Shown here: one piece after another, positions 1 through 64,000 of the stretch
How the letters are laid out: every line of letters begins with the position of its first letter
Position numbering within the stretch: the stretch's first letter is position 1
IMG/VR virus record: IMGVR_UViG_3300020219_000001
Direction: 5' to 3' (one strand)
DNA length: 64,000 nucleotides
From: an uncultured virus (IMG/VR IMGVR_UViG_3300020219_000001)
Lineage: Duplodnaviria; Heunggongvirae; Uroviricota; Caudoviricetes
The notes under the pieces: generated by a model
What the model saw: only the letters and a program-made list of their open reading frames with translations
What the model was told of the DNA's origin: nothing
The model's database searches: none
Made by a program: the position numbers and the translations under genes

Positions 1-888
1 ATCGTCTGCAAGCCCAACAAGTCGGTGATGCGAGTCGCGCAAGCGATCGTCAACTCCGCAGAGAGTGCGATGCAGGGCAACCTCCAGCTTCGCGAACTCT
101 CGGATGGCTTCCAGTACCGCGAAGTCGAAGACGGTAAGGTCCCCTGCCGACACTGTGCTGCCACCGGTGAAGTCGCTGAGTGGTACGACCGCGAAGACAA
201 GGAGCGAACCTTCTCTGCGATCGACATGCTCAGCGCCGAGAAGGTACAGCGACTTGAGAAGCACATGATCGAATGTCCCGCCTGCGAGGGGACGAAGGAA
301 GTCAAGAAGCTCAAGCGGGTAACGAAGGAAGTGCCCTGCCCGAAGGATGACGCGCTCAATCAACTCCTGGAGGAGAACGACGAGCACGGCCGCATTGTGA
401 TCTTCGCCGGGTTCACCGGCTCCGTTGATCGCTGTGTGCGGCTATGCACCAAGAAGAACTGGGATGTCGTGCGATGCGACGGCCGCGGCTTCGAGGTGTT
501 CAAGTGCGACTCCAACGGTGATGTCAAGATTCTCAGCGGTGTGGATGCCCTGGACTACTGGGCAGATCGCGAGAACTTGCGAGTCGCGTTCGTCGCTCAC
601 CCGGAGTCCGGGGGAATGGGACTGACGCTGACCGAAGCCTGCATGGCCGTGTTCTGGTCGAACTCGTTCAAGCCGGAGTACCGGACGCAGTCTGAAGATC
701 GTATTCACCGGCCGGGTATCGACGAGAACCTCGGTGCCACGATCGTAGACCTCATCCATCTACCGTCTGACGACCGAGTCCTCCAGGTCATCCAGCAGGA
801 TCGCCATCTGGAACTGATGACGATGGGTGAGTTCAAGGATGTGCTCGACATCGAAGTCGAAGGCGAAGAGTTGACGCTAGCAGCATAA
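1..888 (+). CDS. SF2/SNF2-like helicase, C-terminal part (5'-truncated by the window edge), with a CxxC zinc-finger insertion
   Basis: HELICc-type motifs IVIFAGF, SGGMGLTLTEA and QSEDRIHRPG; CRHCAATG...CPACEGT insert. Confidence 0.85.
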   Translation: MVCKPNKSVMRVAQAIVNSAESAMQGNLQLRELSDGFQYREVEDGKVPCRHCAATGEVAEWYDREDKERTFSAIDMLSAEKVQRLEKHMIECPACEGTKEVKKLKRVTKEVPCPKDDALNQLLEENDEHGRIVIFAGFTGSVDRCVRLCTKKNWDVVRCDGRGFEVFKCDSNGDVKILSGVDALDYWADRENLRVAFVAHPESGGMGLTLTEACMAVFWSNSFKPEYRTQSEDRIHRPGIDENLGATIVDLIHLPSDDRVLQVIQQDRHLELMTMGEFKDVLDIEVEGEELTLAA

Positions 889-926
889 CACCACTTTCAC
901 CATCAACCAAGGTCCGAGTTCTGAGT

Positions 927-2216
927 ATGAAGTTGAACGACAAGAAGGTCACCGAGATTAAGCGGGACCTGGCTGATAATAAGCCGCAACCTGAGATCGC
1001 TAAGAAGTTCAAGATCAGCCGCTCGACGGTGTCCGACATCGCGACAGGTCGCATCCATAAGAAGGTCCCTTGGCCGGACGGCGATCAACCGATCAAACGA
1101 GCGGGTGGCCAGCGCAAAGCTGTTCCTGGCTTTGATCCGACCGACGAGCGAGTACGCGAGCTAGAAGCCGACAACCTGCATCTTCGCGAGGAACGGGATC
1201 ACGCACGCAAGTCCTTGCGGATGTCGAACAAGGAGCACGGTGTCTTCAAGGCAATCGTGAAGGAGATGGATGCCCGCATCCACCCCTTCAAGGCTCTGCC
1301 GCCGGCTCGACCAACGCGGGTGACCAAGGACACGATCGACGAACACGTGGTGCTCCATCTCAGCGACGGCCACCACGATCAGATCGTGACGCCCGAAGAG
1401 AGTGGTGGGTTGGAGGATTACAACTTCCCCATCTCGTGTCGCCGCGCCGAGGTGCTGGTTGACACGCTGCTGGACTGGACCCAGAAGACACTGAGTCCGC
1501 GGTTCAAGTTCCGGGTCTGTACGGTGTTCGCTTACGGTGACCACACCAGCGGCGAGATTCACGGTGCTGTTCAGCGATCGTACTTCCGCAACCAGTTCAA
1601 GAACTGCTTCGCGATCGGTCAGCTTCACGGCCTGATGTACCGAGACTTGGCCGCCTCGTTCGACCAGGTGAATGTGGTCTACCTCGCAGGTAACCACGGC
1701 CGCCGCTCGGTCAAGAAGGACTACCACGGTGCTCACGACAACTGGGACTACCTCGTCGGTGAGACGGCCCGGATGCACTGCCGGGATATGCCGAACATCA
1801 ACTTCCTGATCCCGAACGCCTTCAGCGTCAACGTGGACGTGAACGGTGTTGGCTTCAACCTGAGTCACGGCGACGACGTGCAAGGGAGCAGCGGGATTCC
1901 ATTCTACGGAATGGTCCGCCGCCAGAAGGGTTTGATCGCCCTCAACTCGATCAATGGTAAGCAACGGATTCGCTACTTCTGCATGGGCCACCATCACGTT
2001 CAGGGTGCGTTGGCCGACATCGACGGAGAGCTTGTGCTGAACGGGGCATGGGTTGGCACCGACAGCTATGCGTTCAACAGGTTCAGTGGCTATCGAGAAC
2101 CGAGCCAACTGATCCACGGGGTGAATCCCAAGCACGGGATCACGTGGAGGATGAACGTGCATCTCCGGACTCAAGACGAGAAGAAGGGACCTCGCCGGTA
2201 CAAGGTTGAAGTATGA
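927..2216 (+). CDS. N-terminal HTH fused to a calcineurin-like metallophosphoesterase
   Basis: HTH QPEIAKKFKISRSTVSDI; phosphoesterase motifs LSDGH, GD, GNHGR, SHGD, GHHH. Confidence 0.8.
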   Translation: MKLNDKKVTEIKRDLADNKPQPEIAKKFKISRSTVSDIATGRIHKKVPWPDGDQPIKRAGGQRKAVPGFDPTDERVRELEADNLHLREERDHARKSLRMSNKEHGVFKAIVKEMDARIHPFKALPPARPTRVTKDTIDEHVVLHLSDGHHDQIVTPEESGGLEDYNFPISCRRAEVLVDTLLDWTQKTLSPRFKFRVCTVFAYGDHTSGEIHGAVQRSYFRNQFKNCFAIGQLHGLMYRDLAASFDQVNVVYLAGNHGRRSVKKDYHGAHDNWDYLVGETARMHCRDMPNINFLIPNAFSVNVDVNGVGFNLSHGDDVQGSSGIPFYGMVRRQKGLIALNSINGKQRIRYFCMGHHHVQGALADIDGELVLNGAWVGTDSYAFNRFSGYREPSQLIHGVNPKHGITWRMNVHLRTQDEKKGPRRYKVEV

Positions 2217-2725
2217 GCATTTACCACGAAGACGACATCGAAGACGAGGACGATGAAGACTGCGATGACTTCGTTGATGTCCTGGACACGGATGAAGACC
2301 TGGACACGGATGAAGACCTGGAAAACTTCCTTGAAGTGCGTCCCTTCGTCACCGAATTCGGTTGGGTCCGTGACCGTCGATACCCGGGCTTTAAGGAGTT
2401 TCAAAGTGTAATCCCGATCCTACTCGGTACAAGCATCACGCTTAGTGACGCGATGTTGCAGACGGGATACCGGCACCATCTGGCTGACCCACTACTTGTT
2501 AGATCAGTCGCGATCTACTTGGAAGACAAACATGACGTTCGTCTCTGCGATAAGCGAAACGTGTGGGTGCAAGAGAAAAAGGTAGAGGCCGACTACGTTA
2601 TCCCCATCGACCGCGTGGTGTGGGACAAGTTCGACAAGGATGGATACAAGCTCAGGGAGCAGGGCTTCGAGATTCGTGAAGGCGGGGTGACCAGAAGGGT
2701 GTGGAACGTCAATGGCAATTCTTAA
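2213..2725 (+). CDS. Hypothetical protein with acidic N-terminus
   Basis: ATGA-coupled to the upstream gene; contains an 18-nt tandem duplication encoding LDTDED twice. Confidence 0.6.
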   Translation: MSIYHEDDIEDEDDEDCDDFVDVLDTDEDLDTDEDLENFLEVRPFVTEFGWVRDRRYPGFKEFQSVIPILLGTSITLSDAMLQTGYRHHLADPLLVRSVAIYLEDKHDVRLCDKRNVWVQEKKVEADYVIPIDRVVWDKFDKDGYKLREQGFEIREGGVTRRVWNVNGNS

Positions 2726-3242
2726 TCGAAAGCACGGTTACCTGTTTCTTGCGGAGCCGCACTGCGCGACTCGTTCGATTGAACAGGTGCTCAAGAACCA
2801 AGATGGTGCGGTCGCCATTGATGCGTGGGTCCATGTGAGCCACGAAGACCTCATCAAGAAGAAGATCATCAAGCCACACGAGCCGTTGTACACGTTCAGC
2901 GTCGTGCGGCACCCGGCCGACTGGATCGTAACCCGATACCACCATTTGACCGGGTGGCACTCCAAGGGATTCCACCCGTTCGTCAAGTACCACCTTGAGA
3001 ATAACTTGTGGGACCGCTCGGTGTTCATGCACGCCAAGAACACTGACCGAGTGATTCGGTACGAGTACCTGGCTCAGCAGTTGAACGAGATTCTGGAGAG
3101 CCGTGGCGCTCCTCCGGTCTCACTCGGCCGTCTGGGTCAGACGGCCAACAAGCAGGAGTGGCGTTCGTACTTCGACCGCGAAGAACTCGAACAGCTACCG
3201 ATCAAACTGAAAGACTTCTCCAACTACGGGTACAAGGTATGA
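2712..3242 (+). CDS. Sulfotransferase-family-like protein
   Basis: PAPS-site-like PHCATRSI and FSVVRHPADW motifs, followed by IRYE. Confidence 0.65.
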   Translation: MAILNRKHGYLFLAEPHCATRSIEQVLKNQDGAVAIDAWVHVSHEDLIKKKIIKPHEPLYTFSVVRHPADWIVTRYHHLTGWHSKGFHPFVKYHLENNLWDRSVFMHAKNTDRVIRYEYLAQQLNEILESRGAPPVSLGRLGQTANKQEWRSYFDREELEQLPIKLKDFSNYGYKV

Positions 3243-3905
3243 GTCTCGGACCGACGCGACGGATGGCACGGCGGATGACCCTCGTAGGGGACATTAAGCA
3301 ATACCTGTTCCCGAGCAGCCCGATTGAAGTCCTCTGTGAAGGTAATGAGTGGCACATCTTCACTGAGGGGGAATGGAATCACAAGGTACTCAGCGAGGTC
3401 GAGTTGCGAATTTCGGTTGCTGAACTCATCGTGGCGAACGCGAACGACTGGCTCCATCCGATCTTACACACGAATAAGGCTTGGGTCGGCTGGGCGAAGA
3501 TCAGCAGATTCCAACTGCTACTCCTCAACGAGAGCAGGGACGAGATTCTGAAAGGTTCTTTTGATGAACTCGACAGTTAGTGACTTCATCGACATCACGA
3601 AGCTCCAGCTTCACGACAAGATCATCCTCGAAACCGAGGAGGAATCCTGGACGCTGAAGGTGATCGGCCCGGCCGCGGCCATCGTGGAACTGACAACGAC
3701 GAGCAGGACGCTCCGGCTGACGAAGCCAGTCATTGGTCAGATCGTGGAAGCCTTCGAGTCGGATGAGTTCCAGCTTCGACATCCGCTGCGAATCATCAAG
3801 GGCTGGAAGATGCGAATCAAATTTGAAGACACGGACGTTGTCACTGCGGCTGTAACCACGGCCGTGATCGAAGGAGCGAGTGGTTGGTTTTACGAAGTGT
3901 TCTAG
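3239..3905 (+). CDS. Two coupled hypothetical proteins (3239-3580 and 3564-3905)
   Basis: Overlapping start/stop codons and coding-like codon usage; no motif recognised. Confidence 0.55.
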
Positions 3906-4022
3906 CGTCGTCCCTTCGGGGTGAACCTATACGACCGCATGGCTGGTGACTAGGAGTGCTGGGCACGGCAGTAACGGTAGGCCCTGGCGTTGCTGCCAGG
4001 GAGTCATGCGGGTAACGACGCT
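3904..4022 (+). ncRNA. Putative structured intergenic RNA of unknown class
   Basis: Nested helices AGCGTCGT/ACGACGCT, CCC-TTCG-GGG and CCGCATGGCT/AGTCATGCGG, plus two competing inner hairpins. Confidence 0.55.
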
Positions 4023-4040
4023 TTCTACAAGGAGAGGTAA

Positions 4041-4449
4041 ATGGGTTGGTCAAGAGGTTCGGCTCTCGCAGGAGAGCTATGGGACGAGGTTCGTGACTTC
4101 ATCCCAGAAGAGAAGCGACAAGTCGTCGCAGAGAAGATCATCAAGGCATTTCAGGACTACGACTGTGACACGCTCGGTGAAGCAGAGACTCTCGTTCGGG
4201 ATGCCGGATTGGAGAGCGAGTTCTACGATGAGTGAGAATCAGATTGTTGTTCGTAGGGGCGTCGGGTTCCTCCCGTTGCTCACGCTGTTGTTCATCGGGC
4301 TAAAGCTCGGGAACGTGATTAACTGGTCGTGGTGGTGGGTCTTGGCTCCGATGTGGGGTCCGCTGGCGATCATTGTCGCCCTCGCGGCCTTGCTGGGCTG
4401 CCTCATGCTCGTCATCGCGGTCATCGACGAATTCCAAAAGCGGCGGTAA
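4041..4449 (+). CDS. Small acidic protein (4041-4235) and small membrane protein (4228-4449)
   Basis: Strong RBS AGGAGAGG before 4041; the second ORF has hydrophobic helices and an LKLxxVINWSWWWV motif common in phage membrane proteins. Confidence 0.65.
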
Positions 4450-4453
4450 GTAA

Positions 4454-6961
4454 ATGAGCTTGCTCTTCATTGATAGCGAAACGTGCGGCTTGCACTCCAT
4501 GATGGTGCTCCTCCAGTACGCTGAAGACGATGGTCCGATCCATCTCTACAACGTCTGGAAGGAGCCGGTGTGGAAGACGCTCGAACTTCTGGAGTGGATC
4601 GCCCAGAACACGGTCGTCGGGTTTAACCTGGCGTTCGACTGGTTCCACGTCGTGAAGATTCACACGATCTGGTCTCTGCTACCGCAGGACTGGATTCCGG
4701 AAGAGCACATTGAAGAGATCGCCATGATGGAGCCGAAGGGCCGCGACGGGCTATGCCTCAAGCCGGCGGCCGCATGTGATCTGTTGCTCCATTCGCGAAA
4801 GAACCAATACCAAGCACTGATGGCCCGCGAGGACATCCGCATTCGGCGAGTACCGACGGTACTCGCTTATTCATTGGCGGACGAGTTGGAGAAGCGTGTC
4901 CAGATCGACGGCATCTTTTTCGCTCGCTCGAAGGACCCGGAAGCGCCACGTTGGAAGGTCTACGACATCTTCAAGAAGAACGTCCTCGACGAGGACTTCA
5001 AGGATGTCGTGCTGAAGTTCAAGCCGGCCGGCGGGTTGAAGTTCCTGGCTGAGTACGCCTTGGGCTTCGTCCCGAAGTTCCACTTCTCGGACGTTGAACT
5101 CGACAAGTCGTACCGGCCTGTCGAGCTTGGCTACGCGCCGATGGCACTCGCGATCAGCAGTCCCGAGAAGGGCTGGGAAGTCGAAGTCATCGAGAAGAAG
5201 AAGGCCCGCGACGGTAAGACGCTCAAGAAGATCAAGAAGAAGGGCTTCGCTTGGCCGGCGAAGATTCAGGCTCACATCGACCACTGGGCGATGAACGAGC
5301 CTGCCCGTGAGTACGCCTCCGACGACATCCTGTACACCCGGGAATTGTACAAACACTTCGGCAGCCCGGCTGCCGGCGACGACGACTCTACTCTGGCCTG
5401 CATGGTCCCCATCGTGAGGTGGAGAGGGTTCGAGATCGACCGCGAGGGTATGGAAGGACTGTTGCAGAAGGCCCAGGACACGGTCGCGAATGCACCGTGT
5501 AACATCAACAAGCCGACCGCAGTCCGCGCCTACCTGACTGAGGTGATGGATGAGATCGAAGCGGTCTTCATTGAGGATACCACGAAGAAGGCGAAGCTCG
5601 AAGGTATCGCTACCTGGACGGCCGACGATGACTTGTCGCCGCATCCCGCGGCGATCCGCGCGAGAGCGATCCTGAATGTGAAGCACGCCTCCAAGGAGAT
5701 CGAGCTTTACAACAAGCTGCTCATCGCGGGACGCTTCCATGCGTCCTTTAACGTCATCGGAACGATGTCTAGTCGTATGTCCGGCGGCGACGGGCTGAAC
5801 GCTCAGGCAATCAAGAAGACGAAGGAGGTACGCAAGAACTTCCCATTGAAGTGGGACGGCTACGAGCTATGCGGCGGTGACTTTGATGCGTTCGAGGTGA
5901 CCCTCGCCGACGCCGTCTACAACGATCCGCAGCTTCGCAAGGCGTTGGTCACCTTCATCGACTGCCATAAGTGCAAGGCGACTGGCAAGGTGAAACCGCT
6001 GTGCAAGTCCTGCAAGGAGTTGAAGAAGGCCAAGAAGGAACTACTGCCTGACTGTCCTGGTTGTGCCTTGATGGAGGATGAAGTCTGCGGCGGCTGTGAA
6101 GGCGCGAAGAAGACCACGAAGAAGATTCACGGTCTGTTCGGCATGGCGTTGTTCCCGGGCAAGACGTATGAGGAAATCCTCGCGTCTGAAGGCACGGACC
6201 ACGACATGTACACGATGGCGAAGAGCGGTGTGTTCGCGATGATCTACGGCGGTAACGCCGAGACACTTCATCGCAACCTGGGTATTCCTTTGGACGTTGC
6301 CCAAGCTGCTTACGAGATGTGGGGGAAGATGTTCCCCGGCATCGAGAAGGCTCGTCAACGCATCTTCCGGAACTTCTGCTCGATGCGTCAGCCGGACGGC
6401 CGGCAAGTCCTGTGGGAGGACCCGGCCGACTACTGCGAGACGTTCCTCGGCTTCCGCCGGTACTTCACGCTGGAGAACAAAATCTGCCGCGAGTTGTACC
6501 GGATGGCTCAGTCACCTCCGAAGGAATGGAAGTCCTGCCCGGCCAAGGTTGTGCGACGGCAGCGAGTTCAGACGGCTGGCGGGGCGGTGTCCTCAGCCCT
6601 GTACGGGGCTGCGTTCTCCCTCCAGCAGACGAACATGCGGGCCGCGGCCAACCACGAGATTCAGTCTCCTGGTGGCGAGATCACCAAGCGGGTGCAACGG
6701 AAGATTTGGGACCTGCAACCTGCCGGTCTCGACACGCTGTTCGTCGCACCCATGAACATCCACGACGAACTGGAATGCGTCACGCACCCGTCGTACATCG
6801 ACCCGGTCGCGGAAGCGGTCCGGGAAGGCGTGGAATCCTACCGCGCGAAGGTCGCGCTAATCGGCATGACCTGGAATAAGGGAATGCTGAACTGGGCAGA
6901 GAAGAAGGGTGGCTCGGTGACGGTGAAGATCAAACCGCCGGAGCTACAAAATGCCGTTTAG
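4454..6961 (+). CDS. polA: Family A DNA polymerase with 3'-5' exonuclease domain and Cys-rich insertion
   Basis: Exo motifs IDSET, FNLAFD, YASDD; polymerase motif A GDFDAFE, motif B KSGVFAMIYGG, motif C IHDE; also SSRMS and NHEIQS. Confidence 0.92.
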   Translation: MSLLFIDSETCGLHSMMVLLQYAEDDGPIHLYNVWKEPVWKTLELLEWIAQNTVVGFNLAFDWFHVVKIHTIWSLLPQDWIPEEHIEEIAMMEPKGRDGLCLKPAAACDLLLHSRKNQYQALMAREDIRIRRVPTVLAYSLADELEKRVQIDGIFFARSKDPEAPRWKVYDIFKKNVLDEDFKDVVLKFKPAGGLKFLAEYALGFVPKFHFSDVELDKSYRPVELGYAPMALAISSPEKGWEVEVIEKKKARDGKTLKKIKKKGFAWPAKIQAHIDHWAMNEPAREYASDDILYTRELYKHFGSPAAGDDDSTLACMVPIVRWRGFEIDREGMEGLLQKAQDTVANAPCNINKPTAVRAYLTEVMDEIEAVFIEDTTKKAKLEGIATWTADDDLSPHPAAIRARAILNVKHASKEIELYNKLLIAGRFHASFNVIGTMSSRMSGGDGLNAQAIKKTKEVRKNFPLKWDGYELCGGDFDAFEVTLADAVYNDPQLRKALVTFIDCHKCKATGKVKPLCKSCKELKKAKKELLPDCPGCALMEDEVCGGCEGAKKTTKKIHGLFGMALFPGKTYEEILASEGTDHDMYTMAKSGVFAMIYGGNAETLHRNLGIPLDVAQAAYEMWGKMFPGIEKARQRIFRNFCSMRQPDGRQVLWEDPADYCETFLGFRRYFTLENKICRELYRMAQSPPKEWKSCPAKVVRRQRVQTAGGAVSSALYGAAFSLQQTNMRAAANHEIQSPGGEITKRVQRKIWDLQPAGLDTLFVAPMNIHDELECVTHPSYIDPVAEAVREGVESYRAKVALIGMTWNKGMLNWAEKKGGSVTVKIKPPELQNAV

Positions 6962-6964
6962 AGG

Positions 6965-6990
6965 TGAACAGTGGGTAAGCAGCGGTGTAA
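6965..6990 (+). promoter_or_regulatory. Class II (putative phage-sigma) promoter TGAACA-N14-GTGTAA
   Basis: One of five copies with identical spacing; overlaps the start of the VRR-NUC gene. Confidence 0.6.
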
Positions 6991-7375
6991 TAAAGGTAGA
7001 CCCGAGTGGCACATACAGCAAGCCTTGATCGAGTTCCTCGGACATCGCGACTGGCTCGTCGAAGCCACACACGGCAATCTGTACCAGAAGGGGCTACCTG
7101 ACCTCTTCATCCACCACATCAAGTGGGGATACCGCTGGATCGACTGCAAGGTGAAGGGAAGATACTCCTTCACCAAGGCACAGAAGATCAAGTGGCCCAT
7201 CTGGGAAGCCCACGGCGTTGGCATCTGGATTCTCACCGGTGCTACGCAAGAAGAGTACGACAAGCTCTTCGACTCGCCCAACTGGCGAAAGTATTGGAAG
7301 CCCTCCTGGGGAGTGCTTCCCGACATTGACGCACTCCTCGACGAGATTACCGATGGACCTGATCCGGAAGACTAA
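6971..7375 (+). CDS. VRR-NUC-like PD-(D/E)XK nuclease (possible resolvase)
   Basis: E..IQ...I, GLPDL and WIDCK...G....Q pattern; located next to polA. Confidence 0.75.
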   Translation: MGKQRCNKGRPEWHIQQALIEFLGHRDWLVEATHGNLYQKGLPDLFIHHIKWGYRWIDCKVKGRYSFTKAQKIKWPIWEAHGVGIWILTGATQEEYDKLFDSPNWRKYWKPSWGVLPDIDALLDEITDGPDPED

Positions 7376-7820
7376 TGGGTGGTCGTGCATTCTCGAAGCC
7401 TTCGCGATGGCGATGGGCACGACCACTGAGGAACTGATTCGAGAGATCGGCCACGACGGCAGCCTTGTCCTCGACGAGACGCTACATGATCCTCTCGGCC
7501 GACGTGGCTTCCACGTCCAGGAGTTGATTCAAGCTGCGATCCACGCTGGTAAGTCCGTCACGCCCTTCGAGTTGATCCCGGCGATCTTGCTCCCCTCCGG
7601 GGGAACATTGCCGATTCGAGACATCGGACGGGGTGTCATCTTCAACCATCTGGTTGCATCCAGCCGCGGTGTCTTAACAGGGCGAAGTCGCTCTACCCCT
7701 CACGCAGTCGCCTTTGATCGTGGCAAGGTCTACGACTCGGCCGGCTATGTGTACGACTTCTCATTCCTCAACTGTGAACAGCGTGGTTTCTTCGCACAGT
7801 GTGCTTGGCTGGTGGCATGA
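7353..7820 (+). CDS. Putative papain-fold (C39-like) cysteine peptidase
   Basis: N-terminal WSC...AFAM and C-terminal HAVAFD...VYD suggest a Cys-His-Asp triad. Confidence 0.45.
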   Translation: MDLIRKTNGWSCILEAFAMAMGTTTEELIREIGHDGSLVLDETLHDPLGRRGFHVQELIQAAIHAGKSVTPFELIPAILLPSGGTLPIRDIGRGVIFNHLVASSRGVLTGRSRSTPHAVAFDRGKVYDSAGYVYDFSFLNCEQRGFFAQCAWLVA

Positions 7821-8485
7821 AGAAATCGCGGAAGACTTACTACCAACACCCAGCAGCCACTCGCGAATCCAACTTGGCACTTTACCCACGAGTCATTGCA
7901 GGAGACCCGAAGGCAGTCGAGGAGATGATCCTCTCCAACATGCCCTTGGTCACCGTGAAGGTGAACCGGTACCTAGACCAGTTCCCCCATCTGTCACACC
8001 TGACAGATGACTTGCTGTCTCAAGGGAATGCAGGGCTGGTCGCGGCGGTCAACCGAATGGTCGGCCGGTCGGCGGATAAGAAAAAGAATCCCACCGGGTT
8101 CATGTCGCTGTACATCCACCACTACGTCCGGAATCTCTTGTACACCGAGTGCGCGGTAAAGGTTCCACGCACTTCCTACTTTCGCAAGAAGCACAAGGGG
8201 CAAGAGATCAAGGTGCCAGTCAAAGAAGGATCGCTGACCGTAGATGACGTGTTTCAAAAGGAAGCGCAGGCGGACCCAAGAGCGATGGTGGACTTCATGG
8301 ACGAGTTGCTCGGAGCCTGTGATGACGAGAAGGACCGCCAGTTAATCCAGATGCGCATTGAGAACTACAGCGATTACGCAATCGCCGAAATCTTGGGTGT
8401 GCCGAAGTCAACGGTCTTCGACATGCGGAAGGCCATTCTGAGTCGCTTCCTCGAACGCAACCCTGAGTACAAGCAGCGTGATTAA
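7817..8485 (+). CDS. Phage RNA polymerase sigma-70-family factor
   Basis: Region 2 (GD..A.EEMILSNMPLV, DDLLSQGNAGLVAAV) and region 4 HTH (YAIAEILGVPKSTV). Confidence 0.85.
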   Translation: MKKSRKTYYQHPAATRESNLALYPRVIAGDPKAVEEMILSNMPLVTVKVNRYLDQFPHLSHLTDDLLSQGNAGLVAAVNRMVGRSADKKKNPTGFMSLYIHHYVRNLLYTECAVKVPRTSYFRKKHKGQEIKVPVKEGSLTVDDVFQKEAQADPRAMVDFMDELLGACDDEKDRQLIQMRIENYSDYAIAEILGVPKSTVFDMRKAILSRFLERNPEYKQRD

Positions 8486-9071
8486 GCGTATTCTCCTCGA
8501 CCTGGATGACACGTGTAACTCGTTCACGATGCACATCCTGGGCCGGCTAGGACTTCCGGTTGGCCCGTTCGACTACGACAAGTTCCCCGACGTGGGCTAC
8601 GACATTGTCGAAGCCTGGCACGTCCTCGGCGGCGAGCCGATGACGGAGATCGAGTTCTGGGAGTCGATCACTCGCGAGATGTGGGCAACCCTGCCGGTCT
8701 CGCCTGAGTTCCATCGGCTGTTTGCACTCTGCCGCAACCTGGTCGGCGGGGAGAACATCTGCATCCTCACGTCGCCCACGAAGGACCCTGACAGTTTGGC
8801 CGGTAAGCTCGAATGGATTCACGAGCAGTTTCCCTCATGGATGCACCGACAGTTTCTCATCGGACCACAGAAGCACTTCTGTGCGCATCCGGAAGCCCTG
8901 CTCATCGACGACAACGATGAGAAGGTGAATAAGTTTCGTGAGGAGGGCGGTCGTGCCCTGCTCGTTCCGCGACCCTGGAACTCAATGAAGGGTCGCAACA
9001 CTTGGGGTCACATCGACTCCGAGTTCCACTGGTTGAATTTGGAGAACATTGATGACGAGTCCCGTGCGTAA
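8478..9071 (+). CDS. HAD-family 5'(3')-deoxyribonucleotidase-like protein
   Basis: DLDDT motif I, ILTSP, GKLEW and LIDD. Confidence 0.85.
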   Translation: MIKRILLDLDDTCNSFTMHILGRLGLPVGPFDYDKFPDVGYDIVEAWHVLGGEPMTEIEFWESITREMWATLPVSPEFHRLFALCRNLVGGENICILTSPTKDPDSLAGKLEWIHEQFPSWMHRQFLIGPQKHFCAHPEALLIDDNDEKVNKFREEGGRALLVPRPWNSMKGRNTWGHIDSEFHWLNLENIDDESRA

Positions 9072-9471
9072 CAACATCCTCTTGCTGCTCCTGGTCGCCG
9101 TTGTATCGGCCGTAACCGCCCTTAACAGCTACACGACCAACGAGAACGCGAAGGTGTACCTGGAAGGTGTGAAGTACAACAACGAGGCCCATGCCGAGAA
9201 CATCATCGTCTCGGAGACGCTGTTCATCCTCGCGACTCGTGATCGACAGCTTGACGCCGCGATGGCCACGTTGATGGCTCAGACCGAACGTCTGGAGCAG
9301 ACCGAGCAGTTCGCCTTGTACTACAAGGGTGCCGCGGACGCCGCGATCGCCTACATCGGTGAATGCCGGGCACTCTTGGAGAAGAACAAGATCAAGCCAC
9401 CGGCGCTCCCGGGTGAGACCGGGCAACCGACGCCGGCCAAGAAGAAAGAGAAGGACGACAACACAGCCTGA
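9049..9471 (+). CDS. Membrane-anchored coiled-coil hypothetical protein
   Basis: N-terminal hydrophobic segment followed by a helical region. Confidence 0.55.
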   Translation: MMTSPVRNNILLLLLVAVVSAVTALNSYTTNENAKVYLEGVKYNNEAHAENIIVSETLFILATRDRQLDAAMATLMAQTERLEQTEQFALYYKGAADAAIAYIGECRALLEKNKIKPPALPGETGQPTPAKKKEKDDNTA

Positions 9472-9497
9472 TGAACAAGATGCTAGGTCTCGTGTAA
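9472..9497 (+). promoter_or_regulatory. Class II promoter TGAACA-N14-GTGTAA
   Basis: Intergenic; followed by RBS AAGGAG and the ATG at 9523. Confidence 0.75.
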
Positions 9498-9522
9498 CCA
9501 CTTTGGACAAGGAGACTAAAGC

Positions 9523-9849
9523 ATGAAAACCGTTCAGTTCATTCCGGTTAATCTGGTTAAGCAGGCCGCCTGGGACCTCCATGTGCATGGAGTGTCCCCG
9601 GTCCTGTTCTCTCGTCGGGAAACTCTGTACCCCACGATCCAGAAAGACCGCCGCCGCAAAGTGCGGAAAGAAGTGTTCCCGCTGGCACTCAGCAGGATCG
9701 GCGATCTTTATTCTCCCAGGAAAAGTCAATGGCGCGTAGAGAGTTTCTTCAGCTTGCGAAGCCTTATCGACCAGGTAAGGACAAGATCGCTGGCTGGTAC
9801 GTTAGCGAGAAGCTGGACGGCACTCGTTGTTTTTGGGACGGCGGCCTAA
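9523..9849 (+). CDS. Hypothetical basic protein overlapping the ligase start
   Basis: Promoter and strong RBS upstream; 121-nt overlap with the ligase gene. Confidence 0.45.
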   Translation: MKTVQFIPVNLVKQAAWDLHVHGVSPVLFSRRETLYPTIQKDRRRKVRKEVFPLALSRIGDLYSPRKSQWRVESFFSLRSLIDQVRTRSLAGTLARSWTALVVFGTAA

Positions 9850-10826
9850 GCCGCGGACTCCCGACCGAGGGAGTACCGTGGGCGTCTGTAACTGATCCGA
9901 AGACTGGCAAGCGAAAAGGAAAGATCAAGCCGACTGCGACAGGACTGTGGAGCCGATACGGTAATCCGATCATGGCTCCGGACAGCTTCCTTGACCTTCT
10001 GCCAGCCGCTCCTCTGGACGGCGAACTCTGGGCGGGTCGAGGTAACTTCCAGCTTTGCCGCTCGATCTGCGGCGGCGACTCGCCTGACCCGCGGTTCTCC
10101 CTCATCAGTTTCGCTGTGTACGGCTTCCCGCCGATCGACACGGTGATCCAGACGGGCGAGATCAAGAACGCCAACTTCCACTGTCTCTTCGACGAGGAGA
10201 GCATCCAGAAGTTTGTGGCCTTCTGTGCCGAGAACGTAAGCCCCAACTTCCAGACCTTGGATGCTGGTGCGACCTTCGACCATGAGTTGATGGCTGGTGC
10301 CCAACTCCTGTCCGGTGACCGAGTGTTCGTACATAAGCAGGTTCGCCTGCCCGACGACGAAGCCGCGGCCGTCGCCCAGATCGAAGTCGAGTTGGGCAAG
10401 GTGCTCGAACTCGGCGGCGAAGGGGTGATGCTACGCTCTCCTGGTGCGGCCTGGACTCCCAAGCGTGTCAGCACACTGCTGAAGTACAAGCCATTCAACG
10501 ACGACGAAGGCGTGCTGGTGGGCTTCACCACTGGGCGCGAGACCGACAAGGGCAGCCGACTCCGCGGGAAGATCGGCGCTCTGATCCTGGACTACAAGGG
10601 CAAGCGCCTGGAGTTGTCCGGGCTGACGGACGAGGAGCGTGAGTTCTGTTGCTACAACGACACGACCTACGCACACGAACATCCCGGTGAAGAGATGCCG
10701 CGAGACGTGCGAGCATCTCGCAAGTTCAAGCTTGGCCAGAAGATCACGTTCATCTTCCGTGAACTGACCGACGATGGCATCCCCAAAGAAGCCCGCTACC
10801 TGCGGCAGCGAGAGGACGAAGAGTAA
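9729..10826 (+). CDS. ATP-dependent DNA ligase
   Basis: SEKLDG motif I, LDGELW, EGVML, LLKYK and a C-terminal OB fold. Confidence 0.93.
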   Translation: MARREFLQLAKPYRPGKDKIAGWYVSEKLDGTRCFWDGGLSRGLPTEGVPWASVTDPKTGKRKGKIKPTATGLWSRYGNPIMAPDSFLDLLPAAPLDGELWAGRGNFQLCRSICGGDSPDPRFSLISFAVYGFPPIDTVIQTGEIKNANFHCLFDEESIQKFVAFCAENVSPNFQTLDAGATFDHELMAGAQLLSGDRVFVHKQVRLPDDEAAAVAQIEVELGKVLELGGEGVMLRSPGAAWTPKRVSTLLKYKPFNDDEGVLVGFTTGRETDKGSRLRGKIGALILDYKGKRLELSGLTDEEREFCCYNDTTYAHEHPGEEMPRDVRASRKFKLGQKITFIFRELTDDGIPKEARYLRQREDEE

Positions 10827-11122
10827 TGAGCAAGTTCTCTGTGGCTGCCTTCCACGCCATCAAACGGAAGCCCTTCGTCGAGTTGCCGAAGACCACGCTC
10901 TATACAGCGAAAGGGCCGGCTGTCGGAACCATCTGGCTCGACGTAACGCAAAAGTCTCGTGAAACGCTGACTGTCATCGACGCTGACAGACTAATGGTCC
11001 ATTACGACAACGATAGTTGTGATGACCTGCAAGACTTCCACGAACAAGTGTCCGACGGACGTTTAGTCCTCGTCGGTGTTCGACAACCAGTATTGACGTA
11101 TACCCCGAAGGTGTTCTCTTGA
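10826..11122 (+). CDS. Hypothetical protein
   Basis: Coupled to both neighbours. Confidence 0.55.
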   Translation: MSKFSVAAFHAIKRKPFVELPKTTLYTAKGPAVGTIWLDVTQKSRETLTVIDADRLMVHYDNDSCDDLQDFHEQVSDGRLVLVGVRQPVLTYTPKVFS

Positions 11123-12219
11123 GTACGACCATTGTTGAAGTCTTGAAGATCGACGCTGTCGATCCCCATCCGAATGCCGATCGCTTAGAGATCGCGACGA
11201 TCCGCGGCGCGAAGACCGTGGTGACCAAGGATAAGTACACGGCAGGCGACTACGTCGTGTTCTTCCCGCCGGACATCCTGATTCCGGAGAGCCTCGGCCG
11301 CGAGCTAGGCGTTAGCAACTACCTGAAGCACGCTGAGTTCCCTGGGGACATCGTGAAGACGCCTTGCCGAGTGGCGGCCGCTCGCGTCCGCGGGCAAGCC
11401 TCCTTCGGCTTCGTGGTCCCGGTGGACGAAGTGTTCTTCGGCGAAGACGCTCAGATGGTCGTGGCGAACGCCGACGTGACGGCGTACTTCAACGCCCACA
11501 AGTACGTGCCGCCGGTCCAGGTCAGCGAGGGTGCCCGCCGCAAGGAGCATCCCGGCTTTCCGCGATACACCGACATCGACAACTACTACCGCTACCCGGA
11601 TGCGATCCCTGAAGGAACGCCGGTCCGGATCACCGAGAAGATTCACGGCCGCAACTGCCGTGTCGGGCTTCTCCGAGGTGAGAGCGGTGACTGGGAGTTC
11701 TTCGCAGGGTCGCACAACTTCCCTCGCAAGCGCCCAGCGGAAGATGCAAAGCCTTGCATCTACTGGGAGCCGCTCGAAGAGAAGACCGTGCTCGACTTGC
11801 TGACCGGCCTGTGCAACGAAGAGAACAGCGTCGTCTTGTACGGCGAACTGTACGGCCAAGGCTGTCAGGACCTCGACTATGGCGTGCGGCAAGGCCAACG
11901 TGAGTTCCGAGTCTTCGACATCCTGTTCAATGGCCGCTTCATGGACTGGGATGTTGTCCGAGACGTGTGCAAGTTGCACGGCGTCGAGACGGCTCCGCTG
12001 TTGTACGAGGGTCCGTTCTCGATCGCGAAGATGTCCGAACTGACGGATGGCCCCACGACGATCGGCACGCCCCGGGCGAAGTTCAAAGGTCGCGAGGGCG
12101 TCGTGGTGACGCCCCTGACGGAGTCGTACTCCGACATCCTTGGCGGCCGCATGATCCTAAAGTCGGTCTCGGCCGACTACCTCGACCGCAAGGGCGCTGA
12201 GGACAACGGAGAAATCTAA
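11119..12219 (+). CDS. RNA ligase, Rnl2-like DRB0094 family
   Basis: N-terminal HPNADRLE OB-type module; TEKIHG, YGE, FDI, REGVV and ILKS nucleotidyltransferase motifs. Confidence 0.92.
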   Translation: MSTTIVEVLKIDAVDPHPNADRLEIATIRGAKTVVTKDKYTAGDYVVFFPPDILIPESLGRELGVSNYLKHAEFPGDIVKTPCRVAAARVRGQASFGFVVPVDEVFFGEDAQMVVANADVTAYFNAHKYVPPVQVSEGARRKEHPGFPRYTDIDNYYRYPDAIPEGTPVRITEKIHGRNCRVGLLRGESGDWEFFAGSHNFPRKRPAEDAKPCIYWEPLEEKTVLDLLTGLCNEENSVVLYGELYGQGCQDLDYGVRQGQREFRVFDILFNGRFMDWDVVRDVCKLHGVETAPLLYEGPFSIAKMSELTDGPTTIGTPRAKFKGREGVVVTPLTESYSDILGGRMILKSVSADYLDRKGAEDNGEI

Positions 12220-12657
12220 GTGAGCAACTACGCACTCTGCTACGTCCCGAATGGCGACAACTGTTTGGTCATCCGCAAGGACAAGCCGAAGTGGCAGCAC
12301 GGTCTTTTGAACGTCCCGGGAGGCCACATTGAGCCGGGGGAATTCCCCACTCAGGCTGCCTCCCGGGAACTGTTTGAAGAGACCGGCCTACTCGCGTTCA
12401 TGTGCGAGGAGCTTGGTTCGATCCAAGGGCCTGACTTCGTCGTCCATTGCTGCCTCTGTGTGGTGAAGGAAACGAAGGTCGAGCAGAAGACGAGCGAGGC
12501 GGTGATGTGGATGCCGATCAAGAAGCTGCTCGACCTGCCCGACATCATCCACAACCTGAAGCTGATCGTACCTCTCATGCACCATCGAGTCCGCGGATGG
12601 ACCATTCGTCCGGCGGACATGGAAGCTAATAGCAACAACTGGCTGGTGAGTTACTAA
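12220..12657 (+). CDS. NUDIX hydrolase
   Basis: Nudix box GGHIEPGEFPTQAASRELFEETG. Confidence 0.92.
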   Translation: MSNYALCYVPNGDNCLVIRKDKPKWQHGLLNVPGGHIEPGEFPTQAASRELFEETGLLAFMCEELGSIQGPDFVVHCCLCVVKETKVEQKTSEAVMWMPIKKLLDLPDIIHNLKLIVPLMHHRVRGWTIRPADMEANSNNWLVSY

Positions 12658-13646
12658 TGCGTCTGCCGACATACATGAGCTACTCCTCCTGGTCTTCTTT
12701 CAAGAAGGACAAGGAGGAGTTCTACCTGAAGTACCTGTCTGCGAAGCGACCGGATCGTTTACCACAAGAGCGACCGGCGTCAGTAGGGTCTGCCTTCGAC
12801 GCCTACGTGAAGGCCGACTTCCACGAGAAGCTCTACGGTACGAACGCTGATCCGAAGTACGGCTTGCAAGCTTTGTTCGAGGCACAGGTCGAGCCGCAGA
12901 ATCGCGACTGGGCCTGGGACGCCGGCAAGTATGTCTTCGAGTGCTACAAGGTAGCCGGCCAGTACGACATCCTGCTCGACCTCCTAAAGAAGTCCACCCG
13001 GCCGCCCCGGATGGAAGTGGACATCAAGGGACCCGTCGAAGGTGTGCCGTTCCTAGCCAAGCCTGACTTGGAGTTCGCACTTGAAGGTCCGATCGAGATC
13101 GTCCACGACTGGAAGGTCAACGGCTTCTGCGGCAAAGCCAACACGAGTCCGAACAAGGGCTACATGTTGTGCCGCGACGGCTTCAAGGCCGCGAAGCAAA
13201 ACAAGTCCCACGACACGGCTCACAAGCAGTTCGTAGCGTTGGACTTCCACGGCTTCAAGATCGACGCCGGCTACATGGAAGATTGCTCCACCGATTGGGC
13301 GGAACAACTTTCCCTCTACGGCTGGGCGCTCGGCAAGAAGCTCGCGGACCCGAACGTCATCATCTCGGTGGACCAGGTCGTGGCGAAGGCTGTGATCGGA
13401 TTGCAGCCGGCACTTCGAGTGTCGTCGTTCCGAGCACGAGTTCGGAAGTCCTTCCAGCAGCACATTGCGGACAGCCTGCGAGAGTGCTGGGCCACGATCA
13501 ACAGTGGTCACATCTTCACCGACTTGACGCGAGAGCAGAACGACGAACGCATGGCTGTGCTCGACGGCCAAGGTTTACAGACCAGCACCGGGTCGGAGTA
13601 CGACTCGTTCTTCAACGAGGCCGTCCGGCCCGCCTACCGAGGTTGA
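12657..13646 (+). CDS. PD-(D/E)XK (RecB/Cas4-like) exonuclease
   Basis: MSYSS, GSAFD, KPD...DWK and QLSLY motifs. Confidence 0.7.
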   Translation: MRLPTYMSYSSWSSFKKDKEEFYLKYLSAKRPDRLPQERPASVGSAFDAYVKADFHEKLYGTNADPKYGLQALFEAQVEPQNRDWAWDAGKYVFECYKVAGQYDILLDLLKKSTRPPRMEVDIKGPVEGVPFLAKPDLEFALEGPIEIVHDWKVNGFCGKANTSPNKGYMLCRDGFKAAKQNKSHDTAHKQFVALDFHGFKIDAGYMEDCSTDWAEQLSLYGWALGKKLADPNVIISVDQVVAKAVIGLQPALRVSSFRARVRKSFQQHIADSLRECWATINSGHIFTDLTREQNDERMAVLDGQGLQTSTGSEYDSFFNEAVRPAYRG

Positions 13647-14131
13647 GTGTGATTGTCCAGATCAGGGATGCCAAGCCGCAGGACCAAGTTGTTCTCCAAG
13701 ACTGTGATCTGAAGTGCTTCTACCACCCGTGGGACATCGACCAATGGTCCATCGTGGGTGAAACGCATTGGGTCAAGGTGGCCACGATCTGGGGCAGCAT
13801 CGTTGGGTTCGCTGCTGGGAAATTCAACGAGGAGAACAAGTTTGTCCAAGTGGCGAAGGTCTGCGTTAAGGAGCAGTATCGCCGCCGAGGTGTTGGCACC
13901 GCCTTGATGGATGAGATGGAGAAGTTCGGCCTGCAACTGTCGGCCGTGGGAATGATGTGCTTGGTGCCTGAATCATTCACCGATCCGAATTCACCAAACA
14001 ACGCCGCCGCCTGGTTCAAAGCAATGGGCTGGGAAGCTACTGGAATGGTCCAGTCGCTCTTCAAAGAGACAGGTTACATCGAAGACGGCATTTTCTTTCA
14101 GAGGGAGATCAGACGTGGGACGAATGAGTAG
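13643..14131 (+). CDS. GNAT (RimI-like) acetyltransferase
   Basis: Acetyl-CoA motif V..QYRRRGVGTAL and A..WFKAMGW. Confidence 0.85.
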   Translation: MSVIVQIRDAKPQDQVVLQDCDLKCFYHPWDIDQWSIVGETHWVKVATIWGSIVGFAAGKFNEENKFVQVAKVCVKEQYRRRGVGTALMDEMEKFGLQLSAVGMMCLVPESFTDPNSPNNAAAWFKAMGWEATGMVQSLFKETGYIEDGIFFQREIRRGTNE

Positions 14132-14748
14132 GTCCGAATGGCGAGAGAGGAACACGATTGTACGGCCGAATAAGATCAGCCGCGCCGACGCTGAGGCGAT
14201 TATCAATCGACACATCAAACGGATGGCGATCGTGCAAGGGTACATCGACCCCGCCAAGCCGAAGTTCACGTGGGCCTGGTCCTATCAAGGACAGGACGGT
14301 GTCGTCGAAGCGAACACCCGTGGTGAGGCGAAGGCCATCATCAAGGTTGTGCTCGAAGTGCCGGCCAGTCACCGCCTACCAATCGGTGTAGCTGTCCGCC
14401 GCAGCGAGGAGATCACCGGCCGTGACATCACGGTCAAGGCTCGCTTGGAGAAGAAGAAACGTGCAAATCAACGCTGAAGCTTTACGCCGAATTGAAGAGG
14501 CGAGGTTCAGCGGCCGTGGTGTCGCAGCGATCTTCGAGCTTCTCTTCGGCGCTGCGAAGTTTGTTCCGGGCACGACGATGTCAACGACGATTGGCTATCA
14601 ACGCCCTGAGGACGTGATCGAAGAAGGGGACTTGTTCCCCATGATTACGTTCACGCTGCAACCTGCTAATAAGCTAACTCCCATTGTGGAACCGACTGAT
14701 GGACCTGCAAGTAGCGATTCAGTTTCTCCAGGAGCAACTGAGCAATAA
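14124..14748 (+). CDS. Two coupled hypothetical proteins (14124-14477 and 14461-14748)
   Basis: Overlapping starts and stops; no motif recognised. Confidence 0.55.
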
Positions 14749-16045
14749 CCAGTTCCTCTCCGGGGGCGCTGTACTGATGATCTTCGGCGGCCTGGCCGCC
14801 TGGGGGCGTTCGATCCCCGGCCGACTCTGGCGATGGGGCGTCCACCGCCTATTCATGGAAGTTGAAATTCCGATGAAGGACGACGCCTTCGTCTGGTTCA
14901 ACGACTGGCTAGCCGATCAGCCGTACACGAAGAACTGGTCCCGTTGGTTGACCGTGAGGACGACTCGCAAGGGTTGTCACCACGACGGCGACAAGCCGGA
15001 GATCATCTTCTCGCCGGCCCCGGGAACGCACTGGCTCTGGTGGAAGGGCTACTTCGTCATCGTGGAGCGTGAGCGCCAGGAGGACGTGCCGAACCAGAAG
15101 AACAACGCCGCAAGTTCGATCCCACGTGAGACGTTCAACGTCAGCGTACTGACTCGCAAACGCAAGGTCATCATGGACCTGCTGTACGAAGCTCGTGAGA
15201 AGGCGTACCCGCCTGACGACGACCGCATCTCGATCTTCTCGCCCCGTTACGGGAACTGGGAAGGAGAGATCAAGCGGCGTCCGCGTCCGCTGGAGTCGGT
15301 CGTGCTTCGCACGAACGTGTTGGAAGGCATGATCGCGGACGTGGAGAAGTTCATCAAGGCAGAGGATTGGTACATCGAACGTGGCATTCCCTATCGCAGG
15401 GGCTACCTGATGTACGGCCCTCCGGGCAACGGCAAGTCGTCAGTCGTCGTGGCCATTGCGTCATCGCTGCGGCTAGACATCTGTGCGATCAACCTGGGGA
15501 CATCAACCCTCGGTGACGACGATCTGTTGCAGTTGTTCTCCAGTGTCCCCGAGCACTCAATCGTGCTCATGGAGGACATCGACTGTGTCTTTGATGAGCG
15601 GACAGCCTCCGAAGACAAGGACAACAAGGTCACGTTCAGTGGACTGCTGAATGCGATCGACGGTGTTATGGCAGCCGAGGGACGGCTGCTGTTTATGACG
15701 ACGAACCACATCGAACGACTCGACGCTGCGTTGATTCGACCAGGTCGATGCGATGTGCGACTGAAGGTGGAGAACGCTGACAGGGAGCAGGCTCGTCGCC
15801 TATTCCTGCGGTTCTACCCCGATGAGCCGGACGCCGCTGTGCTGTTCGGCGTGTTGGTTGGACAAGGAAACGTGAGCATGGCTGCATTGCAAGGGCATCT
15901 CATCAAGTATTGCGATGACCCCATTGAAGCCGCCAACAACTACATGGAGCTAATGAATGAGCCGGAAGCGGCAGACGAAGTCTCGAACGGAACCAAGGCA
16001 GACATCGGGGTTCAAGCCAAACGGAGTGAACCCTCGGACGCCTAA
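14699..16045 (+). CDS. BCS1-like AAA+ ATPase
   Basis: N-terminal TM segment and BCS1_N-like PAPGTHW; RGIPYRRGYLMYGPPGNGKSS, EDID, TFSGLLNAIDG and LDAALIRPGRCD. Confidence 0.9.
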   Translation: MDLQVAIQFLQEQLSNNQFLSGGAVLMIFGGLAAWGRSIPGRLWRWGVHRLFMEVEIPMKDDAFVWFNDWLADQPYTKNWSRWLTVRTTRKGCHHDGDKPEIIFSPAPGTHWLWWKGYFVIVERERQEDVPNQKNNAASSIPRETFNVSVLTRKRKVIMDLLYEAREKAYPPDDDRISIFSPRYGNWEGEIKRRPRPLESVVLRTNVLEGMIADVEKFIKAEDWYIERGIPYRRGYLMYGPPGNGKSSVVVAIASSLRLDICAINLGTSTLGDDDLLQLFSSVPEHSIVLMEDIDCVFDERTASEDKDNKVTFSGLLNAIDGVMAAEGRLLFMTTNHIERLDAALIRPGRCDVRLKVENADREQARRLFLRFYPDEPDAAVLFGVLVGQGNVSMAALQGHLIKYCDDPIEAANNYMELMNEPEAADEVSNGTKADIGVQAKRSEPSDA

Positions 16046-16643
16046 CCAGAAGGAGTACATCAACACAATCATCGAGAACGACATCACGATGAGTCATGGA
16101 CCGGCAGGAACCGGTAAGACTCACATTGCTGTCGGGATGGGTGTGATGGCTCTGAAGGGCAACAAGGTGGAGAAGATCATTCTCTGCCGGCCCGCTGTGG
16201 ATTCCGGTGCTTCCATTGGGTACCTGCCAGGCACGATGGAAGAGAAGGTCGGTCCTTACCTGGTTCCGCTCTTCGACGAGTTGGCCCACTACCTTGACCG
16301 CAAGTTCATCAAGGCGTTTCAAGAGCAGGGGATCATTGAGATCGTACCGCTCTCCTTGATGCGTGGTCGAACCTTCAACAACTGCTTTGTGATTCTGGAT
16401 GAAGCCCAGAATGCAACGCAATCCGAGATCAGGATGTTCCTGACTCGTATCGGTCTTAACACCAAGATGGTGATCGTCGGCGACTTGTTCCAGTCGGACT
16501 TGCCACGTGATGCTCGCGGAGGCTTCGAGGGTGCCATCGAGCGCCTGGAAGGTCTGGACGGCATCGGCATCACGAAGCTCGATCGGACCGACATCGTTCG
16601 CCACCGGTTAATCGCGGATATTGAGGAGCGTCTGTCTCGATGA
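15957..16643 (+). CDS. phoH: PhoH-family ATPase
   Basis: GPAGTGKT, IGYLPG, MRGRTF, DEAQN, GD..QSD and DIVRH. Confidence 0.95.
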   Translation: MSRKRQTKSRTEPRQTSGFKPNGVNPRTPNQKEYINTIIENDITMSHGPAGTGKTHIAVGMGVMALKGNKVEKIILCRPAVDSGASIGYLPGTMEEKVGPYLVPLFDELAHYLDRKFIKAFQEQGIIEIVPLSLMRGRTFNNCFVILDEAQNATQSEIRMFLTRIGLNTKMVIVGDLFQSDLPRDARGGFEGAIERLEGLDGIGITKLDRTDIVRHRLIADIEERLSR

Positions 16644-18589
16644 GTTATTCGACAGGATTGGACGACGAGTTTGTTGGCCTGTACGCCGACAAACTCGTCC
16701 CGTGGGGCGAGGTCGGCTACGTCACTTACAAGCGAACCTACAGCCGTCGCAGCGAGGAGTTGGGCCGGACGGAAGAGTGGCACGAGACTTGTGCTCGCGT
16801 CTGTAACGGGCTAGTCGAACTAGGCGGACTGTTCAGTCAGCAAGAACTCGAACGCTTCTACGACCACCTCTTCAACCTCCGTGGCATGACCAGTGGTCGT
16901 GCCCTGTGGCAACTCGGTACGAACACGATCCGTCGTGTGGGTGCCGACAGCTTGCAGAACTGCTGGCACGTTACGTGTAACGAACTGGAGTCCTTCTGCT
17001 TCGCCTTCAACCAGTTGATGCTGGGCGGTGGCGTCGGCTTCAACATCCTTCCGGAGTACGTCTATGAGTTGCCCGTCGTCCGATACTCACCCGTCGTCGA
17101 ACGTGTCGAGTCCGCGGACTGTGACTTTATCGTCCCCGACAATCGGGAAGGCTGGGTGGAGTTGCTCAGGCGCGTCCTCAGGACGTTCTTCCTCGAAGGT
17201 GGCAAACCATTCCGCTACTCCACGCAAGTCGTCCGGGCTGCGGGAAAGCCTATCAAGTCTTTCGGAGGCACTGCGTCAGGATCGGAACCGCTAGTCAAGG
17301 GGATCAACCAGATCGTTCGTATCCTCCGCGCTCGTCATGGGAACAAACTGCGTCCCATCGACTGCATGGACATTATGAATCTGATCGGGGTGATCGTCGT
17401 CGCCGGAAACGTGCGTCGTAGCTCCGAGATCGCGATCGGCCATCCTCACGATCTGCTGTTCATCCAAGCGAAGAACTGGTCGATCGGCAACGTGCCGAAC
17501 TGGCGGACGAGCAGCAACAACACGGTGGCCTGTGACTCCATCTCCGAAGTCCTACCTGACTTCTGGGAAGGGTACCACGGCCGCGGCGAACCCTATGGCC
17601 TGTTGAACTTGCGGAACTGCCGCCGGTTCGGCCGGCTGGCGGACGGCGAGGGCTACCGGCCCGACTACGACGTGGTCGGCGTCAACCCCTGTGCCGAGAT
17701 CACGCTGTGCAACAAGGAGCCGTGCAACCTCGCGGACATCTTCCTCCCGAACATCCGTTCGGTGGATGAGTTCAAGGAGGTGGCAGCGCTGCTGTACAAG
17801 GCGTGCAAGACGATCTCCTGCTGTGACTTCAGTGATCCGGAAACGGACGCTATCGTCAAGCGAAATCATCGGCTCGGCATTGGACTGACCGGCTACATGG
17901 CCGCGCCTCAGTTCCACGACGGTAAGATTCTGACCGCGGTCTATCAGCACATCGAGCAAGCCGACCGGCACTACAGCAGTGTGCTGGGCGTCCCGTGCTC
18001 GAACAAGCTGACGACGATGAAGCCTTCGGGCACGCTCAGCCTGTTGCCTCCGAACACCCCGCCCGGGATGCACGGTGGCTACGACCGACATCTGATCCGT
18101 CGCATCCGGTTCTCGACGAGTGATCCCATTGTGGAGATCGCCCGCCGCAACGGCTACCACGTCGAGCCGAAGCTCGAACTGGATGGCACGCAGGACACGG
18201 GCACGATGGTGATCTCGTTCCCGATGAAGTTCGAGGCGAACGTCAAGCTCGCCCACGAGTTGAGTGTGATCGAGGAGTTGGAAGTCCAGAAGCATCTGCA
18301 AACGTACTGGGCGGACAACAGCGTCTCGGCCACGCACTACTTCAAGCTGGACGAGGTCGCCGACATCAAGACCTGGTTGCATGAGAACTACGAGGACTCC
18401 GTCAAGGCGTGCTCGTTCCTTCTCCACCAGGGTCACGGTTTCGTTCAGGCTCCGTTGGAGCCAATCACTGAGGAGCAATATCACCAGATGAAAGCCAGCG
18501 TGAAGCCGATCACTCGGGTCGTTGACGACCAGGAGATCGACATGATCGACAGCATGGAATGCGGGACGGGAGGTTGTCCCGTCAAGTGA
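16640..18589 (+). CDS. nrdJ: Class II (adenosylcobalamin-dependent) ribonucleotide reductase
   Basis: YKRTYSR, GRALW, NC, VAGNVRRS, NPCAEI, KPSGT and C-terminal ECGTGGCPVK. Confidence 0.93.
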   Translation: MSYSTGLDDEFVGLYADKLVPWGEVGYVTYKRTYSRRSEELGRTEEWHETCARVCNGLVELGGLFSQQELERFYDHLFNLRGMTSGRALWQLGTNTIRRVGADSLQNCWHVTCNELESFCFAFNQLMLGGGVGFNILPEYVYELPVVRYSPVVERVESADCDFIVPDNREGWVELLRRVLRTFFLEGGKPFRYSTQVVRAAGKPIKSFGGTASGSEPLVKGINQIVRILRARHGNKLRPIDCMDIMNLIGVIVVAGNVRRSSEIAIGHPHDLLFIQAKNWSIGNVPNWRTSSNNTVACDSISEVLPDFWEGYHGRGEPYGLLNLRNCRRFGRLADGEGYRPDYDVVGVNPCAEITLCNKEPCNLADIFLPNIRSVDEFKEVAALLYKACKTISCCDFSDPETDAIVKRNHRLGIGLTGYMAAPQFHDGKILTAVYQHIEQADRHYSSVLGVPCSNKLTTMKPSGTLSLLPPNTPPGMHGGYDRHLIRRIRFSTSDPIVEIARRNGYHVEPKLELDGTQDTGTMVISFPMKFEANVKLAHELSVIEELEVQKHLQTYWADNSVSATHYFKLDEVADIKTWLHENYEDSVKACSFLLHQGHGFVQAPLEPITEEQYHQMKASVKPITRVVDDQEIDMIDSMECGTGGCPVK

Positions 18590-18999
18590 TCCCTCTGGAA
18601 CAGATGACGCTCGACTATCGAGCAGGTCACGTTGATGGTAGGCGGACTGCTTACAAGGACATCATCAACATGTTCGCCACGGACGGCGTCCGACCGATCG
18701 ACATCATTGAACATCTTCGCGACTGCTTTGTGCAGATCAGCCAAGAGAATGTCGCGGTCAAGGACCTCCTGGATGAAGAAACCAAGAACCTGGAGCGGCA
18801 ACTGGAAAGCCGCAACCTGGCAATCGACCTGACCCGCGAGCATCACATGATCGCCGGACAAGTCAAAGGATTCAGAGAGTTGTTGAACGCTTGCAGCTTG
18901 GATGACGACACGCAGACTTACATCGCGGAACGTACTGAGCAGTTAGCTAATAAGGCCGACGAACTACACGCGATGGTACGCATCGCCCTGGGAGGTTAA
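18586..18999 (+). CDS. Hypothetical coiled-coil protein
   Basis: GTGA overlap with the nrdJ stop codon. Confidence 0.55.
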   Translation: MIPLEQMTLDYRAGHVDGRRTAYKDIINMFATDGVRPIDIIEHLRDCFVQISQENVAVKDLLDEETKNLERQLESRNLAIDLTREHHMIAGQVKGFRELLNACSLDDDTQTYIAERTEQLANKADELHAMVRIALGG

Positions 19000-19500
19000 T
19001 TGTTCACGTTTGAAACTCAAGACCTGCTGCGGCTGGCATACGAACATGCCGCCGCTGGTAGCCACGACAACTCGACGCATACTGGAGCCGTGCTAGTGAC
19101 GAGGGATAGGGCCTACGTCTTTCCCGTAGCCAACCGCTTCCCTGAGGGTGTTGAAGTAACACCGGAACGACTCAACGATCGCGACCTGAAGCTCCAGTTC
19201 ATGGAGCACGCGGAACGCTGGGCCATCTATCAGGCCGCTCGATTCGGGAGAGCTACTGAGGGTGCCACGATGTATGCACCGTGGTTCGCATGTGCTGACT
19301 GTGCTCGCGCCATAGCGTGCGCGGGCATCGAGAAGGTCGTGGGACATCAAGCCCCATTCGACCGAACGCCGGAGCGGTGGCTCAAGTCAATCGAGATCGG
19401 CAACACGATTCTCGATGAGGCGGGAGTTATCCGCGAATACTACGACGGTCCGATTGGCGGCGTCGAGTTGCTCTTCAACAAGGAGATGTGGTCACCGTGA
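19000..19500 (+). CDS. dCMP deaminase family protein
   Basis: HAE...CADC zinc deaminase motif. Confidence 0.9.
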   Translation: MFTFETQDLLRLAYEHAAAGSHDNSTHTGAVLVTRDRAYVFPVANRFPEGVEVTPERLNDRDLKLQFMEHAERWAIYQAARFGRATEGATMYAPWFACADCARAIACAGIEKVVGHQAPFDRTPERWLKSIEIGNTILDEAGVIREYYDGPIGGVELLFNKEMWSP

Positions 19501-19886
19501 GTAAACCGTTTGGTTACAGCTATCTGCTGGACATGTACGACTGTCGGCCCGGTGTGGCCGACGACCTGGAGCTTCACTACCGCTTCCTAGAAGAGCTTGT
19601 CGATCGCCTCGATATGACTCGCATGTCGCAACCCGTGGTCATTCACGGACCGACGAAGAACGGCATCGAGTTGTTCCCGGAGAAGGCCGGTGTCTCAGGA
19701 TGGGTCCCACTCATTGAGTCGGGCATCCAGATTCACTCGCTGGAACCGAAGCGGTTCATCACGCTCGACGTGTACTCCTGCCGCGAGTTCAAACCGATGA
19801 CGGTCCTCACGTTCGCGATGGAGTGCTTCGGTTTTGATCGTTACGAAGAACACGAGATCACACGAGGTACGAAGTATGCAGTTTAG
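19497..19886 (+). CDS. speD: S-adenosylmethionine decarboxylase proenzyme-like protein
   Basis: GVSG...LIES.I.IH...DVYSC pattern with the ES self-cleavage site. Confidence 0.8.
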   Translation: MSKPFGYSYLLDMYDCRPGVADDLELHYRFLEELVDRLDMTRMSQPVVIHGPTKNGIELFPEKAGVSGWVPLIESGIQIHSLEPKRFITLDVYSCREFKPMTVLTFAMECFGFDRYEEHEITRGTKYAV

Positions 19887-20415
19887 CGAATACCGAGTCG
19901 CGGCGGCGAAGACCGCGATCTACCCGGAGCGGAAGAAGATCGTGTACCCAGGGCTGGGCCTTGCTGGTGAAGCGGGTGAGGTCAGCAACCAGGTGAAGAA
20001 AATCTTCCGTGATGACAACGGCATTCCTGGGCCGGCTCGCATCGCGAACATCATCGCCGAAGTAGGTGGGGTGTACTGGTACTGTGCCGCCTTAGCGAAC
20101 GACCTGGAGATCGAACAGCTACCACCCTCCACGGCACAGATCGAGGAACAGGTCGAGTTGGAAGCCCTCCTGCTCGCAGGAGACGCGGGTGATATTGCCG
20201 CTGTGGTCTATCAATTCGCCATCCGCCACTCGACCGCTGAAGACTTACTTCATGTCTACAGGATCGACGAGGACATCGCCTGGGTGTTGAAGCGATTGGA
20301 GCACATCCTGACCTTCGTCGGCTCGACGCCGGCCGAGTGTATGCAGGCGAATCTCGACAAGCTAGCGGACCGCAGCGTCCGCGGCACACTCAAGGGCGAC
20401 GGGGACCATCGCTAA
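19876..20415 (+). CDS. MazG-like nucleotide pyrophosphohydrolase
   Basis: TAIYP, LGLAGEAGEV..KK..RD and N..KL.DR..RG.L.GDGD.R. Confidence 0.85.
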   Translation: MQFSEYRVAAAKTAIYPERKKIVYPGLGLAGEAGEVSNQVKKIFRDDNGIPGPARIANIIAEVGGVYWYCAALANDLEIEQLPPSTAQIEEQVELEALLLAGDAGDIAAVVYQFAIRHSTAEDLLHVYRIDEDIAWVLKRLEHILTFVGSTPAECMQANLDKLADRSVRGTLKGDGDHR

Positions 20416-21354
20416 TGAGTAACTACCGTCTTCAGAATCGTTACCAAGACTCCGGCTGGGAAGACATCCCCGGCGGGATGAGTCGAAACGTCGCCGTCGA
20501 TAGGGCGTGGGAGATGGCAAAGGATTCCATCTGCAACGGAATGGTGCGGGTGATTAGCGAGGACGGTAAGGAAGTCTTCACGACGTATGTCGCTGGTGCC
20601 AACGACGGGAAGAAGGGCAAGAACCTGGACCAGTACATCGCAGACCGGACGCGAGCACAAGAACTTGACAGCAAAGAGTTCCGAGCGGCGCTGAAGGACG
20701 CTTCGATGCGAGTGTCGATGTGGCCGGACTGGAAGAAGAAAGCGATGGGCATCCCACTCGGGCCGCACATCAGTCCAAACGGAGCGAAGGAAGGTTCCTA
20801 CGCTCATCGTGCCGAGGCGAAGTGCCTCGACAACGGTTTAACAATTCCTTTGAAGGCTAAGCACCCCCTCATGTACCAGGGAATGCTTGACCAGTTTGGA
20901 GAGTAGATGCGTACTCGCATGTGCCCCTGTCTAGTCGTCTTCTTGGCGATCGCGGCCGTCGCCGGAGCTTCACTCCTCGTCGCCTTCTGTGTGTCGGCAG
21001 CGGGAGTGTGGCAATGAAGTTCAACGAGCATCTCCGAGGATTAGGGGCAACCCTGATCCTCGTGCTGTACGGGGGCGTCTCAGCCCTCATCGTCAAGTTC
21101 CTCATCGACTTGATTTGCCGATGAGTGGCTGCAACCCGTGCGAGCAGACTGGCTTCCTGAATCTAGGACAGATTCCGGAAGACCAGATGCCTGGTGAGGA
21201 TGACGACTTCCACGAGTTCATCCTGATGTGGATCGCCGCCCATGACGCTCACGACGTTCAAGTCTGTGATTGCTGCGGCGACGGTGAAGGTTGGTATGAC
21301 GAACCGGGGCAGCATAGCTATCGGTCCGATATTCCGTTTCCGGAGTGCCACTAA
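20415..21354 (+). other. Cluster of small hypothetical ORFs (20415-20906, about 21014-21124, and 21121-21354 with CxxC motifs)
   Basis: Coupled starts and stops; the last ORF has CNPCEQTG...CDCCGDGEG. Confidence 0.5.
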
Positions 21355-22118
21355 TGAAGAAGCACCGTCTGATTAACTACGACAGCATTGAGTGGTTGAA
21401 ATCTCATCCAGGTGAGAAGATCGACTGCATCTTTGCTGACCCGCCCGATGGCATCGGCCTAGGGTACAACGAGTTCAACGACAAGACTTCTGATGCTGAG
21501 TACCGCTCGTTCTTGGTCGAACTGCTGATCGTATGCACGTTGCGTGCGCCGATCGTGTGGTTCTCGTTTAACGCACGGTGGACAATCCCCTTCGGGGCGA
21601 TCGTTGACACCTTCGTTAAGCACAACCCCGAGTGGGAAGCCAAGCCCTGCGTCCAGGTGTTCACCTTCGGGCAGCATCGCAGCACGGACCTTGGTAACAA
21701 CCACCGTCCGCTGTGGCGGCTGAAGCGAAAGGATGCCCCGCTGTACCCGGACCAGATCAAGGTCCCCTCCTGGCGGCAGCGGAACGGCGACAAGCGGGCC
21801 GCGGCCGGCGGCCGGGTCCCCGGGGACGTGTTCGACATGCAGTACCCCGAGCCTGGTGATGTCTTCGACTTCCCCCGGGTAACCGGGAACTCGAAGCAGC
21901 GGTGCGATTGGCACCCAACCCAGTTGCATGAGGAACTGGTTATGCGGGCTGTAATGCTTTCAACGAAGGAAGGGGATCACGTCCTCGACCCATTCGGTGG
22001 GACCGGCACAACCCTCAGAGTGTGCAAGCAGATCGGTCGCCGCTGCACCCTGGTGGAGATGGACGCGACCTATTGCGAGAGAATCCGGGAACAAAACCCG
22101 GAAGTCGCTGAACAGTAA
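21354..22118 (+). CDS. Beta-class N6-A/N4-C DNA methyltransferase
   Basis: FADPP(D) catalytic motif precedes HPTQ and VLDPFGGTGTT. Confidence 0.88.
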   Translation: MKKHRLINYDSIEWLKSHPGEKIDCIFADPPDGIGLGYNEFNDKTSDAEYRSFLVELLIVCTLRAPIVWFSFNARWTIPFGAIVDTFVKHNPEWEAKPCVQVFTFGQHRSTDLGNNHRPLWRLKRKDAPLYPDQIKVPSWRQRNGDKRAAAGGRVPGDVFDMQYPEPGDVFDFPRVTGNSKQRCDWHPTQLHEELVMRAVMLSTKEGDHVLDPFGGTGTTLRVCKQIGRRCTLVEMDATYCERIREQNPEVAEQ

Positions 22119-22134
22119 CTACCCAAGTGTGTAA
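22109..22134 (+). promoter_or_regulatory. Class II promoter TGAACA-N14-GTGTAA
   Basis: Spans the MTase stop codon; RBS AAGGA and the ATG at 22154 follow. Confidence 0.75.
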
Positions 22135-22153
22135 CAAGAGTAAAGGAAGTTGA

Positions 22154-22399
22154 ATGAGCAGTGAGAAGTTTGCGGCGGACTACCTCGGTAAGGAGATCAA
22201 GGTTGGCAGCACGGTTGTGTACCCGGTGCGTCAAGGTTCCAGCATGTGGCTTAACAAGGGTGTCGTGACTCAGGTCGTACCGGTGGCGGAAGACTTCCGC
22301 ATCGTCGTGTACGACCCGGATTCGCACACCCGACGTGGCCACAGCGTGAAGAACCTCCACACCTGTGTGGTGGTCGCCGAACCGGAGGAAAGCAAGTAA
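22154..22399 (+). CDS. Hypothetical SH3/KOW-like small protein
   Basis: D.LG.EIKVG..V.Y start typical of small phage beta-barrel proteins. Confidence 0.6.
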   Translation: MSSEKFAADYLGKEIKVGSTVVYPVRQGSSMWLNKGVVTQVVPVAEDFRIVVYDPDSHTRRGHSVKNLHTCVVVAEPEESK

Positions 22400-22593
22400 T
22401 GCCGCTGTACGACATGGAGTGCCAGGAGTGCAAGCACAAGTACGAAGTGTTTGCCTCCATGCAGGACGGGCCGGACAAGAAGTGTCCGGCCTGCGGTAAG
22501 AAGAAGGCCAAGCAGGTCTTCGAGAAGCCCCCTGCTTACCACGGCACCTACAGCCCGATGCACCCAAGAGCAAACCGAGGACGTGGGCACTAA
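22399..22593 (+). CDS. FmdB-family zinc-ribbon protein
   Basis: MPLYDMECQECKH...CPACG. Confidence 0.85.
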   Translation: MPLYDMECQECKHKYEVFASMQDGPDKKCPACGKKKAKQVFEKPPAYHGTYSPMHPRANRGRGH

Positions 22594-23264
22594 TGGAGTT
22601 CACTCCGAAGCGAGTCAAAGGAAGAACCAAGTCGGAGTACCGCGAGTGGTACTCCGACTGCGGTCAATACCGAGTCTCCTGGTCGGTGATCTCAGGAGTC
22701 TATCAAGCCTGTGTTAAGACGCAACGACATGACGGGACCTCGTGGTGGAACTTCGCGTACCGCCGCGGCCCCTACAAGACACGCAAGGCGGCGTCGGAAG
22801 CCTGCGAAGACAACCGGAAGCTCTGGGATGCGTTCATCCAGCTTAGCCATTCGGACGGACGGAGAGACGGGCGGCTCGACACTCTGGTGGCGAGAGCACC
22901 GAACCTCTTTAAGTCGGTACCTGTATGGGTGCTGCCAGAAGCGGACCCATCGTTAGTGAGGATGTTGAATTGCGACTTACATGTAAACCGCAGCGACCTT
23001 ATCGCAACATCCTTGACTTCCGAGAGCGACGAAGCCGACGAGATCGTCTCGCCGGAGACTGGCCCTGTGTCACTTGTGACGGAAGTGGAAGGATCGTCGA
23101 TCCAAACTACGAACCCTGTTACGAAAGCCGTACCGAGTACGTCCGATGCAAAGCCTGTGAAGGCACCGGCAAGGGCACGGAAAAAGCCTGCCGCGAAAAG
23201 TACCGCGCGGAAATCGCCAGGTGGCGTGAAGAAGTCAAAGCCTGGGAAGGGAAAGAAGCGCTGA
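22593..23264 (+). CDS. Hypothetical protein with Lys/Ala-rich tail
   Basis: TAATG-coupled; the tail overlaps the next ORF in another frame. Confidence 0.55.
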   Translation: MEFTPKRVKGRTKSEYREWYSDCGQYRVSWSVISGVYQACVKTQRHDGTSWWNFAYRRGPYKTRKAASEACEDNRKLWDAFIQLSHSDGRRDGRLDTLVARAPNLFKSVPVWVLPEADPSLVRMLNCDLHVNRSDLIATSLTSESDEADEIVSPETGPVSLVTEVEGSSIQTTNPVTKAVPSTSDAKPVKAPARARKKPAAKSTARKSPGGVKKSKPGKGKKR

Positions 23265-23320
23265 TTAAGAGCGGGCTGGCAAAGCTGACACCGGAAGAAC
23301 AACGAGCACTGGGGTTATGA
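22970..23320 (+). CDS. DnaJ-type zinc-finger (CxxCxGxG) protein
   Basis: CVTCDGSG...CKACEGTG; GAGGA RBS before the TTG at 22970; stop overlaps the next ATG. Confidence 0.65.
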   Translation: MRLTCKPQRPYRNILDFRERRSRRDRLAGDWPCVTCDGSGRIVDPNYEPCYESRTEYVRCKACEGTGKGTEKACREKYRAEIARWREEVKAWEGKEALIKSGLAKLTPEEQRALGL

Positions 23321-24135
23321 AGAAACAAGCGATTGCGATTCTGAAGAAGCACCAAGCGGCGATGCAAGATCGCTTCTGTAGCGTGGTGATTTCTTTGGAG
23401 GAAACTCTGGCATTGGAGGCGGTGGGGGAAGACTCGTACACCAACGAGATGTACGAACTCGCCGAGAAGCTCCGGGGACTGGCGGTGGCGATCAGCCTTC
23501 TACCGGAGGACCAGCCCGAACCGAGTCCCGAACCTGTCTCGATCGCCAGCGTGGTAATGGTCACGTCCTCGCCACAGATGACGATGGGTGACTTCCTGGC
23601 TAACTACCAGGTTGGCTCCTTAGAAGGATCGGCCACGGCGTTGTCCCATGTACTCGGCATCTCCTTCCAGCGTGCAGTCGGCTGCGTCAACCACTTTCAC
23701 AAGCGGTGGACGAGCGACCCTGACACGCTGGCCAAGGTGATGTCGCTGCCGCAAGAGTTACACACGAGCAACAACGGTACGATCCTACTGCTTCACGAAC
23801 TGTTCGGCTTGAGCGGTATGGAAGCGATCACTGCCATCAACATCCTGAGGAGCTAAATGATTTTTCTGATTGCTTACGCCTTGGAGATCATCACTCTCCT
23901 GTTCGTCGTCGTCCTGTGCTTCTTGATCTTTCGGTACCTCATCCGCAGCCGAGGATTCGCCCGCTTCGTGGCGAACACCAAGGACCCGGGGCGAGCGGCC
24001 GATCTCGAAGCCGATCTGAATGAAGTCCGCGGTGCCATCGGCTATCGCCTTCGCGAAGGCGAAAGCGAAGGAGAGGCGCTGCAACGTGAACACGCCAACT
24101 TACTCAAAGCACTTCGCACCCCTGGAAACAACTGA
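23317..24135 (+). CDS. Two hypothetical proteins (23317-23856; membrane protein 23857-24135)
   Basis: Coupled ORFs; the second has an N-terminal TM helix. Confidence 0.55.
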
Positions 24136-25466
24136 TGAACCTGAAAGTCGTCTTCGCTCTCATCACCACGGCTGTCCTCCTGCTGGTCAGCACCATCTCG
24201 TTCTTCTCGGCTGTTGGCCACAACAACGATCAGAACTGGCAAATCCTCCAATCGGTCGGCGGTGAAGTCACCGTGATCGACACGGCCGGCTACTACTGGA
24301 AGGGCTTCGGCACCGTCTGGACGTACCCGCGGACGATGGAAGCGTTCTACTCGAACCATCCTGAGGAGAACGACGGCCGTGACCAGTCGGTTAGCGTGAC
24401 GTTCAACGACGGCGGCAACGCCAAGGTGAGCGCCTACGCGCGTGTGGAGTTGCCGACGACGGTGGAGAAACGCCGGCTATTGCACCGAGACTTCCAAGGC
24501 AATCCAGCGAACATCAAGGCCGCCATCCGCGCCCACTTGGTGAACGCCGTGAAGGCCAGCGGACCGGTGATGAGTGCCAGCGAGAACCAGAGTAGTCGCA
24601 AGGCCGAGTTCAACCAGACGGTTGAGGAGCAACTCGCGAAAGGTCTGTTCAAGATGCGTCGGACGGAGATCGAACTTTCCGACCTGACGGAGATCGAAGA
24701 GATCGGCATTGACGCCCAGGGTAACAAGATCACCCGCGAGAAGAAGGCCAAGGTTCAAGCGACGGAGATCGTCCAGGGTCCGGACGCCCAGCCGATTGTC
24801 ATCCAAGTCTCGCCGCTGTTGCACTATGGTCTCGGCATCCTCCAGTTTTCGATCACCGACACTGAGTACGACGAGCAGACGCTCAAGCAGTTCAGTGCCA
24901 AGAAGGAGAGCTACCTGAACGCCGAGAAGTCGAAAGCTCAGCGGCAGGAAGAAGTCCAGCAACGCTTGATGGTCGAGGAAATGGGTCGCCGGCAGATCGC
25001 CGAGATTCAGGCCGTCGAGAACCAGAAGAAAGAGAAGGCCGTCATCGGTGCCCAGCAGGCTGCCGAGGTCGCCAAGATCGACAAGGATCGAGCGGTGACC
25101 GAGGGTGAACGCAAGGTACTCGTGGCCAAGCAGTCGAAGCTCGAAGCCCAGACGGTCCAAGAGACGGCGAAGATCGAAGCCGAGACCGCCGAGCTTCGCA
25201 AGCAGGCGACCATCTCCGCGGCTGAAGCCCAGCAGAAGGCGATCGAACTCGGCGGTGGCATCTCGGAAGAGAAGCGAGTCCTGGCTGAGATCGGTGCCAA
25301 GCGTGACCAGATGGTGGCTGAGGCCCTCGCGAAGATCGGTGTGCCCAGCACGCTCATCATCGGTGGCGGCGAGAAGGGCGGGACTCTCACGGAGAACCTG
25401 CTCAACATCGCCTTGCTGAAGAGCACGGGTGTCCTGAAGGACCCGGCCCCGACGGTGGCGAAGTGA
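24135..25466 (+). CDS. SPFH/band-7 (flotillin-like) membrane protein
   Basis: N-terminal TM segment, V.FNDGG.A and a long AE/KA-rich coiled coil. Confidence 0.75.
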   Translation: MNLKVVFALITTAVLLLVSTISFFSAVGHNNDQNWQILQSVGGEVTVIDTAGYYWKGFGTVWTYPRTMEAFYSNHPEENDGRDQSVSVTFNDGGNAKVSAYARVELPTTVEKRRLLHRDFQGNPANIKAAIRAHLVNAVKASGPVMSASENQSSRKAEFNQTVEEQLAKGLFKMRRTEIELSDLTEIEEIGIDAQGNKITREKKAKVQATEIVQGPDAQPIVIQVSPLLHYGLGILQFSITDTEYDEQTLKQFSAKKESYLNAEKSKAQRQEEVQQRLMVEEMGRRQIAEIQAVENQKKEKAVIGAQQAAEVAKIDKDRAVTEGERKVLVAKQSKLEAQTVQETAKIEAETAELRKQATISAAEAQQKAIELGGGISEEKRVLAEIGAKRDQMVAEALAKIGVPSTLIIGGGEKGGTLTENLLNIALLKSTGVLKDPAPTVAK

Positions 25467-25714
25467 TCTATATCGTCCTCCTGTTCTGGGCGACCGTCAT
25501 TGGGACGGTCGCCTGGCGGTACCGCAAGACGATGTTCATCAAAGCCATCGTCCAAGTCTACCAGTCAGTGTGGGCGGGCGAAGACCAGACGGACCTGCCT
25601 TACGGTGACAGTGTGGCTAGTGCTGGTGTCGCTGTGGCAGTCACCTCGCTGGCCATCATGTTGATCCTCACTATCGCATCGTTCATCTGGTCCATCATCT
25701 GGGCCTTGAACTAA
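25463..25714 (+). CDS. Small two-TM membrane protein
   Basis: Two hydrophobic segments; coupled to the SPFH gene. Confidence 0.55.
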   Translation: MIYIVLLFWATVIGTVAWRYRKTMFIKAIVQVYQSVWAGEDQTDLPYGDSVASAGVAVAVTSLAIMLILTIASFIWSIIWALN

Positions 25715-25719
25715 CACGG

Positions 25720-25788
25720 TGCAGATGGGCGTGGCGCTCGGCCGGGTCTCATAAGCCTGGATCAGAGGTTCGACTCCTCTATCTGCCA
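25720..25788 (+). tRNA. Atypical tRNA with CAU anticodon (Met/fMet-like)
   Basis: Acceptor GCAGAT/ATCTGC with 1:72 mismatch; loop CTCATAA; T arm AGAGG-TTCGACT-CCTCT; short D region; no encoded CCA. Confidence 0.7.
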
Positions 25789-25819
25789 TTTTCTGTTTCC
25801 CCGTCCTGGAGTTCTTTAC

Positions 25820-26026
25820 ATGAAGTCGTTCCTGTTCGCCATGATTGCCTGTGTGCTGATTCACTCCGTGTCCTTCGCCGGCTGCCCGGGTGGCATCTGT
25901 CCGGTCCCGGAAGCACCGCTGCGTTCCACGCTTCGCTCGACCGTGAGCGCCGGCCAGAACACGGTCAAGAAGGTCCTGCCCGGCCGTCGTCCGGCCCGCA
26001 CGTTGTTCCGCAGCCTGTTCCGTTAA
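25820..26026 (+). CDS. Small secreted peptide with CPGGIC motif
   Basis: GGAG RBS, signal-peptide-like N-terminus and Arg-rich tail. Confidence 0.55.
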   Translation: MKSFLFAMIACVLIHSVSFAGCPGGICPVPEAPLRSTLRSTVSAGQNTVKKVLPGRRPARTLFRSLFR

Positions 26027-26034
26027 TCGAGAGT

Positions 26035-26066
26035 CAGCCCACCGTCGAAAGGCGGTGGGCTGTTTT
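26035..26066 (+). terminator. Intrinsic terminator
   Basis: CAGCCCACCGTC-GAAA-GGCGGTGGGCTG followed by TTTT. Confidence 0.8.
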
Positions 26067-26299
26067 CATATGATCCTCTGGAGAATGAAGATGTCGGAAG
26101 AATTGGAGTCGGAGGTTGATAACCTCCGCGCGAACATCGACGATCTGGAATCGGACCTCGACTTCGCCAATGCGACGATCGACAAACGGAATGAGAGGAT
26201 CGACGAGTTGGTAGAAGAGCTTTCGACGGAGCGAGCGAAGAACGAAGAACTGCGAGATGCCTTGAAGACCATCAAGGACATCGCTCAGGATGCGATCTA

Positions 26300-26926
26300 G
26301 TGCTTAGCTACTCGCACCCGGCGACCAGGCAGGACTTGTGGGTCCTCGACCGCACGACGCAGAAGCGCGACGGCTTCTACATCGAAGTCGGTGCTCACGA
26401 TGGCGTCCATCACTCGAACACGAAGATGCTGGAAGACCAGCTTGACTGGACCGGTATCCTGATCGAGCCGCAGTTCCACCTGTTCGAGCAATTGCAGCAG
26501 AACCGTCCGAACAACCGCTGCTGCGATTACGTGATTGGCCCAGACGCAGGCGTTGAGGAGTCATTCCTCGTTGGCAACTCCTACGGTGGCCTTGAAAGCT
26601 ACATGCCTGCCGATTGGTTGGCAGAGCATCGCCGCCGTGGCACTCCGATGGTGACTCGATCGACGACGCATCTGGAGTACCTAATCAACCACGCCAAGAC
26701 GCCGGACGTGATCGACTACCTCAGTCTCGACACCGAAGGGTCCGAGTTCGCCATTCTGAAGTCGATCCGTTGGTGGATTCTCAACCCTCGCATCAACATC
26801 ATTACCGTCGAGTTTCGCTACGACACCGTGTTGCTGGCCAAGCTCGAAGAGCTTCTCGCTCCGCTGTACAACCTCGAACACATCGAAGCGTTCGACGCAT
26901 TCTTTGTTAGGAAGGACTACCGATGA
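26300..26926 (+). CDS. FkbM-family SAM-dependent methyltransferase
   Basis: FYIEVGAHDG...SNT, WTGILIEP and IDYLSLDTEGSE. Confidence 0.9.
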   Translation: MLSYSHPATRQDLWVLDRTTQKRDGFYIEVGAHDGVHHSNTKMLEDQLDWTGILIEPQFHLFEQLQQNRPNNRCCDYVIGPDAGVEESFLVGNSYGGLESYMPADWLAEHRRRGTPMVTRSTTHLEYLINHAKTPDVIDYLSLDTEGSEFAILKSIRWWILNPRINIITVEFRYDTVLLAKLEELLAPLYNLEHIEAFDAFFVRKDYR

Positions 26927-27276
26927 AAATTGACGTTCCGTTTATCGCCGCGATTTGCCACGAGGCGAATCGTCAGTGCTGTCGAATGATCGGCGATCAC
27001 TCGCAGGTTCCTTGGGAACAAGCCGCAGCGTGGCAACGGCTAAGCGCCTGCAAGGGCGTCGAATACCGCCTAGCGAATCCTGACGCGACCCCTGAAGCCC
27101 AGCACGAAGCTTGGTGTGAGGACAAGTTCGCAGACGGCTGGTCGTATGGAGGTTTGAAGGACCCTTTGAAGAAGGAGCACCCCTGTCTCCGGCCGTACCA
27201 CGAATTGCCCGAGCATCAACAGTTCAAGGACACGTTGTTCGTCGCCGTCGTTGATTCACTGAAAGGTCTTTTGTAA
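26923..27276 (+). CDS. RyR-domain phage protein
   Basis: HEAW..K...GWSYG..KD..KKEHPCL.PY.ELPE...KD. Confidence 0.8.
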   Translation: MKIDVPFIAAICHEANRQCCRMIGDHSQVPWEQAAAWQRLSACKGVEYRLANPDATPEAQHEAWCEDKFADGWSYGGLKDPLKKEHPCLRPYHELPEHQQFKDTLFVAVVDSLKGLL

Positions 27277-27731
27277 TGCAAGCTGGAATCGCACCTGACG
27301 CGAGTCGCTCTGACGACCGCACCCTAGTGATGGAGTACAACCCGTGTAACGGCGGTTTGGAAATCTATCGTCGCACACCGTTGGACCACTACTCCTACAC
27401 GATGGAACGTATCTGTTTCGTCAAGGACAACTACCTGTCGCCGAGTTATGGAGTCTTCGCCAAGGTCAAGCAACTCGAATTCTACTCCGGCCGCACGGTT
27501 GAGCAATCGGATTACATGAAGGTCGAACGGTTTCATCTCCACGACACTCCAGTAGTGCGCAGCATCATCGAGCAGATCGACAACCTCCAATGCGGGAGGC
27601 TCTCTGACTCGTTCAACGAGACGCTCAAGGCGCTGAATGTGAACGACCAGGAACTCAAGGCGTTGGTTCCGCTGCCCAACGGCGACCTGTTCTTCTTGCC
27701 CGTCAAGCAGCTTCGCGTGGAGCCACGCTAG
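27276..27731 (+). CDS. Hypothetical protein
   Basis: Coupled on both sides. Confidence 0.55.
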   Translation: MQAGIAPDASRSDDRTLVMEYNPCNGGLEIYRRTPLDHYSYTMERICFVKDNYLSPSYGVFAKVKQLEFYSGRTVEQSDYMKVERFHLHDTPVVRSIIEQIDNLQCGRLSDSFNETLKALNVNDQELKALVPLPNGDLFFLPVKQLRVEPR

Positions 27732-28375
27732 TGAAAGTAGTAGCCATCTCCGATCTCCACGGCTACCTGCCGAAGATCGAACCGTGTGACCTCCTGCTAA
27801 TCGCCGGAGACATCTGCCCGTACCAGAATCATAACCTTCTGTTCCAGAAGATGTGGCTGAACACGACGTTCCGCGACTGGCTCGGCACGGTGCCTGCGAA
27901 GTACGTGGTGGCCATCCCGGGCAACCACGATCTGATCTTCGAGCAGAAGCCACACGAGGTTCCGACACTGCCCTGGTTCTGCTTGATCGACAACTGGGTC
28001 GAGGTGGATGGCGTCACGATCTACGGCATCCCTTGGCAGCGCCGCTTCTTCGACTGGGCCTTCAACCTGGACGAACCGGAACTCGACAAGAAGTACGAAG
28101 CCATCCCTGACTGCGACATCATCGTCTCCCACGGTCCGCCGTTTGGGTACGGTGACCAGGCACCTCGCGGCCGTGGCTTCGAGAACGTCGGCTCGAAGGT
28201 GTTCCTGCGGAAGATCGAAGAGATCAAGCCGTGGCTAGTGGTGTTCGGCCACATCCACGAAGGCGTTGGTGAGTGGATCATCAACGACGACAAGACCTTG
28301 CTCGCGAACGTCACGCACGTGAACGGCAAGTATGAACCGGTTCATCGCCCGCGGATGTGGGGAATGGGAGTTTAG
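27731..28375 (+). CDS. Metallophosphoesterase (MPPED/239FB-like)
   Basis: SDLHG, AGDI, GNHD, SHGPP and FGHIHE. Confidence 0.9.
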   Translation: MKVVAISDLHGYLPKIEPCDLLLIAGDICPYQNHNLLFQKMWLNTTFRDWLGTVPAKYVVAIPGNHDLIFEQKPHEVPTLPWFCLIDNWVEVDGVTIYGIPWQRRFFDWAFNLDEPELDKKYEAIPDCDIIVSHGPPFGYGDQAPRGRGFENVGSKVFLRKIEEIKPWLVVFGHIHEGVGEWIINDDKTLLANVTHVNGKYEPVHRPRMWGMGV

Positions 28376-29182
28376 ATGAAGACGCACTTTACCGCTGACC
28401 CGCACATCGCCCACGAGAACATTCTCGCGATCACGTTCCGGAAGTTCTCCTCGATCGAGGAGCACAACTACACGATGATCGAGAACATCAACAAGCAGGT
28501 GGCGAAGAACGATCGGCTCTACATCCTCGGCGACGTGGTGTGGGGAATGGAAGGATCGTGGATGGCCCAGATCAGGTGCAAGAACAAGCATCTGATCTAC
28601 GGCAACCACGACAAGGCCATGCTCGGCAAGTTCTTCGTCTCATGTTGTGAGACGGCCGAGATCAAGTTGGAGCTTCCGCCGCGATGGGCGACCGAGACCG
28701 AGAAGTCGGCTCGCGTCTACCTGAACCACTACGCCAATGCGTACTGGCCAGGTTCGCACCGTGGCAGCCTGCATCTCTATGGCCACACGCACGCACAACG
28801 TGAGGTGACGCTCTCGATGTGCTTCCCGGGCCGGCGGTCGATGGACGTGGGCGTGGATGCCGCGAAGATCACGCTCGGCGAGTACCGGCCGTTCACCGAC
28901 GACGAGGTCCTAGACCTCCTGCTCGCGCAGCCGGGGCACGACAACGTGGACTACTACAAGCGTCTCCAGGACGATCCGGAGTATGCGAAGTTCGTCTACG
29001 ACCAGTGGCCGTGGCCGAAGCACACGTCCGGCCGCACCCCGGACCTTGACCCAGTGGCCGCGGACGAGTTCTACAACACGCAACTCGGGGTGCCTTGGGA
29101 GCATCAGGAAAGGTCTGATTACGACCTTGAAAATATGCGTAAGGAGTTCCGCGAACGCCTGTATGGAAAAGCCGATGGATGA
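28376..29182 (+). CDS. Calcineurin-like phosphoesterase
   Basis: ADPH..H, LGDV, GNHD, LYGHTH and DVGVD. Confidence 0.88.
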   Translation: MKTHFTADPHIAHENILAITFRKFSSIEEHNYTMIENINKQVAKNDRLYILGDVVWGMEGSWMAQIRCKNKHLIYGNHDKAMLGKFFVSCCETAEIKLELPPRWATETEKSARVYLNHYANAYWPGSHRGSLHLYGHTHAQREVTLSMCFPGRRSMDVGVDAAKITLGEYRPFTDDEVLDLLLAQPGHDNVDYYKRLQDDPEYAKFVYDQWPWPKHTSGRTPDLDPVAADEFYNTQLGVPWEHQERSDYDLENMRKEFRERLYGKADG

Positions 29183-29933
29183 GCTTCAGCTTGAACCCGG
29201 CTGGCTTGAGAGGGAGATCAAGCGGACGAACGACTACGTGAACAACACAACACTCCGAGAAGTATTCGATATGAACCCACCCGCACACAAAGAACGCCAG
29301 CCCTACGTCTCGATCGACCTGGAGACGACTGGTCTTGATCCCGACAACTGCCAGATTCTTGAGATCGGGGCCGTGATCGACGACTGGCGCACGCCGCCGC
29401 ACGAGCTACCGGTCTTCCACGCCTTCTGCTGCCACCATCACATCTACGGTGAGCCGTATGCGTTGCAGATGAACCACAAGATCATCAAGAAGATCGCGGA
29501 CAAGAAGGACCCGAACGATCCGACCGCTTTGTTCCTCGACCCATACTGCATGATGCACCAGTTGGGGGAATTCCTTCTCCGGAACGGATTCACACAGGAT
29601 GGCAACAAGATCAAGGTCACCGCAGCCGGCAAGAACTTTGGCTCGTTCGACCTTCAGTTCCTCAGACGCCTCGGTTTCGATCGCGTTGAGTTCCGCCACC
29701 GGTTCATTGACGCTGGTGCGTTGTTCTATAACCCGGCGATCGACGACATGCCACCGAACACCGAGGAGTGTTTGAAGCGGGCCGGCATCCCGGTGAACCT
29801 CACTCACGAGGCGGTGCCGGATGCAATCGACGTGGTGAAGCTCATCCGCTACGTGGCCGCCGTCCGCGGTGAGTACGGGTCAATGGAGATTCGCCGGGAC
29901 TCGGCTGAAGTCGCCCCATTCCGAGGCTTCTAA
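29175..29933 (+). CDS. DEDDh 3'-5' exonuclease (DnaQ/oligoribonuclease-like)
   Basis: IDLETTGL...ILEIG, N..SFD and HEA..DA. Confidence 0.85.
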   Translation: MDELQLEPGWLEREIKRTNDYVNNTTLREVFDMNPPAHKERQPYVSIDLETTGLDPDNCQILEIGAVIDDWRTPPHELPVFHAFCCHHHIYGEPYALQMNHKIIKKIADKKDPNDPTALFLDPYCMMHQLGEFLLRNGFTQDGNKIKVTAAGKNFGSFDLQFLRRLGFDRVEFRHRFIDAGALFYNPAIDDMPPNTEECLKRAGIPVNLTHEAVPDAIDVVKLIRYVAAVRGEYGSMEIRRDSAEVAPFRGF

Positions 29934-30077
29934 TGCACGTGATCTTCTGCGAGCACTGCGGCGAGGTTCATACGAACACGCCGCAGATGCGAGACGGCGA
30001 AGGAATCGAGTGGTGTTGTTGGTGCATGTGCGCCAACAGCCAGATCACCGAGCAGCAGTTGGAAAGGATCGTGAGCG

Positions 30078-30725
30078 ATGCGGAGTTTTAAGCGCCTGAC
30101 CCTCGTCCGCGGCGACGACTGGGAAGGTTTGTACTTGGACGGGAAGCTGGTCTGGCAAGGGCACTCGCTGGAATCGGATGTCCTGCTCGATCTGTTGCAG
30201 ATCGAGAACAACACAATGTGGGCCAACCTGGATTGGCTCCATGAACAAGGCACATTGCCAGAGGAACTGGCGGAAGTGAGACCTCAATGAGTGGATTGAA
30301 GAAGTGGCTGAAGCTCGAAGTGGACTTCAACTTGGGCGACATCGTCTACCAACGAGTGGCCAGCGACCCCATTAAGGGCATGGTGACGGTGATCCGTATT
30401 TGCCCGGGTGGAATCGCCTATGGCGTTTCTTGGGACGGTGGGATGGAGTCGGTGAACTTCCCCATCGAGTTGACAACCGAGTTCGTGAAGGAGTTTGACG
30501 CCGATGCTTAAAGAACGACAGCGCAAGCGGTTCAAGTCGCCGATCTATGTGCTCCCTGACGACACGCTTAGGGTCGCGATCACTGGTCGAGATGGACGCA
30601 CCGAGATTCACTCCGAGAAGATCAAGCGGGACATGGTGATTGACACCATCGTGACGTTTGATGTCGTGGGTGAATTCGGATTGAAAGAAGGCGTCGGGGC
30701 CGTGTTCGGGAGAACCGATGGTTAA
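30078..30725 (+). other. Three small coupled hypothetical ORFs (30078-30290, 30287-30511, about 30504-30725)
   Basis: Overlapping starts and stops. Confidence 0.5.
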
Positions 30726-31110
30726 GCAAGTCATCGTCATCCGCAAGGACCTCAACATGCGGAAGGGCAAGATGTGCGCCCAAGCATGTCACGCTGCCCG
30801 CGGCTTCATTGAGTCACAGCTTCAGTCGATCCTCGACGCCGACCGGACAAACGTCGCCGGTGTGTACATCGACCCCGAAGTGAAGCAGTGGTTCCGAGAA
30901 GGGACCACGACGATCACCGTGGGCGTCGATAGCGAGAAGGAGCTTCTCGACATCTACAGCCAAGCGAAGGGTGCCGGACTGAAGGCGCACATCGTCCTCG
31001 ACGAGGGCCGCACTGAGTTCAACAACCAGCCGACGCACACCGCCGTGGCCATCGGCCCTTGCTACGACTGGCAAATCGACAAGATCACTGGGGAGTTGAA
31101 ACTGCTGTGA
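30718..31110 (+). CDS. pth2: Peptidyl-tRNA hydrolase, Pth2 family
   Basis: KQVIVIRKDLNMRKGKMCAQACHA, DEGRTEF, T.TAVAIGP and ITGELKLL. Confidence 0.95.
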   Translation: MVKQVIVIRKDLNMRKGKMCAQACHAARGFIESQLQSILDADRTNVAGVYIDPEVKQWFREGTTTITVGVDSEKELLDIYSQAKGAGLKAHIVLDEGRTEFNNQPTHTAVAIGPCYDWQIDKITGELKLL

Positions 31111-31658
31111 AATACTTCCTCGACACCGAGTTCCACGAAGACGGTAACACGATCGACTTGATCTCGATCGGCATCGTCTGTGAGGATGGCCGCGAATACT
31201 ACGCCATCAGTAACGAGTGCGACTACAGCCGCATCTGGACGCTGGATAGCTGTGAATGGCTACGTCAGAACGTGATGTGCTACATCGGCAGCGACGATAC
31301 CGCCGGCATCTGGGTCAGCCGAGAGACCATCCGCCGCGAGATCGCCGACTTCATTGGTGCGGACCCGAAGCCAGAGTTCTGGGCGTACTACGCTGACTAC
31401 GACTGGGTCGCGTTCTGCCAACTGTGGGGACGAATGATCGACCTCCCTCGACACTTCCCAATGTTCTGCCGTGACATCCGACAACTGCTCGACGTGTACG
31501 GCAAGGTGTATGTGACGCAGATGAACGAGCACCACGCTCTGTTCGACGCTCGCCACGATCGCGACATGTTCAACAACCTCGTGGAGCGGCAGAAGATTCT
31601 GATCGCTCAAGACCCCGAGCGACTCGTCAACAAACTCGTACAGGCATTGCAATGTTAA
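31107..31658 (+). CDS. 3'-5' exoribonuclease, RNase AS-like DEDD family
   Basis: FLDTEF...LISIGIV..DGREYY, YADYDWV and HHALFDA. Confidence 0.85.
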   Translation: MKYFLDTEFHEDGNTIDLISIGIVCEDGREYYAISNECDYSRIWTLDSCEWLRQNVMCYIGSDDTAGIWVSRETIRREIADFIGADPKPEFWAYYADYDWVAFCQLWGRMIDLPRHFPMFCRDIRQLLDVYGKVYVTQMNEHHALFDARHDRDMFNNLVERQKILIAQDPERLVNKLVQALQC

Positions 31659-33198
31659 AGTGGCTCCGCATTCCGAAGAAGCCCTTCACCCTCCGGTGGG
31701 ACATGGAAGGTGAGTGCCCTTGGCGTAAGTGGCACAAGTTCGCCAAGCGCCGCTATCCGGTGCGCTACTTCCTGTCCGAGTCGTTGCCGCACTTCTGGGA
31801 GTACACGATCCGGTGGAAGATGCGGGACTGGTACTACGGGATCAAGAATTGGTTCTTCCCGTGGAACGTCGTGAAGATCAAGACGTTGCCGCGGAGTTGG
31901 TGTGACAACGACACCCGCCTACTCCACCTCTGCTTCCTGATGCTCACCGACTGGGTCGAGAAGGAGGAACCCTACGAGTTCCACTCGACTCGTGAGGAGT
32001 ACATCAAGAGCTACACGTGGGACGGTAAGGTCGATTGGGAGCGAGTCAAAGGACGTGACACGCTTCACGAGTTGTACGCCTGGTGGAAGTCATACCAGGA
32101 CACCGACGACGGTGACTACGAACTGGAGCAGCAGAAGCTCCACACACTCATCCGTCTGCGAGGTCACCTGTGGACGTAGACCTACGGGACAAGGCATGGA
32201 AGGACCTCCGAGAGTTCATGGAGGTGGACGCCGACATTGAAGTGTCGATGGGGTTTGACACTCGTGTCATGGCGTACTTCATCCGCTTCGAGAAGTGGGT
32301 TCCCGGAAAGGTCGCCTACTTCCGCTTCAGGTGGAGCGCGATGGTGTGCCTTGAAGAAGCGATCCTCGGTGGGTTGCTGCGATGGCACGTGGAATACGAG
32401 AGGGAGGTAGCGAAGTATGGCAAGGTCTAGGTACATCTACCTGGTTGTCCGCGATGGCGGCATCGTCCTCGGTGGCTTCACCGTCAAGTATGAAGCCCAG
32501 GACTTCGCGGCCCAGGACTGCCACGAGCCAATGCGGCGGCTGCGGCTCGAACGCTTGGACGACGGCGTCGGCGGCGAGCCGGAACTGATCGACTGGGGAT
32601 GGGACAAGTACATTCCCAACAACCATAGCTACAAGTGCGTGGACGGCCCCAACGCAGGGAAGTTTGTCAAGACATCCGACTTGAAGGATGGCTCCATCGT
32701 CATTGACCACTACTGGTACCAGTTGAAGGACGGCCAGTTGCACAACGTCGGAATGTCTGGGGAGAACGGCCCGAGCGGACCGCCGAGTGCCAAGGAAGTC
32801 GCCAGTCACCTCGCCAAGAAGTTCTATGACAACAAGCAGTACACGGAGCAACGATGATCGACTTTGATGGTGAAGGCGTTCTGGCCTCCGAGGTCCAGCG
32901 AGTCTCTAGGTACACGGAGACACAGACGACCATCCATTTCAAGAATGGTAAGTCGGTGACCGTCGAGGTTCCCTACCAGGAAGTCTTTGAGCTAGTCAAC
33001 GGGAACATGGTTCTCAACGGGGCGATGGCTCGCGCCCAAGCGATCTTCGACAACTGGAACGACCTCGTCGGCTTTGTTGACAAGAGCAACAGCTACTACC
33101 GCGAGATGCTCGGCCTGCTCGATGACGCCGTGAAGTGCGGCTTCCAAGCCGCACGCAACCAACACCAAGAACTGGAGAGCGAGAAGTACCTTGATTGA
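31652..33198 (+). other. Four coupled hypothetical ORFs (31652-32179, 32170-32430, 32417-32857, 32854-33198)
   Basis: Overlapping starts and stops; no motif recognised. Confidence 0.55.
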
Positions 33199-33493
33199 GG
33201 CCGCCTACCAGAAGTACCTGAAGCTCACCGGGGAGCCGGCCGCGGCCGCGACTCTCGTGCTGGCCGAGGTGATCGGTGGGAAGCCTGAGGAAGGTGACAT
33301 GCTCACCGTCAAGCAGGCCGCCAAGCGCCTAGGCGTCGGTACCAACAAGGTCTACCAGATGTGCGACGACGGTCAACTGAAACACACGCGCGTCGGCAAC
33401 CGGGTCCGCATCAAGCCGGAAGACCTCGACACCAGCGGCCAGCTATCGAAGACAGACCGGCTGACGGCCGTGCGTTCCGCTCACTTTGCTTAG
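33191..33493 (+). CDS. Excisionase-like (MerR/HTH_17) DNA-binding protein
   Basis: LTVKQAAKRLGVG...VY.....G.L...RVG..VRI; close to the integrase. Confidence 0.85.
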   Translation: MIEAAYQKYLKLTGEPAAAATLVLAEVIGGKPEEGDMLTVKQAAKRLGVGTNKVYQMCDDGQLKHTRVGNRVRIKPEDLDTSGQLSKTDRLTAVRSAHFA

Positions 33494-33501
33494 GAGAGAC
33501 G

Positions 33502-34001
33502 ATGAAGAAGTATCTACTGTTTTGCGGCGCTAACTTCTACGCGAGTGGTGGTTGGCGAGATTTCCAGAACAGCTTCGACAGTCTCGAAGATGCGATGATG
33601 GCCGAGAAGTTCTGGTACGCTTCCCACGACAAGGCTAAGGAGGAGCCGATTGCTTCCGACTGGTGGCACATCGTGAACGGTGAGACCGGTGAGATCGTCT
33701 ATCGCCACAAAGGGAGCTACAGCGGCTAATGGAAGTCCTCGAAATTCTCGACAAAGCCGGCCCGTGGCGTCTCACACGAGTCCGCTTCCAAGGAAGTGAC
33801 AGAGAAAGCTTTGCCGCACTGGTGGAGGTTGAGGGGAAGCTCGTCTTCCCTGACTGTGGCTGGGGATGCGAGAACTGCGAGGTCTGCCTAGGCTGCGCCC
33901 GCAAGCTCACCTTCAGCATCCATGATGAGCCGCTGAAGTTCAACCTTGATCCTTACGCCCTCTGTCACAACTTCGAGCACCACGTTCCCAAAGAGAGCTA
34001 G
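33502..34001 (+). other. Two small hypothetical ORFs (33502-33729, 33729-34001)
   Basis: GGAG RBS; TAATG coupling. Confidence 0.5.
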
Positions 34002-35005
34002 GCGGCGTCCTCGTCCGTCGCCTTCCGCAACGCCTCCCGAAGATGGTCCCCTCGCTTGTGGACCTTCGAGTAGACCTTCTCCAACATCCTGAGGTCCTTG
34101 TGACCCATGAGCTTCGCCAGCGTGATGAGGTCCACGCCCCGCATGATCGCCTCTGTGGCGAACACGTGACGGATGGTGTAGGGACAGACGTGGAAGCCCA
34201 GCTTCGGACGCAGGCGGAAGCACCGCGAGTTGAGCGGTCCGCGGGTCCAGGGGTTGCCGTTCGTGTCCCGGAAGATCGGTCCCTTGGGCCACTTCAGCGC
34301 CAAGCGTTGCGTGATCTCGAACGCCTTCTTGTTCAGGTGGACGACTCGTTCCTCCTTCTCCCCTTTGGCCTCTGCCCAGGGAATGACCCAGCACCTCTCC
34401 TTGCGATCGAAGTGCCGCGCCTCGACCCAGCGGGCCTCCTGCGGCCGGCACCCGGTCTCCCTGAGGATCGTGATGATGTCCAGGAACTCCTTGTCCTTGA
34501 TGGCACCCACGAGCTTCTTGAACTGCTCCGGCGTCAGGTAGACATCTCGCGCGACCTTGGCCGGTCGCTCCAGCCCGGCAAGCGGGGTCTTGTCCAGCCG
34601 GCCGGACTTGACCGCCCAGTTCATCACCCGCTGGACGCACCGCATGGCCCCGTGAACCGTGTTCGGGTTCTTGGCCTTCAGCCCTTTGATGACCCAACGC
34701 TCCACGTGGTAGGGCTTGAGCGCCTTGATCTGAAGGTTCCCGATGTACTGATCGAAGGACTTCAGGTAGAAGCGGTACCACTCGTAGGTCGAGTCCTTGT
34801 GCTTCGCCTTCGAGTAGTCCAGGAACTCGGCGAGAAGCTCGACGACCGTCAAACCTTTTTCCTTCTTAGGCTTCGCGCCGGCCATCAGGGCGTAGAACTT
34901 CTCCCACGCTTTGTCGCGATCGGGGTCGAGCCGGACCTGCTTGCCGGCGACCGTCGTGTACCAGCAGGAATGGGTCTTCTTGTAGAACGGCTTCGGTTGG
35001 CGCAT
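33998..35005 (-). CDS. int: Tyrosine recombinase / phage integrase
   Basis: Catalytic residues in TGCRPQE (R), K, YTIRH, LMGH and VY; N-terminal arm-binding-like RQPKPFY..CWY; GGAGG RBS. Confidence 0.95.
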   Translation of the reverse strand: MRQPKPFYKKTHSCWYTTVAGKQVRLDPDRDKAWEKFYALMAGAKPKKEKGLTVVELLAEFLDYSKAKHKDSTYEWYRFYLKSFDQYIGNLQIKALKPYHVERWVIKGLKAKNPNTVHGAMRCVQRVMNWAVKSGRLDKTPLAGLERPAKVARDVYLTPEQFKKLVGAIKDKEFLDIITILRETGCRPQEARWVEARHFDRKERCWVIPWAEAKGEKEERVVHLNKKAFEITQRLALKWPKGPIFRDTNGNPWTRGPLNSRCFRLRPKLGFHVCPYTIRHVFATEAIMRGVDLITLAKLMGHKDLRMLEKVYSKVHKRGDHLREALRKATDEDAA

Positions 35006-35051
35006 AGGGTCCTCCAAGGAAACGTAGAACATTTCCCTAGACCCGCATCCA

Positions 35052-35315
35052 TACCGGGACAGAATACCGGGACGAGCCGGGACAACGATCAACGATGTCG
35101 CCGTAAGTCCTTACTGCGTAAGAGCGGGAGACGAGGATCGAACTCGCGACATCCAGCTTGGGAACCAAACGCTCTACCATTGAGCTACACCCGCGGATCA
35201 GCGTTTTTCCCCGTGTTTTCTAGGGTTCCAGCATTTTAGACTAACACGGCGGCGGGTGTCAAATTCATTCGGTTTCACTCCGTTTCACGGGGCTTACCGG
35301 GACAATACCGGGACA
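35052..35315. mobile_element. Putative attP site with arm-type direct repeats
   Basis: (TA)CCGGGAC(A) at 35052, 35065 and 35077, and at 35295 and 35306, flanking a tRNA-Gly core next to int. Confidence 0.8.
35123..35194 (-). tRNA. Chimeric / pseudo tRNA-Gly(CCC), attP core
   Basis: Full 72-nt layout with loop TTCCCAA, but the anticodon stem TTTGG/GCTGG pairs poorly and the acceptor stem has a T:T mismatch. Confidence 0.8.
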
Positions 35316-35422
35316 AAGCCCAGGCTTTCCGCTTGCCACCCTTCCGGTGTCTAACGGAATCCTAATGAGCACAACCGGACAACTCTGTACGGTACCTGGC
35401 AATTAACTATGAATTGACTAGG

Positions 35423-35458
35423 TAAGTTACTTGCTTCTGACTTCTCGGCTGTCATAAT
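35423..35458 (+). promoter_or_regulatory. Sigma70-like promoter TTGCTT-N16-CATAAT with overlapping operator-like TAAGTTACTTG
   Basis: Same 11-mer and 16-nt spacer as the early promoters at 52-59 kb. Confidence 0.55.
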
Positions 35459-35502
35459 GGAAGTACAACGCTCGACTGACAACCGACCACGAGGACTCGC
35501 CC

Positions 35503-36549
35503 TTGACCAGCATCGCCGCCCACAACCCGCACAACCGTTACGACCATGCAGAAATTATTTCCGCTCAAGCGATTGCGGATGAACGGAAATTAACCACGCC
35601 GGCAGCCCTGTTCAACTGTGGTTCTACACAAACTGGCCCACCCTTCGCTACTGCCAAGATCGGCGAACCTACGAGTTCAGTTCGTTTTGACGAGCGGCAC
35701 TCAGCGGATTTTCCGACAACCGACACACGCAAGGAGGGGGTGAATCGGGATAAGGTTGTTCGGGAGGGCGGACCAATGAACGAGCAAACTGATGAACAAC
35801 TGATGGGCTTGTACCGTGACGGTAACAGGCAAGCGTTCGACCTCCTGGTTGAGCGATACCACGAGCCGTTAGTCGCATACGTCAAGCGACGTGCCGTCCG
35901 CAATGAGCACGCTGCGGAAGACATCGTCCAACGAGTTTGGATGCGAGTCTTCAAGCATCACCTGTCGTTCGACCTTAAACGGACTTTCCGAGCGTGGCTT
36001 TATTCTATGGCTGCGAGGCTCTCGATCAACGAGAGGCGGGATACCCGCAAGTTCCGTGATATGGGGGAGGAAGTCTTCGAGGAGGTTCTCACCCAAGACG
36101 ACCAGGTCGAGGTCCTTGAGGATGAGGTTGAGAAGAAGGAAACGATCGACCAGGCCATGCGTGTCCTGCGAGCACTGCCGAAGGAATACCGTTCGGTCCT
36201 TCAACTGTCCGTGATGCAAGGATTCACCGTGCGTCAGACTTGCCCACTATTGGACATCGCGATTGGTACCGTGTTCAATCGTACCCACGAGGGTATCCGA
36301 CGGCTACGTGAGGGCATGGAACAGGGCGTGGTGACGAGTGTCGTCTCGGACGCGCAGGACGACTGGCAACTGTCTACCATCCGCGACATCGTGGACCGGC
36401 TTCCCCACGTGGAGTACGGCAGCGTCGAACGTGTGCTGTTTAGCGAAACTGCGGATGATAGCGATTTGCACATCTTCGGCTCCTTCGTCCGCCGACTCGC
36501 GGGAGAAATTCTTTCTCCCGAGTTGAACAACTTGAAGGCTGCCGTGTAA
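35503..36549 (+). CDS. ECF-type sigma factor with C-terminal extension (alternative start 35776)
   Basis: TDEQLM...GN..AF..LVERY, AEDIVQ, F.AWLY and region 4 L..LP..YR...IGTV..R. Confidence 0.88.
   Translation: MTSIAAHNPHNRYDHAEIISAQAIADERKLTTPAALFNCGSTQTGPPFATAKIGEPTSSVRFDERHSADFPTTDTRKEGVNRDKVVREGGPMNEQTDEQLMGLYRDGNRQAFDLLVERYHEPLVAYVKRRAVRNEHAAEDIVQRVWMRVFKHHLSFDLKRTFRAWLYSMAARLSINERRDTRKFRDMGEEVFEEVLTQDDQVEVLEDEVEKKETIDQAMRVLRALPKEYRSVLQLSVMQGFTVRQTCPLLDIAIGTVFNRTHEGIRRLREGMEQGVVTSVVSDAQDDWQLSTIRDIVDRLPHVEYGSVERVLFSETADDSDLHIFGSFVRRLAGEILSPELNNLKAAV
36524..36549 (+). promoter_or_regulatory. Class II promoter TGAACA-N14-GTGTAA upstream of the Y-RNA/Ro60 locus
   Basis: Lies in the last codons of the ECF sigma gene, 12 nt before the first RNA unit. 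Confidence 0.75.
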
Positions 36550-36561
36550 CAAGTATAGAAC

Positions 36562-36620
36562 GCGAGCCGAATGCTGAGGGTTACCGGCTAACAATACCCC
36601 TTAGCAACTCACTTGCTCGC
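36562..36620 (+). ncRNA. Y-RNA-like unit 1
   Basis: GCGAGC/GCTCGC end stem; CGAA opposite ACTCACTT; 9-bp TGCTGAGGG/CCCTTAGCA; then TTACC; upstream of Ro60. Confidence 0.8.
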
Positions 36621-36625
36621 ACTTT

Positions 36626-36752
36626 GCACAGTGTAGCTCAACGGATAGAGCACCAGTAATTACGGGTCTCCAATCAACTCGCCCGCTCGCGGGCCGGCTG
36701 AAGACCCTTATCAGGGAACTGGTGGTAGCGGGTTCGACTCCCGCCACTGTGC
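36626..36752 (+). ncRNA. tRNA-scaffolded, strand-swapped Y-RNA unit 2
   Basis: Acceptor GCACAGTG/CACTGTGC, canonical D and T arms, stem CCAGT/ACTGG enclosing a 60-nt loop with GC-CGGC-N9-TTATC. Confidence 0.8.
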
Positions 36753-36756
36753 CTGG

Positions 36757-36822
36757 GGAACGGGTCGTAGTCTGTGGTTTATCTTTTGGTGATTTCCGCC
36801 ACGGACAATTTTTATCTGTTCC
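36757..36822 (+). ncRNA. Y-RNA-like unit 3
   Basis: GGAACGGGT/ATCTGTTCC, CGTA, GTCTGTGG/CCACGGAC and TTATC. Confidence 0.7.
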
Positions 36823-36828
36823 GCTTGA

Positions 36829-36962
36829 AGACGCTGTAGCTCAGTTGGTAGAGCACCTTAACTGGTCATCAACCTTTCGCCTACTCCAAATGGAGCGGGC
36901 CGAATGGTGATCGTTTTCTCCTTTTAAGAGGGTGGTCGCAGGTTCAAATCCTGCCAGCGTCT
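36829..36962 (+). ncRNA. tRNA-Lys(UUU)-scaffolded, strand-swapped Y-RNA unit 4
   Basis: AGACGCTG/CAGCGTCT acceptor; tRNA-Lys-like D and T arms; retained CTTTTAA loop; 60-nt insert with GC-CGAA-N9-TTTTC. Confidence 0.8.
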
Positions 36963-36964
36963 CT

Positions 36965-37051
36965 GCCGAGAGTCGAAGAACGAGGATTACCGCAATCGCA
37001 AGGCCGCTTGAAACGGCCTCAAAACGTCCTCGCTCACAACTTATTCTCGGC
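36965..37051 (+). ncRNA. Y-RNA-like unit 5
   Basis: GCCGAGAGT/ATTCTCGGC, CGAA, CGAGGA/TCCTCG, TTACC and ACAACTT. Confidence 0.75.
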
Positions 37052-37072
37052 CTCTTTCACCTGGAGTCTTTC

Positions 37073-38650
37073 ATGTCTGTCTCGCAGTACGCACGTAACA
37101 TGTCCGCTCGCAGTGTCCCGCAAACGGAAGCGTTGCCGGGAATGGTCAAGAACAATGGTGGCGGCTACAGCTACGGCGTAGACTGCTGGACTCGCTTGGA
37201 TCGCTTCTTGATCCTCGGTTGCGAGGGCGGTACGTACTACGCATCGGAGCGCAAGCTCACGATCGAGAGCGCTGCTTGCGTACTCGAATGTGCGAAGGCG
37301 GACATGAAACGGACCGTTGCTCGCATCGTCGAGATCAGCGAGAGCGGCCGTGCTCCGAAGAACGATCCGGCGATCTTCGCCCTAGCGTTGTTGAGTGCCC
37401 AGACGAATTCGGCTGAAGCGTTGGCGGCCGTCAATCAGGTCTGTCGCATCGGCACGTACTTCTTTCAATACATCGAAGCGGTCACGCAGTTCCGCGGCTG
37501 GGGCCGCGGCCTCCGGCGTGCGGTCGCCAACTGGTACCTGTCGAAGGACGCCGACGCCTTGGCGTACCAGGTCACGAAGTACCGGCAGCGGGGAGGTCGG
37601 TCGCACCGCGACAACCTCCGGCAATCACACCCGTTCCCGAAGACGGCCGGTCACAAGGACGTGTTCCAATGGATGGCCCAGCCGGAGAAGTGGAAGGCGT
37701 CCAAGCGGGCCGGCACGCGACTCCTGGTCACGTTTGAGGAAGCTCAGACCGCCACGACCAAGCAACTGGTGAAGATGATCGTTGAAGAGGGTCTCGTCTG
37801 GGAGCACATCCCGACCGAGAAGCTCAACGAGGTGGCCATCTGGGAAGCGCTGCTCCAGAACATGCCGTTGACGGCGATGATCCGGAACCTCGGCAAGATG
37901 TCCTCCATCGGGATGTTCAAGCCGCTGTCCAATGCCGAGAACCTGGTTGTCCAAGCACTCGGTGACCAGGGGCGGCTGAAGAAGGCCCGCATTCATCCGT
38001 TCAACGCCCTGGTCGCATCGACCACCTACAACGGTGGCCAAGGGATCAAGGGCAGCCTCAAGTGGGATGTGAACCGAAACATCTCGGCCGCATTGGAAGA
38101 GGCGTTCTACAAGGCGTTCGACTACGTCGAGCCATCCGGGGCACGAGTCGTCTACGGTGTGGACTGCTCGGCGTCGATGACCTGGCACGAGATCAACGGC
38201 ACTCGCATCACGCCGCGAATCGCGGCCGCCTGTCTCGCGATGGTCGGCCTCCGCTGCGAACCGCGGACCTTCGTCCACGGCTTCTGTGGCGACTTCGTGG
38301 ACCTCGGCATGACGAAGACCGATCGCTTGGACGCCGTCGTCCAGAAGATCAACAACACCCGGGCCGGCAGCACCAACGTCGCCGTCCCGGTCGAGTACGC
38401 ACTGAAGCATGGGATCGAGGCGGATGCCTTCGTCGTCTTGACGGACAACGAGACGAACAGCGGTAAGGAGCACCTCACTTCCTGCCTCGAACGCTACCGC
38501 AAGAAGACCGGCATCAAGGCTCGACTTGTGGTAGTAGGCATGGAGGTCAACGACTTCAGCAGCGCCGATCCGAAGGACCCGTTGCAGATGGACATCTGCG
38601 GGTTCGACTCGGCGGCCCCTTCGATCATCGGGGACTTCATCCGCCAATAG
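37073..38650 (+). CDS. rsr: Ro60 (TROVE + vWA) RNA-binding protein
   Basis: NNGGGY, RLDRFLILG.EGGTYY, GWGRGLRRAV..WY, KYRQR.G.SHRD, MPLTAMIRNL, RIHP, vWA DCSASM, TDNET and GFD. Confidence 0.96.
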   Translation: MSVSQYARNMSARSVPQTEALPGMVKNNGGGYSYGVDCWTRLDRFLILGCEGGTYYASERKLTIESAACVLECAKADMKRTVARIVEISESGRAPKNDPAIFALALLSAQTNSAEALAAVNQVCRIGTYFFQYIEAVTQFRGWGRGLRRAVANWYLSKDADALAYQVTKYRQRGGRSHRDNLRQSHPFPKTAGHKDVFQWMAQPEKWKASKRAGTRLLVTFEEAQTATTKQLVKMIVEEGLVWEHIPTEKLNEVAIWEALLQNMPLTAMIRNLGKMSSIGMFKPLSNAENLVVQALGDQGRLKKARIHPFNALVASTTYNGGQGIKGSLKWDVNRNISAALEEAFYKAFDYVEPSGARVVYGVDCSASMTWHEINGTRITPRIAAACLAMVGLRCEPRTFVHGFCGDFVDLGMTKTDRLDAVVQKINNTRAGSTNVAVPVEYALKHGIEADAFVVLTDNETNSGKEHLTSCLERYRKKTGIKARLVVVGMEVNDFSSADPKDPLQMDICGFDSAAPSIIGDFIRQ

Positions 38651-38701
38651 CGGGTGCTCAAACTGTCGGCCGGTAGACACATTCATCAAGGGAACAACGA
38701 C

Positions 38702-39709
38702 GTGACATTGATTCGTGAAGTGACAGTCCGAGTGAAGGGTAAGACTCCTCTTACCATTCACAACAATCAACCTGCCGCAGAGTTTCAGTCGGCGATTAAC
38801 CAACTGATGGATCGGCGGACGCCCCTCGTCGGCGAGGCGAGAGACATGCTGCGATGGCTACGCTATCAGGCTGTGTGCTTTCACATCAGGGACGGGCGTC
38901 CCTACATGAGTAGGAATGCCTTGCTCCTACCGTTCATTCATGCCACGGACAGGACAGAAGAGAAAGACTTCCTGAAGAGCATTCTCTCGGTGGCAGAGGC
39001 AGTCCCAATCCAGCACGACGGTCCTTCGACGGTCAAAGAACTGTTCCGAAGCGAGTTCCATAAGCAGGTTGTCTACTCACCGGAATTGGGCGAAATCACC
39101 ATCCCTGTGGTGTACGACTGGGGTTTCACGTTTGTGTTACAGTTCGAGTGCGGGCGTATTAAAACTCCCGATCCGAAGCTGACCGAAGAGGACTTCATCC
39201 GCGGCATGTTGTACGCCGGATCGAAGACCAAAAGCTTCGGCGGCATCCGCCATTCGAGCTTTGGCCAATTCGACATCACCTCCATCGTGTTTGGGCCGCC
39301 AATCGAGAAGCGGACCCCTGCGGCCGCTCGCAAATCATTCGGGTTAATCCTGGATACATCGGAAGTAGCCACTGCCCCGAGCGAGGTGGTTCCAGAGCCG
39401 CCGGTTCAGCCAACAGTGATCGACTTGGTTGAGGCTCCTCTCAGCAAGGTCATGCCGATGATCCAGAAGGACCCACGGCTCGAACCCGACGTACAGAAGC
39501 GATTGTTGGATGCCCTGAACGAGTTGACCGCCATCTCGGTGCTGGGAGACCACAAGCTGATTCGACGCGCTGTGTGCGAAACCCTGAACAAGCACGGCAT
39601 CAAGAGTTTCAAGTTCCAGGATTGGAAGGCACACAACCTCGACTGCTTGATGCGGAACCGAAGAAACAAGAAGATCAGGGACGCCGAAAAAGCCAAGGGG
39701 GTTGCATGA
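38702..39709 (+). CDS. Divergent solo RAMP/Cas7-like protein with C-terminal extension
   Basis: V.VKG.TPL.IHN, DGRPY, DGP...ELF, P...DW.F.F.L and a C-terminal G-rich loop AG...FGGIR..FGQF.I; pattern recognition only. Confidence 0.55.
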   Translation: MTLIREVTVRVKGKTPLTIHNNQPAAEFQSAINQLMDRRTPLVGEARDMLRWLRYQAVCFHIRDGRPYMSRNALLLPFIHATDRTEEKDFLKSILSVAEAVPIQHDGPSTVKELFRSEFHKQVVYSPELGEITIPVVYDWGFTFVLQFECGRIKTPDPKLTEEDFIRGMLYAGSKTKSFGGIRHSSFGQFDITSIVFGPPIEKRTPAAARKSFGLILDTSEVATAPSEVVPEPPVQPTVIDLVEAPLSKVMPMIQKDPRLEPDVQKRLLDALNELTAISVLGDHKLIRRAVCETLNKHGIKSFKFQDWKAHNLDCLMRNRRNKKIRDAEKAKGVA

Positions 39710-39771
39710 CCGTCAAGACCAAACCGAAGCCCAAACCGCAGCCGAAACCTCGACCGCCGAAGGGCTACTAA
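39706..39771 (+). CDS. 21-aa Lys/Pro-rich micro-peptide MTVKTKPKPKPQPKPRPPKGY
   Basis: ATGA-coupled to the upstream stop; AAGGGGG RBS. Confidence 0.5.
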   Translation: MTVKTKPKPKPQPKPRPPKGY

Positions 39772-39785
39772 CCGCGCACCCCTCA

Positions 39786-39954
39786 GTGGGTTCCCGTAAG
39801 GGCGGGCGGCTCCCGTGACAGGGCCTTAATGCTGGACTCCGGACCGTGCCGGAAGACACGGAGTAGTCGTGCCGATGAGAGTCGCGAGGAGCACGGCGAA
39901 TCAACAGCGAGCAGCCTGCCCGGTGGTAGTCCCCACCCGGCGGGCTTTCTTTTT
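39786..39954 (+). ncRNA. Structured RNA with mutually exclusive antiterminator and terminator helices
   Basis: 39800-39812 pairs with 39909-39921; alternatively 39914-39945 forms a hairpin followed by TTTCTTTTT. Confidence 0.55.
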
Positions 39955-39985
39955 GTACCTACCCTAACACGGTGGGTCTTTCTTT

Positions 39986-40011
39986 TGAACAGGAATCACA
40001 CTCGCGTGTAC
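39986..40011 (+). promoter_or_regulatory. Class II promoter variant TGAACA-N14-GTGTAC
   Basis: Directly after the terminator; same spacing as four other copies. Confidence 0.65.
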
Positions 40012-40018
40012 TAAGAGT

Positions 40019-41296
40019 GTGAGACGCTTCTTCTTGTCAATGCTGCGGTGGTTGCTCGGCCGGTTCACGCTGGCCGAGCAACCCGTAGTTGACCTCAGGC
40101 ATCTCTACTGCGAGGTCTGCCCGGCACGTCGCCGAGGCTGGTTCCGTTACTTCTGTTCGCTGTGCGGCTGTTCGATCAGCACACGACGATGGCCCTTCAA
40201 CAAACTGGCGATGAAACATGAGTTCTGTCCAGACGGTAAGTGGTTCGCCCTTGACGATGGAAAAGGCGGTGGCGGGAGTGCGGGGGTTGCAGAAGCACGC
40301 CCAGGACCTAATCAACCAGCGGGCTGACCACAAGAAGTGGAAGCGGCTCCGCGGCCTTTACAACGGCAACCTGGAGCACGGCTTCGACGCCGAACGGGAG
40401 CCGAAGAAAGCGAGTGGTAAGCATGAACGATCCCGATAAGTTCCGCTCGGACGCACAGTGGGCATTGGTCGCCAAGATTCTTCTTGGTTGCATCGCGGCC
40501 TACGTGCTGTACCAAGTCGGCATGACTCTCTGGGTGATCCTCCTGCTGCGATCGTTTCACTGATGTACCAAATCTACGACATCCGCGCTCGGTACTCCGA
40601 GGACGCGACAGAGAAGGAGCTTGAGGGTCTAGGTGGAAGGTGGATCGAGGGTCTACCGCCTGGCCGCATCTGGAGTGGGGATAGCTGGACGAAGATGCCG
40701 CGAGAGCAAACCACTCTGGAAGAGATGGAAGCTCTCGTCCCGGCGATGTGGGAGGAATACCAACCACACCTGATGAAGAAGCGAGGTGAACGGAATCGCT
40801 CGGAGCCTGAGTTCACCGTCAAGTTCATCCGCGAGGAGACCTGGTGCCAAGGCTGGTTCAGCCATTGGACCTGGGACACCGGACAGAGTGACAACGAGGT
40901 GCTGAATTCATTCGAGGACTTCGTCCTGCGGATGGAAGTCCTCAACCGGCGAGAAGGTCACTACGATCCGAACATGGGCCTTTGGATGGACAAGTACGTC
41001 CTCATGGGCGCTGAGGATCGCTGGCGATGGAAGGGTAGGGACGGGTCGGACCCGCCGTGCCGATGTGCAGGATGCAAGGAGCAAGGAATCATCAAGATCG
41101 ACCATTAGGAGTCTGCATGTTCGCCGAACTGTTCTTCCTGCATAAGCCCGACGCTCGCTCGGCCTTATACGAGTACCCGAAGCGTCCGCGTATGCGGGCC
41201 TTCACACGTTGCATTGTGAACATTGCTCTCGCCAGCTTGCTGGTGTTCAGCGTGTTCGGTTCCCTTTTCTGCTCTTTCAATGTGGTGTTCAACTGA
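40019..41296 (+). other. Cluster of hypothetical ORFs (Cys-rich 40019-40327; about 40563-41108; 41117-41296)
   Basis: Same-strand ORFs; exact starts are uncertain. Confidence 0.45.
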
Positions 41297-42012
41297 TGGG
41301 ATTGTTTACTGACCTGCGCGCAAGCGCCACTGGACTTGACTTTTCTGCGCCGGCTGCCGGCGTGCAACGGGCTGTCGCCCAAGACCTGGCTGGCTTGGAA
41401 GCCCGCATCGGCGATGCGGAATATCCTTCCGGCTACGCCGCGGTGAACGAGGTTCAATCAATCGCGATCTACGGCGGTGCGGCCGATGGCGGGACCGTGA
41501 CACTCGTCATCACGCTTGTCGATGGCACAGAGATCGAGACCGATCCGTTCGCCTACGACGCCGTCGCTGCCACGATCGAAGGTGAGATCGACGCCGCCGC
41601 GGACGGAATTGTGGATGGCTTCGTTGAAGGCGACATCGCCGTCACCGGTGGTCCGTTGACCACGACCCCGCTGGTGCTGACCTTCAGCGGTGCCTCCGTT
41701 GCCGGCCAGAACCACGGCCTGACCGTGCTCGACGACACCCTCTTGGAGAATGGTACCGGCGGAACGGTGTCCGTCTCGGCGGCCGGCCAAGAGAACCGCA
41801 CGGCCCTCGCGATCTTGAAGATCGCCGGCATCCTCACCGGTGCCCCGCCTGTCGCCCCGGCGACGACGGTCACGGCCGGCACCGGCTTCATTGGTAACCC
41901 GAACCGTCTCGAAGCCGACACCATCCGGGCGCTCGCTCGTGAAGCTGCCACGGCCGACGACAACAACGCTTTGTACTCGGCGATCATCACGGCCGCCGGG
42001 CTGCTCAGCTAG
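41296..42012 (+). CDS. Ala/Gly/Thr-rich protein with NEVQ...GGT.TL beta domain (virion/surface-protein-like)
   Basis: NEVQSI...GGTVTL...AYDA.AATI...V.GGPL...LTFSG resembles a domain seen in phage structural and surface proteins. Confidence 0.55.
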   Translation: MGLFTDLRASATGLDFSAPAAGVQRAVAQDLAGLEARIGDAEYPSGYAAVNEVQSIAIYGGAADGGTVTLVITLVDGTEIETDPFAYDAVAATIEGEIDAAADGIVDGFVEGDIAVTGGPLTTTPLVLTFSGASVAGQNHGLTVLDDTLLENGTGGTVSVSAAGQENRTALAILKIAGILTGAPPVAPATTVTAGTGFIGNPNRLEADTIRALAREAATADDNNALYSAIITAAGLLS

Positions 42013-45000
42013 ATGCGACCAAGTCCCTACGAAGAGGACGGCCTACCCGGATGGGTAGGCGTCCTCGCCGTTTTCCTGGTCGCGGGCGTTGTCACGGCAA
42101 TCGTTGCGTTCACGCCACGAGAGCAACCGAAGAAGTACGCCGTCCAGCGGTGGGCACCCACCGGTCGGATGGTCTCCGCGGACATCACCGACAACTTCAT
42201 GCTTCAAAGCGGCGGTGTGTCGTACACACTGCCGAATGGCCAATACCGGTACGTTTCCGGGACCGTCACAGTCGAAGAGCTTCCGAATGAGTGAACGCAT
42301 CGGCGACCGCTGGTTCCCAGTCACGATCATTACGACGGCCGTCGTCGGTCTCGTCTGTTCCGTGATGGGCCTGACGATCCAGTGGATGAACCCACAGACC
42401 GAGATCGGCGACATGAAGCGGGACATGATGTTCATGCAGAACCGCTTGGAAGACCACGGCACCCGCATCTCTAATCTGGAATCTGTGAAGTGATTTACGA
42501 GTTCACCATCATTTGTGACAACCTGCATCCTAGCTTCACAACGCCAATGGGCGGTCGCCGGGTCGATAGTGAGAACTGTATGGCTCTCACTTTCGAGCAA
42601 CTCGGTGCGTCTGAGGTGACGGTCGTTAAGCTCTTCCATGAATTGTTGGAGGACTGCAATTGCCGGGTGCGGCGAGTAAAGATGTTCAAGCTCACGCCGC
42701 ACCCGGCCACGAAGGCTCAACCAGCGTTCTTCACATCATCTCACGAAGTCTTGGACCACGCCGTTCAAAACCTTCTGGAACGCCGGATCGACCGAAAGGC
42801 TGAAGCCTTCCAGATCAATGTCGAGACGGTTGAAGTCCCGATCAACGACTTCTACAAACTCTTCGACAACTACGTCCGCTACGACGACGACGAAGACGAA
42901 GACGAAGACGAAGACCAGGAACGCGAGCGCTGGATTGCCTCTGCGGACGAGGACGAGGAGGACGAATGAAGTACCGCTTTACCCTCCACTGTGACCCACT
43001 CACGATCGGGAAGACCATCCCGGACTCGCTGACTCCCGTCGAACGCCGAGACAGCGAAGACGTGATGTCACTGGTCTTCGAGCGGGAAGGTCTCGATGAA
43101 CTGGCACTGGTCCAAGAAGTCGCGATGGGCCTTTGGACGTGCGGCATCAACGTCAAGATGATCGAGGTCTTCGAGGTCTACCCGCACCCCAGCCTCCGCG
43201 ACTATGACAACCTGGTGACCGTGGACTACGACCAAGCGTGTGAGGCGGCGCACGACTCGCTCGAAAACCAATTCGACATCCTCGACCCGGAGACCGCGAT
43301 CAAGGTTCGCGTCGAGATGAACGACTACACAATGGAAGATTTCTACGAGGTGTTCGATGAGTGAAGAGATGGTGACGATCACCAAGGCCGAGTACGACAA
43401 GCTGAAGGCAGACGCCGATTGGCTTGGCTACCTGTACGCCGCCGGGATCGACAACACGGACGCCTTCAGCATTGCCGCCGAGCAGCGAAACATCGACAAG
43501 GAAGCGGAGGATGCTTAGCCATGCAGAGATTCTTCGGATTGCTAAGGAAGGCAACCACCATCAATGCAGCAAGTGTCGCACGTGGCTCGACGAGCCGAAC
43601 AGCAACATCTGCGTGTATTGTTTGTGCGACCGGCTTTGCTACTGGTGCGTGCTGATCGAGAACCATCAATGTCCAGAGGCACACCTCGCCAACGACAGGA
43701 GAGCAACAGTTGAAAGTTAAAGGAGTGTTGAAACTCGCTGACAAGGAGTGGACGCTGGTGATCCCTGGCGCTGGCCCGGGGTGGAGCATCGGCAACTTTT
43801 CTGAGGTCAAGGCGTGCGTTGCAATCTTGGGTGAATCGTTACAGAAAGCCGAAGTTGTGGTTGTTGCAACTCAGGCTGAAGTCCTCGTAACGATCGAAGT
43901 CGATGACGAGAAACCCGACTGGGCGATGATCGGCAAGTACGGACTCTCGGCCCGAGGCATCCACGGCTGCATCCTCAACTACCAAGCGATCTTGACGAAG
44001 GAACTTCAAGGCTTGCAACAAACCGTCACGAAGCTTGGTGGCTACATTCAAGATGGGAAGGTTTGGCTGAGATGAAAACACGAGTCAATATCCACCGCAG
44101 TCGCACCGGGTATTCCATCGAGTTCAATGATGGGCAGGCGGTGATGCTTTATGGTGACGCTCAAGCCTACGTGATGCACGTCATGCAGAGGGCGCTTCAA
44201 GCTGCCAAGCTCTGGGCCGATGGTGATCTGACCCACATGATTGATGTGGAGATCAACGCAAACGGAAGCAACGAGATTCTCCACATGCAGGAGAATCGAG
44301 TCACGGCGATCTGTCGTGCTCCTGCTTCATTCGTCCGCCACGCACTCGCCGAGAAGTACACCACGGAACTCCGCGGCCTGATCGGCAAGATCACGATGGA
44401 CCTGGGTCTTCGGATCGAAGCAACGAGTGCCAGTGTTGAAGCGACCGGTTCGACGGTCACCATCCGCAATGTCGTTGACCTGGTGGTTCACTAATGGGCA
44501 ACCACGAATACTGCACCGACTGCGGCGCGAACAGCTACCACCACGGTGAACCGTGTGATCCGGGCCGCCTTGCCGTCATGGAAGAGCAGCGGCAAAAGGG
44601 CGCGGAAGCTCGACGCATCCGCCATGAAGACCTCAAGGGGCTGAGGACTTGGCTCGACGCCGAGGGCTGGGACGTGATCTTCAACGAGTACAACGAACTC
44701 GAAGTCCGTGGCCGTAAGAGCCAGACGGCCCCACGTCCGTCGCTTGGCACATTGGATAACCTCAGCGTTCCGAACAAGGACGGGAGTTATCGTAGACTCG
44801 ACGCCGGGAAGGACGGAGTGAAGTCGATCGAGATTGTCTCTTACGGCTTCGCTGAAGCAGACCCAGAATTTGTAATCGTCTACGACGATGGTCGAATGGA
44901 GAGCGTGTAATGGGCTACAGCACAGAATTCAAAGGTCAGTTCGACCTCGACGTTCGCCTACCTCGCGAGTACGAGGACCGTCTCCTACTGCTCCAGGACC

Positions 45001-45365
45001 AGGACACTCGCGATCTCGACGACGATGAGGATTACCCTGGCTACTTCTGTCAGTGGATTCTCAGCAAGGATCGGATGCACCTGCGGTGGGACCTTGGCGA
45101 GAAGTTCAACGACTACGCCGAGTGGCTCCAGTGGATCATCGACGAGATTTGCACGCCAGCCGGTGTGCTGCTCACGGGTCGAGTTGAGTACCAGGGCGAC
45201 GACGTGGGCGACCACGGCTTCCTTGTAATCAAGGACGGTCAAGTCGAACGGACACAGTGCCCGCTCGTGAACGACACGTTCGACGAACTCCTCGCGTTCC
45301 GCGACTTCGTCCTGCGGTCGGACTACGCCGACGACATCGCAACCGCTTGGAGACGCCGCCGATGA
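42013..45365 (+). other. Run of coupled small hypothetical genes, including the paralogue pair 42490-42969 and 42966-43364
   Basis: ATGA/TAATG coupling throughout; 44910-45365 has a conserved-looking MGY.T.F.G.F...CQW...EKF..Y.EWL pattern. Confidence 0.55.
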
Positions 45366-46000
45366 AGTTGGCCGGTGAAAAGCCGATCGTGGGCGAGACC
45401 TACATGGTGCCGTGCTTTGCCGGTACCCCCGTCGTAGGTGAGACCCACACGGACAACAGCCACTTCGTCCACGGTAAGGAGCACTACCACTGTGACTCAC
45501 GCTTCGTTGAAAGCGAGACGCAAGACCAGTGTGGTGTGATGCTACACCTGAACCCAGACGCGAAGCTCACTATGGAGCCTCGCGTCTGCATTCGAGACAC
45601 GCCCGTTCGCCCTGACAACCCAGCAGCCTGGCTCGCAAAGGCGGCCTTGTACCTGGACTACGGGCACTGCCGAGTGGTGAATGGCCGGTGCCCACACAAG
45701 GGTATGCCGATCCAGAACGGCGTGTGCTCCGGACACCGGATGAGGTTTGTGGGCGATCGACCGAAGCACAAGGGGCCGATCACGCTACGCATTCGCGGTA
45801 CCAAGAACGAGATCGTAGTCACGCAAACGTCCGAGATGGACGAGATGCCGATTCCGATCACTGAACGCTTTGTCGGCAACGTCATGCTGGAATTCATCGA
45901 CAACAAGGGAGAGCTAATCTCCGAGCGTCCGTTCGGCTACTGGACTCTGGAGCCGGGCGAAACTCTTACCATCAGACCTGAAGAGAGGAACAGCTATTGA
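45362..46000 (+). CDS. His/Cys-rich hypothetical protein
   Basis: H.D...HYHCD.RF, CPH.G and CSGH motifs. Confidence 0.55.
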   Translation: MKLAGEKPIVGETYMVPCFAGTPVVGETHTDNSHFVHGKEHYHCDSRFVESETQDQCGVMLHLNPDAKLTMEPRVCIRDTPVRPDNPAAWLAKAALYLDYGHCRVVNGRCPHKGMPIQNGVCSGHRMRFVGDRPKHKGPITLRIRGTKNEIVVTQTSEMDEMPIPITERFVGNVMLEFIDNKGELISERPFGYWTLEPGETLTIRPEERNSY

Positions 46001-46575
46001 GCGGCATCGACAGCTTTGAACAGATCAACGGCCGACTCAACAACACGGTCTTGATCGCGGCCCGCTGTGCCTTCGAGGCACACGACGGCCAGCTTCGCAA
46101 ATACAGCAACCGACCGTACATCGAACACCCGATGCGTGTCGCCGGCAGAGTGAGCCTGCTGCCCGAGACCAGAGATTGGATCGTGGCCGCGGCCTGGCTC
46201 CACGACGTGCTCGAAGACACCGCGGTGACCGAGGATGACATCTTCTGCAAGTGGAAGCTACCACGGGTAACCATCGACCTGGTCAAGGAACTGACCAACC
46301 CGTCCAAGGGACTGAACCTTCCGCGAGAAGAGCGGAAGAAGATGGACCGCGAGCATCTGTACCACGCCAGCGAGTGGGCAAAGCGACTCAAGCTCATCGA
46401 CCGGATCGACAACATCCGCGACATGACGGGCGCTGAGAAGGGATGGAAGCACAAGTACGCCGAGGAGACCATGCTGCTCCTTAGTTCGTTGCTCGACATC
46501 CGTGACCGTGTGAACAAAATCCTCTACCTCGAACTCTGCCGAGAGATCGAGACCCTTATCCGGAGTGCCGCATGA
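45997..46575 (+). CDS. Stand-alone RelA/SpoT-type HD hydrolase (small alarmone hydrolase-like)
   Basis: AHDGQ.RK...PYIEHP..VA, AAWLHDVLEDT, V.ELT and KL.DR.DN. Confidence 0.88.
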   Translation: MSGIDSFEQINGRLNNTVLIAARCAFEAHDGQLRKYSNRPYIEHPMRVAGRVSLLPETRDWIVAAAWLHDVLEDTAVTEDDIFCKWKLPRVTIDLVKELTNPSKGLNLPREERKKMDREHLYHASEWAKRLKLIDRIDNIRDMTGAEKGWKHKYAEETMLLLSSLLDIRDRVNKILYLELCREIETLIRSAA

Positions 46576-49500
46576 GCAGCGCGAAGATCAGACTGAAGAA
46601 CGGCGTTTGCACGGTCCACATCGGTGGTCACGTGTTGCCAGGCACAGTGAACGCGAAGATTTACTTCGAGGTCCAACTGTCCACGGCGAAGTTCAAACCG
46701 ATCGGCGAAGCCGAGCTTGAACTAGGAGTGAACCTGAAGCGGAAGAAGAACGGTTTCTACCTTGGAACTGATCTCTTCTGCTCACTGCCGAAGGATGACG
46801 ACTTCGACCATATCGAGCGTCGTCTGAAGAAGATTGTCCAGTTGATCTACGAACGTGGCTGGGAGCTTCGTTGCGCCAAGCAGGTTTACGGCTCGCAGCC
46901 GGAAGTGGGGATCGAAGGATGAGGCACCACTTGAACGAACGCCAAGCCGAGTACGAAGCCCTGATTGCTGAAGCCCGGACGAAAGCGATCGGCATGTTCA
47001 CGCTCGACGACCTGGAGTTCCTCCAGGAGAAGTTCAGCGGTCGCTTCGCCGGCCTTGTCCTGCTCGAACAGATGGACAAGTTCTATTCCGAGTCCCGCAT
47101 CACCCGACTCAAGAAGTTGTTACACCGATGATCGAAGTATCCAAAGACGGCATCATGTTCCGGGATAGCAAGGGGCGGTCGGCCTGGGTCGATATGCCGC
47201 TCAACGGTGGCATGATCCATGACATCGTTCACACGACAATCCATGAGCAACGCACGTTGCTCCGTGACGCCGCGATTAACCTCGCTGGTGAGATGACCTA
47301 CCACGCCGGTATCGTCGAGGACCCGTTCATGTGCATCATGGAGGCGCTTGGCTGCCCTTGGGATGGCGAACCGAATACGCACACGGCCGCGGCCGAGGCG
47401 GTGAAGCTGTGATCCAAATGGATGGAAACTGGCTCGTCGCCGACTACCAAGGACTATCGACACGTGTCGAGTTGCCAGAAGGTAAAGCCGAGATTGTTGC
47501 AGCAGCTATCAAGGAGCAGCGGTCGCTGCTTCGACAGATCGCAATGATCGTCGGTCTGCGGTTGTCACCCAGCGACAACGTATCGGGCACGATTTACGAC
47601 TACGCCATCCATCTTCTCGGTGTGCGGAAGACGGACCACAAAGACCCCTTCGACCTAGCACAGCAGATCAAACCATGACCCACATCCCTGAAGAAGGCCC
47701 GATCGAGCGCTTCGTTGTGCGTTCGTTCTGGGTGATCGTATTCCTGATGGCGGTGCATGGCACCTTGGAGTTGTTCCGATGAACGCAAGCGACCTTGCAA
47801 AGCTGTCCGACGAACGCGCAATGATCCTCCAGCAAGAGGCGGAAGCTCAGCGAGCCAGGGAAGAGGTTCGCAAAGAAGAGCACCACGTCCGCCGCATTGC
47901 GCAGATCAGGAAGGAAATGACCGACGCCGCTATGGAAGGTAAGAAGTCCATCGAAACGAACGTCGCTTACAGCGACCAAAGCGAACGCATTCTCGCGGAG
48001 CTACAGGCTGAAGGGTTCAAGGCTAGCGTCGAGTCGAGAAGCATTAGCGACGGTGGCTGTCGAGGAAACCCGTTCTCCGTTTTCCGCATCACATGGTACC
48101 ACGAATGAGATACGCCCACGGTGAGGAGAGCTTCAAGTTCTTGGAATCCCAAGGCTGGAAGTACGACTGCAACGACATCTTCATGCACCTTGGCGGCGAA
48201 TACCGAGAGAACCTCCGTGCCGATGCACTGTGGTTGGAGATCGTGAAGCTTCGCCAAGCCCTGAAGGAGATCGCAGTCGAGTCCGCCCCCTACATGGGCT
48301 GCTGTGACGCCGGCTGTACGCTGCATGAAGTCAACGAGATGGCACTCGCGGCACTCGGCGTCGATGTATCGAGTATCGTCAACCACGAAGAGGCCGCGGC
48401 TGCGGTAATCGTTTGATCGACCAATACTACATCGACAAGGGCACGCTGGCCGGACTGATCCGGAGACTCCCGGAGTATGTCAGCGACCCCGACGACTACA
48501 ACGACTACCTGATGGCGCTACTGGAGCTTCAGGAGCGGATGACGCTCCCGCAGCCGGCCTTCATCGTCAGCAGTGGGCATTACGACGCATACACCGTGGC
48601 CGTCGTCTCCACCAAAGAGCGAGCGGACGAGATTGCCGAGATCATGCCGGAAGCCCAGGTCCATCCGTGGACCCTCGACAGGTTCGAGAAGCCGACCCGT
48701 TGGCGAGTCACGATTTCATTCCGGTGGGAGGGTGACCCGATCCCGTATCCGCTGGAGTCTTTCATGGACTGGTACGAGAGCGGAGTCGAGATCGACAACT
48801 ACCACTTCACATGGATCGGTGAAGCGAGGACGTGGAAGGAAGCCGTTGACAAAGCCCGTGAAGCAAAAGACACCCTTTACCTGAGGTAACACCATGCGTG
48901 CGTTTAACTCGTTCCAACTCGTCAGCCTGTTTGCTGGCACCCCGTTCCTACTGGCCTGGGTAGCGACGGCTACGTTCCCGTATGCCCCGGCCGCGTTCTG
49001 GGCGGTGATCGTCGCCTACGTGATCCAGTTCGGCTTCCTCTGGTACTCGGTCTGGGAATCAATGGAGAAGCGCTAATGCTCTTCGGGCAACAGTGGCACC
49101 CGGACTACCCGACGCAGCTTGACGCTCCCCTCTGTAGTCTGCTGATCCTGGCAGACCATGACAAGAAGGGCAGCGTCACTTTCTCGGAGGACATGGACTC
49201 CGACGACGCGAAGATCAAGGTCACCATCGACGGCGAGGTGATCGGCGACTACACCCTGGCGACCATCAAGAGGCGACTCCGTGGAACTAAGAAACGTAAA
49301 GCTCCAAGTCAACGGAGTCGAAGCGTCCGTTACCGACATTCAAGCACCAAAGGATACGACCACGGGTAACGTGGAGATCGTGATCCCCTGGACCAAGGGC
49401 AACATGCGAGAAGCTCGCCGTGCCCACCGTGAACGCGAGCTAGCACGCCGGGACTTCTGGAAGAAGAAGATCGAGGAGTGGACGCAATGATCGTCGCGGC

Positions 49501-50091
49501 CTTAACGCCTGAGTGCCCTACCTCTTACATGCTCAACGCAGACATGCTTGGTGGCGCTATCGCCCAAGGGCTGAAGGACTGCGAGATCAAGGGCGTCACG
49601 AAGGACTGTGACATCATCGTGCATCACGACCGTGGACAAGTGCTCCGGCGGCCGAGCGGGCATTACAAGGTGACGATCGACTACTTCGATCCACACGTCG
49701 CCAAGATCAATCGAGAGGGAGGGCTAGCATATTGACCGACAGCTACATCCAGATGCCCGCGGTCGAGCTTCAGCGTGTGATTGGAGACCGCTTCAGTGAA
49801 CTCCATAAGCGCCGCGAACAAGCCTGGGAGCGAGTCATCACAAAGTGGACCTCCGACTGGAAGTGGAAGGTCCGCGGGTTCATCTACCGATTGATGCGCT
49901 GCCGGCTTCCGCAGACCTTCGAGGAGTGCAAGCAGCACTACCGAGACCTCGCACCCTACAACGGCCTCGGCACACCTGACAACCACGGTTGGCAGGAACA
50001 GGCTGTCCTGGACAGCTTGTATCTGATGGCCTGCCGCGGCCACGACGTTTACGTTTCAGCTTCCGACTACCGATACCTGGTGAAGAAATAA
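46572..50091 (+). other. Run of about 12 small coupled hypothetical genes
   Basis: Continuous same-strand ORFs with overlapping starts and stops; 47128-47412 and about 47409-47678 share I.EQR.LLR. Confidence 0.55.
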
Positions 50092-51086
50092 TGTGCATTG
50101 ACCAACGCATCATCGACACGCCGCTCCATAGCGAAGAGATGAAGGGACTCCTGAACCTCGTCATCGAGCGGGGCGAAGGCCGCCTCATCGAATGCCTGGA
50201 CGACGGCTTCATCCGCCTGGTGGACAAGATGGGCAGCGACGAGTCCGTGACTCGTGCCGCCCGGGTGAGCTATGGCGCTGGCACTCGCAAGGTGTCCGAC
50301 GATCGCAACCTGATCCGGTACCTGATGAGGCACAATCACACGACGCCGTTCGAGATGGTGGAGTTCGTCTTCCACGTGCGGTGCCCGATTGATGTCTTCC
50401 GCCAGTGGATTCGCCACCGTACCGCCAGCGTCAACGAGTACAGTACGCGGTACTCCGAAGCGATCGACAGCATGGCGACGGCCGAGACGTGGCGCTCGCA
50501 GGCCACGAACAACAAGCAGGGGTCCAACGGCCTGGTCGGCGACGAGTGGCCCGAGGGCTACGAGGTCAAGAGCACCGAGAAGCCTGGTGAATGGGTGGTC
50601 TCGTACCCGAACGGTGTGTGGTACGCATCCGACCGCGAGGCCCCGCCGACGCCGACCGAGTTCCTCACGCAACAGGAGATCGGCATCCACAAGCACCTCA
50701 AGCGGGTCTACGACGACCGCTTGAAGTTCGGTGTCGCCCGCGAGCAGGCCCGGAAGGACCTGCCCATGAGCAACTACACCGAGGCGTACTGGAAGTGTGA
50801 TCTGAAGAACCTGCTCGGCTTCCTGCGCTTACGCATGGACAGCCACGCACAGCTTGAGATTCGCACGTTTGCCAATGCGATGTACGAATTCATCAAGCCG
50901 CACGTGCCCGCCGTGGCTGAAGCCTTCGAGGACTACGTCCTGAACGCGATCACGTTGACTGGGCCGGAGATCGCTGAGCTTTACTCACGACTCACCGGTA
51001 ACGCCGTGGTCGGCAAGGTGATGAGTGACCGTGAGCGACAGGAATTCGTGGCCAAGTGTTCGCGCTTAGGAGTCTCCAATGCTTGA
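50091..51086 (+). CDS. thyX: Flavin-dependent thymidylate synthase
   Basis: AARVSY, HTTPFE, RQWIRHRTASVNEYSTRY, AREQAR..LP and HAQLEIR. Confidence 0.96.
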   Translation: MCIDQRIIDTPLHSEEMKGLLNLVIERGEGRLIECLDDGFIRLVDKMGSDESVTRAARVSYGAGTRKVSDDRNLIRYLMRHNHTTPFEMVEFVFHVRCPIDVFRQWIRHRTASVNEYSTRYSEAIDSMATAETWRSQATNNKQGSNGLVGDEWPEGYEVKSTEKPGEWVVSYPNGVWYASDREAPPTPTEFLTQQEIGIHKHLKRVYDDRLKFGVAREQARKDLPMSNYTEAYWKCDLKNLLGFLRLRMDSHAQLEIRTFANAMYEFIKPHVPAVAEAFEDYVLNAITLTGPEIAELYSRLTGNAVVGKVMSDRERQEFVAKCSRLGVSNA

Positions 51087-51099
51087 CGACGACCAGCTT

Positions 51100-51669
51100 C
51101 TACTCGACATCATGGACCTGTTCGCAGAGGTTGCCTGTTTTCTTGGCCAGCCGAGGAGCCTGGTAACACTCCTCTAACGGGTTGAGCCTGAGCAGCGAGC
51201 CGCGATAGGCCGCTGAGATCAACCCGTGAAGTGTCTTCTGCTCCAAGCGGACCTTCAGCCCACGAACCCGGCCGTCGATGGTGGACGTTGAACGATCCAT
51301 CTCGACGGCTATTTCGTTGATGCCCTTGTCGGCCGCGAGCAGCCGAAGTATTTCGATGTCCTGGTCCGTGAACTCGTTGAAGCACACCGGTAGAAGTTGA
51401 TTGACGGACAGTGCGGCTATACCTGGTAACTCAACTGGGAATAAGAAGGTGCGCGACCAGACCTGGCCTCTCCGCGGTGAGTCCCACCTGGAAATGAACT
51501 CGACCCGATGACCACGAAGTACGGCATCGGCAAGACGCGCTTCGGCGCTTACGCGATCCTCCTCAACGGCAAACTCTGCCAACTTTGAGTTGAGCGCGAA
51601 GTTGTCCTTGTCCGAGGTCCAGATGATCCGGGCGCGGTGATCCAACAGCTTGATGAAATGACTCTCCAT
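51100..51669 (-). CDS. PAS-like + LuxR-type HTH transcription regulator
   Basis: C-terminal T.QD.EIL.LLA...INEIA..M.RS.STI....L..RL; one of only three convincing minus-strand genes. Confidence 0.7.
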   Translation of the reverse strand: MESHFIKLLDHRARIIWTSDKDNFALNSKLAEFAVEEDRVSAEARLADAVLRGHRVEFISRWDSPRRGQVWSRTFLFPVELPGIAALSVNQLLPVCFNEFTDQDIEILRLLAADKGINEIAVEMDRSTSTIDGRVRGLKVRLEQKTLHGLISAAYRGSLLRLNPLEECYQAPRLAKKTGNLCEQVHDVE

Positions 51670-52275
51670 CGTGGGCCGACTCCTTGCCTTGAGAGCTTGT
51701 GCTTCCGCCGCCTAAAGCAGTGGCTTTGCCCCTTCGGGTGCTAGTGGAAGAATCAAGTCACTCAGGTGGGTGGCTCTGAAACGACCATTAACATTTTTAA
51801 TCTTCGGACGCTCAAGTCCGCTTCGCCCCTTTGAATCTGACGGCATGACTGGCCCGCAATAGCGGCAAAAGCTACCGGTTGTAGACATTGAGCACAAAGG
51901 GCCTGACCACAACGGCCCAGGAGGTGGGGTGCTCTCCCACCCTCCCGAGTATTGGTCGAAATCTCGTGGTGGAACCGGACACAGAATCCGGAGAATCCCG
52001 ATCGGGAACAATCCAGGACTTCATGGCCTCTCTAAGGCCCTCCTGGTGCTCGACAACAGCGTCCTGATCCCGATCGGGATCAACGCTCGTCCGCGGCCGC
52101 CGCTCTCGGCGCTGCGATCGCCGGCTCTCGCCCGGCCCCGGCCCACACGACCACATGACACCATCAAACCGGTCTAGTTGGAGTCGGACCCTCCCGGCTG
52201 ACCTCCGGCACCCCGGGGCGCTGATCCAGAGACCCCGCCCTAGAACCACTTTATTCGGACCTAGTCACTTCGCGT

Positions 52276-52303
52276 TTGACTTCGTAGTAACTTGGTACAT
52301 ACT
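52276..52303 (+). promoter_or_regulatory. Class I (early) promoter with operator GTAGTAACTTG
   Basis: TTGACT-N16-CATACT; copy 1 of 6. Confidence 0.85.
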
Positions 52304-53551
52304 TTCATTAGTCAACCAAGGCCACGGGGTAGCAACGATGGACATCGAATACGACAAGCACGGCAACATTAAGCTGCCGCGCTTCCCGAAGAACTACAAG
52401 TTTCGCGGGCCGGAATACTACGGCTGCTGTGGAACTGGACGCCGCCCGACGATCTTGAATTGTGGTGGAACGGAACGCTTCATTGTCGGTGCCGAGTCCG
52501 ACGTTGAGCAGCTACGCCTTGAGGCGTACCGATCCAAGAAGCGAACCATCCGCAAGGGCAACGCCGTGGTCTACGTCTTTAAGACTCGGCAACCGGCCGT
52601 CGCGAAGTGGACGGAACTGTGCAAGGCCGTGACGAAGTGGAACGAAGATACCCGCAACAAACACAAGGCCGACCTGGAAGCCGCGCGTCGCGGCGATACA
52701 GCGGCGGCCGGCCGACTTGGAGACTACTGCTAATGGTCACGAAGGAACAAGCCGCCGCCGCCATCCGAGTCGTGCAAGCCGTCGCGGAAGCCATCCGCGA
52801 AGCCGGGGAGATTCCCGCCGGCCACTTGTACGCCTTGATGATGAACGTCACTGATCTTGCCGGATTCGACCGCATTGTGGGCTTGCTGATCGACGCTGGC
52901 GTCGTGCTGAAGAAAGGGGACCTCCTGGTATGGCAACAGCCACAACCAAGCTGTGGGTAAGCGTTGGGCAGGCTGGCGACTACGAACCGTTCGATACGCT
53001 GGCCGACGCCGCCAAGTACATGAACAGCCTTAGCGTCGGCAAGCCGACCGGGTGGAAGTTCGGCGGGTTTGATACGCCGAACTTCTGGGGCAACGACTAC
53101 GTTTCGATCTATCACGGCGACGACGTGGGCGAATACGTCGAGCACCTCAGCGACGACGAACAATGCGAGATTTACAACCGCCTGGAGGAAGTCTACCTAT
53201 GACGAAGGCCGCCCTCAACGCGCTGGCGTACACGTACCTAACTGGCGTGATGCCGAAGTACCTGCATTCGCACACGTGGCGAGTCGTTTACAACTGCATT
53301 GAAAGCCGTGGCTTGCGGTACACGCTGAAGCCGGAATGTGTCGCGATGGTTGCCGACCATCCGCAAGTGCTGAAGCTTCGCGAACTGGAGACGGACGGGT
53401 GGAAGATTGCCAGCGACCTAGGTCGCCGCAAGGTTCGCGTTGGTATCGACCTCTATCGGGACTTGCCCGATGGCAAATACCAAAAGACGTGCGTCTATCC
53501 CGATGGAAAGCAAGGCCGAGTCTGGGGCTAGAAAAATCTTCGCGACTCGAT

Positions 53552-53579
53552 TTGACTTCCTAGTTACTTGATACATACT
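53552..53579 (+). promoter_or_regulatory. Class I promoter with operator CTAGTTACTTG
   Basis: TTGACT-N16-CATACT; copy 2. Confidence 0.85.
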
Positions 53580-54650
53580 TACATTGTGACGGGACCGAAC
53601 GGCAACACGGGAAACGCAACAATGAGCAAGCAAGTAACGAAGACGGTCTACACGTTCAAGGAACTGATCGAACTAGGGAACGCTAAGGCCATCGAGAAAG
53701 CCCGCCAGTGGTTGATCGAAGGCGCGACCGATCATGGCTGGCACGAATACACGATCGACATGTGGAAGCAAGCCCTCGCTTCGATCGGCATCGAAGACGC
53801 CGAGATTAGCTTCTCCGGCTTCTGGTCGCAAGGCGACGGAGCAAGCTTCACCGGCAAGGTGGATGCCGAGAAGTTGATTAAGTTCTTCGCGGCCGACATC
53901 AAGGCGACGGAAGGCATCGAAGTGGAAGATGGCAAGGAAGCTTTCCAGCCGTGGCTGGTCGGCAAGATCGGTGGCAAGCGGACCGTGGATTACTCGGTCC
54001 TGGACACCGAAGACCTTGTCATCGAACTGAACCGGATTAGCCACCGCTACTCGCACGTGAACACGGTCGAGTTGGTTGCCTACATGGATCGGCACGAGAA
54101 AAGCGAAGTGGTCAAGGACTTCCGTGAGGATGCCGAGTCACTCCGCAAGGAACTCTGCCGCGAGATTTACAAGTCACTGGAGACGGAATACGAGTGCCTC
54201 ACTAGCGACGAATCGCTGATCGAAAACAGCGAAGCCAACGACTACTTCTTTGACGAATTCGGGAGAAGCGAATAACCATGTTTGACCCAAACGACTTAGG
54301 CCAATTCACCGGCAGCGAACAGTGGTACCGCCACTTTCTTCGCGGCCTGATCTACACGGACGGTATTCACTACCTGGTCGAGAATGGCGCGGCCTGGTTG
54401 GTCGATGCAATCGCCAGCCATCAGATGAGCAAGAAGCTTGTCGGACCTCTCCGCGACTTCCAACTGTGGGAACTCAAGGTCAAGAACGGCAAGGCCGTGC
54501 TGACTTGCAAGGCGGATAGCGACCAGAAGCCCGTTATCACGCAACGCATCGAGTACACCGACTTCCCGATGGAACACATCACGATCTACGTCGAGCGCGG
54601 TGAGCACTTGACGATGATGCTTCCTTCGGAGCGATAGCATTCCCGTTGCC

Positions 54651-54687
54651 GCCCGGGCGGTTGAAACTCGTAGTTTCCCGCCCGGGC
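54651..54687 (+). other. Strong intergenic hairpin without U-tract (possible processing or stability element)
   Basis: GCCCGGGCGG..GAAACT-CGT-AGTTTC-CCGCCCGGGC. Confidence 0.6.
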
Positions 54688-55359
54688 ACCCGTACACAAG
54701 GAACTCCGCATGACCATCAAAGATCAAACCCGCGACTACGTCCGCACGTGGCACTCGCACGGTACGCTGTTCCGCCTAACGGCCACGGTACGCCACGACG
54801 ATCGGTGCGGCAACGGACACAACACGTTCAGCGTGACGGGGGTTATCGACCGGAAGTCTGGCCGTCACTGGCTAGATCATTCGGGCGGTTGCATTCACGA
54901 CGACATCGCGAAGCACGTTCCGGAACTCGCGACCTACCTGAAGTGGCACCTTTGTTCCACCGATGGCCCGATGCACTACATTGCGAACACGGTCTATCAG
55001 GCGGGCGACCGGGACCACTGGGGACTTCGCAAGGGGGAGTTTCGCCAGTCCGTGGATAAGGAGACTGGTAGGCTGTTGTGGGAACTTGACATCGAGAATG
55101 TAAGCCAACGTGTGGCTTGCAACCATCAACCGGACGCCGTGCAAATTGATTGGAAGCCGATCGGTCTAACGGGAGAGGGCAAGGAGCGCGACCTCAAGGC
55201 CGCACGGGAGTCGGCTATCTGGCCCGATGCGACCGACGAAGAACTCACGGCGGCCGGACTGGAGGAACGCCTTGCGGCCCGGCTGCCGGCGCTGCTGGCC
55301 GAATTCCAAGCGGCCGTTGAGAGTCTCAACCTGAATTTCTGATACAGCCCCTCCCGGGC

Positions 55360-55390
55360 AGGCCCACACTCCCCGTGGGCCTATCATTTT
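55360..55390 (+). terminator. Probable intrinsic terminator
   Basis: AGGCCCAC/GTGGGCCT hairpin followed by ATCATTTT, just before a promoter. Confidence 0.5.
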
Positions 55391-55395
55391 CTCGT

Positions 55396-55423
55396 TTGAC
55401 TTGCTAGTTACTTGGTACATACT
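55396..55423 (+). promoter_or_regulatory. Class I promoter with operator CTAGTTACTTG
   Basis: TTGACT-N16-CATACT; copy 3. Confidence 0.85.
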
Positions 55424-56969
55424 TGCATTGTAAGGCAAGCACACCACGGGAACAGCAACAATGACGAAGCTTGACGAATTCACCCGGGCCTACATCACGG
55501 CCGCCTTGTGGGCCGAAACCGGCAGCGACGATGAACCGCTTGACGACAACTACACGGTTCACGACATCAATGCCGAGACGTTGGCCCGGATGGTCGAAGA
55601 CTGCCGCGACTTCCAAGCGAAGTACGGCGAACTGATCCAAGGCATGGAAGCACAAGCCGGACACGACTTCTGGCTGACTCGCCGTGGCCACGGCTGTGGC
55701 TTCTGGGATGGTGACTGGGCCGAACTCGGCGACGAACTGACGAAGGCTGCCGAGTCTTACGGGGACATGGAACTGGACGATTACGAAGGGGTGGTCTATG
55801 CAATCTAGCTTCAACGAAGTGAAGTTCACCGACGCCGACGTGGTCAACCTGGACGACTGGATTCCGGACGGGGAATACAACCCGCACAAGGTACGGCCGT
55901 TTCTGCTGCATGACCACGGCTTCGTCGTGTGCGTCGTGTTCGCCAGCAACTTGCAAGATGCGTTAGACGCCGCTGTGGACGCCGACAAGATGGACCGCTT
56001 CCTGATCGCGGAAGCCGACTACGGCGACTACGACATTGAGGGAAACGCCGACGGCCGGGTGACCTTCCTAGGCAACGCCAGCGAGCCGTTCGACATCGAG
56101 TCACTCGACTACATCGAACTGCCGAACCCGAAACGATCCTTCGTCGCACAATTCAACAACCGGGGTGACCAATGAGCGCCTACATCTACGCTGCTGCCAT
56201 GTACTGCGAAGCGTGCGGCGAGGAACTCTGCAACACGCTACCGAAACCCGCGAACCTGGACGAACGCACCTACGATAGCGGTGACTATCCCAAAGGCCCT
56301 TACGCCAACGGTGGAGGAGAATCGGATTGCCCGGAACACTGCGCGAACTGCCATTGCTGTTTGAACAACGAACTGACCGAAGCCGGAGTCCAGTACGTCA
56401 TCGAGACCCTGGACCAGGCAATGGTCCGCGGCGCGACGACAGACGTGGAACGGGGGTGGGCCGCCCAACTCCGCGACTACTACCTCAGCAACGAACAACA
56501 ACTGACCCTGGACTGTTACCTGGAGTGCTTTGCATCATGCTCGAAGTGATCCGCGACTACTTCCGACGCCGCAAGCTACGCAAGCTTCTGGCCGATCCTC
56601 GCTTTGAATTCCGCAAGTCCGAAACGCTGGCGAAAGCCACGGGCACCGGCGGTGACAAACTGGTCGATCTACTCAAGTCGGTCGGCGCACGGCCGGCCTA
56701 CCGCAACAGCAATCTCTGGGGACCGACCGATAAGGTCGGCCTGAAGCCGCGACGGCGGCGCGACTAACAAGGGGAAGCTTACTCGTGTCGCTAACCTCAA
56801 GGGCAAGGCCGGGAGATGAGAGAATGTAACCTGTAAAGCCGTGGGGCTATGTACCATCACCAATACTGAACTGAAGAATCCGCAAGACTGAAATGGTGAA
56901 GATCGGACCCCGTAACAAGGAACTTGCCCACATGAATTAACAAAGCACAACACAACAAAAATTCTTCAA

Positions 56970-57005
56970 CGGCCGGGGTGAACCACACCCCGGCCGCAGT
57001 TTTTT
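56970..57005 (+). terminator. Intrinsic terminator
   Basis: CGGCCGGGGTG-AACCA-CACCCCGGCCG followed by CAGTTTTTT. Confidence 0.8.
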
Positions 57006-57010
57006 GGTAT

Positions 57011-57038
57011 TTGACTTTCTAGTTACTTGATACATACT
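57011..57038 (+). promoter_or_regulatory. Class I promoter with operator CTAGTTACTTG
   Basis: TTGACT-N16-CATACT; copy 4. Confidence 0.85.
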
Positions 57039-57070
57039 TGTATCAGGCAACAACAACGGGGAACCAAAAC

Positions 57071-57883
57071 ATGTGCGGACTGTTCGGTGCGGTAGGCAAG
57101 TCGATCAACCCGGGAACCATTCGGGCGCTGGCCCTGATTAACCGTGAGCGAGGGACCGACTCGCTTGGCTTCTTTGACAACAGCGGTAAGCTGGTCAAGA
57201 GTGGCAAAGACCCGATGGACGCCCTGAACAACCGGGGTATCTCCAAGTTCATCGACCACACCGGCCGCTGGTTTCTGGCTGGCCACACTCGCTACGCAAC
57301 CCGTGGTCGCGTGTGCAAGCGGAACGCCCACCCGTTCCACTACGGCAACATTGTGGGATCGCACAACGGCCACGTGACGGCCCCGAAGGGCTACCAGGTG
57401 GATAGCGAGTATCTGTTCGACCAGCTTGACTTGGCGGACGGCGACTACCAGCGGGCTTTCGCCGATGTCCAGGGCTACTGGGCGCTGACCTGGTTCGACG
57501 GCGATGCGTTCTACGCTCAGGCGCACAAGAACTCGCTGTGGTTCGGCCTGGTAGGCGATACGCTCTACTACTCATCGGACCGTGGCCACTTGCTGGCGTG
57601 CGTCGGTCGAGTGGAGTGCTTTGAACTGACCGGCGGCCGCACGCTGCAATTCACCCCGAAGGGCTACACCGAACTCCCGGCCTTCGTCCCTGCGAAGCAA
57701 ACCAAGCAGACCTCGCTGTGGGGTGAGCACGACGACAAGAACTGGTTTTACGACGAATGGGACAAGGCCGCGATGGACCTTGGTTATCTCGACATTGAAG
57801 ACCTCATGTTTACGAAGGGCTACCGCGACAAGCACGACGCCTACGAATTCATCGAAAGCTTCTGGACGAAGTTGACTTCCTAG
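57071..57883 (+). CDS. Class II (Ntn) glutamine amidotransferase-like protein
   Basis: Starts MCGLFG; RG.DS.G, GHTRYATRG, NAHPF, HNG and VDSE. Confidence 0.92.
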   Translation: MCGLFGAVGKSINPGTIRALALINRERGTDSLGFFDNSGKLVKSGKDPMDALNNRGISKFIDHTGRWFLAGHTRYATRGRVCKRNAHPFHYGNIVGSHNGHVTAPKGYQVDSEYLFDQLDLADGDYQRAFADVQGYWALTWFDGDAFYAQAHKNSLWFGLVGDTLYYSSDRGHLLACVGRVECFELTGGRTLQFTPKGYTELPAFVPAKQTKQTSLWGEHDDKNWFYDEWDKAAMDLGYLDIEDLMFTKGYRDKHDAYEFIESFWTKLTS

Positions 57884-57899
57884 TTTCTTGATACATACT
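57872..57899 (+). promoter_or_regulatory. Class I promoter with operator CTAGTTTCTTG
   Basis: TTGACT-N16-CATACT; copy 5. Confidence 0.85.
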
Positions 57900-57905
57900 T
57901 GGAGT

Positions 57906-60900
57906 ATGAGCAACTCCAATGGCTGGAACGAAACGACTGGACAAACCGACCACACCGCTTTGAAGCGGTACGTCAAGCAACTCCGCGACCCGGGCTACGT
58001 GGCCCGTGACGCCACCGAGTCGGCCCGCCTCGACCCACACGGATCGAAGGCCGGTTACTACCTTGACCTGGTCAACTACATCGGGATGCAACAATCGGGG
58101 AACCTGCGATGAAATACCGAGCCTACGTCCAGGACTTTTCGGCCGTGATCGGTCGCAACCCCGAACTCGCCGAACGGGGGAATCCGAACGGCGACATCGT
58201 CGGAACGAAGTACATCGTTATGCTGGAGCGCGAAGACGGCAAGCGACTAGCTGGCCCTGAAGTGGAGGAACGCGAAGCCGCCGAGAAGCGAGCCGCTGCA
58301 ATTCAGCGGTCGCTCGACCGCAACTGGAATCCGGAGAATGCTTTCCGGGAAGTCCCACCTGCCTACGGCAGTATTCGCTACATCGAAGTGGACTACGAAG
58401 TGAATGACGCAATCTACGAACGGAACAACGATGCTTAAAGCACTGTACCAACTGACCCTGGAGGTGGAACCGGCCGGCAGCTACGCCAGCGTGATGGAAT
58501 CGCGTACCGTGGAAGCCGAGACCGTGGCGCAGGCGCTTGCCGCCGTATGCGACTGGCCCGCGACCGCCGACAACCTGGAGTTAGGCGGGATGGCCGTTGA
58601 CCCAACAACCGGACCGCTGCTGAAACGCTGCTGGTTCGCCACACGACTGAGGTACCTACTGTGATTCCGATCGAAGACATCAAGAAGATCGCGGCCGGAG
58701 AGGAAGTGACCTTCCTGGTTAAGCCGGACCCGCCGGAGCACGTCATCAAGCGTGTGACCGCGCTGGCGGAAGTGGCCCACGGGAATTACTGGATGCGATG
58801 CGAAGAAAGTTCCGGGCGGCTGGGCCGCTGGGGAATCATCCAGATTGCGGAATTCTCCTGGAGGCGCAAGGTGCAACTGATGGTAGTCGGCCGTGGCTAC
58901 TCGCACCCGGCCGCCGAACTCGACGGAAAGAAAATCGAACTCATCCACATTCCGGAACCACCTCAGTGATTATCACCGCTGAAGCCGTCGCAGACATCAT
59001 CGCGGACGCCGTCGCCAACACCTACGTGGATGGCCCGGACTTCTACGCAATCGAAGACCTCGCCAACCGATTCGCCGCACACCTGGAGCAGACCAGCCCG
59101 GGCTTCGACCGTGAGGCGTTCCTGGAGAAGTGTGAACTCACATGAAGCAATACATCCGCCACCAACACAAGCACCACACGGAACGCTTGCACGCCGACGC
59201 TCAGGTACTCATAACACGAATGCGGACCCTGATGGAAACAATCGAGCGGGGTGGCTCGATTAACTCGCTAGGGGAAATTCAGGGGATGGCCCTGGACATC
59301 GACCGCCGCTGCGCGCAGATCGGAATTCTTCGCGAACTTCTTGACTTCCAAGAAACTTGATACATACTTGCTTGTGTAACGGGAACGCAACCAACGGGAA
59401 CACAAGCAATGCAGATCAAGAAACTGAAGAAAGCCGCCAACCCCCTCCTCACCCTTCCGCTTGGCTACTACTGGATTCGCACCCAGCACACAGACAAGCA
59501 CGTCGGGACCGTTTGGTCGCCGTGGCATCCGATCCACTTAACCGAGAATCACCAAGGTCCGGGACTGCCGGTCCGCTGGGTCAAGGAATTCCACGGATCG
59601 ACGCTGGCTGCCGCCTACGACAAGGCCGTCCTGGAAGTCCGCAAGCTGGAGGTGCCCGCCTAATGATGCACGAACTATTCATCCTTGGCTTGCCGTGCGG
59701 TGAACGCAAGGATATGACAGAAGCCGACGCCGCCGCCCGGAACCGCGACCTGTACCTAGCAGGCAAACGTAGCCAAGGATGGAAGCCGGTCACGCCGGAA
59801 CCGCGACCAGAGGTAGTGGTCCCGAAGCCGGTGGCCGCCACGGTGCCGAAGCCGCCGAAGCCTGAACGCAACGAGGAACTCGAAGCCGCGCTTGTGGCGC
59901 TTGGCTTCAAGAAGGGGGACGCCAAACGCCGTGCGGCATCGGCCCCGGCTGGAACACTTCAGGAACAGCTTGCGGGAGTCTTCGCGAAACCATGAAACTG
60001 CATAGCAACAAAGCCGAGACGGACGATAAGCGGCGCATGTTCCACTACATGTACCGGAGCGCCCAACGCTACGCCAACCGGCACAAGCAACTGGCCCGCA
60101 AGCTGAAAGCCCAACGCGCTCACCTTGACCAGCAACGTGAGGAACTCGGCGCAACGGGACTGCCGGGCTTGCTGAGTTACCCTTCGTATCTGACGAAGCA
60201 CAAGCGGAAGTACAACGTCCACTTTCAGAAGATCGAAGCCGAGCAAGCCCGACACGACGTGGAACGTCGCGAACGCGAAGCGCAAGAGCGTGCGGCAATC
60301 AAGGCGGAAGCCCGGATCGAACTGGCATCGGAGTTAATCACCGGATGAACAAACCCAACGTCGAAGATGCACGCGAAGCGTTTGACGCCCAGATTGATCG
60401 GTGGATACTCGGCGAGGTTACACCCTACGCCCAGTCGCTACTGGACAAAGCCGCCAAGCGAATGCACCGACACCGGTTGGAATTCTTTCAAGGCATGGGG
60501 CATTTCGGCTTCAGCATCGACGGCGACGTGGTCCACAAACTGAACGATGCGTTCAACTACCCAAACGAACACAACCATAGGTACGCGCGAGCGTTCCCGG
60601 AACTAGAAGAGCTACACCAACTGGCGTTTGACATCGAAGACAAGTTCAACCGCGAACTGGGTGATATGTGACCGTGGTCTACATCTGTACCAACCCGGCC
60701 GTTCAATCAGGCGACCTTGACGCCGCCTATCGGGCGGCCGCGCTTGTGCTGAAGCGGTACGGCTATGAATGCGAAGCCGATCCGAAGTGGACCCACGGCA
60801 AGTACCATCGGTACGCCCGCGTCTTCAATCATCTGGCCGTGGAACACCGCGAACTTGACGAACTCGTGCAAGTGGCAATGAGTGAAGCCGCCGTGGCGTA

Positions 60901-60928
60901 CTACCACGTGCTTAGGTTGACGGCATAA
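57906..60928 (+). other. Early-region small genes; 59663-59995 ends in a RuvA-C-terminal-like helical motif
   Basis: Coupled short ORFs; ALVALGFKKGDAKR motif. Confidence 0.6.
59341..59368 (+). promoter_or_regulatory. Class I promoter with operator CAAGAAACTTG
   Basis: TTGACT-N16-CATACT; copy 6. Confidence 0.85.
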
Positions 60929-61640
60929 CGCGCTTACCCCTTCGCGCGCTTAGGAGGACGGGTACGGGCGCTTGCGCTTACAAAGTCTCGAACACTCCGG
61001 CACACCCGGCGGCCGCCACGTCGCGGCGGTTAAGTAGGCAACCTTGCTGAAAATACCGCCGCGACAAGGGTGACCTTTAATGGCCCGGCCGTCCTAGGCC
61101 GATGATGAACTTGGCTGTGGCTCAGTGAAGCCTAGGCAAGGGGACTGGAACCCCTGCCTAGGCTTCTTTCGTTGGTGGACGCCTCCCTGGAGACCTCGAA
61201 CCCACGGACGCAACAGCGGGGCAACCAGGGGCCTTCTCCGTGGTGCCCGGCTTGCAGCCCGATGGTGGCCACGGCCGCCGATCGACGCCGCCGTGCCGGC
61301 GCTGACCAGGTGACCGACCGTCCCCGCCGCCGACCTGTCAGAAAAAGTAGCTTGTTTTTCTGACACCTGGACGCATGATGGCAGCACCTAAACCGCCTAG
61401 CAGCATGGACTTAGCCATATTGACGGTAGTTTGATGGTTCGGCCCGCCGGTCCAGAATGGTAACCGGTTCGGTGAGAGGTGGATGGCCGCCAAGGTGAGG
61501 CTCGATCCGGCCCGGCCGCGGCCGAGAATTTTGGCGACAAACCGAATTTGACTCGGTTAGAAATCCAGCCCGGTTACACCACTTATAGGGTTTGCACACG
61601 GTTAGAAATCGAGGCCCCGGCTGGACCCCGGGGGGTCGGC

Positions 61641-61865
61641 ACAACCGCTACAACCGCTACAGCCTCGACAATCGGTACAATCCACACAATCGGTAAAATC
61701 CGAACATCCGGCACAACCGGACCTGGCGGTAGGACCGGAACATTCGGAGCATCCGGAGCATCCAGGATAACCGGAACCCGCCGCGGAATCGGAACAATCG
61801 TCAAAATCGGTACTGACGGTCGGGATCGCTACAACCCGCGCGATGATCCCAACCGTCAAAACCGA
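61641..61865. repeat. Degenerate 9-nt-period tandem repeat (ACAAYCGGN / CATCCGGAN-like)
   Basis: ACAACCGCT ACAACCGCT ... ACAATCGGT ACAATCCAC ACAATCGGT AAAATCCGA. Confidence 0.7.
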
Positions 61866-61884
61866 TTCAAGCCGCAAGCGCCGC

Positions 61885-62382
61885 GACGGCCGCTGATCGG
61901 CAGCGACTCGCGAGCGACGGCCGCTGATCGGCAGCGACTCGCGACCAGGTGAGCACCTCGACCGTCGCGGGAAGATCGGCAGCAAGCGCCGACGGCCGCG
62001 ACCAGGTGAGCGCCGACGGCCGCTGATCTTCCGCACCTCGACCAGGGCGCAGCACCTCGACCAGGTGAGCGCCGCGACGGCCGCGACCAGGTGAGCACCT
62101 CGACCAGCGACGGCCGCTGATCTTCCCTCGACCGTCGCGAGCACCTCGACCAGGTGAGCGCCGACGGCCGCTGATCTTCCGCACCTCGACCAGGGCGCAG
62201 CACCTCGACCAGGGCGCAGCACCTCGACCGTCGCGGGGAAGATCGGCAGCAAGCGCCGACGGCCGCGACCAGGTGAGCACCTCGACCAGCGACGGCCGCG
62301 ACCAGGTGAGCGCCGACGGCCGCCGCTGATCGGCAGCGACTCGCGACCAGGGCGCAGCACCTCGACCAGGTGAGCGCCGCGA
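61885..62382. repeat. Modular GC-rich direct-repeat array
   Basis: About 10 GCACCTCGACC, about 8 ACCAGGTGAGC, and repeated GACGGCCGC and CTGATC units in shuffled order, with no unique spacers. Confidence 0.9.
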
Positions 62383-62575
62383 CTAGCTTAGATAGTGGCA
62401 AGATCGACCCTCGCGCGTTTGGCATTTTCGGCACGACTCCACAATAGAGCATAAGCGCCACATTCGGAAATGAGCCGGCGCGTCGCGCCGCAAAATCGGC
62501 CGCGCTTGAATAACGGGCGCATCTCGTTTTTCAGGTAGAACACTCCCCGCCGTAAATCCCGTTCGATGTCCGACA

Positions 62576-63880
62576 TTAGGCAACCTCCTCACAGATGGAA
62601 TAATTGGTCCCAAACTTACAGGCCCGCTGACGGTAAAATTCCGTCAATTCATCATCGCCCCAAATCTCGGCAAGCTTGGCAAACCAGGCACGATCGTCAA
62701 GACGCCACAAGGCGCACACTTCGTCACAGGTGAGCTTGCTGAAGTAATCGACAAACTTGACATGCGCGACAACCCAGTTGCAAACCTTACCACCGTCAAG
62801 AGTCGCAGTATGCAGACGAACCTCAAAGGTGTTGTGAACGGCATAGGCCGCAAAATTCACCCAACGGTAACGAGGCTGAGAAGCGGCCCAACCCTCCCAT
62901 TCGGAATCTTCCATCGTTTGCATATCATCGGCAGACCAGTCAAATTGCTTGCAGAAGCGATTTTCCCTACGATCCCGATGGACGAAAGAACCCCACACTT
63001 TGGCGCTCATGGCATAAGCGGCACAGACCGCACGCTTGGCTTCGTCGGAAAGATCGGCAGCACCGATATGAAGGTGAAAACCGCACCGACTGTCAACGTC
63101 GAAAGAACTGGCGTTGTCGCAAAAATCGGAAATGGCCGTCAAACCCCGATCGCCGCGCAGAACCTCAGAGACGAACTCTTTCCCCGAGATGCTACCATCC
63201 TCACAGGCGGTGAAATGGGTCTGGCCGTCAAGATCGGCAATATCGTCGCATTGCGAAGTTTCAAGCTCGACGCCGAATGTGCGGAGGCTGCCGATTTTAG
63301 CGAATGTATCGTCGTCGCGGAATCGGAACTCGCAAGCTTCGCACTCACCATCGGAACTAGGCATACAATCGTCACAATAGCAACAACCGTGGCGCTCGTG
63401 ATAGTTCATGTTGTCACGACTCACCCAGTCGTTACAACCCTCACAGCAGTCATAGTGCTCACTATGGCACTCGTTGCAATAATCGCTACCATCCTGCCGG
63501 ACGATGTCATCGGTAACGAAGTAATTATTGCAACATTCGCACTGCGTGAATTTATCGTCAAAACAGGACTCACACCACTTTTCGCCACGATACCTGCGAC
63601 CGTCATGTTCCTTGCAATCGTCAAGATCGCCCACCTCACCACAATCGGTGCAGGTGAAGTAATCGTCACTGCACGACTCACAGATACATTCGCCATCTTT
63701 GTTAAGATAGTCAAGATCGTCAGAGTCGCCACAATCGGCACAGACGGCATCTTCCGCAGCTTCCGTCACAACCGGCCCCATCGGAGCGACCGGAGCCATC
63801 GGCACTTGACCGACCAACTCGTACAATCCGAACAACTCACCGAATGTGCGTTGTAAGTATGTTTTGCAAGTTTGGCACAT
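62576..63880 (-). CDS. Putative amidoligase (COOH-NH2 ligase fold) with N-terminal CxxC repeats
   Basis: FGVELE, DGSI..KEFVS, CGFHLHIG, RY..VN and TFEVR; many CxxC pairs at the N-terminus. Confidence 0.85.
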   Translation of the reverse strand: MCQTCKTYLQRTFGELFGLYELVGQVPMAPVAPMGPVVTEAAEDAVCADCGDSDDLDYLNKDGECICESCSDDYFTCTDCGEVGDLDDCKEHDGRRYRGEKWCESCFDDKFTQCECCNNYFVTDDIVRQDGSDYCNECHSEHYDCCEGCNDWVSRDNMNYHERHGCCYCDDCMPSSDGECEACEFRFRDDDTFAKIGSLRTFGVELETSQCDDIADLDGQTHFTACEDGSISGKEFVSEVLRGDRGLTAISDFCDNASSFDVDSRCGFHLHIGAADLSDEAKRAVCAAYAMSAKVWGSFVHRDRRENRFCKQFDWSADDMQTMEDSEWEGWAASQPRYRWVNFAAYAVHNTFEVRLHTATLDGGKVCNWVVAHVKFVDYFSKLTCDEVCALWRLDDRAWFAKLAEIWGDDELTEFYRQRACKFGTNYSICEEVA

Positions 63881-63924
63881 TGTCGCGACTCCCGTTGCGT
63901 TGCGTCCCGTTGCCTTACACTTAC

Positions 63925-63980
63925 AATCTAGGTCGCATCTATTAACTTGCAAGTTACTAGATGCAAGAAACTAGCAAGTT
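63925..63980 (-). promoter_or_regulatory. Leftward promoter TTGCAA-N16-TAGATT with clustered operator copies
   Basis: CAAGTTACTAG (63950-63960) and CAAGAAACTAG (63964-63974) match the early-promoter operator. Confidence 0.7.
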
Positions 63981-64000
63981 AGCGCCTAAGTCTATGCGCC

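Follow-up and report, generated by a model that had tools for sequence, protein, structure and literature searches.

What is encoded in the 490 nt that directly precede the Ro60 gene (rsr) of this DNA? Y RNAs are adaptors that set what the Ro60 ring does, and the preliminary description of the locus had proposed that the stretch is tiled by five units in the order Y, tRNA-Y, Y, tRNA-Y, Y. The unit boundaries, the folds and the ARAGORN calls agree with this proposal. The features are given below in positions of the window, i.e., the whole 64-kb stretch of DNA that was analyzed. The bit scores come from two covariance models, R1 and R2, whose seeds include the window's own units, which makes these scores partly a matter of construction.

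35503..36549, + strand: gene of a sigma-70 family (ECF-like) factor, ending 12 nt 5' of unit 1
36562-37051, + strand: array of five structured units, 490 nt, directly upstream of rsr
36562-36620, + strand: unit 1 (U1), predicted hairpin Y RNA; R2 55.7 bits (seed member), fold z -4.65, strict parse passed
36627-36753, + strand: unit 2 (U2), predicted tRNA-ordered Y RNA; R1 99.2 bits (seed member), ARAGORN -i
36757-36822, + strand: unit 3 (U3), predicted hairpin Y RNA with a variant motif; R2 35.1 bits (seed member), fold z -4.38
36830-36963, + strand: unit 4 (U4), predicted tRNA-ordered Y RNA; R1 99.0 bits (seed member), ARAGORN -i, Rfam tRNA
36965-37051, + strand: unit 5 (U5), predicted hairpin Y RNA; R2 30.0 bits (seed member), fold z -3.71, strict parse passed
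36566, 36693, 36764, 36899 and 36972, + strand: motif sites in the units, from the pattern search
37073-38650, + strand: Ro60/rsr gene, 525 aa

The assignment of the gene to Ro60 was correct. Its product matches the Pfam profiles TROVE (8e-47) and vWA_Ro60 (1e-49), as well as the RNA-binding protein family PHROG 850 (1.5e-65). The alignment with its relatives spans residues 2 to 525, and identity to actinophage Ro-like proteins is around 40%. A ribosome-binding site, GGAG, lies 8 nt ahead of the ATG. All five units are on the rsr strand and 21-510 nt upstream of this ATG, which is well within the criterion for Y RNAs (same strand, at most about 4 kb). The product of the gene preceding the array resembles sigma factors (Sigma70_r2, 5.8e-13, and r4_2, 1.7e-7, in Pfam; PHROG sigma factor, 2.9e-24). 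A homologue with 29% identity occupies the same place in the two nearest relatives (L001 and L002), which keep the order sigma-array-rsr. On the + strand, we found no promoter-like or terminator-like site from the sigma gene to rsr. Judging from these absent signals (no promoter was identified) and from the synteny, the sigma gene and the array are probably co-transcribed.

The genomic context of the array is phage-like. A scan of viral contigs with the Ro60 protein found no relative, and the DNA polymerase ORF had no match by tblastn against phages. The ORF downstream of rsr (38654-39709) matched only unnamed viral clusters in the Atlas, all below 0.9. The only part of the array matched by blastn against phages was 36 nt of the U4 T arm; the similarity, to tRNA-Arg genes of cyanophages, is uninformative. 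Next to this module of rsr and five putative RNAs lie genes for RNA ligase and nucleotide metabolism.

The five units have the pattern G-Y-CG-N11-TTWYC in common. An identically spaced signature had been reported for all of them, and the pattern search recovers exactly the five claimed sites, all on the + strand. Over both strands of the whole window, GYCG-N11-TTWYC has 7 matches, five of which are the unit sites, for an expectation of 4.99. Because the expectation for a 490-nt stretch of one strand is only about 0.02, the clustering of the motif in the array is far beyond chance. As previously claimed, each N9 pairs with its own complement, with 9, 8, 9, 9 and 8 pairs out of 9 from U1 to U5 (G-U counted), plus a closing lower stem. 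For U1, U3 and U5 the partner strand lies downstream, for U2 and U4 upstream. The strand facing the CG (ACTCACTT, ATCAACT, AATTTTTAT, ACCTTTC and ACAACTTAT, from U1 to U5) is G-free and pyrimidine-rich in every unit, in line with the earlier reading. The units were also said to be separated by gaps of 2-6 nt. The packing is indeed tight, but the exact range does not hold, since the gaps are about 6, 3, 7 and 1-2 nt.

Every unit folds better than 200 out of 200 shuffles (z -3.7 to -5.0). When the whole 526 nt are folded together, both the MFE and the centroid structures retain five separate units (z -5.7); RNAfold alone fails to reproduce the comparative Ro helix within U4. In bacterial Ro60-binding RNAs, the 5' strand of the Ro stem contains GNCGAAN0-1G, after which comes YUAY (Chen 2014, PMC4201824). 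The first element is exact in three units (U1, U4, U5) and has the variants GCCGGCUG in U2 and GUCGUAG in U3. The second is present in four (U1, U2, U3, U5), U4 having UUUUC instead. By the published motif and position criteria, the five units would qualify as Ro60 RNAs, with variants in U2, U3 and U4.

The sequences of U1, U3 and U5 suggest simple hairpin Y RNAs comparable to YrlB. U1 has a lower stem (GCGAGC/GCTCGC), an internal loop with CGAA facing ACTCACTT, a 9-bp helix (TGCTGAGGG/CCCTTAGCA), UUACC and a loop. The motif of U3 is GUCGUA-GUCUGUGG-UUUAUC and that of U5 GUCGAA-GAACGAGGA-UUACC, and the loop domain of the latter unit is larger and contains a GGCCG...CGGCC hairpin. In the window, model R2 has only three matches at E<=10, which are these three units. 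It has 190 matches in 160 rsr loci (44 of them seeds), all on the strand of rsr and none on the other strand. An independent strict parse, in which a motif site counts only if its partner is paired and a stem closes it, retained 223 of 749 sites on the + strand versus 2 of 286 on the - strand; it replaced a looser Python parse, dropped as unspecific for its high background on the - strand. Such hairpins resemble YrlB, Yrn2 of Deinococcus radiodurans, and Yrl1 and Yrl2 of phage phiLo, which are also hairpins upstream of rsr with a CGAA-bulged stem formed by the RNA ends. This likeness is by description (PMC4201824; PMC12135203), and those systems have two hairpins per locus, whereas this array has three, which alternate with tRNA-shaped units. 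The Ro60 of the Thermus phage phiLo binds its two upstream CGAA hairpins and the host PNPase (PMC12135203).

The search with the Rfam models Y_RNA and YrlA, proposed in the preliminary description, did not identify the units: RF00019 has no match at E<=10 in the array, and YrlA (RF02553) reaches at best 31.6 bits versus a gathering score of 69. U3 has a weak match to the nematode stem-bulge RNAs (RF01656), with 24.6 bits and below the gathering score of 38. Across 38 loci, related bacterial hairpins reach the RF01656 threshold 11 times. Nematode stem-bulge RNAs are homologues of vertebrate Y RNAs (PMC4726728). They share with the hairpin units the stem-bulge-stem layout, ...CG.. and UUAUC, but are eukaryotic Pol III genes, and the likeness is limited to the short conserved stem.

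U2 and U4 are different, and their sequences suggest YrlA in ordinary, unpermuted tRNA gene order, the Ro module replacing the anticodon arm. U2 combines D and T arms with an acceptor stem of 7 bp (CACAGUG/CACUGUG), retains a CCAGU/ACUGG stem and encodes no CCA. Its Ro module consists of GCCCG-CUCG-CGGGC, CGGC, UGAAGACCC and UUAUC, with the lower stem closed by the CUCG loop. In U4, the acceptor stem is GACGCUG/CAGCGUC, the D arm and the T arm follow the canonical form, and the Ro module is GGGC-CGAA-UGGUGAUCG-UUUUC, in which a CUCC-AAAU-GGAG hairpin closes the lower stem. Pairing is nearly complete in both units (acceptor 7/7, D 4/4 and T 5/5 in each; Ro 7/8 and lower stem 5/5 in U2, Ro 8/8 and lower stem 4/5 in U4). 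ARAGORN needs its intron option to call the two units. It labels them tRNA-Pro(AGG) and a UUA-anticodon suppressor, and places a 53-nt insert at position 31/32 in U2 and a 62-nt one in U4. The Rfam tRNA model (RF00005) gives U4 50.4 bits, above the gathering score of 29, with a 73-nt insertion, and does not report U2 at gathering level. Both units lack the 5-bp anticodon stem and the 7-nt anticodon loop, and have 53-73 nt with the Ro module instead.

YrlA, the best-known bacterial class of Y RNAs, is described as a circularly permuted tRNA mimic whose ends are in the Ro stem (PMC4201824; 10.1101/312249). Like YrlA (RF02553; S. Typhimurium, M. smegmatis), U2 and U4 are adjacent to rsr on the same strand, carry the GNCGAA...YUAY Ro-binding strand, and have D and T arms able to form a tRNA elbow. 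They also have an acceptor-like stem, and the Ro helix takes the place of the anticodon stem. The two wirings differ: YrlA runs T, AS, D, has its termini in the Ro stem and closes its acceptor-like stem as a hairpin, whereas U2 and U4 run D, module, T, leave the 7-bp acceptor stem open and close the Ro stem. Since the parts are the same and the Ro module sits in place of the anticodon arm, the three-dimensional layout of U2 and U4 should match that of YrlA. A known Ro60-bound two-piece RNA shares with them the free acceptor ends and a 7-bp acceptor stem of the kind recognised by tRNA-maturing enzymes. Yet, it comes from a nicked permuted precursor, whereas U2 and U4 would each give a single continuous chain with a closed Ro stem. 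The preliminary description had overlooked that its tRNA-Y chimeras look like YrlA in unpermuted order, with open acceptor ends.

We also considered a canonical YrlA spanning the 3' half of U2, U3 and the 5' half of U4. The RF02553 match does link the U2 T arm with the U4 D arm (36695-36885, across an 88-nt insertion). We rejected this candidate because pairing within the units is better (7/7 in the acceptor stems) and because the fold of the array keeps five units. If the 3' half of U2 is paired with the 5' half of U4 in canonical style, the result is weaker, with about 5/7 pairs in the acceptor-like stem and 7/8 in the helix.

The covariance models, applied to rsr neighbourhoods as had been suggested, reveal that both types of units recur beside rsr with covariation. 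At a cut-off of E<=1e-13, model R1 identifies 50 elements (23 of them seeds) in 27 of the 160 rsr loci plus the window, in Chloroflexota, Armatimonadota, Planctomycetota and Alphaproteobacteria. Their carriers include cultured bacteria, Singulisphaera and Paludisphaera (L128 and L121). In alignments fitted to the models, 95.4% of the cells of the R1 elements are paired, a share that falls to 76.4% on shuffling and to 38-51% when the partners are slid; for the R2 class, these values are 93.0%, 73.8% and 32-49%. Double changes occur at 26 of the 29 R1 pairs and all five helices covary. Pairing amounts to 99.7% in the acceptor stem, 86.7% in the Ro helix (double changes at 8/8 pairs) and 95.2% in the lower stem. 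The structure of R1 was supplied by hand, MAFFT with RNAalifold having missed the Ro helix by a misregister of one column. In whole-genome searches (6-10 Mb), the sole chimera-length match adjoins rsr in 3/3 genomes, and in a sample of the family the element occurs in 4 of 31 genomes, where 6/6 elements abut rsr.

In 19 loci with tRNA-ordered elements, the Rfam tRNA model passes its threshold for 19 of 34 elements and YrlA for none. Rfam YrlA cannot separate the two wirings, because it has no match at gathering level in these 19 loci nor in 19 loci of canonical order. A census by ARAGORN with introns gave an upstream insert-bearing "tRNA" in 54 of 160 loci. We discarded it and used the E<=1e-13 set instead, because the count is inflated by tandem canonical YrlAs read across their junctions, to which the lower-scoring matches of Verrucomicrobiota type correspond (45-66 bits; acceptor 4-6/7, Ro 4/8).

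The five-member alternating layout had been put forward as novel, which was overstated. It is not unique, because mixed and tightly packed arrays exist in relatives: h-t-L-t-h-t in L068, h-h-t-h in L008, and h-t-h in L079 and L080. The two nearest relatives have Y, tRNA-Y, Y, Y (L001) and tRNA-Y, Y, Y (L002), with helices unlike those of the window. Likewise, the "swappable adaptors" offered as an inference are already the standard modular model of Y RNAs. The system is already known, and its novelty is a topological variant, the tRNA-ordered wiring. We did not find this wiring described in the literature searched, where the Y RNAs described all have a Ro stem made of their 5' and 3' ends. Table S1 of Chen 2014 lists CP003364.1 3175727-3175853, from Singulisphaera acidiphila, as a "putative YrlA"; this entry may be a tRNA-ordered element.

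With a probability of about 0.78, the array encodes five predicted Ro60 partner RNAs, three of them hairpins and two tRNA-shaped with a Ro module at the anticodon arm. The motifs, structure, covariation and exclusive rsr linkage on which this reading is based are observed, and from them we infer transcription, processing, binding and the choice of effectors. As one alternative, the array could act mainly in cis, as the leader of the rsr mRNA: Ro60 would bind its own transcript and feed back on translation or stability, and stable trans-acting RNAs would be secondary. The end of U5 is 21 nt from the ATG and about 10 nt from GGAG, there is no terminator-like or promoter-like site between the array and rsr, and in many loci a hairpin Y is found at a near-fixed distance of ~130-140 nt upstream of rsr. 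Nevertheless, we regard this alternative as unlikely, since arrays or elements are downstream of rsr in 11 loci, and excised RNAs are suggested by complete acceptor stems of 7 bp, by D and T arms, and by the N-CCA that 9 of the 50 tRNA-ordered elements encode. Furthermore, in the species studied, upstream Y RNAs are processed from a precursor and accumulate bound to Rsr (Chen 2014, PMC4201824). This includes M. smegmatis, where YrlA and YrlB derive from one precursor upstream of rsr.

The tRNA-shaped units could also be chiefly punctuation or stabilisers, RNase P/Z handles that free the hairpin Y RNAs, rather than Ro60 adaptors with a distinct effector. The 1-7 nt gaps of the window fit this idea, as do the 19 of 50 elements with a hairpin no more than 15 nt away on one side. 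In D. radiodurans, a tRNA-containing precursor, Yrn2-tRNAAsp-Yrn1, is a single transcript in which tRNA processing sets the ends of the Y RNAs (Chen 2014, PMC4201824). It resembles the array in the alternation of Y RNAs with a tRNA-shaped element, but its middle element is an ordinary decoding tRNA, whereas U2 and U4 carry Ro modules and lack an anticodon loop. A covarying Ro module with invariant GCCG and GUUAYC is unneeded for punctuation alone, and the elements occur alone or in tandem, without hairpins, in many loci (among others L018, L040, L085 and L093), which makes this explanation quite improbable. Finally, the ARAGORN calls of U2 and U4 and the Rfam score of U4 might suggest tRNA genes for decoding, or pseudogenes, that are broken by an intron or an unrelated insertion. 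This reading is hardly credible and was rejected, because the 53-62 nt inserts lie at positions 30-32 instead of the canonical 37/38, have no group I features, are the most conserved part of the elements and covary as a Ro module, while such elements occur only beside rsr in the three genomes searched and the supposed anticodons are not conserved among relatives.

If the array does encode five Ro60 partner RNAs, their Ro module would consist of the lower stem, the internal loop of CGNN and a pyrimidine-rich strand, a helix of ~9 bp and UUAYC, with the distal end closed by a loop. The sigma gene, the array and rsr would be on one transcript. RNase P would cleave the 5' end of each tRNA-shaped unit, and the 3' ends would be finished by RNase Z or exonucleases, plus the CCA-adding enzyme. 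The same cuts would release the flanking hairpins, as in tRNA punctuation. The shared module would then dock each RNA on Ro60, and the variable end, be it a loop domain or a tRNA body, would recruit or gate factors such as the host PNPase or tRNA-binding enzymes.

A more tentative proposal, possible but doubtful at present, is that the tRNA-ordered Y RNAs are genuine tRNA-derived adaptors and the ancestral form of YrlA, doubling as punctuation in arrays. Maturation may be the work of RNase P, RNase Z and the CCA-adding enzyme, and the RNAs may keep a free acceptor end while docked on Ro60. Were this true, the docked acceptor end could be available for aminoacylation, or accessible to EF-Tu or tRNA-repair enzymes. 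The permuted YrlA would descend from tandem arrays in which the 3' half of a unit became fused to the 5' half of the following unit, which would bear out the "dimeric tRNA" origin proposed for YrlA (10.1101/312249).

Standard annotation will file tRNA-ordered Y genes as odd or intron-bearing tRNAs. Their wiring predicts Ro60 ribonucleoproteins shaped by the enzymes that mature tRNAs. Phage biology would gain a predicted five-RNA Ro60 module, and the ordinary tRNA ends of this wiring, in four bacterial phyla and a phage-like element, provide a way to test directly how YrlA originated.

Motif, fold, covariation and exclusive linkage to rsr are borne out by the analysis for the five small structured units, putatively RNAs, upstream of the Ro60/rsr gene (U1-U5). 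They are arranged in the window as follows.

35503-36549: sigma-70 family gene, upstream flank of the array
36562-37051, + strand: five-unit array, between the sigma-70 family gene and the Ro60/rsr gene
36562-36620, + strand: U1, hairpin topology
36627-36753, + strand: U2, tRNA-shaped
36757-36822, + strand: U3, hairpin topology
36830-36963, + strand: U4, tRNA-shaped
36965-37051, + strand: U5, hairpin topology
37073-38650: Ro60/rsr gene, downstream flank of the array (Pfam TROVE 8.3e-47, vWA_Ro60 1.2e-49)

Read from the sequence, the gaps between successive units are about 6, 3, 7, and 1-2 nt. The signature GYCG-N11-TTWYC, which the preliminary description attributed to all five units, is exact in each of them, and they account for five of its seven matches on both strands of the 64-kb window (expected count: 4.99 for the whole window, about 0.02 for the array stretch). 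For no unit does any of 200 shuffles fold as well as the unit itself (z -3.7 to -5.0), and a single fold of the whole 526 nt keeps the five units separate in both the MFE and the centroid (z -5.7). Their common module consists of a lower stem, an internal loop, a helix of ~9 bp with its own sequence in each unit, and then UUAYC. The pyrimidine-rich strand said to face the CG is indeed there: the loop has CGNN on its 5' strand and a G-free, pyrimidine-rich stretch of 7-9 nt on its 3' strand. The lower stem of U1, U3, and U5 is made by the RNA ends, giving the hairpin topology. A loop closes it in U2 and U4 instead, and the module there faces the opposite way, leading into a tRNA body that has canonical D and T arms and an acceptor stem of 7 bp. 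ARAGORN calls these two units tRNAs with inserts of 53 and 62 nt at positions 30-32 when introns are allowed and detects neither in default mode; U4 reaches 50.4 bits with the Rfam tRNA model, at the cost of a 73-nt insertion.

Ro60 with adjacent Y RNAs is already known, phages included, and arrays are common. The Ro60 of Thermus phage phiLo, for example, is reported to bind two upstream CGAA hairpins and to assemble with the host PNPase (PMC12135203). Chen et al. 2014 took a 5' GNCGAAN0-1G followed by YUAY as defining YrlA and YrlB in bacteria (PMC4201824); the former is exact in U1, U4, and U5 and variant in U2 and U3, and the latter is present in 4 of the 5 units. The tRNA-like domain of YrlA is described there as a T arm, a closed acceptor-like hairpin, and a D arm, with the Ro stem formed by the RNA ends. 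A later account likewise places the Ro site of every characterised Y RNA in the stem of the 5' and 3' ends, likens YrlA to a circularly permuted tRNA, and suggests a dimeric-tRNA origin (10.1101/312249). Compared with this published order, U2 and U4 carry the same parts, but in unpermuted tRNA order. This is why the comparison with Rfam YrlA suggested in the preliminary description gave only 31.6 bits, short of the gathering score of 69, in a match that runs from the T arm of U2 into the D arm of U4. Among 34 tRNA-ordered elements from 19 loci, Rfam files 19 as tRNA and none as YrlA. No account of a Y RNA that follows tRNA gene order and has open acceptor ends turned up in a full-text literature search, whose coverage of reviews was incomplete. 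Table S1 of Chen et al. 2014, which is silent on topology, gives a 127-nt "putative YrlA" in Singulisphaera acidiphila (PMC4201824) that may be such an element.

The covariance-model search of rsr neighbourhoods proposed earlier revealed that both classes, tRNA-ordered and hairpin, recur with covariation in other rsr loci. It covered 80 metagenome and 80 genome loci around rsr relatives. The model of the tRNA-ordered class (R1; 23 seed elements, 2 from the window, structure given by hand) identified 50 elements at E<=1e-13. Besides the window, they occupy 27 of the 160 loci, 17 of them genome loci that record titles assign to Chloroflexota, Armatimonadota, Planctomycetota, and Alphaproteobacteria. 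Across the 50 elements 95.4% of cells are paired (shuffled controls 76.4%, slid partners 38-51%), with changes on both sides at 26 of 29 pairs. Pairing reaches 99.7% in the acceptor stem, 95.2% in the lower stem, and 86.7% in the Ro helix, where all 8 pairs show double changes. The seventh pair of this helix (A5 columns 115/215) is unpaired in 29 of the 50 elements. The matching position lacks pairing in 42 of 100 hairpins too, and the helix seems to hold a conserved mismatch or bulge at this point. The class is tied to rsr. In each of three whole genomes the sole chimera-length match adjoins rsr, the other R1 matches being ordinary 73-75-nt tRNAs at <=62 bits, and of 31 genomes sampled at family level, 4 carry tRNA-ordered elements, all 6 of which abut rsr. 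N-CCA is encoded by 9 of the 50 elements, U2 and U4 not among them. Several elements (L085 1177-1298, L040 405-526, L090 2753-2875) have a short hairpin with a 7-nt loop, e.g. CUCAUAA or CUUUUAA, directly after UUAYC; it resembles an anticodon stem-loop and occupies the position of the YrlA V arm. Another locus holds a Ro module with a loop-closed lower stem (L128 2860-2960; CTCA-GTCC-TGAG, CCGAA, TGGGCACGA, TTATC) and no surrounding tRNA arms, which looks like a permuted non-tRNA Y RNA.

The hairpin model (R2, 44 seeds) gave 104 + 86 = 190 matches across the 160 loci and the window, all on the rsr strand; 162 are short hairpins, in 128 loci. In the first 104, 93.0% of cells are paired (vs 73.8% shuffled and 32-49% slid), with double changes at 13 of 14 pairs. 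Within the window only U1 (55.7 bits), U3 (35.1), and U5 (30.0) match at E<=10. A strict model-free parse found a partner strand and closing stem at 223 of 749 motif sites on the + strand and at 2 of 286 on the - strand. Bacterial hairpin Y RNAs also score 38.7-42.8 bits with RF01656, the nematode stem-bulge RNA, whose gathering score is 38. There are 11 matches at this level in 38 loci (L090 2405-2474 and 1570-1641, L091 2108-2171, L139 330-398, and hairpins upstream of rsr in L036, L108, L116, L049, L065, L021, and L016), and automated annotation would mislabel them accordingly.

The canonical and tRNA-ordered wirings look like alternatives, given that strict criteria, which undercount both, place them in 15 and 27 loci, respectively, with one locus in common. 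An ARAGORN census that gave 54 of the 160 loci was discarded as an overcount, together with its lower-scoring R1 matches. In Verrucomicrobiota-type arrays, canonical YrlAs in tandem are wrongly read from one copy into the next, the converse of what the Rfam YrlA model does in the window; the misread elements pair at 4-6 of 7 acceptor positions and about 4 of 8 in the Ro helix. Some Verrucomicrobiota-type loci (L127, L092, L049, L024, L116) have rsr and Y RNAs within dense same-strand tRNA arrays, with up to about 20 ordinary tRNA genes within 7.6 kb.

Identity to the closest Ro60 proteins is 56-63%. The nearest two loci (L001 and L002, 57%) keep the sigma-array-rsr order, with arrays of Y, tRNA-Y, Y, Y and tRNA-Y, Y, Y, respectively, and helices that differ from those of the window. 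The alternating five-member layout, initially thought new, is one of several tight mixed arrays: with h for hairpin and t for tRNA-ordered, we found h-t-L-t-h-t (L068, gaps 2-8 nt), h-h-t-h (L008), h-t-h (L079, L080), and t-h-t (L139), and 19 of the 50 tRNA-ordered elements have a hairpin <=15 nt away on at least one side. Past rsr, a 351-aa ORF (38654-39709, +) begins 4 nt after the stop; it has no Pfam, PHROG, or Atlas family and is missing from L001 and L002. Further 3', a 102-aa ORF (40019-40327, +) is kept in both at 57-62% identity.

The window probably belongs to a large phage or another mobile element. PHROG families match 30 of its 65 ORFs at E<=1e-5, including DNA polymerase, helicase, exonuclease, ribonucleotide reductase, thymidylate synthase, DNA and RNA ligases, integrase, and two sigma factors, and one AAA+ ATPase shares about 30% identity with its counterparts in jumbo phages of Caulobacter and Brevundimonas. 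The phage label is probable but unproven, since the window has no structural genes and its polymerase no tblastn match among deposited phages. The DNA is present in microbial-mat metagenome runs, no RNA run being among those listed. Directly adjoining the integrase gene (33998-35092, -) is a tRNA gene (35122-35194, -; Rfam tRNA 51.5 bits) that ARAGORN reads with a four-base anticodon (ccca) and thus with 8 nt in the anticodon loop. It may be the tRNA of an att site or a phage tRNA akin to a frameshift suppressor. Four + strand ORFs of the same element (11119-12219, 9729-10826, 27731-28375, 45997-46575) comprise an RNA ligase (PHROG 968, 5.7e-46), an ATP-dependent DNA ligase, a metallophosphoesterase, and an HD phosphohydrolase; encoded alongside Ro60, they may together form an RNA-repair toolkit.

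Because no promoter-like or terminator-like site was found on the + strand between the sigma gene and rsr, and because synteny is conserved, sigma gene, array, and rsr are probably co-transcribed. U2 and U4 would then be matured by RNase P, RNase Z, and the CCA-adding enzyme, with the RNase P and RNase Z cuts also freeing the hairpin units. With the Ro60 of Thermus phage phiLo as a precedent, all five RNAs would dock on Ro60 via the common module, and the variable end of each would select or gate its partners.

Follow-up and report, generated by a model that had tools for sequence, protein, structure and literature searches.

The window analysed here is a 64,000-nucleotide stretch of DNA from an uncultured virus of the Caudoviricetes (IMG/VR record IMGVR_UViG_3300020219_000001). 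It contains a gene for a Ro60 (Rsr) protein which is preceded, on the same strand, by a gene for an ECF-type sigma factor and an array of five Y-RNA-like units (Table 1). Units 1, 3 and 5 are rod-like and lie only 2–7 nt from Units 2 and 4, and the Ro60 start codon is located 111 nt past the end of Unit 4. The Ro60-site motif GNCGAAN0-1G, described with its likely role in PMC4201824, occurs in Units 1 and 5, Unit 3 has a near-form of it, and the Ro60 hairpins of Units 2 and 4 hold it as well; in Unit 4 it reads GCCGAATG, at 36899, and belongs to the bulged helix close to the tip of the side arm. Unit 3 additionally resembles, though weakly, the model of nematode stem-bulge RNAs, RF01656 (24.6 bits against a gathering score of 38, E 0.013).

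The closest sampled Ro60 relatives, in loci L081 and L001/L082, share 57% protein identity with the Ro60 of the window, and the order of sigma gene, Y array and Ro60 gene is kept in both. A scan of viral contigs with a single protein returned no close relatives of the locus; alignment-based scans did retrieve relatives. Among cultured phages, DNA comparison gave a single weak match, located in the Ro60 gene of a Microbacterium phage. The interval 36300–37200 yielded neither a sigma-70-type promoter nor an intrinsic terminator, and the gene after Ro60 (38654–39709) matched no Pfam or PHROG family and had no relative in 240 loci. No RNA run was found to contain 36300–37400. Contigs from four RNA runs, compared at 80% likeness, matched mainly the two tRNA-like ends; these matches came from ordinary tRNAs of other organisms, their joints carry other anticodon arms, and they are uninformative on splicing or expression of Unit 4.

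Table 1. Positions of the genes, of the five units of the array and of the parts of Unit 4 in the window.
Feature	Position	Strand	Remarks
RNA ligase gene	11119..12219	+	Pfam RNA_ligase 3.3e-22; PHA02142 OB domain
ECF-type sigma factor gene	35503..36549	+	just upstream of the array
Unit 1, Y-RNA stem of the classical kind with paired ends	36562..36620	+	z = -3.64, 1/200 shuffles as good; GCCGAATG and GGTTACC motifs
Unit 2, tRNA-order Y RNA of type A	36627..36752	+	R1 109.3 bits; ortholog in L081
Unit 3, classical Y-RNA stem	36757..36822	+	fold z = -3.34
Unit 4, tRNA-order Y RNA of type B	36830..36962	+	133 nt; full cloverleaf and putative Ro60-docking side arm
Unit 4, acceptor stem, 5' strand	36830..36836	+	partner strand 36955-36961, 7/7 pairs
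Unit 4, D arm	36839..36854	+	stem 36839-42 / 36851-54; A14, G15, G18, G19 present
Unit 4, split anticodon stem, nt 27-28 (CC)	36856..36857	+	partner GG 36931-36932
Unit 4, Y arm (60 nt)	36858..36917	+	linker, upper stem, bulged helix, apical hairpin, junction motif
Unit 4, Y arm, upper stem	36863-70 / 36906-13	+	covaries in relatives
Unit 4, Ro60-type bulged helix	36876-82 / 36897-36904	+	within Y arm
Unit 4, apical hairpin	36884-95	+	within Y arm
Unit 4, junction motif GUUUUC	36913-18	+	GUUAUC in relatives
Unit 4, rest of anticodon arm	36918..36932	+	CUC (nt 29-31), loop CTTTTAA, GAGGG (nt 39-43)
Unit 4, loop CTTTTAA	36921-27	+	7 nt; anticodon TTT at 36923-25
Unit 4, variable loop and T arm	36933..36954	+	TGGTC (5 nt); GCAGG / TTCAAAT / CCTGC
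Unit 4, discriminator T	36962	+	CCA not encoded
Unit 5, fifth Y-like stem, Ro60 leader	36965..37051	+	-35.5 kcal/mol, z = -2.93, 1/200 shuffles as good; GTCGAAG and GATTACC
Ro60 (Rsr) gene, 525 aa	37073..38650	+	Pfam TROVE 8.3e-47, vWA_Ro60 1.2e-49; PHROG 850 RNA-binding protein

The elements of Unit 4 follow one another as acceptor, D arm, Ro arm, T arm and acceptor, and together they make up a complete L-shaped tRNA look-alike with a 7-bp acceptor, a D arm, a 5-nt variable loop, a T arm and an anticodon arm of 5 bp and 7 nt. The anticodon stem is split: the strand GAGGG pairs with CC (36856–57) on one side of the Ro60 arm and with CUC (36918–20) on the other, all in Watson-Crick pairs. The Ro60 arm leaves the 5' strand at the step from nt 28 to nt 29 and forms a three-way junction. 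Since nt 42–43 run straight on from nt 39–41, the two short helices are probably stacked; modelled in this way, the junction would retain the shape of a normal anticodon stem from which the Ro60 arm protrudes sideways. Unit 2 differs in that its 5-bp anticodon stem is continuous (36653–57 / 36718–22) and the Ro60 arm takes the place of the anticodon loop; its acceptor stem forms 8/8 pairs. Both units align with YrlA in the D and T arms and appear to be YrlA-like tRNA mimics arranged in ordinary tRNA order with an open acceptor.

The likeness of Unit 4 to a tRNA is also seen with the Rfam tRNA model (RF00005), which matches 36830–36962 (+) from end to end at 50.4 bits (E 7.6e-8), against a gathering score of 29. 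ARAGORN makes no tRNA call on the native sequence of Unit 4, and a sequence-only reading of this DNA had proposed that an intact tRNA-Lys(UUU) is hidden in it and reappears upon deletion of 36860–36919. The hidden cloverleaf is real, as ARAGORN calls a tRNA-Lys(ttt) with the anticodon stem named in that reading once these 60 nt are removed. The exact endpoints, on the other hand, are not special: 174 of 234 nearby deletions are called as well, many of them likewise as Lys(ttt), and the boundaries indicated by comparison with relatives are 36857/36858 and 36917/36918, which also take out 60 nt. The hairpin that was said to form without any deletion (TTCTC / CTTTTAA / GAGGG) is present too and is used by a second Rfam tRNA alignment (36892–36962, 25.5 bits).

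Despite the Lys-type loop, the body of Unit 4 does not appear to derive specifically from a tRNA-Lys, as judged from the likeness of its parts. Aligned to the Rfam YrlA model, the D and T arms agree with the YrlA consensus. BLAST against E. coli genomes was not diagnostic of the isotype: the 3' part was most similar to prophage tRNA-Arg (37 nt, up to 89%), and tRNA-Lys matched the 5' part only at E = 5. A descent of Unit 2 from tRNA-Arg(ACG), which had been read from its TTACG remnant, is not borne out: the ortholog in the closest array, L081, keeps the GGATA D loop and differs at the TTACG spot.

It had further been suggested that the RNA is cut and rejoined by the RNA ligase of the phage into a working tRNA, which would in this case be a tRNA-Lys of 73 nt. 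Exact removal of the arm does give a perfect cloverleaf, the phage does encode an RNA ligase, and relatives of this ligase lie directly after Ro60 in two of 240 loci (L064 and L221). Nevertheless, the 60-nt insert is a conserved arm that covaries as a functional Ro60 module, and the type A sisters, Unit 2 included, have no anticodon loop that could be restored. The insert sits in the anticodon stem (28/29) and not in the loop, and inspection by eye of the junction found no bulge-helix-bulge, that is, no two 3-nt bulges separated by 4 bp; a group I intron cannot be accommodated in 60 nt, which is far too short. Excision and rejoining are thus extremely unlikely, and an interrupted tRNA gene was rejected as a description of Unit 4, which is one of five Y-RNA units between the sigma-factor and Ro60 genes. 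The ligase itself is a putative partner; in the window it lies 25 kb away, and the link is weak.

The proposed tie of Unit 4 to the neighbouring Ro60 gene was upheld by the Ro60-site motif and the bulged helix in the insert and by the finding of its family beside Ro60 genes. Our own models score Unit 4 at 111.9 bits (R1) and 115.2 bits (R2), and the R1 matches include long (≥95 nt) elements in tRNA order, on the Ro60 strand, from viral, metagenome and genome contigs. The elements aligned and examined were, per model search, the best 150 of 160, the best 150 of 153 and the best 150 of 222. Among the matches listed, 51 elements with a good core comprise 18 of type A, 20 of type B and 13 others, and 36 elements from cellular genome contigs comprise 3 of type A, 14 of type B and 19 others, the type B counts being obtained with the split stem itself as criterion. 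At least two type B members are doubtful, namely L051, whose loop resembles the type A GGGA motif, and L178, with 4/5 Watson-Crick pairs. No tRNA-shaped counterpart of Unit 4 is present in L081 or L001/L082, where the units that follow the type A unit are rod-like Y stems.

Covariation was determined in 15 type B elements. Compensatory changes were observed at 7/7 acceptor pairs, 4/5 pairs of the T arm and 5/7 pairs of the upper stem, and paired cells amounted to 99% in the acceptor, 100% in the T stem and 89% in the Ro helix. Overall, 88% of the cells are paired, as compared to 37–50% when the partners are slid by 1–3 columns.

Folding energies gave a different picture. The native fold of Unit 4 reaches -53.9 kcal/mol (z = -5.0) and none of 200 shuffles was as good; in this minimum-energy fold the hairpin has 11 bp and its loop is displaced by one position. 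For the structure with the split stem the energy is -46.7 kcal/mol, and the ensemble probabilities of its pairs are low, for example 0.08 for 87–103. Thermodynamics alone does not favour the comparative structure, and such modelling leaves the choice between local, long-range and split anticodon stems undecided.

The split stem was evaluated with a selection that does not presuppose it. Elements chosen only on pairs 29–31/39–41, U33 and R37 numbered 26 of 87 among the matches listed, and in 25 of these 26 both 27.43 and 28.42 are Watson-Crick pairs with the dinucleotide after the D arm, as compared to 0 of 26 with the local dinucleotide. When linkers were permuted 2000 times, the mean was 7.0 and the maximum 16, and no permutation reached 25. 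Pair 28.42 is C-G in 12 elements and U-A in 12. The split stem is also found in elements outside the R2 seed (L004:697, L066:1075, L034:5134, L009:1332, L010:2176 and L061:2220), and Gordonia phage Cashline carries a type-B-like element a short way before its Ro60 gene (L241:2252-2395, 54.9 bits). A hairpin of anticodon type, defined by at least 4/5 pairs, U33 and a purine at 37, occurs at the same place in 15 of 39 related long elements among the matches listed, against a background of 12 in 1934 offsets within inserts.

A rather unlikely alternative is that the hairpin preceding the T arm is no more than the stem-loop of YrlA drawn as a variable arm, 'V', in PMC4201824, with a neutral loop sequence and no role related to an anticodon. 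The published feature has its counterpart in the UUAU of the junction motif, and rod-like Y units too have a small hairpin with a loop of about 7 nt after the same motif; in the last unit of L001 this loop even reads CTTTTAA. The loops are, moreover, diverse, with twenty different anticodons among 31 distinct type B hairpins in the matches listed, AUU included. To our knowledge, AUU is not used by natural tRNA-Asn. Against a neutral loop stand C32 in 18 of the 31 hairpins and A38 in 27 of them, neither position having been selected for. Furthermore, the hairpin and the two linker pairs add up to exactly a 5-bp stem with a 7-nt loop, followed by a normal variable loop of 4–5 nt, and a variable arm would not be expected inside pairs 27.43 and 28.42 together with a Ro arm. 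Two further comparisons of the loops are hardly informative. U36 anticodons are modestly enriched (16 of 31 chimeric, i.e., type B, hairpins vs. 103 of 357 ordinary tRNAs from these loci), for which shared descent may account; and a chimera shared its anticodon with an ordinary tRNA of its locus in 2 of 34 cases, one of these being an ARAGORN call inside the chimera, with flanks too short for the count to be meaningful.

It is conceivable, though improbable, that Unit 4 is a real tRNA which keeps its arm, receives a CCA tail and is lysylated, and is either used in translation or held as a spare guarded by Ro60. All tRNA core nucleotides are present and the acceptor stem has 7 bp; CCA, although not encoded, could be added to the transcript, and the YrlA of M. 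smegmatis carries CCA in vivo (PMC4201824). Several features of Unit 4 and its family speak against such a use. According to the identity rules of tRNA-Lys, the discriminator should be A (A73), and Unit 4 has U (T at 36962); a pyrimidine is found at this position in 19 of 34 type B elements among the matches listed. Family members of Ser and Leu type have short variable loops and no long variable arm, and an arm of about 60 nt on the anticodon stem would be expected to clash with the tRNA sites of the ribosome.

The YrlA model of Rfam (RF02553) gave 31.6 bits at 36695–36885, where the gathering score of 69 is not reached; no match at the gathering score was found in the window or in L001–L020. 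The alignment covers the D and T arms together with the two strands of the Ro stem, and it takes the T arm from Unit 2 and the D arm from Unit 4, as a permuted model does when it meets units in tRNA order. Taken literally, it would mean that the RNA actually made is a permuted YrlA of the classical type, to which Unit 2 contributes a Ro strand and the T arm, Unit 3 a long acceptor-like hairpin, and Unit 4 the D arm and the other Ro strand. By hand count, 5/7 pairs could indeed form between the acceptor strands concerned, 3' in Unit 2 and 5' in Unit 4. Such an RNA is nonetheless very hard to reconcile with a score far under the gathering score, with acceptors that pair perfectly within Unit 4 (7/7) and Unit 2 (8/8), with acceptor covariation in relatives that follows the tRNA order and with Ro arms that all close on themselves.

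Taken together, our results suggest that Unit 4 is very probably a Ro60-bound, tRNA-mimicking Y RNA of the YrlA kind, built in tRNA order with an anticodon arm and a side arm. Such a layout is new among the known tRNA-mimicking Y RNAs, and Unit 4 is not a tRNA awaiting splicing. That Ro60 would bind the side arm is suggested by the motifs and by its position.

These features allow a mode of action to be proposed. The five-unit array would be cotranscribed with the flanking genes, and RNase P and the 3' tRNA-processing enzymes may cut at Units 2 and 4, cuts that would also free the rod-like Units 1, 3 and 5. Ro60 would then dock on the side arm of Unit 4, leaving the exposed tRNA body and the Lys-type loop to engage proteins that recognize tRNAs, and Unit 4 could serve either as a tether or as a competing decoy, for instance for anticodon nucleases. 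A decoy role, as suggested in the sequence-only reading, or a tether role is plausible; that the anticodon loop specifically acts as a decoy or bait for a nuclease can be put forward only tentatively. A wider and still more speculative proposal, which we consider doubtful, is that the Ro60 loci in numerous phages and bacteria encode complete tRNAs with various anticodons and a Ro60 arm grafted into the anticodon stem, which would be held by Ro60 as anticodon-specific baits (here Lys UUU) for defence nucleases or other readers of anticodons. The partner exonuclease of Ro60 or an RNA ligase could act alongside, and the tRNA-order form may be the ancestor of the permuted YrlA, by way of tandem copies with shifted transcript boundaries.

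The open-acceptor layout is widespread in the window and its relatives, and a full anticodon arm is found in the above-mentioned 20/51 and 14/36 well-formed elements among the matches listed. Because ARAGORN misses the elements and they score below the Rfam YrlA threshold, annotation skips them or mislabels them as odd tRNAs. Wang and colleagues are said to have suggested that YrlA arose from tRNA genes, and the layout bears on whether it descends from them. Y RNAs of bacteria and phages are known tRNA mimics, the purpose of the tRNA-like part being open according to PMC4201824, and the layout raises the question whether Ro60 particles engage defence nucleases, modification enzymes or synthetases. 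In the passages of the literature that were consulted, no earlier description of this layout was found.

Among known systems, YrlA is the closest to Units 2 and 4, which share with it near-identical D and T arms, with invariant columns, a tRNA-like core and, ahead of the T arm, a YUAY-type motif with a hairpin after it. Unit 4 also resembles it in lying on the Ro60 strand no more than a few hundred nt from the gene (within 4 kb) and in its GNCGAAN0-1G motif. Published YrlA RNAs (Chen et al. 2014, PMC4201824), however, are circularly permuted, with a closed acceptor hairpin between the T and D arms and the RNA ends in the Ro stem, and reportedly have neither an anticodon loop nor a free 3' (CCA) end (10.1101/312249). 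In contrast, Units 2 and 4 follow the tRNA order, their acceptor is open and a loop closes their Ro stem, and Unit 4 retains the full anticodon arm. The YrlA of M. smegmatis is cleaved by RNase P, and CCA is added in vivo (PMC4201824). A YrlA-type product cut open in this manner resembles Unit 4 in its open 7-bp acceptor, tRNA-like 3' end and Ro60 module, but cleavage of the closed hairpin results in an RNA of two pieces, whereas Unit 4 is encoded as one continuous RNA.

Yrn1 of D. radiodurans is similar to Unit 4 in having a T arm and an 'anticodon arm' hairpin between D-like and T elements; it differs in its 6-nt loop, its incomplete D arm and a Ro60 stem that replaces the acceptor stem (PMC4201824). 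The Ro60 of phage phiLo binds Y-like RNAs encoded upstream and assembles with the host PNPase. According to the same report (PMC12135203), Yrl1 and Yrl2 of phiLo are, like the array, phage Y-like RNAs directly upstream of Ro60 with a CGAA motif, but they are described as stem-bulge-stem rods comparable to Units 1, 3 and 5 and lacking a tRNA-shaped part, unlike Unit 4. With regard to anticodon nucleases, YrlA has been proposed to be a competitive inhibitor of such an enzyme (PMC7790460), and the T5 tRNAs Lys(UUU), Thr(UGU) and Asn(GUU) defeat the anticodon nuclease AriB of PARIS (10.1101/2025.02.04.636281). While the T5 tRNAs are ordinary functional tRNAs that have no Ro60 arm, Unit 4 shares with them a phage-encoded anticodon arm of Lys(UUU) type, and Lys, Thr and Asn loops account for 7 of the 31 distinct chimera loops, or 9 with AUU.

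The array that contains Unit 4 is preceded by an ECF-type sigma factor gene and followed directly by a Ro60/Rsr ortholog (TROVE, 8.3e-47; vWA_Ro60, 1.2e-49). The window is phage-like and also encodes a family A DNA polymerase, a ribonucleotide reductase, ThyX, PhoH, a DNA methylase, an integrase and an RNA ligase. Where the sequence-only reading had counted four units, five structured units separated by 2-7 nt were found between the sigma factor and Ro60 genes. Neither a sigma-70-type promoter nor an intrinsic terminator was found in 36300-37200. The gene starting four bases past the last base of the Ro60 gene encodes a product of 351 aa to which neither Pfam nor PHROG assigns a family and which lacks a relative among the 240 fetched Ro60 loci (L001-L240). 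On the minus strand, a tRNA-like gene for which ARAGORN gives an anticodon of four letters adjoins a tyrosine integrase gene, a position suggestive of a tRNA copy at an attachment site or of an unusual tRNA.

Features of the window and of Unit 4
Feature	Position	Strand	Description
RNA ligase gene	11119-12219		
Putative RNA-end-processing genes	27731-29933 and 31059-31658		two metallophosphoesterases, RNase T-like exonuclease, Rv2179c-like 3'-5' exoribonuclease (PHROG name RNase H)
Tyrosine integrase gene	33998-35092	-	
tRNA-like gene	35123-35194	-	Rfam 51.5 bits
Sigma factor gene	35503-36549		ECF-type
Unit 1	36562-36620		rod-like Y-RNA stem, paired ends (fold)
Unit 2	36627-36752		tRNA-shaped
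Unit 3	36757-36822		rod-like Y-RNA stem (fold)
Unit 4	36830-36962	+	tRNA-shaped
Unit 4, nt 27-28	36856-57		CC
Unit 4, side arm	36858-36917		60 nt between CC and CUC
Unit 4, upper stem	36863-70 / 36906-13		8 bp; small internal loop next
Unit 4, bulged helix	36876-82 / 36897-36904		4 + 3 pairs, bulged C; contains GCCGAATG
Unit 4, apical hairpin			4 bp; closes the Ro60 arm
Unit 4, nt 29-31	36918-20		CUC
Unit 4, nt 39-43	36928-32		GAGGG
Unit 5	36965-37051		rod-like Y-RNA stem in Ro60 gene leader (fold)
Ro60/Rsr gene	37073-38650		
351-aa gene	38654-39709		

The motif GNCGAAN0-1G, which Chen et al. (PMC4201824) relate to Ro60 recognition, is present in exact form in Units 1, 4 and 5 and in a near-form in Unit 3, and Unit 2 (GGCTGAAG) has no match to it. 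A motif scan placed a GUUAYC-like motif in Units 1, 3 and 5, and the variants CTTATC and GTTTTC were recognized by eye in Units 2 and 4, respectively. Unit 5 carries GTCGAAG and GATTACC motifs together with an inner hairpin of 6 bp capped by a loop of 7 nt. A GGUUAUC-like motif, resembling the UUAUC of animal Y RNAs and nematode stem-bulge RNAs, lies 3' of the upper stem in every unit, whether rod-like or tRNA-shaped (36579, 36777 and 36985 in the window; arrays of L081 and L001), and often opens a small hairpin with a loop of ~7 nt, the loop CTTTTAA being found even in the last rod-like unit of L001. Unit 3 weakly matched the model of the nematode stem-bulge RNAs, which are regarded as relatives of Y RNAs (RF01656; 24.6 bits, under the threshold of 38). 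The GGUUAUC-like motif is probably the conserved YUAY of Chen et al. (PMC4201824).

The sequence-only reading had proposed that Unit 4 hides a tRNA-Lys(UUU). The Rfam tRNA model matched 36830-36962 (+) over its full length at 50.4 bits (gathering score 29, E 7.6e-8). ARAGORN called no tRNA in this native sequence and returned tRNA-Lys(ttt), with the very anticodon arm that had been described, when 60 nt (36860-36919) were deleted by script. The cloverleaf had thus been seen correctly and is a real feature of Unit 4, which reaches the score of the tRNA model and yet is not a contiguous tRNA. The exact deletion is not special, since 174 of 234 neighbouring deletions also gave an ARAGORN tRNA call. 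A local hairpin, TTCTC / CTTTTAA / GAGGG, can also form in the native sequence and is used by a second, weaker Rfam tRNA alignment (36892-36962, 25.5 bits). The native fold of Unit 4 reaches -53.9 kcal/mol (z = -5.0), a value equalled by 0 of 200 shuffles.

Among 8000 proteins scored, 7840 were Ro60 homologs with E <= 0.001, the best at 63% identity. Loci were fetched by alignment of 25 of these homologs in three sets, in which a relative was encoded by 211 of 224 stretches of viral contigs, 589 of 600 of metagenome contigs and 591 of 600 of genome contigs, and 80 loci were kept from each. Rfam at gathering gave 34 tRNA matches, six of them 118-135 nt long, and no YrlA in the first 20 viral loci. 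The six long matches and Units 2 and 4 formed the seed of a covariance model, R1, with 160 matches in the viral, 153 in the metagenome and 222 in the genome set, of which the best 150 per set were aligned and examined. Matches below 95 nt were dropped, as were long ones with fewer than 6/7 acceptor, 5/5 T or 3/4 D pairs. From these best 150 matches per set, 51 of 164 long elements (viral and metagenome) and 36 of 91 (genome) passed the filters.

These tRNA-order Y RNAs differ in how they carry the putative Ro60-docking arm (Ro60 arm). In type A (18/51 viral and metagenome and 3/36 genome elements from the best 150 matches per set), which includes Unit 2, a continuous 5-bp anticodon stem runs into the Ro60 arm, which stands in place of the anticodon loop. 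In type B (20/51 and 14/36; the chimeras), which includes Unit 4, a loop of 7 nt is retained, bearing U33 and, at 37, a purine. The other forms (13/51 and 19/36) include short ones whose junction motif leads directly into the variable loop; examples of this third form, ~95-110 nt long and with the Ro60 arm in place of the whole anticodon arm, are L217:1103-1211, L219:997-1099, L193:971-1078 and L004:1376-1470.

The anticodon stem of type B is split: nucleotides 27-28 (sometimes 27-29) are the first letters 3' of the D arm, nucleotides 29-31 lie directly 3' of the junction-motif GUUAU, and all pair with nucleotides 39-43. Since the type B count depends on this criterion, a separate test was run, with selection solely on pairs 29-31/39-41, U33 and R37. 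In 25 of the 26 distinct elements so selected from the 87, pairs 27.43 and 28.42 were both Watson-Crick with the linker dinucleotide (2000 linker permutations: mean 7.0, maximum 16), while a local dinucleotide served instead in 0/26. Pair 28.42 was C-G in 12 elements and U-A in 12, and the single failure was a 183-nt element whose D region was probably misread by the parser. In a 15-sequence type B alignment, compensatory changes were found at 7/7 acceptor, 4/5 T-stem and 5/7 upper-stem pairs, the Ro helix was conserved and 89% paired, and pairing of 88-90% fell to 37-50% once the partners were slid by 1-3 columns. The split stem was built into a second model, R2, which scored Unit 4 at 115.2 bits and matched non-seed elements with the same split stem (L004:697, L066:1075, L034:5134, L009:1332, L010:2176, L061:2220).

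The minimum-energy fold of Unit 4 differs from this comparative structure, and the Ro60 arm is tabulated in the form consistent with the family. Chen et al. (PMC4201824) likened its motif to GGUCCGA, a sequence that frog Ro60 contacts within a bulged helix. The bulged helix of classical Y RNAs is close to the RNA ends; that of Unit 4 is close to the tip of an arm that is itself closed, which is what a circular permutation would produce.

Genome contigs with tRNA-order elements were labelled Chloroflexia, Armatimonadota, Planctomycetota, Verrucomicrobiota and others; judging from these labels the layout is not confined to phages, and some of the contigs may be prophages. In five Chloroflexia and Armatimonadota loci (L185, L217, L219, L193, L231), rows of ordinary tRNAs are followed by several tRNA-order Y RNAs with differing anticodon loops and then by Ro60, and Chloroflexia elements in separate contigs (L194, L185, L219, L217) share one anticodon stem and differ in their loops. 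The closest arrays among those sampled (L081, L001/L082), whose Ro60 proteins show 57% identity, have in common with the window the sigma gene, an element of the Unit 2 type and rod-like units, with no counterpart of Unit 4. The CTTTTAA loop recurs in unrelated arrays (L117, L185, L194, and L193, which the filters had set aside). Among cultured phages, 364 records have a Ro60 homolog, and Gordonia phage Cashline carries a type-B-like element just upstream of its Ro60 gene (54.9 bits).

The cloverleaf could also be read as a working tRNA, or as one restorable by splicing through the phage RNA ligase, as had been proposed. The type A sisters, however, have no anticodon loop to restore, and type B elements of Ser and Leu type have short variable loops, whereas in bacteria the tRNAs for Ser and Leu require a long variable arm. 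An AUU loop, which is not known to be used by natural Asn tRNAs, is present among the chimeras. Of 34 type B elements, 19 carry a pyrimidine as discriminator (U in Unit 4), and 4 encode CCA. With the Ro60 arm conserved as a functional module, no bulge-helix-bulge motif seen by inspection at the Unit 4 junction and the ligase gene 25 kb distant, removal of the arm by splicing into a working tRNA is unlikely. Relatives of the ligase (~31% identity) lie directly downstream of Ro60 in 2 of 240 loci, a viral contig (L064:4092-5171) and a Verrucomicrobiota contig (L221:3236-4180), which makes a functional link between ligase and Ro60 possible. This adjacency is reminiscent of the known linkage of rsr to rtcB, although the ligase belongs to another family. 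The metallophosphoesterases and exonucleases encoded a few kb upstream of the array are possible RNA-end-processing partners.

Starting from the observed architecture, covariation and linkage to Ro60 genes, we propose that the two short helices of the chimeric Y RNA would stack beneath the D stem to give a normal anticodon stem, since nucleotides 42-43 continue unbroken from 39-41, and that the Ro60 arm would project sideways. RNase P and 3' tRNA-processing enzymes would recognise Units 2 and 4, so that the array would be cut into five RNAs; as a precedent, M. smegmatis YrlA is cleaved by RNase P and receives CCA (PMC4201824). Ro60 would dock on the arm of Unit 4, much as the Ro60 of phage phiLo binds Y-like RNAs whose genes lie upstream of its own and forms an assembly with the PNPase of the host (PMC12135203). 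The exposed tRNA body with its Lys-type loop may then engage tRNA-recognising proteins as a tether or decoy. Hughes et al. (PMC7790460) suggested for YrlA that its tRNA-like domain could competitively inhibit an anticodon nuclease, a role better suited to an element with a genuine anticodon loop. The PARIS nuclease targets tRNA-Lys(UUU), Thr(UGU) and Asn(GUU) (10.1101/2025.02.04.636281), and Lys, Thr or Asn loops account for 7 of 31 distinct loops among the chimeras (9 of 31 with AUU), which we take as a lead only for a decoy role.

The Rfam YrlA model (RF02553) gave 36695-36885 a score of 31.6 bits, where its threshold is 69; in this alignment Unit 2 supplies the T arm and one strand of the Ro stem, and Unit 4 supplies the D arm and the second strand. 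YrlA is a circularly permuted tRNA mimic with the order T arm, closed acceptor hairpin, D arm, its RNA ends forming the Ro60 stem (PMC4201824; 10.1101/312249), and this chimeric match is exactly what results from laying a permuted model over two tRNA-order units. Since the acceptor strands pair within each unit (7/7 in Unit 4, 8/8 in Unit 2) and both Ro arms are self-closing, Units 2 and 4 are YrlA-like RNAs whose parts follow unpermuted tRNA order. Chen et al. (PMC4201824) depicted the corresponding hairpin of permuted YrlA as a 'V' or variable arm; we read its counterpart in type B elements such as Unit 4 as an anticodon arm because pairs 27.43 and 28.42 enclose it and a variable loop of normal size, 4-5 nt, comes next. 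In the portions of the literature searched, no Y RNA in tRNA order was described, nor an anticodon stem with a Ro60 arm grafted into it; the PhageMaP preprint remarks only that, in phage Bas63, some of the tRNA genes beside a Ro60-like gene are possible Y RNAs. Relative to this literature, the unpermuted YrlA-like layout with the Ro60 arm in the anticodon stem appears to be new. Although it departs from the curated family in two defining features, the permuted topology and the Rfam threshold, Unit 4 is predicted to work as YrlA does.
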